Assembly (NCBI GenBank): GCA_964344235.1 | Contig: CAYFMJ010000015.1 | Span: forward strand, 1 to 19,710 | Source of the DNA: an uncultured Methanosarcinales archaeon | Lineage (GTDB): Archaea > Nanobdellota > Nanobdellia > Woesearchaeales > GW2011-AR9 | Length of the DNA: 19,710 nt | Direction: 5' to 3' | Shown: in pieces, positions 1-19,710 of the stretch | Position numbering within the stretch: position 1 is the stretch's first letter | Layout: each line of letters begins with the position of its first letter | Notes under the pieces: model-generated | The model's database searches: none | Seen by the model: the letters and a program-made list of their open reading frames with translations, nothing else | What the model was told of the DNA's origin: nothing | Translations under genes and position numbers: made by a program

Positions 1-211
1 TTTTGAAACTATAATAAACTTTTCTAAGGCGACCCCGTAGCAATTTCACTTAACACTCATTATGCGAACTTAGCGATATTTTAAGGATAGAAGGCGTGTA
101 TCTCAAATATTACAATGCACGTAATCTCTTTCGTCGTGACAAAATTGACCCACTCTACCACTAGACAACCACGGGTAGAACTTATAAATGAGAAAGATCA
201 TAACATATTAG

Positions 212-1063
212 ATGGATGTGATGTTTCTCGTTGAAAAGTATGGAAAAATTCGTAACCTTAGTCCGAGAACGATAGACACCTATAAAGTAACATTATCAAA
301 GTTCTTTCGTAGACATTGGCGAAAAGATCCACGGGAGATAACAAAGCAGGATGTGGAGAACTACCTGTATGAATTGGTGCAACGTAATAAGTCTCCAAAG
401 ACGATCAATGTCTATTTGAGTGCTCTTAAGTTCTTTTTTGATATTGGATTGAAGAAGAAACTGCTTGTTAATGTTCCTTCATTAAAAACAGAGAAAGAGT
501 TACCTGTATTCTTAACGAAAGAGGAAGCACAGCGGCTCTTTGATGTGATTATGAATGATAAGCACAAATTGATGATTCTACTACTGTATTCTGCGGGTTT
601 GCGGGTGAGTGAGCTTGTTCACCTGAGAGTTCGTGATTTAGAGTTTGCGCAACAATATGGTTGGGTGAGGCAAGGTAAAGGAAGAAGGGATAGATTATTT
701 ATCGTTGCCGAGAAGATAAATAAAGAGTTACAGGAATGGGTTAAAACACAAAGATTACAGAGCGACGACTGGTTATTTCCTTCCTCTCGAGGTGGTCACT
801 TAACTGTTAGGACAGTACAATCCCTCCTTAGAACGGCAACAAAGAAAGCCAAGATTAACAAGAAAGTGACACCACACACATTACGCCATACGTTTGCAAC
901 TCATCTAATCGAGAATGGGTACGCTGTAACGGATGTGCAGCCATTATTAGGACATAATCGCTTGGATACAACCATGACGTATGTTCACATGGCGACTAAT
1001 AGAATGATTCGGGTAAAAAGTCCATTAGATGAGTTAGATAAAAATGCCGTCAAAAGATCATAA
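212..1063 (+). CDS. XerA/XerC/D-like tyrosine recombinase with N-terminal SAM-like domain
   Basis: Complete catalytic set: GLRVSE (R), GKG (K), HTLRH (HxxR), LGH, TMTY (Y). Lacks the integron-integrase-specific insertion between GKG and HxxR. TATA-like CTTATAAA at 181-188, 23 nt upstream of the ATG. Confidence 0.93.
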   Translation: MDVMFLVEKYGKIRNLSPRTIDTYKVTLSKFFRRHWRKDPREITKQDVENYLYELVQRNKSPKTINVYLSALKFFFDIGLKKKLLVNVPSLKTEKELPVFLTKEEAQRLFDVIMNDKHKLMILLLYSAGLRVSELVHLRVRDLEFAQQYGWVRQGKGRRDRLFIVAEKINKELQEWVKTQRLQSDDWLFPSSRGGHLTVRTVQSLLRTATKKAKINKKVTPHTLRHTFATHLIENGYAVTDVQPLLGHNRLDTTMTYVHMATNRMIRVKSPLDELDKNAVKRS

Positions 1064-1352
1064 GCAGTTGTTAAGAACGCTGAACAAGTATGTAAAACAA
1101 GAGAGATGGCAGAAGTTGCCAAAAAAGAAAGGGGAGGTAACCGCTGTTGGGATGACAAAAAGTGGAAATGCTAAAATTAGTATGGAAAACTTGGCATTTT
1201 TTGTACTGAAGAGAAACAAGAATTTGTTTGCTGAGGCTCAGAAAATACGGATCGGTGAGATAGTAAGCGTTGCACTGAGAACACAGCTGGGAAGGTATTA
1301 TTGTGTCAAATTGAGTAGAAGTAAGGATATGGTTTTGAGCAAATGGGGTTGA
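1044..1352 (+). CDS. Small basic hypothetical protein, possible OB-fold nucleic-acid-binding protein
   Basis: 102-aa ORF overlapping the recombinase 3' end by 20 nt. The pattern KGEVTAV...KIRIGEIVSVAL resembles OB-fold strands (inference). Confidence 0.6.
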   Translation: MPSKDHKQLLRTLNKYVKQERWQKLPKKKGEVTAVGMTKSGNAKISMENLAFFVLKRNKNLFAEAQKIRIGEIVSVALRTQLGRYYCVKLSRSKDMVLSKWG

Positions 1353-1355
1353 TAT

Positions 1356-2378
1356 CTACGCATCTACAAAATACCGAATCATATATTCTTTCTTAACATG
1401 TACAATGTCTACATCTTGCACGATGCCACTAAACCTTCTATACAACTCTTCTTCAATTGCATGAATTCTACTTTCTGCATCAACATATAACTCAACTTTG
1501 TAATCGTAAAAACCAACACTTTTCTTCTTGATGTAAAATATTTCGGGAAGGTTAACCAAGAACTCTTCTAGTTCGTCATTTGGAAGCGAAGCGTGGATAA
1601 AGAGGATGTAAAAATAATATCCTGCTCTGCCAGGATGCAACAGGGTGGTATATCGTTTGATTAATCCTCTTTTCTCCAACGATTTTATGCGCATTCTAAC
1701 GGTCTTTTCTGTGATCCCCACTCGCTTTGCAATCACTCTTTTTGGCGTCCTGCAATTTTCTGTCAAGATTTCCAGTAACTTCGTATCAACTGGATCTAAT
1801 GAAATTGGTGTAGTATAATGTTTTGATGTTTTCAATGAGAATTTATCAAAGTCCTTGAAGAACGGATAGGAGAATTGTTTTGATTCAACTGCATGGTTTG
1901 TGTGAATTTTCTTTAAGTACTTCCCAAACATGGAACGAATGTAAAAACAAGCTTCGTAGAGTTGTTCTGGAGTTCTGACAAGAAATGTGCAACATAATGT
2001 AAATGGTCCTGATGTACTTAGCAGCCAACCAGTGTATTTGTATGCTTTAAGTTTCTCTATAGAACTTTGTAATTTCTCTGGTGGTATGCCGTGTAACTTG
2101 ATGAACGTTTCATAGAACCGTAAGCCTAAAGCAGAAGAATTAACAATTGCAAAAAACTTCTTCAAAACACCTCTTTTCTGCAGTTGCTCAAAACGATACT
2201 TGACTGTTTCTTTGGGTAAGCCAACCTTTTTAGCGATCTTAACGAGGGGGAGCGTGGCGTCTTGTGAAAGCTCCCACAGAATGGAAATATCTTTTTTATC
2301 TAATCTGTTGCCCAATTTATGCAATAAAAGGTACAATTGTTTAAATATCTTCCCGTTCTTGCCAATATTTGCTGCCAT
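1356..2378 (-). CDS. Tandem (double HTH-RAM) Lrp/AsnC-family transcriptional regulator
   Basis: Two Lrp-type repeats: LDKKDISILWELSQDATLPLVKIAKKVGLPKETVKYRFEQLQKRGV and LDPVDTKLLEILTENCRTPKRVIAKRVGITEKTVRMRIKSLEKRGL, each followed by a RAM-like domain. The true start may be a TTG at 2315 or 2324, because the ORF-track ATG abuts the TATA box of the divergent gene. Confidence 0.9.
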   Translation of the reverse strand: MAANIGKNGKIFKQLYLLLHKLGNRLDKKDISILWELSQDATLPLVKIAKKVGLPKETVKYRFEQLQKRGVLKKFFAIVNSSALGLRFYETFIKLHGIPPEKLQSSIEKLKAYKYTGWLLSTSGPFTLCCTFLVRTPEQLYEACFYIRSMFGKYLKKIHTNHAVESKQFSYPFFKDFDKFSLKTSKHYTTPISLDPVDTKLLEILTENCRTPKRVIAKRVGITEKTVRMRIKSLEKRGLIKRYTTLLHPGRAGYYFYILFIHASLPNDELEEFLVNLPEIFYIKKKSVGFYDYKVELYVDAESRIHAIEEELYRRFSGIVQDVDIVHVKKEYMIRYFVDA

Positions 2379-2388
2379 ACTTTTATAA
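2379..2388 (+). promoter_or_regulatory. TATA box for the radical SAM operon
   Basis: ACTTTTATAA, 23 nt upstream of ATG 2412; matches the AACTTTTATAAA-like motif seen before several other genes in the window. Confidence 0.6.
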
Positions 2389-2411
2389 TATCAAATGCCC
2401 ATTGAGTTTTA

Positions 2412-3794
2412 ATGGAAGTAGACGTTATAGACTGGAAACTCATAGGAGCCTGTAACTTACGCTGCGGTCATTGTTACGGACCACCGAAATCAGAACAAGC
2501 ACTTCCATTGGAAGATCTTCTTACTGTCACAGAAAGATTTGAGCAAGTAGGCACGCAATGGGTCGTCGTGACAGGAGGAGAACCACTCCTCGTGCCAGGT
2601 ATAGAACGTGTTCTAGAAAGAATGAGTACGCGAGGAATTAAGGTCGCGCTCTCCACAAACTCCTCCTTTTTTCGAAGATATCAAGATATGATTGAACGAC
2701 ATGTCTCTTCACTGAACATTCCTCTTGATGGATCAACACCAGAGATACACGCACTCTCACGACATGATGAGAGAACATTTCACTCATTTTTCGATGTTCT
2801 TGATCATTACAGAGATCATCCAGAAAAGAAACCACCATTAATTCGAGTTGGAACTGTTTATTCAACAGCAACACAGGATGATCTTCTTGCAATGGCGCAA
2901 CTACTTGAACCATATGCAGATGTTTTTGACATGTGGAAAATATATGAACTGATTGATTACGAATTTCAACCAGAGAGGCGTCAATCCCTTCTTCACCCAA
3001 ATGGAAGATTTTCTGGAGACATGAATAGATTACTTGGAGGTACGCCTATCGCAGATAAGATAATGGTAAGCCCAGCTTATCGCAGGGATAAAGCGTATTT
3101 CATGATAAACCCCCAAGGAGAACTAATTCTCCCAACAGACATAAACGGAGTAACACACGAGATAGTGTTGGGAAACTTTCTCACTGACCCATTGGAGGAA
3201 TTAGTAGAAGAATGGAGACAAAGAGTTGTTCCAACGGATTACTTTGAGAATCATACACACTACAGGAGGCAAGAACCAGAATCAATTGAGAATGAAATTA
3301 AATTACGTATTGAAAACCCAGCACTTGTTCGCAATGCACTAAAACATCTTGGGGCGGATTATTCCACAACAGAAACACAAAGTGATACATACTTTGCTCG
3401 AGAAAATGGTGTTGAAGGAGAGAATATCCGTGTCCGTGCAGTCTCAAGTTCTGAAGGCGAACATTATGGTTATCTTACATATAAATCGCCACTCGACACA
3501 GAAGCTAAATTTCTTAAACGTGATGAACACCAAACAAGAGTTGATGATCCAAGTGCAACTTTAACAATCTTAGAGAGTCTTGGTTACAAAGTAGTTGACA
3601 GGATTACAAAAATCAGAGAATTGTATCACTTAGGAAGATTAGAGATCGCTCTTGATTATGTAGAGGGCTTAGGTCATTTCATAGAAGTAGAAGGTGATGA
3701 TACATCTATTATGAGCGTTGTTTCCATTCTTGGTTTGCAAGCGGCAAACCACATTAACAAATCCTATTCAGCATTACGAGATGAAAAACAATGA
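2412..3794 (+). CDS. Radical SAM enzyme (viperin-like motifs) fused to a C-terminal CYTH / class IV adenylate cyclase-like domain
   Basis: CNLRCGHC (CxxxCxxC, aa 14-21), TGGEPL, STN, WKIYE and YFMINPQG. From aa ~292 (nt 3285): ENEIK (ExExK), DTYF, IRVR, LTYK, KIRELY, LDYVEGLGHFIEVE, all typical of CYTH/CyaB. Confidence 0.88.
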   Translation: MEVDVIDWKLIGACNLRCGHCYGPPKSEQALPLEDLLTVTERFEQVGTQWVVVTGGEPLLVPGIERVLERMSTRGIKVALSTNSSFFRRYQDMIERHVSSLNIPLDGSTPEIHALSRHDERTFHSFFDVLDHYRDHPEKKPPLIRVGTVYSTATQDDLLAMAQLLEPYADVFDMWKIYELIDYEFQPERRQSLLHPNGRFSGDMNRLLGGTPIADKIMVSPAYRRDKAYFMINPQGELILPTDINGVTHEIVLGNFLTDPLEELVEEWRQRVVPTDYFENHTHYRRQEPESIENEIKLRIENPALVRNALKHLGADYSTTETQSDTYFARENGVEGENIRVRAVSSSEGEHYGYLTYKSPLDTEAKFLKRDEHQTRVDDPSATLTILESLGYKVVDRITKIRELYHLGRLEIALDYVEGLGHFIEVEGDDTSIMSVVSILGLQAANHINKSYSALRDEKQ

Positions 3795-4327
3795 AACCAA
3801 CAATAGCATTAATCGGTCCACCAGCGGGGGGAAAGAGCACACTCATTAGTCCTTATCAAGCACATGCCGTACAATTAGGTGAGTATACAAAGACGCTCCC
3901 GCAAGATAGTCCTTTACTTGCTCGCTGCCATGAACATTGGAAAGCAGGAACGAAATTTTCAACCGAACTTGTCACGGACTTACTTGCATCCTACCCAATA
4001 CCTTCTGTCGATTGGTTGTTACTTGATGGAACGCCACGCAGTGTTGAGCAAATTCCAATCATTGAAAGAATGTTTGACATGCAAGGCTATGTGCGAATTG
4101 TTATTGACGAGAATATATGGGAAGAACGTGCTTTGCGAGCTGCACGGGAGAGAGGAGATAGATATGATAGTACCATGGATAAGTTAAGGATTCGTAGAGC
4201 AGAGTATGAACGAGACTGGAAAGAGCTAGCGTCAGCAGTTTCATGGTATGAAATTGATAATTCAGGAGATGTTGCTGTTGCTCAGCAACAACTCGATCAA
4301 ATCGTAGAAGATATTTTAAAGAGGTAA
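3791..4327 (+). CDS. Adenylate kinase-family nucleoside monophosphate kinase (short-LID type)
   Basis: P-loop GPPAGGKS, LLDGTPRSVEQ (cf. the DGFPR motif of adenylate kinases) and a short LID RERGDRYD. ATGA overlap with the upstream gene. Confidence 0.85.
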   Translation: MKPTIALIGPPAGGKSTLISPYQAHAVQLGEYTKTLPQDSPLLARCHEHWKAGTKFSTELVTDLLASYPIPSVDWLLLDGTPRSVEQIPIIERMFDMQGYVRIVIDENIWEERALRAARERGDRYDSTMDKLRIRRAEYERDWKELASAVSWYEIDNSGDVAVAQQQLDQIVEDILKR

Positions 4328-4346
4328 AACAAGGAGGTATTAAAAA

Positions 4347-4862
4347 ATGGTTGAAATGATGGATGTTGTCAATGACGACAATGAGGTTTTAGGAAAAGTT
4401 ACACAAGAAGAGATTTACGAGAAGAAACTCGGTCACAGGATAGTTCATGTTTTCGTTGTTCATCCAAAAGAGAATAAGGTTTACTTACAAAAAAGGGCAG
4501 AGACAAAATCGTTTCTCCCAGGTTATTATTGCACCTCGGCAGGAGGTCACGTGCAAGCAGGAGAATCTTACGAAGAAGCTGCACAACGAGAATTGCGAGA
4601 AGAGATTGGTTTACACACACCATTACAAGAGGCAGGTTCAATGCTGTTTGTTTCTGATGATCACAAACGTTTCATTAAATTATTTGTGACGTATGCAGAA
4701 GATGGTTTCAATTTTGCCGATGGTGAGGTGGCGAGTGGAGAGTTTTTAGATTTGAATGCTGCCCATAACTTAATCTTGCGTGACGAAAAAATACATCCAC
4801 AATTATCATTTTGTTATAAGTGGATGTACGAGAATAAACCAAAATTATTTCGAAAGCGATAA
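4347..4862 (+). CDS. Nudix hydrolase (IDI/YfcD-like)
   Basis: Nudix box GGHVQAGESYEEAAQRELREEIG; HRIVHVFV and LQKRAETK elements; SD-like GGAGGT upstream. Confidence 0.92.
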   Translation: MVEMMDVVNDDNEVLGKVTQEEIYEKKLGHRIVHVFVVHPKENKVYLQKRAETKSFLPGYYCTSAGGHVQAGESYEEAAQRELREEIGLHTPLQEAGSMLFVSDDHKRFIKLFVTYAEDGFNFADGEVASGEFLDLNAAHNLILRDEKIHPQLSFCYKWMYENKPKLFRKR

Positions 4863-4900
4863 AGAATCGCTAAAGGCGCTAGAAAGATAGCGTTAGCTCT
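4856..4900 (+). terminator. Stem-loop at the end of the operon (possible terminator or processing signal)
   Basis: GCTAA(4869-73)/TTAGC(4893-97) plus CGCTA(4877-81)/TAGCG(4888-92) with a 3-nt bulge. An alternative hairpin GCGAT/ATCGC spans 4856-4870. Confidence 0.35.
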
Positions 4901-4906
4901 ATTGAG

Positions 4907-5089
4907 GTGGTAAGAACGGAGAAATATATCTTAGATTGGACTTCGAAGGTACAATACAGAAGAGGTACTCCATACATTTCTCTCATTAAACAGCTCAGAG
5001 ATAAGCATATCTTGAGCAAAGGTAACGAAATCAACTGTCAATTAATTATTGTAGATGGGAAGCTGAAAGTGGTGATTGATTTGGAATGA
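4907..5089 (+). CDS. Small protein, possible AbrB/MazE-like swapped-hairpin DNA-binding protein
   Basis: 60-aa GTG-start ORF; the pattern SKVQYRRGTPYISLIKQLRDKHILSKGNEI resembles AbrB-type domains (inference). Confidence 0.5.
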   Translation: MVRTEKYILDWTSKVQYRRGTPYISLIKQLRDKHILSKGNEINCQLIIVDGKLKVVIDLE

Positions 5090-5092
5090 TTT

Positions 5093-5476
5093 CTATAAGT
5101 TCTCTCTTAAAAACTTCCTAACGTCTTCTAGGTTTCTTGTTTCTTTGTTATAATGAAATGTAGTGATTCCAATGGACCTTGCAGATATAACAGCATTCTC
5201 ATTATGCTCAAAATAGACGACCTTTTCTGGTGATAAAGAAAAATGGTTAAGCATCTTCTTATAGTACTCTGCATCAGTTTTATTAGGGTTATGTGCTAAA
5301 GTAAATAACGGATAAGGGAGATCTTTCATTCCAAATTTTTCCTGTTCTTCCTCATTAGCATTTGTAAGAATGATCTTCTTGTTATCAAACCCATCCAACA
5401 TTAACTTCATCTCTTCAAAAATACCCTCTGCCGTTACGAAGGTATTCCATGCGTCTACGAGAATTATTTTTTCCAT
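5093..5476 (-). CDS. Capless HAD-superfamily hydrolase-like protein
   Basis: Start moved to ATG 5476 (MEKIILVDAWNT), supported by the TATA box TTTTTATA 21 nt upstream. HAD-like motifs: DAWNT, ILTN, PNKT, YFEHNENAV. Confidence 0.75.
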   Translation of the reverse strand: MEKIILVDAWNTFVTAEGIFEEMKLMLDGFDNKKIILTNANEEEQEKFGMKDLPYPLFTLAHNPNKTDAEYYKKMLNHFSLSPEKVVYFEHNENAVISARSIGITTFHYNKETRNLEDVRKFLRENL

Positions 5477-5608
5477 ACTAAGTACTTTTGCTCGAGATAT
5501 AAAAAACTTGTGACAAAACGTGACGTTCTGGGGTGCAAAATGGGGTACAAATTGTACCTCGTTTGGGTGAGAGTTACAAATAAATAACATCTAATCTGTT
5601 AAGATTCT

Positions 5609-5866
5609 ATGAATTTTATCAAAGCCGAATTACGACCTTTAATTGTAAATGGTAGGATTATCTACAAGGAAGCTAATCGATCATTTTCGATCATCCGCTT
5701 CAAACGTAGAGTGATTGATTTCTTTCCAGATCTTAAAAAAGATAGAGGTTGGAATTACCAATTAGAATATTGGTTGACTCATGATAAAGTTCTAAAGCGC
5801 ATTAATCAAATGAAAGAGCAAGAGGAAGGCATACCTCTGCTTCTTTACATCTACCCAACAAAATGA
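5609..5866 (+). CDS. Hypothetical protein
   Basis: 85-aa ORF, first of three overlapping ORFs converging on the integrase. Confidence 0.6.
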   Translation: MNFIKAELRPLIVNGRIIYKEANRSFSIIRFKRRVIDFFPDLKKDRGWNYQLEYWLTHDKVLKRINQMKEQEEGIPLLLYIYPTK

Positions 5867-5997
5867 ATCCGGACATAGTTAACAAAATCCGAGAAGAGAT
5901 GTGGAACGAAATCCACAAAATATTAGATGAAACTGAAAGGAAAATAATGCAATTAAAAAAAGATGAAGAGATACATAATTCCAAAAGAGAATATTAA
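5863..5997 (+). CDS. 44-aa helical hypothetical protein (not in the ORF track)
   Basis: MNPDIVNKIREEMWNEIHKILDETERKIMQLKKDEEIHNSKREY; ATGA overlap with the previous stop suggests translational coupling. Confidence 0.55.
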   Translation: MNPDIVNKIREEMWNEIHKILDETERKIMQLKKDEEIHNSKREY

Positions 5998-6133
5998 AGA
6001 TCGTGTCTTTCCGATTAGAATATCGCTTAAAGAAGAAGAGATATTAAGAAAAGAAGCAAAGAAAACAAAAAAAAGTATAGCCACCCTCATTCGTAATGGC
6101 CGTTTGAAAGAGATCAATGAATTTTTTGTTTAA
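5963..6133 (+). CDS. Ribbon-helix-helix (CopG/MetJ-like) DNA-binding protein, 56 aa (not in the ORF track)
   Basis: MKRYIIPKENIKDRVFPIRISLKEEEILRKEAKKTKKSIATLIRNGRLKEINEFFV: beta-strand RVFPIRIS, helix, then the SIATLIR helix typical of RHH proteins. Confidence 0.65.
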   Translation: MKRYIIPKENIKDRVFPIRISLKEEEILRKEAKKTKKSIATLIRNGRLKEINEFFV

Positions 6134-7358
6134 TTAAGCTTTCAAACATTTTTTCTATCTTATCAAATCGTTGAACGATGTTATTGTTCATCATCCTTTC
6201 ATGCATATCAACGGCCTCTTGGATTTTTTCACGATCTAATGGCCTCTTACAGTTAACGCAGAAATCAGCAGTAAAACCATTGCCATAAGAACAAAAACCA
6301 CACGTTTTAACTGATTGGTCACGTTCTTTAGTTGCATCCATTAAACCTCTTCTCTGTAACTCTATCTTAAATGCATCCTCTTGACCACTCATGTCATACA
6401 CCTGTAACTGTTTTGTAGAAGTCCATCGAGCAGCTTGCTGGATTTGTAAATCGCTATCGCCTCGTTGCCTTCTGAATGTGACACCATTACGTTTAAGGCT
6501 ATAGCAGGTAATGCGCTTCTTAATTCCAAGACTACGGCAAGCATAGCGAAGCTTCTTGTTAATGTTAAAGTTAGTTAGCTGAGCAAATTTATTGAAGTTG
6601 CTTGTAGTGATAAAGAAAAAAGAGTCTTTCTGATCCTTAAAGGGATGGTTCTTGTACCACTCAACGACAAAGGGGTAGCTATCGATACATTGCAACATCC
6701 CCGTGCCTTCTTTCCCATGCTCTGAAATCCAAATTTTTGCATAGTTGTCATAGAATTCATAGTCACGGATTCTCGTGTAAAGAATCTCCTGCGGTCTTCC
6801 GAGAGATTCTACCGCTAAAGTGAGATATGCTTGCATTTGTGGATTGCCAGAAAAAAAGCCAACGATTTTATGAAATTCTTCTAACGTTAGGCGGTCATTA
6901 CGGCGTTTCTCTTTACTCTTATCAACGGTTCTTTTAAGATGCCTTACTACATAAGGAACAATAGTTTCATCGAAGCGGCCTCTTTCATCTTTTTCAGGGA
7001 GGATCGTTTTCCAAACATTTTTCAAATCTTTAATGAAATCACGCTTACTTTCAACTGTTTTGTTCCTCTTCTGGGAGAAAGCCACTAATCTATTAATATC
7101 ATTACGGGTACACTCTTTAAGATTCTTGTCAAGAACATAGGTAATCACTTTCATCACATGAAGAACTCTTATCCTACGAATATAACTTAAATCTTTCATT
7201 TCAAAGACATCTATTAGTTTTTTGAAATAAGTTAGGTTTACCGGATTCTTGCAATAATAGATTGCTTTCCTATTTGTTGGTTTATCACAAAGAAGATCTA
7301 GGTTTTTAATCATACTCTCATAACGAGCTTTGCTCTTGTAGATGTCGTCATCTGCCAT
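6114..7358 (-). CDS. Archaeal-type tyrosine integrase with C-terminal zinc ribbon
   Basis: ESLGRPQEI (catalytic R), HGKEG (K), YSLKRNG (variant of HxxR), RWTSTKQLQVY (W and Y) and C-terminal CGFC...CVNC. SD-like AGGTGA upstream; starts 144 nt downstream of the tRNA-Glu 3' end. Confidence 0.85.
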   Translation of the reverse strand: MADDDIYKSKARYESMIKNLDLLCDKPTNRKAIYYCKNPVNLTYFKKLIDVFEMKDLSYIRRIRVLHVMKVITYVLDKNLKECTRNDINRLVAFSQKRNKTVESKRDFIKDLKNVWKTILPEKDERGRFDETIVPYVVRHLKRTVDKSKEKRRNDRLTLEEFHKIVGFFSGNPQMQAYLTLAVESLGRPQEILYTRIRDYEFYDNYAKIWISEHGKEGTGMLQCIDSYPFVVEWYKNHPFKDQKDSFFFITTSNFNKFAQLTNFNINKKLRYACRSLGIKKRITCYSLKRNGVTFRRQRGDSDLQIQQAARWTSTKQLQVYDMSGQEDAFKIELQRRGLMDATKERDQSVKTCGFCSYGNGFTADFCVNCKRPLDREKIQEAVDMHERMMNNNIVQRFDKIEKMFESLIKQKIH

Positions 7359-7502
7359 CGTATTTCACCTGCTTTATTTTAACAGAAGCACAGCTATTTT
7401 AAGCTATGTAATACATGGGATTTGGGGCACCATACTTGGAGTTATATGCCCTACCATCCAGACCCCCATTTTTAGGGGTGGGCACGTAGAGTAGAAGGTA
7501 AG

Positions 7503-7619
7503 TGCCCCCGCCGGGATTTGAACCCGAGTCACTGCCTTACTTTTCCCTTTCGAGATCGAAAGGGCAGTATGATAGTCCGGATAGTGCTGACCAATAAAGA
7601 TCATCTACACCACAGGGGC
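7503..7619 (-). tRNA. tRNA-Glu(TTC) with two introns (15/16 and 37/38)
   Basis: Spliced 75-mer GCCCCTGTGGTGTAGTCCGGACTATCATACTGCCCTTTCGAGGCAGTGACTCGGGTTCAAATCCCGGCGGGGGCA folds as a cloverleaf. Introns at 7582-7604 (23 nt) and 7538-7556 (19 nt) both form BHB-type motifs. No CCA is encoded. TTTTTAAA lies 24 nt upstream. Confidence 0.95.
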
Positions 7620-7706
7620 TTACTCAAAGCAGATTCTCAACCATTTAAAAAGATTTCTACTGCAACGATCCAAATCTTTATAAAACCAGGACTGTAAAGG
7701 GATTCT

Positions 7707-8048
7707 ATGGAGGGACGGGAGATTTTGGGGTTAGTGGAAGAGATTTCTTTGCTAAACTCAGAAGTAGAAGAACAGGTTACAGCACGTATTGATAGCGGAG
7801 CGATGACATCTTCATTAGATAAAACAATTGTAGAGAAACTAAATTTAGGTCCGATCTTAAGAACGAAAGTTATCAAATCTGCATCGGGAGTTGAGGAACG
7901 ACCAATCATTGCAGCACGTGTAAGGATTAAAGGGAAAATTATGGAAGAAGAGTTTACAGTGGCAGATAGAAACCATATGACGTATCAGGTGTTGATTGGA
8001 CAGAATATTTTGAAAAAAGGAGAATTTTTGATAGACCCATTACGATGA
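7707..8048 (+). CDS. RimK-associated putative protease (retropepsin-like 'ATP-dependent Zn protease' family)
   Basis: ARIDSGAMTSSL, EERPII, FTVADRNHMTYQVLIGQN; overlaps rimK, the usual partner of this family. Confidence 0.85.
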   Translation: MEGREILGLVEEISLLNSEVEEQVTARIDSGAMTSSLDKTIVEKLNLGPILRTKVIKSASGVEERPIIAARVRIKGKIMEEEFTVADRNHMTYQVLIGQNILKKGEFLIDPLR

Positions 8049-9127
8049 AAGCAGCATTGATATCATTAGGAAGTACCAGTTCCATTATGACAGCGGAAGC
8101 GATGAAAAAATATTTCAATGAAGTGGAGATGCTACAGTTAAAAAATATCGAAGTATCATTGGGGAAAGATGGAGGCGTGTATTATGAAGGGAAACCAATT
8201 GACCATTTTGATTGTGTGTATGTGAAAGGATCTTTCCGTTATGCAAATTTGTTACGGTCTGTATCAGCGATGTTAGAAAATAAAGTGCCGTACATGCCAT
8301 TCCCGGCAGCAACGTTCAGTAAGGTGCATAATAAGTTGTTAACACATTTAATTTTACAACAACATGATATTCCGATGCCGAAGACGTTTATTTCTTCAAC
8401 GGTAGAAGCAGCCAAAGATATGTTGAACAAATTGAATTATCCAATTGTGATGAAATTTCCTGAAGGGACTCAGGGTAAAGGAGTGATGTTTGCGGATTCA
8501 CAGAGTTCCGCGGCATCAATGTTAGATGCGTTGGAAGCATTAAACCAACCGTTTATTATTCAAGAATTTATTGATACGGAAGGAACCGATGTACGGGCGT
8601 TAGTGGTAGGAGATAAGGTTGTGGCGTCAATGAAACGGCGAGCGAAAGTTGGGGATTTACGATCAAACACACATAGTGGTGGTTCTGCAGAAGCTGTGCA
8701 GATTGATTGGAAAACACAGGAATTAGCGGTGAAAACGGCGAAAGCGTTACAGGCAGATATTTGTGGAGTGGATTTACTAATTGGGCCGTTAGGTCCGGTT
8801 GTTATTGAAGCAAACATTTCTCCAGGGTTACAGGGCATTAGTTCTGTGTCAACGGTCGATGTAGCTGATGAAATTGCGAAGTTTTTGTATAAGAAAACGG
8901 AAGAAGTTGTGGTGAAGAATAAAAAAGCAGCAGCAGCCGAAGTGATGAAAGATATTGCGTTAGAACAACCACAAGATACGCAAAGTGTGATTACCTCATT
9001 AACTGTCCGCGGACAAAGAATTTTATTACCTGAATTTGTAACAAAGATTTCTGGTTTCTCTGAGAAAGGAGAGTATACCATTAAAGCTGCGAAAGGGAAG
9101 GTTGAGATTGAGAAGTTTGAGATGTGA
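8045..9127 (+). CDS. RimK/LysX-family ATP-grasp alpha-L-glutamate ligase with C-terminal AbrB-like extension
   Basis: NKLLT...IPMPKT, PIVMKFPEGTQGKGV, IIQEFI, DVRALVVG, RSNTHSGG, GVDLL, VIEANISPG. Confidence 0.9.
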   Translation: MKAALISLGSTSSIMTAEAMKKYFNEVEMLQLKNIEVSLGKDGGVYYEGKPIDHFDCVYVKGSFRYANLLRSVSAMLENKVPYMPFPAATFSKVHNKLLTHLILQQHDIPMPKTFISSTVEAAKDMLNKLNYPIVMKFPEGTQGKGVMFADSQSSAASMLDALEALNQPFIIQEFIDTEGTDVRALVVGDKVVASMKRRAKVGDLRSNTHSGGSAEAVQIDWKTQELAVKTAKALQADICGVDLLIGPLGPVVIEANISPGLQGISSVSTVDVADEIAKFLYKKTEEVVVKNKKAAAAEVMKDIALEQPQDTQSVITSLTVRGQRILLPEFVTKISGFSEKGEYTIKAAKGKVEIEKFEM

Positions 9128-9133
9128 TGATAT

Positions 9134-9497
9134 ATGTCCCAAGATAAAAAATATGAAGACCTACCAGATGGAATAAGTGTTGTTGCAATAGGGGGAAGCC
9201 TTCTATTCATATTGGCAACCAGAGTTTGGAAAGGAAGAGCCAGGACATATTGGGTTTATGCATGCCGGTGAGCCCCATGATGGACATTTCGAGTGGGAAG
9301 TGATTGATGATTTTCTTGAGGAGGTTGGGTTGGGTTGCCTTGGTGAATTAATGCGCACAGGATGGGGACATTTTGCAAGGACGAATGAAGGAGCTTTTAG
9401 TAGGGCCGTTCTTTATGGAGTGAGTTTAGAACGAGATTCAAAAATATATAGAGCAATCTTTGGTAAGAGTGAACTTTCCCCGAGATTAAGGTGGTGA
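9134..9497 (+). pseudogene. Frameshifted hypothetical gene (G5 run at 9191-9195)
   Basis: The frame from ATG 9134 (MSQDKKYEDLPDGISVVAIG) joins the +1 frame (EAFYSYWQPEFGKEEPGHIGFMHAGEPHDGHF...) if one G is removed, giving about 120 aa. Confidence 0.55.
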
Positions 9498-9743
9498 TCA
9501 CTTCTTTCTCTTTGGTTTTTTCTTAACAGGTTCAACAGTTTTAGGTTTAAACCAAATCAGGTAGATGATAGGAAGCAAACCCGCAGTGTTCAGAATTAAC
9601 ATCACAATAAACCATGCTTTCTGTTGGTTCTTACCAGCAAACCATAAAGCGATGCCTTTCCATACTAATGTCCAAACAGCAAGGAGAAGAATTCCAGCAG
9701 CTGTCCAAGCAGGTTGTTGGTATAATGTGTATAGGAATGTCAT
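9498..9743 (-). CDS. DUF5652-type small membrane protein
   Basis: WTLVWKGIALWFAGKNQQKAWFIVMLILNTAGLLPIIYLI signature; Lys-rich C-terminus. Confidence 0.8.
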   Translation of the reverse strand: MTFLYTLYQQPAWTAAGILLLAVWTLVWKGIALWFAGKNQQKAWFIVMLILNTAGLLPIIYLIWFKPKTVEPVKKKPKRKK

Positions 9744-9798
9744 GTTGAGATGAATTGTAAATGGTTTTTATGTTTTGTGATGATGAAGAAGCTGTTTT

Positions 9799-9895
9799 AG
9801 AATATGTCCTGCTTGCACGGCACGGTTATGGGGAAAACTTTAGTACGTTAACTTTACATCCCCATGTGCCTCCATTGGCAAAGCGGACATATTCT
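9799..9895. other. 97-nt extended imperfect hairpin in a divergent intergenic region (candidate ncRNA, cis-element or MITE-like element)
   Basis: AGAATATGTCC/GGACATATTCT (11 bp perfect), GCTT/AAGC, GGCAC/GTGCC and ATGGGG/CCCCAT form nested stems. Confidence 0.6.
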
Positions 9896-9949
9896 TTCTC
9901 GTGGAGAACTTTTATAAACGTTGTAAAAATACTATTGTAGAGGTTAACG

Positions 9950-11926
9950 ATGGGTTTGAAAGAGCTATTTAGCACGAAAAAAAGTGGTGAAAAGAGGAAG
10001 TTAGGATTCTATGTTTTGCTGTTTATTACAATCAACTCTATTTTAGGTAGTTCATTATTCTATTTACCGAATTTAGGAGTGATCAGTTCCGGTGCTGCAT
10101 CGATTATTGCGTGGATTGCTATTTTTATTATTGCAGTTGTGATTATGGCGTATATTGGAGAGTTAGTTGTTCTTCATCCATCATCTGGAGGGACGTATGA
10201 GTTCTGTAAACGAGCGTATGGAAGATTTGGTTCTTTCATTGCCGGTTGGTTGATTTGGATTGCAGGGAATTTTGGGATGGCCCTCAACATCGTAGCGGCA
10301 GCACAGTATTTTATTCCAGAGCAGTTAGGGTTGCAGTTGGTGTTTGCAGCAATTTGGATTATTGTGTTGAATTATATGGCGTATAGAAGTATCGATGCGG
10401 GTGCAACGATGTTAGTTGTGTTCGGAGTAATTGCAACGTTTGTGGTGCTGTTAATGACTCTTCCAGCGTTTATTGATATCCGTGCGTTATTTGGTGGAAG
10501 CTTACAGAGTGTGTTCTCATTTGATTTATTGCAACCGTTCTTTAGGCATGAAGGTCTGGGGATTCTTTCATATATGGGTTTATCATTATTGTTAATTAGT
10601 GAAGCGTTTTTAGGGTTTGAAGTTGTAACGTATATGTCGAATGAAGTAAGAAATAAAAGAGAGTTGCCACGAGTATTAGTGTGGGGAACTGTCATTAGTG
10701 GAGTTATTATGAGTATCTATGTGTTTAGTTCTTTGGGAGTTGTGCAGTATCATGATTATGTTAACAATTTACGGCCATTCGCTGTACATGCGTTTAACAC
10801 AATGGGGGCTATTGGGCAAAGTGTTGTGGTGTTTGGGATGTACCTCGTTATCATAGGAGCGGCAGCGGCGTGGCCGATTGCAGGCTCTCGTCTGTTACGG
10901 GCAATGGCAGGAGATAAATTGTTTCTGAAACATTTTGCAGAGTCACACCCAAAACATGGTTCGCCATATAGGGCTGTTATTTTCCAAGCAGTTGCAGTTG
11001 CGTTGTTTGCATGGTTTATCTTTAGAGGATCGATTGTAGGATGGCAAGATTCATATCGATCGATTTATTTGATCTACGTGTTGATTAGTTTAGTAGTGTT
11101 ATCGTTGATTTTATTGAGTGTGCCAATTTTACGGAAGAAAGAAAGTCATTTAAAGCGGGAATACAAAGCGCCACTTGGGTTTGTTGGACCGATTGCGTTA
11201 GTGGTATTATTTATTGTATTAATTGTGAATTGGTTCCTGATTGAAGGTGGTGTCGCAACGGCACTGTTGTTGTTAGCTGGTTCATTTATTATTTTCGGAT
11301 TGCCAGTGTATTTCTTTGTTGAAATGTTGTATAACTCTAAAGCGATTGTGGGAGTGAATAATTGGTTAGCGTATGTTTCTGTCTTCGGAGAAACGATATT
11401 TTTTCCATTTACAATCCGGGGCCGGTTTGTTAGGGAGATGGGAAATTTAACGGGGCATCGAATTTTAGAATACGGCTGTTCCGTTGGTTCTTTGACAAAA
11501 AAGTTGGCGCATAAAGTTGGCTCTCATGGGCGGGTGTATGCCACAGATATTTCTGAACATCGCGTAAAGGTAGCGGGGCAAAGGACAAAGAAGCACCGAC
11601 ACGTAAGTGTGCACCATCACCCCCATTTACATGATTTTAGATTATCCCTCCCTGAGAAAGTTGATCATGTTGTTTCAATCGGGATGTTATCATATATGCA
11701 GAAACCGAAACGAGTATTGAGTAAGATTGCGGAGAACATGGAGAAAGGTGGAGAAGTTATCTTTATTGATTATGATAAATTCTTTTGGTTGATTCCGAAT
11801 GTGAAGTGGGTTGAGAATGATGTGCAGTTGCATAAGATCTTCCATGACGCTGGGTTTGATGTGCAAGTACATCGGAAGAATAGTTTGTTTTGGCAGTATA
11901 TTATTGTGAAAGGGAAGAAGAGATAA
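9950..11926 (+). CDS. APC-superfamily amino acid permease fused to a C-terminal class I SAM-dependent methyltransferase domain
   Basis: TM1 ITINSILGSSLF, SGGTYEFCKRAYGRF, AFLGFE, SRLLRAMAGDKLF, HPKHGSPY, REYKAP. The C-terminus (aa ~500-658) has ILEYGCSVGSLT, VYATDISE and KGGEVIFIDY. TATA box at 9911-9918 and SD-like GAGGT. Confidence 0.9.
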   Translation: MGLKELFSTKKSGEKRKLGFYVLLFITINSILGSSLFYLPNLGVISSGAASIIAWIAIFIIAVVIMAYIGELVVLHPSSGGTYEFCKRAYGRFGSFIAGWLIWIAGNFGMALNIVAAAQYFIPEQLGLQLVFAAIWIIVLNYMAYRSIDAGATMLVVFGVIATFVVLLMTLPAFIDIRALFGGSLQSVFSFDLLQPFFRHEGLGILSYMGLSLLLISEAFLGFEVVTYMSNEVRNKRELPRVLVWGTVISGVIMSIYVFSSLGVVQYHDYVNNLRPFAVHAFNTMGAIGQSVVVFGMYLVIIGAAAAWPIAGSRLLRAMAGDKLFLKHFAESHPKHGSPYRAVIFQAVAVALFAWFIFRGSIVGWQDSYRSIYLIYVLISLVVLSLILLSVPILRKKESHLKREYKAPLGFVGPIALVVLFIVLIVNWFLIEGGVATALLLLAGSFIIFGLPVYFFVEMLYNSKAIVGVNNWLAYVSVFGETIFFPFTIRGRFVREMGNLTGHRILEYGCSVGSLTKKLAHKVGSHGRVYATDISEHRVKVAGQRTKKHRHVSVHHHPHLHDFRLSLPEKVDHVVSIGMLSYMQKPKRVLSKIAENMEKGGEVIFIDYDKFFWLIPNVKWVENDVQLHKIFHDAGFDVQVHRKNSLFWQYIIVKGKKR

Positions 11927-14254
11927 TCACTTCTTCTTACCGTAAATAAAGAGGTCATGTCTGAACGGAAGTTTTTTCTTGACGTAGGTTGCTTTCAGTT
12001 TATGTGATGCAAACATCTTTAACAATTTCTTTCGGTCATTTAACAGAAGAGAATTCGCTGCAACGTTAAATGTGTTCTCTGTGATATAGAAGCAGAATCT
12101 ACCTCCTTTCGGAAGCTGTTTCTGCACTGTTGTAAGAAATTTGTCAATATCATGTATAAAGCCGAGGTCGTTATACGACAAGAATATGGTTGGTTTACCT
12201 GTCTTGGAAGGGAAGGAGCCATGTTTAGAGACAGAAGATACAACGTTCTTATGTTTCACATCTTTCCGTACTGCGGCAACTTCTTCCTTAGAAGTGTTAA
12301 TGTGGTGGATTTTTTTGAACTTAAATTTCTTTGCTAGCACACTTGTTAAAGCACCAACAGGGGAGTTGTAATCAACGATAACATCATCTTTCTTAATTGG
12401 AGAGACATAGGACAACATGCGATTATATTCAATCCGTGGTTGCGGGATTTTGTGGAAGAATACTCTAATGCGAGCTAAAATGTTCTTACGCACTGTAACG
12501 TATTTTGCATCATAGAATAGTTCAATTGCAAAGTAGGCTGGAATACCAAATGCTATCAGTGAAGCGGAGACACGCAGGATGTCGAGAGCACCGTGGGTTT
12601 CGCGAATAAACATGACTAACAGAAACACCATGAAACCAACGATGAAGAATGGGCCAAATTTGCCGAGTGGCGCTCTGAACGCTCTCTTCATATCTGGTTT
12701 CTTGAAACGGAGAATGGCGACGCTTACTAATACAGCTGAGTAGACAACTAAAATTAATGGGATAAGCATGTGAAGTAATGTTTCATATGATCCCGCACCG
12801 ATCCACACGAGAATAGAAACGACAACGGCTTGAAACGCTATTGAGACGTATGGGCTTTTATGTTTTGGGTGGATTTTTGCGAAGTGAACAAAAAATAATT
12901 TATCTTCTGCAATGCTCATTAATAGACGCGGAGCGGTAACAATCCAACCAGCAGTTGCTCCAATAACAGAGACGAAGATCAGTAAGGTGAAGATAATACC
13001 CCCTGCAGAGCCGAAGTAGGTTGATCCTAAATCTCGTAATGGTGCAACAGATTCGGCAAATGTATCCCACGGAATATTACCCATTGCAGTAAATGCTAGC
13101 AAGAATGCCAGAAGAGCAATCACAACCGTTCCCCAGACGAGTGCTTTCGGCATGATTTTCCGAGGGTCTTTGGTTTCAGCAGCAAGGAAGATCGCTGATT
13201 CCCACCCAAAGAACGTTTCTGCGATGAAGAAGATAGCTAGGACGACGCTCATTGTTGGGAACACAAAGAATGGATCAAAGTTTGCAGGGTTTAACGAAAC
13301 GAAACCAGGAATAATAATACCAAGCACTGCAACGAGCGTAATTAATGCAAAGGTAACAAGTACGTAGGTTGAGGTCTGCATGCCACGAAAGGCAACGATG
13401 CTGAATAGGAGAATGAGAGCAATAGCAATGGGGATATAGGTAAAAGCGTATTGAGAGGGGATAAGGTATTGCAGTGCTCCTAATAAAAGCATAGCAATAG
13501 TTACACTACCGGAAATTGCAGTAGTCCAACCAATCACAAATGACCAGAATCTCCCGTAGGTTTGCTTTGCGAATTCATACACGCCACCCGCTTTCGGAAA
13601 CATGGAAACAAGCTCACCGAAACACATGGCAATGTAAATAGCAACAATTGAAAGAAGTCCCCATGAAAGAAGAGAGGCTGGACCCGCATGCTTTGCTCCT
13701 GCTGAGGTTAAGAACCAAATACCTGTTCCCATGATGGAATTAATGGTAATGAGGAGAATAACTTTGAAGCTCAACACGCCTTTGAGTTTTTTTTCGTGCG
13801 GTTGGACTTTGCGGATTTTTCCTTTCTTTACCTGCTTACGAATCCGTAAGAACCGGGGAGCTCTCGCGCCAAACCGTAGAAGTCTTAGGAGTCGGCCATA
13901 GCGAGCAAATCGCGCGAAGCGGGCCACTCTGCTAATGATTCTTACTCCACGAAGCGCTCGAATTAATGTGAGCCCTTCAATCCCAAGGAATATAAGGTTA
14001 AATGGAATTGTTGCGATAATGTCTAAAGAATGTTTCTTTACATAGGGTAGAAAATAGGGATTATCCTGCCACCTAAAATAAAGGTCTGTTGCAAAGATAA
14101 GGATAACATAAAAATCGAAGATGTCAATAAACAACTGTAATGAAGGGACGTTGTAAAATAATTCAATTATTGTGACAATTAAGAGAAGTACTAATGATGG
14201 AGGAATGAGAAACTGAATGAGCTTGTCAAGTCTATTTCGTGGTTTTACAGCCAT
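11927..14254 (-). CDS. Voltage-sensor domain (S1-S4) + APC-superfamily permease + degenerate methyltransferase-fold domain
   Basis: aa 1-140: S2 IFATDLYFRW, S3 LDIIATIPF and an S4 with RxxR repeats, with no pore or TVGYG motif. aa ~155-590: APC core (INSIMGTG, KAGGVYEF, FFGWE, PRLLMSIAEDKLF, RAFRAP). C-terminus: VIVDYNSPVG...PKGGRFCF. Confidence 0.88.
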   Translation of the reverse strand: MAVKPRNRLDKLIQFLIPPSLVLLLIVTIIELFYNVPSLQLFIDIFDFYVILIFATDLYFRWQDNPYFLPYVKKHSLDIIATIPFNLIFLGIEGLTLIRALRGVRIISRVARFARFARYGRLLRLLRFGARAPRFLRIRKQVKKGKIRKVQPHEKKLKGVLSFKVILLITINSIMGTGIWFLTSAGAKHAGPASLLSWGLLSIVAIYIAMCFGELVSMFPKAGGVYEFAKQTYGRFWSFVIGWTTAISGSVTIAMLLLGALQYLIPSQYAFTYIPIAIALILLFSIVAFRGMQTSTYVLVTFALITLVAVLGIIIPGFVSLNPANFDPFFVFPTMSVVLAIFFIAETFFGWESAIFLAAETKDPRKIMPKALVWGTVVIALLAFLLAFTAMGNIPWDTFAESVAPLRDLGSTYFGSAGGIIFTLLIFVSVIGATAGWIVTAPRLLMSIAEDKLFFVHFAKIHPKHKSPYVSIAFQAVVVSILVWIGAGSYETLLHMLIPLILVVYSAVLVSVAILRFKKPDMKRAFRAPLGKFGPFFIVGFMVFLLVMFIRETHGALDILRVSASLIAFGIPAYFAIELFYDAKYVTVRKNILARIRVFFHKIPQPRIEYNRMLSYVSPIKKDDVIVDYNSPVGALTSVLAKKFKFKKIHHINTSKEEVAAVRKDVKHKNVVSSVSKHGSFPSKTGKPTIFLSYNDLGFIHDIDKFLTTVQKQLPKGGRFCFYITENTFNVAANSLLLNDRKKLLKMFASHKLKATYVKKKLPFRHDLFIYGKKK

Positions 14255-14311
14255 ACAATACCTCTTTTTGTCTAGATAGGGAGAAATGTGTTATTAAATG
14301 TTTTGGAAGAG

Positions 14312-15313
14312 CTACTTCTTACGTTTCGGTTTCGCTTTCTTCACGGGTTTCTTAGATTTTCTTGCAGCTGTTTTCTTTGCTGCTCTTTTTGTAGGTTTCT
14401 TTTTAGGGGATGACTTTCTTTTTGCAGTTGGTTTTTTCTTCGGTTTAGTTCGAGATACTTTCTTCTCTAACTTTTTGATTTTCTCTAAATCTTCAATAAT
14501 GTCAGATGCAATAAACGAATATCCTTTCCTCTGTTTCAATAACACATCGCCAACAGCACCGTTGATGAACGCTGCCGCTGCAGCACTTTTGAATAAGTCC
14601 TGTGTTTTTCCTAAGAAACCAACGGCCAAACCTGCAAGAACATCCCCTGTGCCTGCTTTAGTCATGCCCTGATTACCAGTTCGGTTGAATGCAATCTTAT
14701 TACGGGAAATAATAATATCGGTTGGCCCCTTTAGTAGAAGAACGTTGTTGTTCTGAAGGAAGTATCGTAAGTTCCCTTGTAAAATTTCTGCTTTCTCTTT
14801 TGCGTTTGAACTTCGTAATTTAGGCAATAGGAATTCTTTGTGGCTGTTAACAAGCATCATCTCTAATTCTGTTTCATGCGGTGTAATAATGCAGTTGTGA
14901 AAATCTTTAAAGGACATTGATTTTAATGAATCTGCATCGACAACTTTTAACCTCGATGATTTTTTGATAAAGTAGGAGCTAAATTTGTCAGCTTTCCTGG
15001 TGATGCCATTACCAATCAGAACTGCGTCGAATCGGTCAGAATACTTTACCATCTCTTTGGCAAGTTTCACGGTAAATGCATTTTTGATTTTATCTGTGAT
15101 CAAATCAGGAGCATATTTGTTAATGGTCCAGGCAACTTTTTCTGGGGCGGCAATGGTTACAACATCACAGCCAGAACGAAGTGCAGCAAGTCCCGCTAAT
15201 GTAACTGCTCCCACAAATTGTTCAGAACCACCAATCACGAGAACTTTACCATTCTCTCCTTTGCGAGAGGTCTTCTTACGCTCCATCAACTTCTTTACTT
15301 GATTTAAGTTCAT
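14312..15313 (-). CDS. nnrD: ADP/ATP-dependent NAD(P)H-hydrate dehydratase (YjeF C-terminal/CARKD) with a Lys-rich H1-like tail
   Basis: RKGENGKVLVIGGS...GAVTLAGLAALRSG, VVDADSL, IITPHETE, LLKGPTDII, GMTKAGTGDVLAG. The last 50 aa contain 28 K/R and no acidic residue. Confidence 0.92.
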   Translation of the reverse strand: MNLNQVKKLMERKKTSRKGENGKVLVIGGSEQFVGAVTLAGLAALRSGCDVVTIAAPEKVAWTINKYAPDLITDKIKNAFTVKLAKEMVKYSDRFDAVLIGNGITRKADKFSSYFIKKSSRLKVVDADSLKSMSFKDFHNCIITPHETELEMMLVNSHKEFLLPKLRSSNAKEKAEILQGNLRYFLQNNNVLLLKGPTDIIISRNKIAFNRTGNQGMTKAGTGDVLAGLAVGFLGKTQDLFKSAAAAAFINGAVGDVLLKQRKGYSFIASDIIEDLEKIKKLEKKVSRTKPKKKPTAKRKSSPKKKPTKRAAKKTAARKSKKPVKKAKPKRKK

Positions 15314-15434
15314 CCTAACACCACTTTTGAATTAAAACTTCTTTTTTCGGTTTATATAACTTTATTGTAATTATTTAGTAAGAACGTGTTTATTTTGGGT
15401 GTTTTTTATAAAGGAAGAAATATTTATTGCGCAT

Positions 15435-15890
15435 ATGGAAAAAGTGCGAGACGAGTTGCGGAGAATCAAGATGCAATTTAGGCAGGATGGTTTTTGGGGT
15501 TCAATAAAGAAGTTGTTACTTTCCCATACCACCCCACATAAGATCGCAATGGGGGCCGCAATTGGATTATTTTTTTCAATCATTCCAACGCCCGTCGTGG
15601 GAATGTTTATTGCGATCTTTTTTGCGTTGCTGTTTCGATTTAATGTTGTTGCAACGTATATCGGCACAGTGATTGTTAACCCATTCACTGCCACGTTTTT
15701 TTACGGATTGAATTATTTCGTTGGCAATAGTCTGATTGGCAGTGAGTTGCGAACAGTGGTGATTGGAGAGACGTATTTTGGTGGCGTGATTGTTGGCTTG
15801 GCAATGGGGATTATCTTGTATGTGTTTGTGTATGGAGCTGTGATTTTGTATTACAAGCACCATACGAATATTTTTAAAGGGAGAAAGTAA
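15435..15890 (+). CDS. DUF2062-type membrane protein
   Basis: TPHKIAMGAAIGLFFSIIPTP...RFNVVATYIGTVIVNPFT. Start moved to ATG 15435 because TTTATAAA at 15405-15412 lies 22 nt upstream. Confidence 0.82.
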   Translation: MEKVRDELRRIKMQFRQDGFWGSIKKLLLSHTTPHKIAMGAAIGLFFSIIPTPVVGMFIAIFFALLFRFNVVATYIGTVIVNPFTATFFYGLNYFVGNSLIGSELRTVVIGETYFGGVIVGLAMGIILYVFVYGAVILYYKHHTNIFKGRK

Positions 15891-15903
15891 ATCGTATTCT
15901 CAT

Positions 15904-16043
15904 GGGCCTGTAGCTCAGCCTGGTTAGACGTGCTTATGTGCGGATCAAAGCGCTGGTCTTATATGACCGCTGATGTGTCAATGAGCTTAACATCAGTATG
16001 CTTAGAAAGCCAGAGGTCGGGGGTTCAAATCTCCCCAGGCCCA
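15904..16043 (+). tRNA. tRNA-Ile(TAT) with two introns (22/23 and 37/38)
   Basis: Spliced 75-mer GGGCCTGTAGCTCAGCCTGGTTAGAGCGCTGGTCTTATAAGCCAGAGGTCGGGGGTTCAAATCTCCCCAGGCCCA. Introns at 15928-15948 (21 nt) and 15964-16007 (44 nt). Anticodon TAT at 15960-15962; TTTTTAAA 25 nt upstream. Confidence 0.92.
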
Positions 16044-16050
16044 TCCTTTC

Positions 16051-16821
16051 TTATTTTACGTCAAATTCTATCATTAACGGAAGATGGTCAGAGAATGCAA
16101 AATGAAGTACAGAATATTTTGTGACGTTGATTTGAGGAGAGGTGAGGATGTAATCTAATCTCTTACTCGGATGCCACGCGGGTTCTGTTAAAGGAAGAGA
16201 TTTTTTGTCTAATAAAATTTTATCTTTCAGATGCGTTTGTTTCATTAAATCTTTGAGTTCCTGTGTACCATTAAATGTGTTGAAATCTCCCATGAGAATG
16301 ACGGGGTTTTTTATGTTGTTTACTATTGTAATTAATTCTTTGATTTGTTTCGCCCGGGTTTTTGTTCCTAAAGCAAGGTGTGCTAATAGAAGAGTGACTT
16401 TCTTTTTTTTGATTGTGATGGTGGCTTCAATGACAACTCGTTTTGTTCCTTCATGGAATAGGTGGTACCTTACTTTGTTTAGTTTGAATTTTGAAATAAT
16501 GGCATTCGCTTGTTTGTTAAGAATAGGAACGTGGTGAAATAATTTGAGCCAACCAGTAAAAGGATATTTTACTTTTTCCACAAAACTGTTCATCCCTAAT
16601 TGTTTTTCAAAGAACATTACTTCGTCTTTCTTCGAGCGAAATGAACCGGTGTCAACTTCGACTAACGCAAGAATGTCAGGGTTCAGTTTTTTGAGGGCTT
16701 TGACGATTTTTGCGTCAAGATTTTTTGGTGGAAAAAAGATTTTCCAGAATTGTAGGTATTGGTACCATAACCCTTCCATACCCTCACAGTATTCAATATT
16801 ATAGGTGATCAGTTTGACCAT
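16051..16821 (-). CDS. Endonuclease/exonuclease/phosphatase (EEP) family hydrolase
   Basis: TYNIE, LVEVD, AHL, MGDFN, LDYIL and SDHLP motifs. Confidence 0.92.
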   Translation of the reverse strand: MVKLITYNIEYCEGMEGLWYQYLQFWKIFFPPKNLDAKIVKALKKLNPDILALVEVDTGSFRSKKDEVMFFEKQLGMNSFVEKVKYPFTGWLKLFHHVPILNKQANAIISKFKLNKVRYHLFHEGTKRVVIEATITIKKKKVTLLLAHLALGTKTRAKQIKELITIVNNIKNPVILMGDFNTFNGTQELKDLMKQTHLKDKILLDKKSLPLTEPAWHPSKRLDYILTSPQINVTKYSVLHFAFSDHLPLMIEFDVK

Positions 16822-16972
16822 TTGTTTAAGAGATAATGAAATTTTAAAAACATTGTCAATTACTTAGAAGTGAAGGAGGACATGGGTTAGAGGTAACAGG
16901 TTGTTACCCCCTAGGGACAAAAAGTTTATAAATGAGCCCTTTTTATAATAAGATAGTATTAAAAACATAACA

Positions 16973-17714
16973 ATGGCAGATCAAACATATAGGATAACAA
17001 GATCAAAGGGGGGCAGTCACGTTGTCGTCACAACGGCATCTCCTCAACTCGCGTTAGACCAATTTAGGAGAGATGTTCGTGATTCGGGGGATTATTTACT
17101 TTTCAGAGCAGATAGTAGAGGGATTCCATTAGAACTCCTAGAAATGGGGTTAGATGGAAAACCCTATGAGAGGGAACTTACAAGTAGAGACCTACAATTT
17201 TTAAGTTATCTTGGTCCTGAACGTGTGGAGGGTTTAATGAATGATTGGAATAAGAAGATTGCCCTTGAAGATATTTTTGAAACAAAACGTGGGATATATC
17301 AGCTAGATAAAAAAAACCGGTTTATTTACTAGAAAAAGGGGGGTCTCGGTTCCACTAAGATTTTTAGGGAGTGTTGATCCAAGTACCCAAATTAGAACCT
17401 ATGGTGACGGTCGTATGGCTGCAATTGATGATATTGTTCCACGTATTAGAGTAGAGACGTTGATGATGAACTTTTGGGCGGGACACACTACCGGCTTCAC
17501 CCCAGATTTTGTTCAGGGCTATAGGCCATTTGGAATAAATTGTCAACCAGAAGATATCATGCTTATTGGGGAAGGCCAACTATCTTTCTCCTATGCTTAT
17601 AGGAAAATGGTTGAGAGAAGCGACCAGGGCGTAAAATTAGAATTAGGGTCAAAAATAAATAGAGTTTATAGACAATTAAGTGAGTCTGAAAGAGGTTATA
17701 CCGTTCTAAGTTAG
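16973..17714 (+). pseudogene. Hypothetical gene probably split by a +1 frameshift at A8 (17309-17316); seen as ORFs 16973-17332 and 17415-17714
   Basis: The second ORF's frame is open from 17307, 108 nt before its first ATG. Removing one A gives the continuous ...YQLDKKTGLFTRKRGVSVPLRFLGSVDPSTQIRTYGDGRMAAIDD... A TATA-like motif lies 23 nt upstream of 16973. Confidence 0.6.
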
Positions 17715-17773
17715 AATCTTTTAAAAAAAACGATTTCCCACGTTATTTTTTAAGTTAGTTCATCAAAAAGTAA

Positions 17774-19030
17774 TCATTTCAATATCCCATAGCCGATTAA
17801 CCTGAATCTATCGCCAACTCTACGAGAGATGGTGATTCTATCACCAGGATGAGCACAAACTGGTTTTTTCAAAATGCAGGTGGTATTCTTCTTAGAAGGA
17901 TCTGTGACAACTCCTACCGTAGCAGCAGAGTTTACATTCAACATTAAAATTTCTTTCTTCGCTAATGGTTTGACTTCCGTTTCTTCCTTCGTCCCGACAA
18001 CTCTTTCAAGAAGATGGGTGTTTAATGAAATTTCTGTATGAATTGGTGGGAGTTTTCCAGGGATTCCAACTAATGAACCAGTTAATGTATCTGACTTTAC
18101 AATAGTTGGATCAAGAGTTGTACCAAAAGCCATACTCCCCCCTGGATGGATTGTTTCTATCGGTGCACCGCCAGAGAAAATTTGTGTGACTTTCGTTTTG
18201 AGAGGTTTCCACACTTTTTTGTTTTTTTCCTCAACGACATACCCGGGACAGATTTCAATTTCGTCTCCTACCGAAAACGTTCCTTGTTTCACCGTTCCTC
18301 CAAGAACACCGCCAACGATGTCTTTCGGCTTTAAACCCGGCCTGTTAATATCGAAACTTCGCGCAACTAACATCATTGAGTCTTTGCTAGCATCTCGTTC
18401 CGGTGTAGGGATTGTTTCTTGAATTGCTTTGAGAAGCATGTCAATGTTTACATTAGCTCTTGCAGAGATCGGAATGATAGGAGCGTTTTCATAATCTGTT
18501 CCTTTCAAGAATTCTTTAATTTGAGTATAATTCTTAAGCGCTTCTTCATGTGTAACTAAATCGATTTTATTTTGTACGATAATAACATTTTTGATGCCAG
18601 AAATTTGTAATGCCATTAGGTGTTCTTTGGTTTGTGGTTGCGGACATTTTTCATTCGCTGCTACCATCAACAACGCACCATCCACAATTGCAGCGCCAGA
18701 AAGCATCGTTGCCATTAATGATTCGTGACCTGGGGCGTCTACCAATGAAATTTTTCGTAATAATTTTGTTTCTTTATTTGATTTGATAGATTTTTCTTTG
18801 GTCGTGTAGAAGTCGTTTTCTTCATCATAGTAAATTGAGAGGTCTGCATACCCTAAACGGATGGTAATTCCTCGTTTTAATTCTTCAGAATGTGTGTCAG
18901 TCCATTTGCCGGAAAGTCTCTCTGTTAGCGTGGTTTTTCCATGGTCAACGTGGCCGACAAGTGCGATATTTAGCTCTGGCTGAACTGTTGCAGAAGCGGT
19001 TTTTGCAGTTGATTTCTTTTTCGCAGGCAT
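17774..19030 (-). CDS. eif2g: Translation initiation factor 2 subunit gamma (aIF2-gamma)
   Basis: GHVDHGKTT, EELKRGITIRLGY, DAPGHE, NKID, SA, DINRPG...GGV.GG, RFRLIGYG. TATA box TTTTATAAA 22 nt upstream. Confidence 0.97.
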   Translation of the reverse strand: MPAKKKSTAKTASATVQPELNIALVGHVDHGKTTLTERLSGKWTDTHSEELKRGITIRLGYADLSIYYDEENDFYTTKEKSIKSNKETKLLRKISLVDAPGHESLMATMLSGAAIVDGALLMVAANEKCPQPQTKEHLMALQISGIKNVIIVQNKIDLVTHEEALKNYTQIKEFLKGTDYENAPIIPISARANVNIDMLLKAIQETIPTPERDASKDSMMLVARSFDINRPGLKPKDIVGGVLGGTVKQGTFSVGDEIEICPGYVVEEKNKKVWKPLKTKVTQIFSGGAPIETIHPGGSMAFGTTLDPTIVKSDTLTGSLVGIPGKLPPIHTEISLNTHLLERVVGTKEETEVKPLAKKEILMLNVNSAATVGVVTDPSKKNTTCILKKPVCAHPGDRITISRRVGDRFRLIGYGILK

Positions 19031-19071
19031 ATCCTGTTGAGAAAGAGAGTTCTTTATAAAAGTTTAGGGTC

Positions 19072-19373
19072 TTATTCTTTGTCAAATGAGATGCTTGATT
19101 TAATGCCGTCTTTAAAGCGATCTTTGGTTTTTTCTAACCAAGATTCAACAATAAGAATAACCTCAGCAGCGGGAATTCCTTTATTCTCTGATTGTAATTT
19201 AATTTTAGTTTTTCCAAGATCCCGGTATTTTTGAATCATTAAACCAAACATCAAAGGGTTGGGAGGGTCACTGGGTTCTTTGTGTATAGACATAGCGTTC
19301 TCTCTTTTGTTTCAGGTATAGAAATATCTGGGAATAACTCTTGTAATTGAATCCAAAACTCTTTACTTTCCAT
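19072..19373 (-). CDS. Hypothetical gene, possibly frameshifted (40-aa ORF 19373-19251 overlapping the 73-aa ORF 19293-19072)
   Basis: TTTTTATA 22 nt upstream of ATG 19373 supports that start (MESKEFWIQLQELFPDISIPETK). The frames join with a -1/+2 shift near the A4/(AG)n tract at 19299-19308. Confidence 0.45.
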
Positions 19374-19416
19374 AGAAATGTAGAAGTATGAGAACTATAA
19401 AAACTTTTATGCGGTA

Positions 19417-19605
19417 TTAGTTACCCTTCTTCTTGAGACGGGTCATATAGCCAGCAATGATATTACGAAGTTTTTTACTCTGTACTTTGGTATATCTATC
19501 AGCAACTTTCTTATTCTCTGTAAAATCAGCAGTAAAATTGTCGCCGTGCTGTTTCAGTAATTCACGGGTTTTCCGCTTGATGAATTTTGTTTTGATACGT
19601 CCCAT
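19417..19605 (-). CDS. rps17e: 30S ribosomal protein S17e
   Basis: MGRIKTKFIKR...FTADFTENKK...SKKLRNIIAGYMTR signature; TTTTATAAA 23 nt upstream. Confidence 0.96.
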   Translation of the reverse strand: MGRIKTKFIKRKTRELLKQHGDNFTADFTENKKVADRYTKVQSKKLRNIIAGYMTRLKKKGN

Positions 19606-19710
19606 AATCAGTGTTGGGAGGGGGTTTGTTTATAAAAGTTATGGTGATTTTTGTGAAATCTAATATCCCGAAACTGCTACACAACACGAAACTACTACAC
19701 ATTTCTTAGC

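Follow-up and report, generated by a model that had tools for sequence, protein, structure and literature searches.

Viperins are among the few immune enzymes found in every domain of life, and the nucleotide analogues that they make are natural antivirals. The archaeal contig stretch analysed here (the window, 19,710 nt) raises the question of whether its radical SAM (rSAM) enzyme belongs to this family, and what it and the genes around it might do. A sequence-only reading had described a three-gene system, made of a viperin-like rSAM-CYTH fusion, an NMP kinase and a Nudix hydrolase, and had taken its position between two recombinases as fitting the cargo of a defence island. The features on which the following argument draws are these:

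212-1063, plus strand: XerC/D (XerA)-type tyrosine recombinase, Phage_integrase 146.7 bits (context only)
1356-2378, minus strand: tandem Lrp/AsnC protein, 'Lrp2', as maximal ORF, with two units of winged HTH and RAM-type ligand domain
2316-2411, no strand: divergent control region between the Lrp2 and rSAM starts
2412-3794, plus strand: rSAM-CYTH fusion ORF, 460 aa
2412-3281, plus strand: viperin-like rSAM domain, residues 1-290
2451-2474, plus strand: CxxxCxxC of the rSAM domain
2571-2588, plus strand: TGGEPL of the rSAM domain
2934-2948, plus strand: WKIYE of the rSAM domain
3096-3119, plus strand: YFMINPQG of the rSAM domain
3249-3263, plus strand: NHTHY of the rSAM domain
3282-3794, plus strand: CYTH (triphosphate tunnel, CyaB-like) domain, fused in frame to the rSAM domain
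3288-3302, plus strand: ExExK of the CYTH domain, as ENEIK
3651-3695, plus strand: C-terminal LDYVEGLGHFIEVE motif of the CYTH domain
3791-4327, plus strand: P-loop NMP-kinase-like protein, 178 aa, adenylate / UMP-CMP kinase superfamily, short form without LID
3815-3841, plus strand: kinase P-loop GPPAGGKST
4347-4862, plus strand: Nudix hydrolase of YfcD/DR_0079 type, 171 aa
4542-4613, plus strand: complete Nudix box
6114-7358, minus strand: integrase-like ORF, Phage_integrase 25.3 bits, under the cut-off of 27.1 (context only)

The ORF coordinates confirm that the three plus-strand genes are closely coupled. The rSAM-CYTH stop and the kinase start share an ATGA overlap at 3791-3794, as inspection of the letters showed, and the kinase-Nudix spacer (4328-4346) is 19 nt long and contains GGAGG. 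The catalytic motifs of the cassette (ExExK, Nudix box and P-loop) are intact. A three-gene description is nevertheless incomplete, because the divergent tandem-Lrp gene is an integral part of the system, conserved either in divergent orientation or as a fusion to the rSAM domain. Genes 51-87% identical to Lrp2 occupy the same divergent position in a paralogous cassette on contig C5 of the same genome and in loci L086 and L006, and in at least 11 relatives the rSAM domain carries a homologous tandem-Lrp module fused to its C-terminal end. Lrp2 has the AsnC-type HTH followed by a RAM ligand domain that defines Lrp/AsnC proteins: Pfam finds the HTH_AsnC-type twice (80.9 bits, cut-off 27), residues 188-314 align to whole archaeal Lrp chains (positions 2-130), and there is a weak match to the tandem NirD-like protein 4ch7 (1.2e-4). 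The conserved start of Lrp2 is probably the TTG at 2315, which leaves a divergent control region of 96 nt, matching the orthologous loci. This region holds a TATA-like box, CTTTTATAAT, at about 2381-2390, roughly 22-31 nt 5' of the rSAM ATG. Alignment of four loci (window, C5, L086 and L006) shows conserved TTTTATA and TTTAGCCAAT-like blocks, which are candidate promoter or operator elements. A complex prediction for the rSAM domain with Lrp2 scored 0.00, which counts neither for nor against binding.

The rSAM domain is viperin-like and is not a canonical viperin. Pfam Radical_SAM covers residues 10-136 (62.5 bits) and the SAM motif GGE is G55-G56-E57. The 460-aa protein has just three cysteines, C14, C18 and C21, and therefore no SPASM or auxiliary cluster, which confirms the bare CxxxCxxC triad of the earlier description. 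The two segments in which that description had seen a likeness to viperins, WKIYE (residues 175-179) and YFMINPQG (residues 229-236), do correspond in alignment to RWKVLQ and SYFMxxPxG of true archaeal viperins, and MoaA has nothing equivalent to them. An AF2 model of the domain (pLDDT 88.8) has the partial (beta-alpha)6 barrel and closing C-terminal extension of viperins, together with CxxxCxxC and GGE. Its top 16 PDB matches are all viperins, and it superposes on mouse viperin (6Q2P) over the full length, about 300 columns, with a TM of 0.80-0.81 and an rmsd of 2.8; lower TM values were obtained for SkfB (0.69), BlsE (0.65) and MoaA (0.55-0.58). MoaA (GTP 3',8-cyclase) and BlsE-type enzymes also act on nucleotides, and the N-terminal rSAM core matches both with equal E-values (~1e-14), but the window domain lacks a second [4Fe-4S] cluster and lies on the other side of the branch (SH-aLRT 99.7) that splits viperins and the window rSAM family from MoaA and SPASM enzymes. 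Profiles agree with this placement. The PADLOC pVip model covers residues 5-244 (66.5 bits), and the NCBIfam viperin model NF038283 (viperin_w_prok) is alone in its near-full-length coverage and alone in matching all 101 short family members. Other defence models gave no match, except a weak one of the Nudix protein to PDC-S07, and an ESM Atlas look-up returned only unnamed 'radical SAM' clusters.

Kinship is not identity, and the window protein is not a member of the curated viperin family. On NF038283 the window protein reaches 53.5 bits (model positions 3-243 of 281), short of the cut-off of 180, whereas true archaeal pVips score 223-266 bits. In trees whose viperin sample comes from one archaeal class only, pVips form their own clade with a support of 100, and the window family stands outside it as sister. 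The residues that hold the substrate phosphates in human viperin, including an essential RxxxY clamp, have been assigned (bioRxiv 10.64898/2026.09.10.750538). In a sequence alignment, K219 of the WK motif is kept as K176, the position of R244 is hydrophobic, and the C-terminal RGGxY that forms the clamp is replaced by a conserved NHxxHY. The N-W-H ahead of the viperin cysteine triad has likewise become D-W-K. With the R244 equivalent, the clamp and N-W-H all replaced, substrate or chemistry may differ from those of viperins. The family thus shares with pVips (NF038283; PADLOC PDLC02903/02904) a single-cluster rSAM enzyme of about 290 aa, the barrel with its C-terminal extension, the WK and YFMxxPxG motifs, a frequently adjoining nucleotide kinase and a sporadic distribution. 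It differs from them in these residues and in its sister position, its near-obligate Nudix, its tandem-Lrp partner (fused in relatives) and its DPANN and CPR carriers.

The partners of the enzyme are unequally constant. The kinase carries its P-loop but falls under the Pfam cut-off for ADK (PF00406, 22.1 versus 26.8 bits); among NCBIfam models it matches NF001381 at 1.1e-9, with adenylate kinase models far under their cut-offs, and its nearest PDB chains are mycobacterial adenylate kinases (about 2e-6). Orthologues with 43-57% identity take the same position in C5, L006, L123 and L124. A nucleotide kinase adjoins in nine loci, and its family varies between them: ADK-like, guanylate kinase, TMPK/dNK-like or NDK. 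This parallels, as had been proposed, the known genetic linkage of viperins to nucleotide kinases (Shomar et al., bioRxiv 10.1101/2023.09.13.557418). Those systems too combine a viperin-type enzyme with an NMP kinase and, rarely, a fused CYTH/cyclase-type domain. They are, however, built on canonical viperins with mostly CMPK2-type kinases, unlike the ADK-like kinase of the window and the guanylate, TMPK-like or NDK kinases of its relatives, and no Nudix or Lrp partner has been reported for them. The Nudix protein passes PF00293 easily (59.1 bits, cut-off 21.1), with the box Gx5Ex7REUxEExGU at residues 66-89. Its best PDB matches are YfcD (1.5e-19) and DR0079 (3.1e-11), and it stays under the cut-off of the YfcD equivalog NF011922 (91.2 versus 152 bits); its sequence assigns it to the YfcD/DR_0079-like subfamily and not to the YfcD equivalog. 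DR_0079 acts by preference on the di- and triphosphates of cytosine (deoxy)nucleosides (PMC5389931). Nudix hydrolases of the YfcD/DR_0079 type are not known to have rSAM partners. In this family, by contrast, 11 of the 12 close loci have a Nudix beside the rSAM gene or fused to it. Orthologues with 51-76% identity adjoin the rSAM gene in nine loci, a tenth and more distant Nudix lies about 600 nt 5' of it in L127, and the Nudix is fused to the rSAM domain in P0015, P0019 and P0020. The constant core of the system is thus rSAM plus Nudix, the latter a near-obligate partner.

The CYTH domain, which the sequence-only reading had recognised in the first gene, turns out to be peripheral. Its identity is clear: PF01928 covers residues 292-451 with 73.5 bits (cut-off 23.2), TIGR00318 (cyaB) gives 75.6 bits (cut-off 57.95), and ENEIK occupies residues 293-297. 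The nearest solved chains are uncharacterised archaeal CYTH proteins and the triphosphatase Saci_0718, with class IV cyclases farther away. The fusion is a continuous frame in the window, and an 8-nt indel at the junction separates it from the split C5 paralogue; the domain is a separate overlapping gene there and in L123 and L124. We considered the fusion as the defining feature of the system and rejected it, because CYTH occurs in four close loci only and three of these are split. The fusion is a local event in a small subclade, not part of the core. Nor is it unlike everything described, since a fused 'triphosphatase or cyclase' domain is on record for four eukaryotic viperins, where it is merely listed and not studied. 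This was the only related remark that literature searches on viperin with Nudix, CYTH, Lrp/AsnC, TIR, caspase, DPANN or CPR brought up, and they gave no description of the present architecture. Cyclisation by CYTH, one of the two steps suggested for the domain, is chemically improbable if the product is of viperin type, because ddh-NTP has no 3'-OH.

The second copy, on C5, is a whole cassette in split form, with the same gene order and the same divergent Lrp2 gene, at 52-76% identity to the first. A single 1.19-Mb genome therefore holds two diverged copies. The 12 close loci come from DPANN archaea and CPR bacteria, and L123 and L124 share the order rSAM-CYTH-kinase with the window, so that, with the Nudix and kinase counts above, the genes are co-conserved elsewhere, as the first interpretation required. 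A search of 400 further high-quality genomes from the phylum, among them 41 from the same family, gave no close homologue; a scan of genome contigs gave two close loci only, and a metagenome scan two more only. A viral-contig scan returned only N-terminal, generic radical SAM matches and hence no sign of viral carriage of the family. Of the two flanking recombinases, the ORF at 212-1063 is a clear integrase, with a 52%-identity paralogue on contig C3, but the one at 6114-7358 is a sub-threshold match. Searches of the locus for att-like sites, a tRNA-derived one included, and for direct or inverted repeats on its flanks gave nothing above chance, and ARAGORN found no tRNA genes in the window. 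Several copies lie beside housekeeping genes (ribosomal protein L10e for the C5 cassette, rpoB and L7Ae in relatives). These neighbours, and the failure to find element boundaries, weaken the argument for a defence island. The wider family includes TIR-rSAM-Lrp2, caspase-rSAM, rSAM-HD and rSAM-REC-PRTase-CE fusions, and some of the rSAM-Lrp2 fusion relatives also carry TIR. Such TIR, caspase, HD and PRTase fusions are typical of immune systems.

We think it about an even call that the window carries a copy of a rare, horizontally spread cassette, a putative conflict-type accessory system that makes a modified nucleotide. The cassette consists of Lrp2, the viperin-like rSAM enzyme (here fused to CYTH), the NMP kinase and the YfcD/DR_0079-type Nudix, and its role would most likely be conflict or antiviral defence. 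For its substrate, product, order of steps and regulation we infer the following. The kinase, with the cellular NDK, would enlarge the pool of one NTP. The rSAM enzyme, with a single [4Fe-4S] cluster on C14, C18 and C21, would generate from SAM a 5'-deoxyadenosyl radical that attacks the ribose of this nucleotide; the modified nucleotide may be a 3'-deoxy-3',4'-didehydro compound, as in viperins, or a relative of such a compound. The Nudix, and in the subclade of the window also the CYTH tunnel enzyme, would then cut phosphoanhydride bonds, either of the product, maturing it to a mono- or diphosphate or a nucleoside, or of surplus nucleotide, for self-protection. Lrp2 would control the operon from the shared 96-nt region and might in addition sense a ligand as a partner of the rSAM enzyme. 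A role in regulation or sensing is likely for this protein, which resembles the NirDL/AhbAB proteins found beside the rSAM enzymes NirJ, AhbC and AhbD in its tandem HTH and RAM units and its genetic tie to an rSAM gene, but differs from them in that the window has no tetrapyrrole gene context and its rSAM enzyme is viperin-like, not SPASM-type. Some observations sit badly with a conflict system of this kind. A defence of viperin type would seemingly be cancelled if the Nudix degraded its chain-terminating NTP, and housekeeping genes adjoin several copies while mobile-element boundaries were not found.

The latter neighbours, which include ribosomal protein, NDK and rpoB genes, would fit a cassette that served housekeeping or salvage in ultra-small symbionts, repairing, recycling or building a nucleotide-derived cofactor or modified base precursor. 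Every part has an ordinary nucleotide-metabolism fold and the carriers are salvage-dependent DPANN and CPR organisms. Lrp2 would then be a metabolic regulator or a NirDL/AhbAB-like catalytic protein. Tandem Lrp-like proteins with enzymatic activity do accompany rSAM enzymes in the haem d1 pathway and in alternative haem synthesis, and 4ch7 is among the matches of Lrp2. Yet a housekeeping function sits poorly with the lack of a close homologue among the 400 other genomes of the phylum, the two diverged copies in one small genome, the swapping of the kinase family from locus to locus and the TIR, caspase and PRTase fusions, and we regard it as unlikely. It is quite unlikely that the enzyme is simply a canonical prokaryotic viperin that makes chain terminators (ddhCTP, ddhUTP or ddhGTP) from substrate supplied by the kinase, while the Nudix serves self-protection alone. 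Fold, pVip profile matches, kinase linkage and the WK and YFM motifs all fit such an enzyme, but the curated cut-off is missed by a wide margin, the clade is separate from pVips, and neither R244 nor the essential RxxxY clamp is retained. Furthermore, pVips need no Nudix, which is near-obligate here and sometimes fused.

The close tie of Lrp2 to the rSAM enzyme, as divergent neighbour or fusion, might instead betray a second-messenger module. RAM domains of Lrp proteins are sensors of small ligands, and Lrp2 could sense a modified or cyclic nucleotide made by the rSAM enzyme and CYTH, as a class IV-type cyclase, and alter transcription in response. CYTH does pass the NCBIfam 'class IV adenylate cyclase' cut-off. 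The Nudix would be the off-switch, as Nudix enzymes are signal-degrading parts of other nucleotide-based conflict systems (PMC7159879). We consider such a module decidedly improbable: CYTH is confined to four close loci while the constant core is rSAM plus Nudix, a proven triphosphatase (Saci_0718) is among its nearest solved relatives, the cassette has no effector gene, and a ddh-type product would lack the 3'-OH required for 3',5'-cyclisation. Lastly, two phosphate-cleaving enzymes directly after or fused to the rSAM domain, perhaps with a nearby HAD-like enzyme, could trim the product to a nucleoside or monophosphate that is released like an antibiotic against host cells or competitors, not against intracellular viruses. 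Related rSAM enzymes such as BlsE serve nucleoside-antibiotic pathways, loci of the wider family in Rhizobiaceae and actinobacteria encode an RNR-like protein, a Nudix, a methyltransferase or PfkB kinases, and the carriers are episymbionts. No transporter or tailoring genes are conserved across the close loci, however, the HAD-like gene was found in the window only, and the family's fusions to immune-type domains speak for cell-intrinsic conflict, which makes a secreted analogue the least probable of these explanations.

The reading of the cassette as a conflict system that makes a modified nucleotide could extend to the family as a whole, and we put this forward as a tentative possibility. 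On this view the viperins would have an undescribed sister family of at least 420 sequence clusters, its members coupled to a tandem-Lrp sensor and in many cases to an effector domain (TIR, caspase, HD or PRTase), with an obligate Nudix (here also CYTH) in the DPANN/CPR branch. The putative product would be a radical-derived nucleotide distinct from plain ddh-NTP, such as a dephosphorylated ddh-nucleotide or a species with some other change in the ribose, and the family might represent a new nucleotide-analogue immune class that ultra-small archaea and bacteria pass to one another. With its changed phosphate-binding residues, its Nudix and Lrp partners and its immune-type fusions, such a sister family could yield new nucleotide chemistry or show a new mode of regulation for viperin-type enzymes, and the cassette would offer a rare view of defence or interference biology in hard-to-culture DPANN archaea and CPR bacteria. 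The cassette spans only about 3.5 kb with its regulator and occurs in natural split and natural fused versions within one genome, which makes it directly testable by heterologous expression.

The window, contig C15 of a 1.19-Mb, 96%-complete genome, carries a cassette of three co-directional genes and a divergent one:

2412-3794, + strand: rSAM-CYTH protein of 460 aa (Radical_SAM at residues 10-136, CYTH at 292-451)
3791-4327, + strand: protein 2, P-loop kinase-like (P-loop GPPAGGKST)
4347-4862, + strand: protein 3, Nudix hydrolase with a perfect Nudix box
1356-2378, divergent from the operon: tandem Lrp/AsnC protein with two HTH-plus-RAM units

The catalytic motifs are intact in all four enzymatic domains and the genes are translationally coupled. 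As the sequence-only reading had described, an ATGA overlap joins the first two genes and a 19-nt gap separates the second from the third; GGAGG lies within this gap. That reading also correctly noted a CxxxCxxC triad without SPASM cysteines: C14, C18 and C21 are the only cysteines of the 460-aa protein, so the radical SAM (rSAM) enzyme has one cluster and neither SPASM nor twitch domain. In profile searches, the CYTH part, which keeps ExExK as ENEIK (residues 293-297), exceeds both the Pfam and the NCBIfam cyaB cut-offs, and protein 2 has only sub-threshold matches to adenylate kinases. The closest solved relatives of the Nudix protein are YfcD of E. coli and DR_0079 of Deinococcus; the latter is reported to favour di- and triphosphates of cytosine (deoxy)nucleosides (Buchko et al. 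2008, cited in PMC5389931). Convergent with the operon lies a HAD-like hydrolase gene (5093-5590, - strand) for which neither the rest of the genome nor the related loci contain a homologue; its product might be a nucleotidase, but the gene is not conserved with the cassette. Further along, a retropepsin-like/'Zn_protease' family gene (7707-9127) runs into the start of the gene for a RimK-type ATP-grasp ligase, the two being an ordinary RimK pair.

The rSAM domain (residues 1-290) is viperin-like. Residues 5-244 match the PADLOC profile of prokaryotic viperins (pVip) with 66.5 bits, and the NCBIfam viperin model alone covers nearly the whole domain, whereas MoaA, NirJ and similar models reach only its N-terminal core. 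An AlphaFold2 model built with 22 homologues (pLDDT 88.8) has viperins as all of its 16 best PDB matches. Over its full length it matches mouse viperin with CTP (TM 0.80-0.81, rmsd 2.8 Å), and it scores lower against SkfB (TM 0.69), BlsE (0.65) and MoaA (0.55-0.58). The WKIYE and YFMINPQG elements singled out from the sequence proved to be genuine homologies: WKIYE lines up with RWKVLQ of viperins, the lysine of which is the phosphate ligand K219 (bioRxiv 10.64898/2026.09.10.750538), AYFMxNPxG aligns with SYFMxxPxG, and neither is found in MoaA. In a tree of true archaeal viperins from one methanogen class, MoaA sequences, 12 SPASM-type enzymes and the rSAM relatives, a branch with 99.7% SH-aLRT support places viperins and the rSAM family together on one side.

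Yet the enzyme is no canonical viperin; its closeness to viperins lies in fold, profile coverage and tree position. In the tree the rSAM domain falls in a clade separate from true viperins. It scores 53.5 bits against the viperin model's 180-bit cut-off, whereas the true archaeal viperins, found in 22 of 201 genomes of one methanogen class, reach 223-266 bits. When the PDB is searched by sequence alone, MoaA, viperins and BlsE come out level (about 1e-14). In alignments, the N-W-H preceding the cysteine triad of viperins becomes D-W-K, a non-basic residue stands at the R244 position, and a conserved NHxxHY replaces the C-terminal RxxxY clamp, which a preprint reports as essential for all synthesis of 3'-deoxy-3',4'-didehydro (ddh) NTPs (bioRxiv 10.64898/2026.09.10.750538). 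This kinship, together with the altered residues, indicates that the substrate is probably a nucleotide and that the pocket probably differs from that of viperin at its phosphate-binding end.

The genes are also conserved together elsewhere, as the operon hypothesis supposed, and the cassette extends beyond the three genes first noted. The same genome has a complete second cassette in the same order on contig C5 (C5:21968-25450; L005:6960-10454), adjoining ribosomal protein L10e. Identities with the window copy are 62% for the divergent tandem-Lrp protein, 62% for rSAM, 52% for CYTH, 57% for the kinase and 76% for Nudix. Here CYTH is a separate gene that overlaps the rSAM gene 3' end by 77 nt; an indel of 8 nt where the two domains meet distinguishes the fused from the split copy. 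Close homologues form about 60 clusters (45-62% identity, among 5.8 billion proteins) on archaeal and bacterial contigs; one bacterial record is from Buchananbacteria (CPR), and the other bacterial contigs read as CPR-like from their neighbouring genes. In these neighbourhoods, Nudix adjoins rSAM in C15, C5, L006, L007, L086, L088, L090, L091, L092 and L127, is fused to it in P0015, P0019 and P0020, and is missing in L126 only. CYTH is present only in C15, C5, L123 and L124. Nudix and CYTH fusions occur at the same C-terminal end of the enzyme in different lineages. A nucleotide kinase is adjacent in nine loci, from four different families: ADK-like (C15, C5, L006, L123, L124), guanylate kinase (L088, L091), TMPK/dNK-like (L090) and NDK (L127).

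The tandem-Lrp gene is divergent in the archaeal loci C15, C5, L086 and L006, whose control regions align and conserve a TATA-like box. This alignment suggests that the window gene starts at TTG 2315, the position at which its orthologues begin, so that the spacer would be 96 nt long, as it is in the other loci. Translation thus probably skips the initial 21 codons of the annotated ORF (2315-2378), within which the TATA-like box of the rSAM gene lies. A third paralogue, 87% identical to that of the window, lies on another contig (C1:406843-407865; L125:844-1866) with no rSAM operon adjacent; integrase fragments and small mobile-element-like ORFs occur in its region (C1:402323-404605).

When 1.84 billion representative proteins were searched with a profile, a wider family of 420 clusters emerged (E ≤ 1e-30, full-length matches). 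All 101 short members tested match the viperin model, each below its cut-off. At least 11 of 36 long members have a complete tandem-Lrp module fused behind rSAM, and six more a partial one, which makes the Lrp module a partner of the enzyme rather than a chance neighbour. Other architectures are TIR-rSAM-Lrp2 (Lrp2 being the tandem-Lrp module), caspase-rSAM, HEAT with TIR-like and rSAM-Lrp2, rSAM-HD and rSAM-receiver-PRTase-CE; the TIR, caspase, HD and PRTase-CE fusions are typical of biological-conflict proteins. Wider-family loci from Rhizobiaceae and actinobacteria encode an RNR-like protein, Nudix, methyltransferase or PfkB kinases. One Rhizobiaceae MAG (JBDWCD010000012.1; L008:3815-7555) has co-directional genes for a ribonucleotide-reductase-like barrel protein, Nudix, viperin-like rSAM and SAM methyltransferase, followed by a 1080-aa protein without Pfam match. 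A Streptosporangiaceae MAG (L012:5986-7779) has a tandem pair of wider-family viperin-like rSAM genes. The 621-aa rSAM and tandem-Lrp fusion P0064 (L093:3514-8234; JGI 3300048647) lies beside SLATT-domain and DUF4062 proteins, a defence-like neighbourhood.

We put at about even the chances that the cassette produces a modified nucleotide in a conflict role. The kinase would feed the NTP pool, by analogy with CMPK2, which does so for viperin (Shomar et al., bioRxiv 10.1101/2023.09.13.557418). The rSAM enzyme would then modify the ribose of the supplied nucleotide, Nudix and CYTH could split phosphoanhydride bonds, either in the product or in excess nucleotide, and the tandem-Lrp protein may regulate or sense. 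The nearest solved CYTH relatives include the triphosphatase Saci_0718, and on a viperin-type ddh product CYTH would more probably act as a triphosphatase than as a cyclase because such a product lacks the 3'-OH. A signalling module, the other role initially envisaged, seems quite improbable to us, and an exported nucleoside analogue is a long shot. A fully canonical pVip, for all the likeness in fold, is distinctly unlikely given the low score, separate clade and altered clamp. A metabolic function is unlikely: no close homologue (E ≤ 1e-30) turned up in 400 further high-quality genomes from the phylum, 41 of which belong to the same family, and a search of IMG/VR viral contigs yielded none either. 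Its rarity therefore marks the cassette as an accessory trait, shared by archaea and bacteria, which counts against a housekeeping role.

Parts of the cassette have precedents. Viperin-kinase linkage is already known, and fusions to a 'triphosphatase or cyclase' domain are on record for four eukaryotic viperins, so the rSAM-CYTH fusion, initially thought unlike described systems, is not a wholly new idea. Our literature searches turned up no account of the sister family itself, of its Nudix partner, which is near-obligate, of the fusion to tandem Lrp or of its occurrence in DPANN and CPR organisms.

The argument for an island between two recombinases is weak. One flank has a clear XerA-type integrase, but the other has only a sub-threshold integrase match in profile searches, no repeats were found bounding the cassette region, and the other copies sit among core genes. 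Overlapping the end of the XerA-type gene is a 102-aa ORF (window 1044-1352), copies of which, 62-66% identical, occur on contigs C28, C19 and C5.

Follow-up and report, generated by a model that had tools for sequence, protein, structure and literature searches.

Described systems with related architectures

The structurally solved APC/SLC7-type carriers BasC (6f2g), AdiC (3l1l), GkApcT (5oqt) and LAT2 share an AA_permease_2 core of approximately 12 transmembrane (TM) segments, and none of them is known to bear a C-terminal methyltransferase (MTase)-fold domain or an N-terminal voltage sensor. In the SLC12 cation-chloride cotransporters and in KimA, an APC-fold core is combined with a large cytoplasmic C-terminal domain that regulates transport and mediates dimerisation, and trans-inhibition domains are a known parallel for a regulatory C-terminal domain tuning transport. 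METTL3–METTL14 and Trm61–Trm6 are heterodimers of an active and a pseudo-methyltransferase, obligate and co-distributed. The sperm Na+/H+ exchanger SLC9C1 is described as the only known transporter under the control of voltage-sensing domains (PMC10620092; see also PMC10620091 and PMC6052114), and SAMTOR is a class I MTase-fold protein serving as a sensor of SAM (PMC10883374).

The window analysed here (the whole stretch of 19,710 nucleotides) holds two transporter genes, P0001 and P0002, whose source is a tiny (DPANN) archaeon. Both match the AA_permease_2 core of the four carriers above and, like SLC12 and KimA, carry a soluble domain C-terminal to this APC-fold core; the C-terminal domains of SLC12 and KimA are not methyltransferase folds. 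P0002 further resembles SLC9C1 in uniting within one polypeptide a secondary carrier, a pore-less voltage sensor of the S4 type and a cytoplasmic ligand-type domain; it differs in its carrier fold (APC versus NHE), in the N-terminal position of its sensor, in having an MTase-fold instead of a cyclic-nucleotide-binding domain, and in being archaeal, with a putative voltage dependence. SAMTOR offers a precedent for an MTase fold that reads SAM levels without catalysis, a role which the intact C-terminal domains described below may share by analogy, although SAMTOR acts in eukaryotic signalling as a soluble protein and not as part of a carrier. Finally, as in METTL3–METTL14 and Trm61–Trm6, one of the two proteins has intact SAM motifs and its paralogue has lost them; unlike in these heterodimers, the lineages of P0001 and P0002 (termed P and V) can each occur without the other as well as together. 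We found no paper on this carrier–methyltransferase fusion family in the literature. On balance, we consider it probable that P0001 and P0002 are separately transcribed, individually functional and specialised paralogous carriers of the APC amino-acid type, derived from an old tandem array.

A convergent pair of paralogous fusions

P0001 (9950–11926, plus strand, 658 aa) and P0002 (11927–14254, minus strand, 775 aa) are both intact open reading frames, as judged from ORF calls and translation. The original prediction of a convergent, abutting pair of paralogous APC–MTase fusions holds. Indeed, the two proteins share 31% identity over 649 aa (BLASTP, E = 2e-93), in an alignment that extends through the C-terminal domains and takes in the motifs ITINSI.G, GG.YEF.K..YGRF, HPKH.SPY and the GKK end. 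Their stop codons abut at 11924–11929, with TAA of P0001 at 11924–11926, TCA (the reverse complement of TGA of P0002) at 11927–11929 and 0 nt in between, and the junction is spanned with 0 mismatches by a contig of 156 nt from a public run (11835–11990). This contig is possibly derived from the source sample. An inverted repeat of 11 nt, found by repeat search, is centred on the junction (11914–11936; arms GAAGAAGAGAT and ATCACTTCTTC, 91% complementary, 1 nt between arms); it is accounted for by the Lys/Arg codons of the common C-terminal GKK(R/K) motif, the terminal G..K of the fusion proteins being nearly invariant within the family.

The absence of any intergenic base is unusual and, together with the short inverted repeat at the join and a layout without parallel among relatives, could indicate a chimera, with two contig ends wrongly joined during assembly of this metagenome-derived genome. 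However, the public contig was built independently and crosses the junction mismatch-free, both reading frames end cleanly, and the two flanks belong to one neighbourhood conserved in relatives (RimB-like and RimK genes on one side, NnrD on the other), so that an assembly artefact appears highly improbable.

Each gene is preceded by a TATA-like box and a GAGGT element: TTTTATAAA at 9910–9918 with GAGGT at 9940–9944 (plus strand, 9910–9944) 5' of P0001, and TTTAATAA at 14298–14291 with GAGGT at 14264–14260 (minus strand, 14260–14298) 5' of P0002, where the upstream spacer of 57 nt follows an NAD(P)HX dehydratase gene. Read from the sequence, these may represent one promoter-like element per gene and, the genes being convergent as well, P0001 and P0002 would thus not be co-transcribed.

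Divergent substrate sites and SAM-binding motifs

P0001 matches AA_permease_2 (PF13520) over aa 18–438 (E = 9e-40; 137 bits versus a cut-off of 27), and its closest solved carriers are BasC (E = 6e-16) and then AdiC. Its TM1 motif FITINSILGSSLFYLP (10022–10069, plus strand; aa 25–40) reads GSS where the family consensus reads GTG (generic-fusion consensus INSIMGTGIFFLP; BasC has GAG in the alignment with P0001), and F replaces W in the TM6 motif. Across 74 P-type orthologues the TM1, TM6 and SAM motifs are all conserved, with G33 kept in 74, S34 in 68 and S35 in 73 of them; as judged from this alignment, GSS is a conserved variant and not a product of decay. Further downstream, aa 502–619 match Methyltransf_31/25/12/11 (E = 1e-11 to 7e-14), PF13847 reaching 52.2 bits versus a cut-off of 27 and PF13649, PF08242 and PF08241 also exceeding theirs. 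The C-terminal domain (11351–11923, plus strand; aa 468–658) is predicted by AF2 to adopt a class I MTase fold (pLDDT 88.5, pTM 0.87), and its top Foldseek match is the SAM-dependent MTase 3dh0 (E = 9e-14, TM 0.73). The motif I glycines and the strand-2 acid of class I enzymes are present, in motif I (ILEYGCSVGSLT, 11462–11497, plus strand; LEYGCSVG with G509 and G513) and in motif II (VYATDISE, 11534–11557, plus strand; D533 of ATD), and E507, G509, G513 and D533 are kept in 69–74 of the 74 orthologues.

In P0002, which has 35 orthologues of 57–80% identity in a family of 114 genomes, AA_permease_2 is matched over aa 161–547 (E = 8e-43; 147 bits versus 27). The TM1 motif ITINSIMGTGIWFLT (13706–13750, minus strand; aa 169–183) has the GTG usual in APC carriers, in line with the glycine-rich, unwound G-[ST/A]-G pattern of BasC and AdiC, lies near the generic consensus and is identical or nearly so in all V-types examined. 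The voltage sensor of the original prediction corresponds to an N-terminal S1–S4 voltage-sensor-like module (13835–14254, minus strand; approx. aa 1–140) with no pore domain downstream. Pfam Ion_trans gave no match on P0002; a profile of 13 orthologous N-termini matched the voltage-sensor domain of KvAP (1ORS, E = 1e-5), and all 43 matches of this profile were voltage-gated channels, among them KvAP 1ORQ, HCN1, Kv1.2/2.1 and Kv4. Within these 13 orthologues D57 (S2), D78 (S3) and several to many S4 arginines are invariant, and the S4 of P0002 (RALRGVRIISRVARFARFARYGRLLRLLRF) shows regularly spaced arginines.

The C-terminal domain of P0002 (11930–12493, minus strand; aa 588–775) is likewise predicted to keep the MTase fold, with a pLDDT of 89.8 in an AF2 model whose input alignment is dominated by intact relatives, and with Foldseek TM values of 0.69–0.71 to SAM MTases (0.71 to 3vc1). 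A class I, Rossmann-like seven-stranded alpha/beta fold of both C-terminal domains, close to what was first proposed, is therefore upheld by the models (best TM 0.71–0.73 to solved SAM methyltransferases). The SAM motifs, by contrast, are replaced in P0002: its best Pfam methyltransferase profile, Methyltransf_11 (PF08241), remains below threshold (16.9–20.7 versus 21.2 bits), motif I (VDYNSPVG, 12353–12376, minus strand) lacks the glycine-rich pattern (NSPVG), and the motif II region (KKIHHINTSKEEV, 12278–12316, minus strand) has N653 in place of the strand-2 acid. What stands there instead is another, conserved motif (NSPMG, ANQSKEE). Indeed, conservation in 86 orthologues is 85% or more at N630, G634, T637, N653, K656 and E658, and the SAM-blind domain is never truncated, with 28 columns at least 85% conserved.

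The motif states reported initially (LEYGCSVG, ATD and TM1 GSS in P0001; VDYNSPVG, no acid and TM1 GTG in P0002) were thus read correctly, and their complementarity is real with respect to the family consensus, P0001 combining a diverged carrier site with intact SAM motifs and P0002 a canonical carrier site with lost SAM motifs. However, to call one copy ‘degenerate’ and the TM1 of the other ‘altered’ is too simple, as both variants are conserved in dozens of orthologues. As a counterpoint to the reading as separate carriers, complementary motifs are what would be expected of an active/pseudo-enzyme pair.

Three lineages within one fusion family

Carrier–MTase fusions were detected in 92–96 of 151 genomes of the order (approx. 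60%), mostly as a single generic copy, and fall into three lineages: G (generic), V (with a voltage-sensor domain, VSD; P0002) and P (in which the substrate site is remodelled; P0001). Phylogenetically, V forms a clade (SH-aLRT 100) that arises from within the generic fusions, and the P clade (SH-aLRT 98) lies on another branch, together with P-like genes from three other families; the basal members of this P-containing clade retain GSG in TM1 and stand alone. The first motif I glycine is retained in every aligned non-V fusion, and even generic fusions vary at the motif II acid. Loss of the SAM motifs in V-types had at least two origins (the family clade and genome G109), and intermediate forms are present. 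V-types co-resident with a P-type are of the SAM-blind kind every time; the NSPMG/ANQSKEE form is present also in genomes without a detected intact-MTase paralogue.

Co-occurrence and gene order in relatives

A heterodimer had been proposed for the two proteins. In such a hetero-oligomer, the P-type would be an accessory subunit to a canonical paralogue (in the present case P0002 with its VSD), the SAM-binding domain of P0001 would dock on the SAM-blind domain, and voltage and SAM/SAH would jointly gate transport. Besides the complementary motifs, the frequent association of the two lineages is consistent with this arrangement: among the 41 genomes of the 114-genome family holding either gene, 29 hold both, and all 13 further genomes in which a P-type was found also hold a SAM-blind V-type. 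Moreover, tight tandem arrays occur in seven relatives, same-strand G-V-P arrays among them (L110, with gaps of 43–74 nt, as well as L102, L104 and L111), and in other families (G065, G019) a P-like gene lies 1–2 nt from a generic paralogue. Of 38 genomes with a member of the P-like clade, only five lack any other fusion paralogue; these five are 77–94% complete, and incompleteness alone could account for the lack. The basal members of the clade, which stand alone, keep GSG; losing the second glycine thus coincides with having a partner.

However, the partners of an obligate heteromer should always be found together, and V or P was found alone in relatives, so that the independent occurrence named in the original prediction as a refutation is partly borne out. 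Six genomes of the 41 hold only P and six only V; these 12 single holders compare with 6.7 that incompleteness of the genomes would predict (P = 0.023), and among genomes at least 90% complete there are 7 against 2.4 (P = 0.008). In both comparisons the genomes, being related, do not count as independent, and completeness estimated from markers indicates missing genes only roughly. Four P-only genomes are 93–97% complete (G181, G175, G198, G195), no other fusion gene was detected beside the SAM-blind V-types of G260, G272, G193 and G109, and in a sample of the order 9 of the 11 V-holding genomes have no P. Within the single genus g166, the combinations V+G, P+G, V+P, V+P+G and P alone all occur. 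An obligate heteromer would equally call for co-transcription or fixed adjacency. The window genes are convergent, with separate promoter-like elements; V and P are adjacent in 8 of the 29 genomes holding both, and elsewhere lie 570 kb (G273) or 390 kb (G171) apart on one contig or, in other genomes, on different contigs. In addition, strong purifying selection acts on the carrier site of the P-type, as it would in a working carrier, and a young or specialised duplicate naturally co-occurs with its parent copy. The proposed heterodimer thus retains its complementary motifs and the frequent V/P co-occurrence, but the independent occurrence of both lineages and the dispersal of their genes speak against it; a two-subunit machine of P0001 and P0002 is a possible but rather unlikely minority option.

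Function of the C-terminal domains

In another reading, the intact C-terminal domain of P0001 and of the generic fusions would be a true methyltransferase, methylating the transported small molecule as it leaves the carrier on the cytoplasmic side, and P0002 a carrier that gave up this chemistry, the genes being otherwise independent. The strong conservation of the SAM motifs in P- and G-types would fit, as would the Foldseek neighbours of the P0001 domain, which are small-molecule methyltransferases (3dh0, ChlM, NodS, phosphoethanolamine N-MTases, UbiG), and the genome makes SAM via a bacterial-type MetK. Nevertheless, at least 86 orthologue clusters conserve the SAM-blind domain at its full length, which points to a role without need of catalysis; the motif II acid varies even in generic fusions, the predicted domain is minimal (approx. 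160 aa) and shows no obvious insert for substrate binding, and the gene neighbourhood in the window and in relatives shows no partner pathway. We therefore regard an uptake-coupled enzyme as doubtful.

Specialised, separately acting carriers would have arisen from an ancestral tandem array that gave rise to the G, V and P lineages. P0002 would have kept the canonical substrate site of the family and gained the S1–S4 module, its cytoplasmic domain losing the SAM-binding motifs but persisting untruncated in a structural or coupling role. P0001 would combine an intact predicted SAM-binding domain with a TM1/TM6 site that is both remodelled and strongly conserved, which makes a substrate other than that of P0002 most likely. 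The C-terminal domain may mainly be a regulatory input, reading SAM/SAH and tuning transport. In VSD-bearing carriers, voltage could replace this input, which would explain why the SAM motifs eroded repeatedly, and in V-types only.

The stop-to-stop convergence would then be a local rearrangement peculiar to the window genome and not a design feature, convergent abutment being seen in this genome only (1 of 10 same-contig cases). In relatives, the neighbourhood runs RimB-like, RimK, DUF5652, the array, a Kv-like channel and NnrD; in the window, the minus-strand V gene occupies the position of the channel gene.

Two paralogous fusion carriers joined at their stop codons

The two genes translate into 658 amino acids (P0001; window 9950–11926, plus strand) and 775 amino acids (P0002; 11927–14254, minus strand). 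As originally predicted, they abut without a gap: the junction reads ...AGA TAA followed directly by TCA CTT..., the TAA of P0001 (11924–11926) being separated by zero bases from the reverse complement of the TGA of P0002 (11927–11929). A 156-nt contig, assembled separately from a public run, spans this junction with 0 mismatches to positions 11835–11990, which speaks against the MAG assembler having created the join; it derives from a DNA run with a small share of words, which may be the source sample. That run was the one DNA run listed for the window, and no RNA run was listed. The 11-nt inverted repeat that has the junction at its centre is just the Lys/Arg codons of the common GKK(R/K) C-terminus, read from both strands.

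The paralogy of the two proteins is confirmed, with all the shared motifs first quoted, by an alignment running from TM1 to the C-terminal domain (31% identity across 649 residues, E 2e-93). They are the sole APC-type carriers detected in this genome (1.19 Mb, 96% complete). Both match AA_permease_2 in Pfam (E 9e-40 for P0001 and 8e-43 for P0002), and the nearest solved relatives of P0001 are BasC, AdiC, GkApcT and LAT2. Residues 502–619 of P0001 match several class I methyltransferase families well over the Pfam cut-offs, and residues 468–658 are predicted to adopt the corresponding fold (pLDDT 88.5), the model best matching the Aquifex SAM-methyltransferase 3dh0 (TM 0.73), then ChlM, NodS, phosphoethanolamine N-methyltransferases and UbiG. 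For P0002, the only methyltransferase family to appear in Pfam is Methyltransf_11, below cut-off; residues 588–775 are predicted to form a class I methyltransferase fold with the strand order of P0001 (pLDDT 89.8), the model matching SAM methyltransferases at TM ~0.7 from an input alignment dominated by intact relatives. An APC core followed by a methyltransferase-like domain is thus upheld for both genes, as far as the predicted folds indicate.

The first 140 residues of P0002 have no Pfam match. A profile of 13 orthologous N-termini retrieves KvAP's isolated voltage-sensor domain (1ORS, E 1e-5); all 43 of its matches are voltage-gated channels, and the acids of S2 and S3 and the arginines of S4 are invariant in these 13 orthologues. 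The voltage sensor proposed for the minus-strand copy is supported by this match. P0002 therefore joins, in a single chain, a module resembling a voltage sensor, an APC carrier and a methyltransferase-fold domain.

Few transporters have been studied as thoroughly as APC carriers, yet our literature searches found no paper on an APC carrier fused to a methyltransferase fold, nor anything relevant on archaeal fusions of a voltage sensor to an APC carrier. According to PMC10620092, just one transporter, SLC9C1, is known to be regulated by voltage-sensing domains.

Conserved motif states in three fusion lineages

Carrier–methyltransferase fusions were found in 92–96 of the 151 genomes sampled across the order, mostly as a single copy of about 630 aa, and P0001 and P0002 each have at least 100 orthologue clusters in metagenomes, labelled Woesearchaeota or Nanoarchaeota where named. 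In a tree of 92 fusion proteins (quick search, LG+G4, with plain APC carriers serving as the outgroup), the generic fusions (G) make up a large group that encloses a clade of 11 voltage-sensor-bearing proteins (V; support 100) that contains P0002. P0001 lies on a separate branch, in a clade of five proteins (P; support 98) that also holds P-like genes of three other families. Of the genomes in the tree, G112 and G132 (rows L008, L019 and L026) carry an unpublished flag, the latter being one of the 11 V-holders counted; both were excluded from alignments A2 and A3, and no conclusion rests on them.

The generic consensus reads INSIMGTGIFFLP in TM1, IAETFFGWE in TM6, LEFGCSVGTLT in motif I and YATDIS in motif II. 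P-type proteins keep the methyltransferase motifs (E507, G509, G513 and D533 in 69–74 of 74 orthologues), but in them TM1 reads FILINSILGSSLFYLP and TM6 reads SEAF[FL]GFE..SYMANE. Both variants are nearly invariant (G33 and Y228 in 74/74, S35 in 73/74), so that the TM1 described as altered in P0001 does depart from the generic consensus but seems to be a selected, specialised site rather than a decaying one.

V-type proteins have canonical TM1 and TM6, and their C-terminal domain exists in two states: intact (DY[DN]CGxGGFT and YA[IV]DK; 38 clusters) and SAM-blind (typically NSPMGxFTQ and IANQSKEE; 86 clusters). P0002 (NSPVG, INTSKEE) falls in the SAM-blind state. Its motifs I and II, first read as degenerate, have indeed been replaced, but by a conserved alternative: residues N630, G634, T637, N653, K656 and E658 are each at least 85% conserved, and no truncated C-domain was seen among the 86 clusters. 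Mean pairwise identities (C-domain 48% versus carrier core 82% in SAM-blind V-types; 55% versus 78% in the intact state) suggest a domain somewhat relaxed yet clearly kept. The SAM-blind state is derived, being nested among intact V-types; it has a second origin in genome G109, and intermediate forms exist. The first motif-I glycine is present in every non-V fusion aligned.

The three-lineage array amounts to a natural experiment, in which one scaffold has SAM motifs only, both SAM motifs and a voltage sensor, or a voltage sensor with the SAM motifs erased. Comparing these scaffold states could reveal the role of the cytoplasmic domain, and could tell, too, if an APC carrier can be gated by a voltage sensor; the window pair itself adds little beyond this comparison.

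Co-occurrence of V-type and P-type carriers

The original prediction read P0001 and P0002 as a heterodimer integrating voltage and SAM/SAH status. Frequent co-occurrence speaks for it: searching with P0001 revealed 13 other P-type genomes (54–63% identity), all 13 with a SAM-blind V-type, and within a family of 114 genomes from 58 genera, V and P are each present in 35, of which 29 carry both. However, 12 of the 41 holders have one gene alone. P stands without V in G181 (97% complete), G175 (93%), G198 (94%), G195 (94%), G239 (87%) and G238 (77%), and V without P in G261 (96%), G260 (91%), G193 (92%), G275, G272 and G194. Assuming that all 41 holders truly own both genes, each going undetected in proportion to genome incompleteness, these 12 single holders compare with 6.7 expected (P 0.023), a rough estimate as kin are not independent; among genomes at least 90% complete, and with the same dependence among kin, 7 were seen versus 2.4 expected (P 0.008). 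A single genus (g166) displays V+G, P+G, V+P, V+P+G and P alone, and 9 of the 11 V-holders in the order-wide sample are without a P-type. The distribution thus speaks against an obligate pair, and a heteromer of P0001 and P0002 seems unlikely.

SAM-blind V-types were also found without any other fusion gene (G260, G272, G193 and G109), so that the SAM-blind domain can evidently do without an intact counterpart. P-like genes, for their part, lack any other fusion paralogue in 5 of 38 genomes (77–94% complete), which incompleteness could account for, so that P may possibly always accompany a canonical copy. Such a pattern fits an accessory subunit and, equally, a specialised duplicate kept only beside the main carrier. 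As an accessory subunit, the P-type would read SAM on a SAM-blind V-type or generic paralogue, its active-type methyltransferase docking on the pseudo-methyltransferase to give a transporter gated by voltage and methylation. We regard this as improbable; if true, it would mean joint control by membrane voltage and methylation state, a logic not described for any carrier. Complex prediction for the two C-domains (P0001 468–658 with P0002 588–775), run from separate alignments and without controls, gave a score of 0.00 and counts neither for nor against a heteromer.

Gene layout and local history

P0001 and P0002 are each preceded by their own TATA-like box and GAGGT, which points to separate, converging transcription units. 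The 3' ends of their transcripts would then have to overlap or stop inside each other, the opposite of the arrangement favoured for co-expressed subunits. Synteny of the paralogues does exist in relatives, in another form: locus L110 carries a same-strand G-V-P array with gaps of 43–74 nt, like arrays occur in L102, L104 and L111, L100 and L106 have a V-P arrangement, and P-like genes of two other families lie 1–2 nt from a generic paralogue. It is not universal, as V and P are 390–570 kb apart on one contig in G171 and G273. Among 10 same-contig cases, convergence is seen in the window only; the ancestral arrangement was apparently the G-V-P array, and the convergent abutment a one-off, local accident.

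The family order is RimB-like protease, RimK, DUF5652 (−), G-V-P array (+), Kv-like channel (−) and NAD(P)HX dehydratase (−). The window has a RimB-like retropepsin/Zn_protease (113 aa; 7707–8048, +) whose end overlaps the start of RimK (ATP-grasp, 360 aa; 8045–9127, +), in the order of relatives, then a DUF5652 membrane protein (81 aa; 9498–9743, −) divergent from P0001, P (+), V (−) and, after the V gene, the dehydratase (14312–15313, −). G is absent, and the V gene is inverted at the site of the relatives' Kv-like channel gene; Pfam gave no Ion_trans match anywhere in the window genome. Synteny of the RimB-like/RimK pair with the array extends to 9–11 related loci, and a DUF5652 homologue holds the matching position in nine. 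The window also carries two tyrosine recombinases (212–1063, +; 6114–7358, −), one of them clearly an XerC/D-like integrase (E 8e-43) and the second a 414-aa protein with a weak Phage_integrase match (E 1.5e-5).

The Kv-like channel of L110 (316 aa; 8405–9355, −; Ion_trans E 6e-23, plus Ion_trans_2) directly follows the carrier array, and homologues occur in L103, L104, L107, L108 and L112. An origin of the P0002 voltage sensor from this neighbour was considered and rejected, as BLASTP of the P0002 N-terminus shares only an S4-like stretch with it (E 0.098). In relatives, the V and P genes flank small free-standing ORFs of 132–222 aa on the opposite strand (L102:7212–7880, L104:7274–7831, L108:7395–7925 and L111:7245–7811, all −; L090, at G022:C4:77753–78112); they are 26–30% identical to the voltage-sensor region of P0002, with Ion_trans at E 1e-4 to 2e-5, below cut-off, and none was seen in the window. 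A 117-aa frame at G260:C135:5583–7349, which shares 71% identity with residues 1–100 of P0002, adjoins a plain APC carrier of 427 aa; in this genome, 6% contaminated, the frame could be either a fragment or a split form.

Possible roles of the two carriers

We favour two specialised carriers, each working independently. P0002 would combine a canonical substrate site and voltage-sensor input with a fossil methyltransferase-fold domain kept for structure or coupling, whereas P0001 would have a SAM-binding domain and a substrate site that is different and itself conserved. The hosts probably depend on imported amino acids, given their small genomes.

The intact C-domain could be an enzyme, methylation being coupled to uptake, and this is a serious rival to a regulatory domain reading SAM/SAH. 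Regulation is favoured over catalysis because many lineages retain the SAM-blind domain in conserved form, because SAM motifs are seen eroded only alongside the voltage sensor, and because even generic fusions differ in the strand-2 acid. SAMTOR offers a precedent for a methyltransferase fold serving as a SAM sensor (PMC10883374), a role that the intact carrier domains may share by analogy. A need to import SAM was dropped as a leading idea: profile searches of the window genome found no archaeal MetK (PF01941) and no S-adenosylhomocysteine hydrolase (AdoHcyase, PF05221), but a bacterial-type MetK (SAM synthetase) is present at C23:784–1203.

After motif II, the C-domain of P0001 has a His-rich stretch, KKHRHVSVHHHPHLHDF (aa 547–563; window ~11588–11638, +), with the family consensus H.HV...HD.....RVHP, which could bind a metal or contribute to the adenine pocket. 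Some generic fusions extend 86–226 aa beyond the methyltransferase domain, three in G030 and one each in G007 and G055. Pfam recognized nothing in the ~200-aa extensions except DUF3108 in the G007 fusion (E 3e-8); the extensions lie at L020:5410–5997, L020:7913–8512, L021:5416–5997 and L017:5740–5997 on the minus strand, and at L022:7906–8583 on the plus strand.

What the first reader, a model, noticed from the sequence alone, without database searches (positions are those of the whole stretch)
13835..14254. Voltage-sensor domain fused to an APC amino-acid transporter, with no ion pore
Seen in sequence: the first ~140 aa of the 775-aa minus-strand ORF form four segments with voltage-sensor hallmarks. 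S2 is IFATDLYFRW (aromatic plus acidic counter-charge plus R), S3 is LDIIATIPF, and S4 has 13 Arg at 3-4 residue spacing (aa 99-137: RALRGVRIISRVARFARFARYGRLLRLLRFGARAPRFLR). A basic linker leads straight into APC TM1 (INSIMGTG); there is no S5-P-S6 pore or K-channel filter. Established knowledge: S1-S4 domains couple to pores (Kv/Nav), to phosphatases (VSP), act alone (Hv1), or gate the SLC9C1 Na+/H+ exchanger; canonical S4 segments carry only about 4-8 basic residues. Inference: this may be a membrane-potential-gated LeuT-fold transporter, an architecture I do not recognise. In a host-dependent DPANN archaeon it could couple amino-acid uptake or export to energisation or host contact.
Basis: partly seen in the sequence, partly recalled or inferred. 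Interest (0 to 1): 0.92.

Follow-up and report, generated by a model that had tools for sequence, protein, structure and literature searches.

The report
Voltage sensor fused to archaeal amino-acid transporter
A tiny DPANN-type archaeon makes an amino-acid transporter with a channel-type voltage-sensing module, but no ion pore, built onto its front end; if the module works, this is the first prokaryotic carrier, and the first LeuT-fold carrier, switched by membrane voltage.

Summary
ORF 11927-14254 (-) encodes 775 aa. Residues 1-137 form four helices. They carry the canonical S2 pattern D47-x6-F54-x2-D57-x3-R61, the S3 motif D78-IIATIPF, and 13 Arg at 3-4-residue spacing in aa 99-137. A 23-aa basic linker runs straight into APC TM1 (Pfam AA_permease_2 from aa 161). 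There is no pore domain and no K+ filter.

The window's N-terminus gets no Pfam hit on its own. Family profiles, however, hit only voltage-sensor domains in the PDB (KvAP E 8e-5, then 5.6e-8 with a wider alignment). 20 of 39 orthologous N-termini match Pfam Ion_trans. An AF2 model (pLDDT 69) searched against 48,161 chains returned VSD-bearing proteins in 49 of the top 50 rows, at modest Z (9.7 or less).

The fusion is colinear and in frame in most of 52 species genomes, including two single-cell genomes, so it is not an assembly chimera. Its nearest relatives are stand-alone VSD-like proteins that are common in the same phylum.

Voltage gating of transport is inferred, not shown. I found no paper describing this architecture; SLC9C1 is the only published voltage-sensor-regulated carrier. 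This scan flagged the same architecture earlier in other genomes.

The parts
11927..14254 (-). Whole gene: 775-aa VSD / APC permease / methyltransferase-like fusion (stop codon included)
   Evidence: Single open frame. Colinear full-length tblastn matches at 55-71% identity in most of the 52 loci.
14153..14233 (-). S1 helix, aa 8-34; nearly invariant E31
   Evidence: AF2 helix 8-34; hydropathy peak at 12-30; conservation.
14063..14146 (-). S2 helix, aa 37-64, with D47-x6-F54-x2-D57-x3-R61 (outer acid, aromatic cap, inner acid and basic residue of a charge-transfer centre)
   Evidence: AF2 helix 37-64. D47, F54 and D57 are nearly invariant across 122 diverse relatives. The region aligns to KvAP S2.
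13982..14053 (-). S3 helix, aa 68-91, with the D78-IIATIPF motif (kinked at P84)
   Evidence: AF2 helices 68-74, 76-82 and 85 onward. I79, I80, A81, T82, I83, P84 and F85 are invariant in alignment A1.
13844..13975 (-). S4 and its extension, aa 94-137: 13 Arg at every third or fourth residue, ending in the family motif ARAPRFLR
   Evidence: Sequence. The KvAP S4 end 'RGSKFL' aligns with 'RAPRFL'. In 58 orthologues this region is 31-65 aa long, holds 10-19 K/R and carries almost no acidic residue.
13775..13843 (-). Basic linker, aa 138-160 (10 K/R), containing the invariant P152-H153 (KIRKVQPHEK motif) and leading into APC TM1
   Evidence: K143, P152 and H153 are invariant in 58 orthologues.
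12485..13774 (-). APC / SLC7-like permease core, aa 161-590 (12 TM; TM1 motif INSIMGTG)
   Evidence: Pfam AA_permease_2 at 147 bits and AA_permease at 117 bits. TIGR00909 E 3e-56. Nearest solved structures are BasC 6F2G (E 1.7e-25), GkApcT, xCT, LAT1 and AdiC.
11927..12484 (-). C-terminal methyltransferase-like domain, aa 591-775, with a degenerate SAM motif I (DYNSPVG)
   Evidence: Pfam Methyltransf_11 at 16.9 bits, below the 21.2-bit cut-off. Deeper-branching orthologues keep DYDCGVGG and score as real methyltransferases.
9950..11926 (+). Convergent neighbouring paralogue (658 aa): APC permease plus an intact SAM methyltransferase domain, without a VSD
   Evidence: Pfam AA_permease_2 E 8.7e-40 and Methyltransf_31/25/11 E 1e-11 to 1e-14. 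About 30% identity to the VSD-bearing gene's orthologues.

Best explanation
The gene encodes one membrane protein of about 16 TM helices. Its N-terminal S1-S4 voltage-sensor domain (VSD) is homologous to those of KvAP, Kv and HCN channels. The VSD is joined through its S4 helix and a 23-residue basic linker directly to TM1 of an SLC7-like APC (LeuT-fold) amino-acid permease. A cytoplasmic, degenerate methyltransferase-like domain follows.

Shown here: the domain identities, the in-frame fusion, its conservation, the absence of a pore, and a consistent N-in/C-in topology.

Inferred: S4 moves with membrane potential. Because it is tethered to TM1 (TM1a is the inner-gate helix of LeuT-fold carriers) and probably packs on the permease core, this movement would shift the carrier between a locked and a transport-competent state.

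The most likely physiological logic is an energisation check-valve. The carrier would work while the cell is polarised (S4 down, as in the long-S4, hyperpolarisation-activated HCN, KAT1 and SLC9C1 proteins) and be locked when the potential collapses, which would prevent back-leak of scavenged amino acids. The polarity and the substrate are guesses.
For: Homology to VSDs:
- phmmer of aa 1-146 against the PDB gives KvAP VSD entries as its top hits (E 0.026).
- A 39-sequence family profile yields 63 PDB hits at E<=1, all voltage-gated channels. The best are KvAP at 8e-5 and HCN1 at 2.4e-4, the latter covering S3 and the long S4.
- A 122-sequence profile gives KvAP E 5.6e-8 over its S1-S4, and all 19 hits at E<=0.01 are Kv VSDs.
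- 20 of 39 orthologous N-termini match Pfam Ion_trans singly, best 5e-10.
- Stand-alone relatives match only the S1-S4 half of Ion_trans, with P0125 at 36 bits.

Functional residues:
- D47-x6-F54-x2-D57-x3-R61 has the same spacing as Kv1.2 E226/F233/E236/R240 (the Kv1.2 numbering is from established knowledge). Together with D78 in S3, these residues are nearly invariant even across 122 relatives at 20-40% identity.

Fold:
- The AF2 model (pLDDT 69.3, pTM 0.50) has four helices.
- Foldseek against the PDB lists VSDs in about 46 of its 49 rows. The best is KvAP 2KYH, E 0.021, TM 0.55.
- An unbiased VIA search of 48,161 chains returns VSD-bearing proteins in 49 of the top 50 rows. Examples: Kv4.2 Z 9.7, rmsd 4.1 A over 125 aa; SLC9C1 Z 8.0; Ci-VSP Z 8.2.

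The fusion is real:
- 129 proteins of about 775 aa share the architecture.
- 52 species genomes carry it, including 2 single-cell genomes, and full-length tblastn is colinear.
- It is the only VSD-like sequence in this 96%-complete genome, which has no Ion_trans hit elsewhere.

S4 behaviour:
- Insertions and deletions in S4 keep the three-residue register: 50 of 58 region lengths are equal modulo 3.
- The linker residues P152-H153 are invariant.

Docking:
- VSD (aa 1-145) against the permease core (aa 146-600) gave only weak support: ipSAE 0.51, best of 3 controls 0.00. The pass mark was reached by 58 of 80 solved complexes and 2 of 110 mismatched pairs. A score of 0.60 or under was seen in only 7 of those 80 solved complexes and in both mismatches that passed. 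The runs agree in at least 76% of contacts and the partner pLDDT is at least 58. My own alignment was used, so these counts hold only roughly.
Against: - No functional data of any kind exist; voltage dependence is pure inference.
- The window's own N-terminus has no Pfam or NCBIfam hit.
- The S4 region of the model is low-confidence (pLDDT 48-62).
- All fold scores are modest. No Foldseek E-value is at or below 1e-3, and Z is 10 or less, below the tool's caution line for helical bundles.
- The first, shallower model gave only generic helical-bundle matches.
- With 13-15 basic residues over about 40 aa, most of 'S4' cannot lie in the membrane field and may be a cytoplasmic or interfacial helix with another role.
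- Many VSD homologues (TRP and CNG channels) keep the fold without sensing voltage.
Confidence: 0.55

Rival explanations
1. The N-terminal domain is a true evolutionary relative of VSDs but no longer senses voltage. It would serve as a structural, lipid-binding, oligomerisation or partner-docking module for the permease, as S1-S4 does in TRP or CNG channels. The Arg-rich helix would be an interfacial anchor to anionic archaeal lipids.
For: The basic helix is about twice as long as a bilayer-spanning S4, and its length varies from 31 to 65 aa among orthologues. The S4 part of the model has low confidence. Stand-alone relatives of the domain are common and diverse in this phylum, and many carry long acidic S3-S4 insertions. 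No functional data exist.
Against: The full set of residues needed for gating-charge transfer (D47, F54, D57, D78 and E31) is nearly invariant. The strict R-x-x register is preserved through insertions and deletions, with almost no acidic residue. Non-sensing VSD homologues typically lose these features (established knowledge, not tested here).
Confidence: 0.27
2. The VSD is itself a conduction pathway, either an Hv1-like proton path or a gating-pore ('omega') path. Fused to the carrier, it would supply or dissipate the coupling ion or charge locally.
For: Pore-less VSDs can conduct protons (Hv1). The model also aligns to the Hv1 chimera 3WKV at Z 7.3. A conserved acidic residue (E31) sits in S1.
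Against: The model ranks Kv, HCN and KvAP sensors above Hv1. S4 lacks the Hv1 RxWRxxR signature, having no Trp. The intact aromatic cap F54 and a full ladder of arginines normally occlude the gating pore (established knowledge).
Confidence: 0.08
3. The apparent fusion is an artefact (assembly chimera, missed stop or frameshift, wrong start), or the resemblance to S1-S4 is chance in a hydrophobic, Arg-rich leader.
For: The window's own N-terminus gives no Pfam hit. No sequencing run could be listed to inspect reads.
Against: The same continuous frame of 760-870 aa occurs in 23 of 401 sampled high-quality genomes and in 52 species genomes, including two single-cell genomes. tblastn alignments are colinear across the junction. 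The junction residues are invariant. Profile hits in the PDB are exclusively VSDs.
Confidence: 0.02

Closest known systems
SLC9C1 (sperm-specific Na+/H+ exchanger, sNHE)
   Same: A channel-type S1-S4 VSD is covalently part of a secondary transporter with no ion pore. S4 is unusually long and there is no S4-S5 linker (about 60 A in SLC9C1; PMC10620092). The model aligns to the SpSLC9C1 VSD at Z 8.0, rmsd 3.2 A over 112 aa. [quoted passage not shown]
   Different: SLC9C1 is an animal protein. Its carrier has the CPA/NhaA fold, its VSD lies C-terminal to the carrier, and coupling runs through cytoplasmic helices and a cyclic-nucleotide-binding domain. Here the organism is an archaeon, the carrier is APC/LeuT-fold, the VSD is N-terminal and tied directly to TM1, no CNBD is present, and the cytoplasmic domain is methyltransferase-like. 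The fusion is therefore independent.
KvAP and other 6-TM voltage-gated channels (Kv, HCN, KAT1)
   Same: These are the best sequence and fold relatives of aa 1-137. They share S1-S4, the charge-transfer-centre residues and Arg at every third position in S4. The KvAP S4 end 'RGSKFL' aligns with 'RAPRFL'. The long S4 resembles that of hyperpolarisation-activated HCN.
   Different: There is no S5-P-S6 pore and no selectivity filter. The Ion_trans profile is matched only over its first half in relatives. S4 carries 13-15 basic residues, against about 6 between R117 and K136 of KvAP.
Stand-alone VSD-like proteins of the same archaeal phylum (140-350 aa, unnamed)
   Same: These are the nearest relatives outside the fusion (E 1e-43 to 1e-11). 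They share S1-S3, the R-x-x helix and the RxPRF end motif. They are present in 165 of 401 sampled genomes.
   Different: They are not fused to a transporter. Many carry a long acidic S3-S4 insertion or an extra N-terminal segment of about 130 aa. Their function is unknown.
Ci-VSP and Hv1 (pore-less VSD proteins)
   Same: A VSD is used without a pore domain and controls something else or acts alone. Fold matches are Z 8.2 (Ci-VSP, 4G7V) and Z 7.3 (Hv1 chimera, 3WKV).
   Different: The effector here is a 12-TM carrier in the membrane, not a cytosolic phosphatase or the VSD itself.
BasC, GkApcT, LAT1 and AdiC (SLC7/APC transporters)
   Same: The permease core (aa 161-590) is an ordinary member of this group: E 1.7e-25 to BasC 6F2G and a conserved TM1 G-T-G motif.
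   Different: None of the solved members has an N-terminal VSD. A functional interplay in trans between Slc7a5 (LAT1) and the VSD of Kv1 channels has been reported (PMC7690953, title and abstract), but the two are not fused.

Membership tests
[quoted passage not shown] | Significant sequence-profile similarity to known VSDs | tested here: met
   Family profiles hit only VSDs in the PDB: KvAP 8e-5 and 5.6e-8. 20 of 39 orthologous N-termini hit PF00520 singly, best 5e-10. Caveat: the window's own copy gives no Pfam or NCBIfam hit by itself.
[quoted passage not shown] | Four transmembrane helices, N-terminus inside | tested here: met
   AF2 helices at 8-34, 37-64, 68-102 (kinked) and 105-131. Basic residues cluster in the N-terminus, the S2-S3 loop and the segment after S4. 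The S1-S2 and S3-S4 loops are short and carry no basic residue.
[quoted passage not shown] | Gating-charge transfer centre: aromatic residue in S2, acid three residues later, acid in S3, plus an outer acid | tested here: met
   F54, D57, D78 and D47 are present. D47, F54 and D57 are nearly invariant in 122 relatives, and D78 is at 90% or more in the fused family.
[quoted passage not shown] | S4 with basic residues at every third position | tested here: met
   13 Arg lie in aa 99-137 with spacings of 3 or 4. Orthologues carry 10-19 K/R and virtually no acidic residue.
[quoted passage not shown] | Three-dimensional fold superimposable on solved VSDs | tested here: met
   49 of the top 50 rows of an unbiased search of 48,161 chains are VSD-bearing proteins, covering residues 1-145. 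In Foldseek the best hit is the KvAP VSD, TM 0.55, probability 1.00. Caveats: model pLDDT is 69 and S4 is about 50-60. Z is 9.7 or less and no Foldseek E-value is at or below 1e-3. A shallower model was inconclusive.
[quoted passage not shown] | S4 charge movement in response to membrane potential | not testable with these tools
   This needs gating-current or voltage-clamp-fluorometry measurements.
6-TM voltage-gated ion channel | S5-P-S6 pore domain with a selectivity filter after S4 | tested here: not met
   The APC profile starts at aa 161, 23 residues after S4. The protein has no TxGxG, GYG or GFG motif. The genome has no PF00520 match elsewhere.
APC superfamily amino-acid permease (Pfam AA_permease_2; SLC7-like) | Profile match above the curated threshold over the 12-TM core | tested here: met
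   PF13520 at 147.4 bits (cut-off 27) over aa 161-547 and PF00324 at 116.6 bits. BasC 6F2G at E 1.7e-25 over 415 aa.
APC superfamily amino-acid permease (Pfam AA_permease_2; SLC7-like) | Conserved unwound TM1 glycine motif (G-[ST]-G) of the substrate site | tested here: met
   In INSIMGTGI, residues N172 to I179 are invariant in 58 orthologues.
APC superfamily amino-acid permease (Pfam AA_permease_2; SLC7-like) | Substrate transport and specificity | not testable with these tools
   All NCBIfam equivalog models score far below their cut-offs, so no substrate can be assigned.
SLC9C1-type voltage-gated solute carrier | VSD covalently joined to a secondary transporter without a pore | tested here: met
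SLC9C1-type voltage-gated solute carrier | CPA (NhaA-fold) exchanger followed by a C-terminal VSD and a cyclic-nucleotide-binding domain | tested here: not met
   The carrier is APC-fold, the VSD is N-terminal, and no cNMP-binding Pfam hit was found. The protein is an analogue, not a member.
Class I SAM-dependent methyltransferase (C-terminal domain) | Glycine-rich SAM-binding motif I and a profile score above threshold | tested here: not met
   Methyltransf_11 scores 16.9 bits against a cut-off of 21.2. Motif I reads DYNSPVG here, against DYDCGVGG in deeper-branching orthologues.

The most novel reading that the evidence does not exclude
Woesearchaeal archaea possess a family of secondary amino-acid carriers whose alternating-access cycle is directly gated by membrane potential through a channel-type voltage sensor tethered to TM1. 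This would be the first voltage-gated carrier in prokaryotes and the first of the LeuT fold, evolved independently of animal SLC9C1. The abundant stand-alone relatives would be free-standing voltage-sensor modules that archaea with tiny genomes use to make other membrane processes voltage-dependent.
Probability: 0.45. Interest if true: 0.92.

Novelty: new variant of a known kind. Interest (0 to 1): 0.8.

Why it matters
Voltage sensors are thought of as channel parts. One animal exchanger (SLC9C1) is the only published carrier controlled by one.

A conserved archaeal VSD-APC fusion would show that coupling a voltage sensor to an alternating-access carrier arose more than once, in prokaryotes, and on the LeuT fold. 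That fold underlies neurotransmitter and SLC7 amino-acid transporters.

The direct S4-to-TM1 tether is the simplest electromechanical coupling one could imagine. It would be a compact model system for how S4 motion can drive a carrier gate, and a possible template for engineering voltage-switchable transporters.

Biologically, it would reveal how metabolically dependent, tiny archaea tie nutrient scavenging to their energy state.

The pool of stand-alone VSD-like genes in the same phylum also bears on the evolutionary origin of voltage sensors as independent modules.

Tried and rejected
- Single-sequence Pfam and NCBIfam scans of aa 1-146 found no VSD family. I kept this as a caveat, not a refutation, because family profiles and 20 of 39 orthologues do hit.
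- The first AF2 model, from 39 close orthologues, had pLDDT 65.6 and pTM 0.40. In Foldseek the top two hits were KvAP, but at E 0.3-0.4. The VIA wide list was generic helical bundles, with KvAP tied at Z 7.9. That was inconclusive, so I repeated the prediction with a 122-sequence alignment.
- An assembly chimera or hidden stop is rejected.
- A potassium-channel pore hidden between S4 and the permease is rejected.
- A strictly conserved gene pair with the neighbouring APC-methyltransferase paralogue is rejected. A P0002-type orthologue lies within the fetched flanks in only 5 of about 50 loci (L003, L007, L010, L012, L022). Those loci often also hold a third VSD-less paralogue directly upstream.
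- I first thought the 'acidic-S4' stand-alone relatives lacked an S4. On inspection they keep an R-x-x-R helix before RxPRF, and the acidic part is an S3-S4 insertion.
- Sequencing runs holding window 13400-14400: none was listed, and no RNA holder was listed.
- Six full-text literature searches combining voltage sensor / voltage-sensing domain with amino acid permease, APC superfamily, Woesearchaeota, DPANN, or prokaryotic domain architectures returned no paper describing this fusion. The library lacks most subscription journals, so this is not proof of absence.
- The ESM Atlas feature search of aa 1-145 gave short Ion_trans clusters at 0.89 as its top named hits. That is below the 0.9 lead threshold, so I treat it as a lead only.
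- Gene contexts of two stand-alone relatives showed no transporter neighbour.
Full report
**1. What is in the sequence**

The minus-strand ORF 11927-14254 encodes 775 aa without interruption. The finding's coordinates, 13835-14254, are aa 1-140.

- The quoted segments are exact. S2 is IDIFDFYVILIFATDLYFRW and S3 is LDIIATIPF.
- Residues 99-137 contain 13 Arg with spacings 3,3,4,3,3,3,3,3,3,4,3,3, followed by R139 and K140.
- A 23-residue linker (aa 138-160) carries 10 K/R and leads into the APC permease. Pfam AA_permease_2 covers aa 161-547 at 147 bits and AA_permease scores 117 bits. TIGR00909 gives E 3e-56.
- No potassium-filter-like motif exists anywhere in the protein, and there is no room for S5-P-S6.
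- After the 12-TM core comes a domain of about 185 aa that scores weakly as a methyltransferase: Methyltransf_11 at 16.9 bits against a cut-off of 21.2.
- Loop charges fit an N-in topology. S4 then ends in the cytoplasm, where APC TM1 begins.

**2. Is aa 1-137 a voltage-sensor domain?**

Alone, the window's N-terminus hits no Pfam or NCBIfam family. That has to be stated as a weakness. Even so, the single sequence has KvAP voltage-sensor entries as its best PDB matches (1ORS, E 0.026).

Profile evidence:
- I built a profile from the window plus 38 orthologous N-termini fetched from genomes (A1). It gave 63 PDB hits at E<=1, and every one is a voltage-gated channel: KvAP 8e-5, HCN1 2.4e-4, Kv1.3, hERG, Kv2.1, Kv4, a NaChBac chimera and GORK.
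- An exhaustive HMMER search of 1.84 billion representatives found 574 relatives.
- Adding these to the alignment (A2, 122 sequences) raised the KvAP match to E 5.6e-8 across KvAP residues 19-134, which is S1 to S4. All 19 hits at E<=0.01 are Kv sensors.
- 20 of the 39 orthologous N-termini match Pfam Ion_trans individually, best 5e-10.
- Stand-alone relatives match only positions ~2-119 of the 241-position Ion_trans model, which is the S1-S4 half.

Residue evidence:
- The conserved residues are the ones that matter for a sensor: E31 in S1, then D47-x6-F54-x2-D57-x3-R61 in S2. This spacing equals that of Kv1.2 E226/F233/E236/R240 (Kv1.2 numbering from established knowledge). D78 lies in S3.
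- D47, F54 and D57 stay nearly invariant even across the 122 relatives at 20-40% identity.

**3. The fold test**

A model from the 39 close orthologues was poor (pLDDT 65.6). It gave only weak KvAP matches among generic helical bundles.

With the 122-row alignment the model improved to pLDDT 69.3 and pTM 0.50. S1-S3 sit near pLDDT 80, and the S4 region at 48-62.
- In Foldseek against the PDB, about 46 of the 49 listed rows are voltage sensors. The best is the KvAP VSD 2KYH (E 0.021, probability 1.00, TM 0.55), and no row reaches E<=1e-3.
- The VIA second look gave Kv4.2 at Z 10.0 (rmsd 4.3 A over 125 aa) and HCN4 at Z 9.6.
- The search that does not lean on Foldseek, over 48,161 representative chains, returned VSD-bearing proteins in 49 of its top 50 rows. 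These include Kv4.2 (Z 9.7), Kv2.1, Kv3.1, HCN3, CatSper, KAT1, hERG, KvAP, Ci-VSP, Cav, Nav, SLC9C1 (Z 8.0, rmsd 3.2 A over 112 aa) and Hv1. The alignments span residues 1-145.

The Z values lie below the tool's caution line for helical bundles. The weight therefore rests on the exclusivity of the list and its agreement with the sequence profiles, not on any single score. I could not inspect coordinates, so Arg-to-acid distances remain unchecked.

**4. Is the fusion real and conserved?**

- 129 proteins, nearly all 745-800 aa, match aa 1-160 and carry the APC Pfam domains.
- 52 species-level genomes encode the N-terminal domain. All but one, L052, carry it as part of the fusion. They include two single-cell amplified genomes, L027 and L040.
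- tblastn of the whole protein gives single colinear alignments across the junction at 55-71% identity in most loci.
- The junction itself is conserved. K143, P152 and H153 are invariant in 58 orthologues.
- In a sample of 401 high-quality genomes of the phylum, 23 (including this one) carry the domain inside an open frame of 600-870 aa. All 23 belong to the same order, and 16 to the window's own family.
- The window's genome is 1.19 Mb and 96% complete. It has exactly one copy and no other Ion_trans match.

An assembly chimera or hidden stop is therefore excluded. The total of 165 of 401 genomes with any match includes two unpublished genomes (G242, G395). Both contribute only stand-alone-type matches, and no claim about the fusion rests on them.

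**5. Relatives and origin**

Outside the fusion, the nearest relatives are short proteins.
- One group is 140-230 aa and consists of the domain alone.
- Another group is about 260-310 aa, with an extra N-terminal segment of about 130 aa.
- All share S1-S3, an R-x-x helix and the terminal RxPRF motif. That motif aligns with the KvAP S4 end 'RGSKFL'.
- Many carry a long acidic insertion between S3 and S4.

The fused form thus looks like the capture of a pre-existing, free-standing module that is widespread in this phylum.

Within the fused family, the S4 region varies from 31 to 65 aa with 10-19 basic residues and almost no acidic residue. 50 of 58 region lengths are equal modulo 3, so insertions and deletions add or remove whole R-x-x units and preserve the register.

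**6. The carrier and the tail**

The permease core is an ordinary SLC7-like APC member. Its nearest solved structures are BasC (6F2G, E 1.7e-25), GkApcT, xCT, b0,+AT, LAT1 and AdiC. The TM1 motif INSIMGTGI is invariant. No NCBIfam equivalog model comes near its cut-off, so the substrate is open.

The C-terminal domain is a recognisable SAM methyltransferase in deeper-branching orthologues, whose motif I reads DYDCGVGG. In the window's clade it reads DYNSPVG, which points to a pseudo-enzyme or regulatory domain.

The convergent neighbour (9950-11926, +) is a VSD-less paralogue with an intact methyltransferase domain. This pairing appears in only a minority of the loci.

**7. How it most likely works**

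Shown: a VSD homologue that retains every sequence hallmark of a functional sensor is tethered by S4 and a conserved basic linker to TM1 of a LeuT-fold carrier.

Inferred: membrane potential moves S4, and this motion is passed to the carrier through two routes, the tether and an interface with the core. The tether matters because TM1a forms the inner gate in LeuT-fold transporters (established knowledge).

A docking test of aa 1-145 against aa 146-600 gave only weak support for an interface:
- ipSAE was 0.51, and the best of 3 controls was 0.00.
- The pass mark was reached by 58 of 80 solved complexes and 2 of 110 mismatched pairs.
- A score of 0.60 or under was seen in only 7 of those 80 solved complexes and in both mismatches that passed.
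- The runs agree in at least 76% of contacts and the partner pLDDT is at least 58.
- My own alignment was used, so these counts hold only roughly.

The very long S4 recalls HCN and SLC9C1. In SLC9C1, S4 continues about 60 A and there is no S4-S5 linker (PMC10620092). Both are activated by hyperpolarisation. In a cell whose resting potential is strongly negative, a carrier that is enabled when polarised and locked on depolarisation would stop scavenged amino acids from leaking out when energy fails. The polarity and the substrate are guesses.

The main rival reading is that the domain keeps the fold but not the sensing, and acts as a lipid or partner anchor. An Hv1-like conducting role is less likely.

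**8. Comparison and novelty**

The closest functional analogue is SLC9C1. Its structure paper calls it the only known transporter regulated by voltage-sensing domains. That protein differs in carrier fold, domain order, coupling elements and kingdom, so the archaeal fusion is independent.

Six full-text searches found no description of a VSD-APC fusion. Public annotations call these proteins simply 'APC family permease' or 'amino acid permease'.

This scan had already flagged the same architecture in other genomes (e1-2565870, e1-5473906, e1-4812504). For one of them, a later check judged the fold test weak. Here the deeper alignment gives a clearer, though still moderate, fold result.

I rate the finding a new variant of a known kind: a pore-less, VSD-controlled membrane protein. 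The architecture is well supported. The function is untested.

Noticed in passing
phylum-wide; examples L054:4001-4492, L052:5195-5998: Stand-alone VSD-like proteins of 130-350 aa, with no pore and no transporter, occur in 165 of 401 sampled high-quality genomes of this archaeal phylum. One lies in a complete 875-kb genome (CP066684.1). The count includes two unpublished genomes, G242 and G395. The ESM Atlas also lists short Ion_trans clusters in CPR bacteria, which is a lead only. Their function is unknown.
   Followed up: partly
L052:5195-5998; P0125 contig: A subtype with an extra N-terminal membrane segment of about 130 aa before the VSD sits directly upstream of nrdR (and of nrdD in the P0125 contig) in two unrelated contigs. 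This may be conserved synteny.
   Followed up: no
window 13844-13975 (aa 94-137) and orthologues: The Arg-rich S4 region expands and contracts among orthologues (31-65 aa, 10-19 K/R). This happens mostly in steps of three residues: 50 of 58 lengths are equal modulo 3. The pattern looks like gain and loss of whole R-x-x units.
   Followed up: yes
window 9950-11926 (+) and 11927-12484 (-): Two convergent, abutting APC-methyltransferase paralogues. The plus-strand copy has an intact SAM motif I (EYGCSVG). The VSD-bearing copy has a degenerate one (DYNSPVG), whereas deep-branching orthologues keep DYDCGVGG. Some genomes (L003, L007, L010, L012) cluster three such paralogues.
   Followed up: partly
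window 13775-13843 (aa 138-160): The linker motif KIRKVQPHEK has invariant P152-H153. Similar '(F/Y)E(H/K)P(H)' tails occur at the C-termini of several stand-alone relatives (for example P0179, P0184, P0229). The tail therefore seems to be part of the ancestral module.
   Followed up: partly
window 212-1063 (+) and 6114-7358 (-): Two tyrosine-recombinase (Phage_integrase) genes lie within 7 kb. Between them are an AsnC/HTH regulator, a radical-SAM-CYTH fusion (2412-3794), an adenylate-kinase-like gene and a NUDIX gene. This may be an integrated element.
   Followed up: no
window 14312-15313 (-): The NAD(P)H-hydrate dehydratase (Carb_kinase) gene directly upstream of the VSD gene ends in an extremely Lys-rich tail of about 50 aa (KKKPTAKRKSSPKKKPTKRAAKK...).
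   Followed up: no
L003, L004, L005, L006 and others: Many genome records that carry the fusion at 70-80% identity to Woesearchaeota copies are titled 'uncultured Methanosarcinales archaeon'. One protein (P0052) is labelled Marinimicrobia. These are probably taxonomic mislabels of the bins.
   Followed up: no
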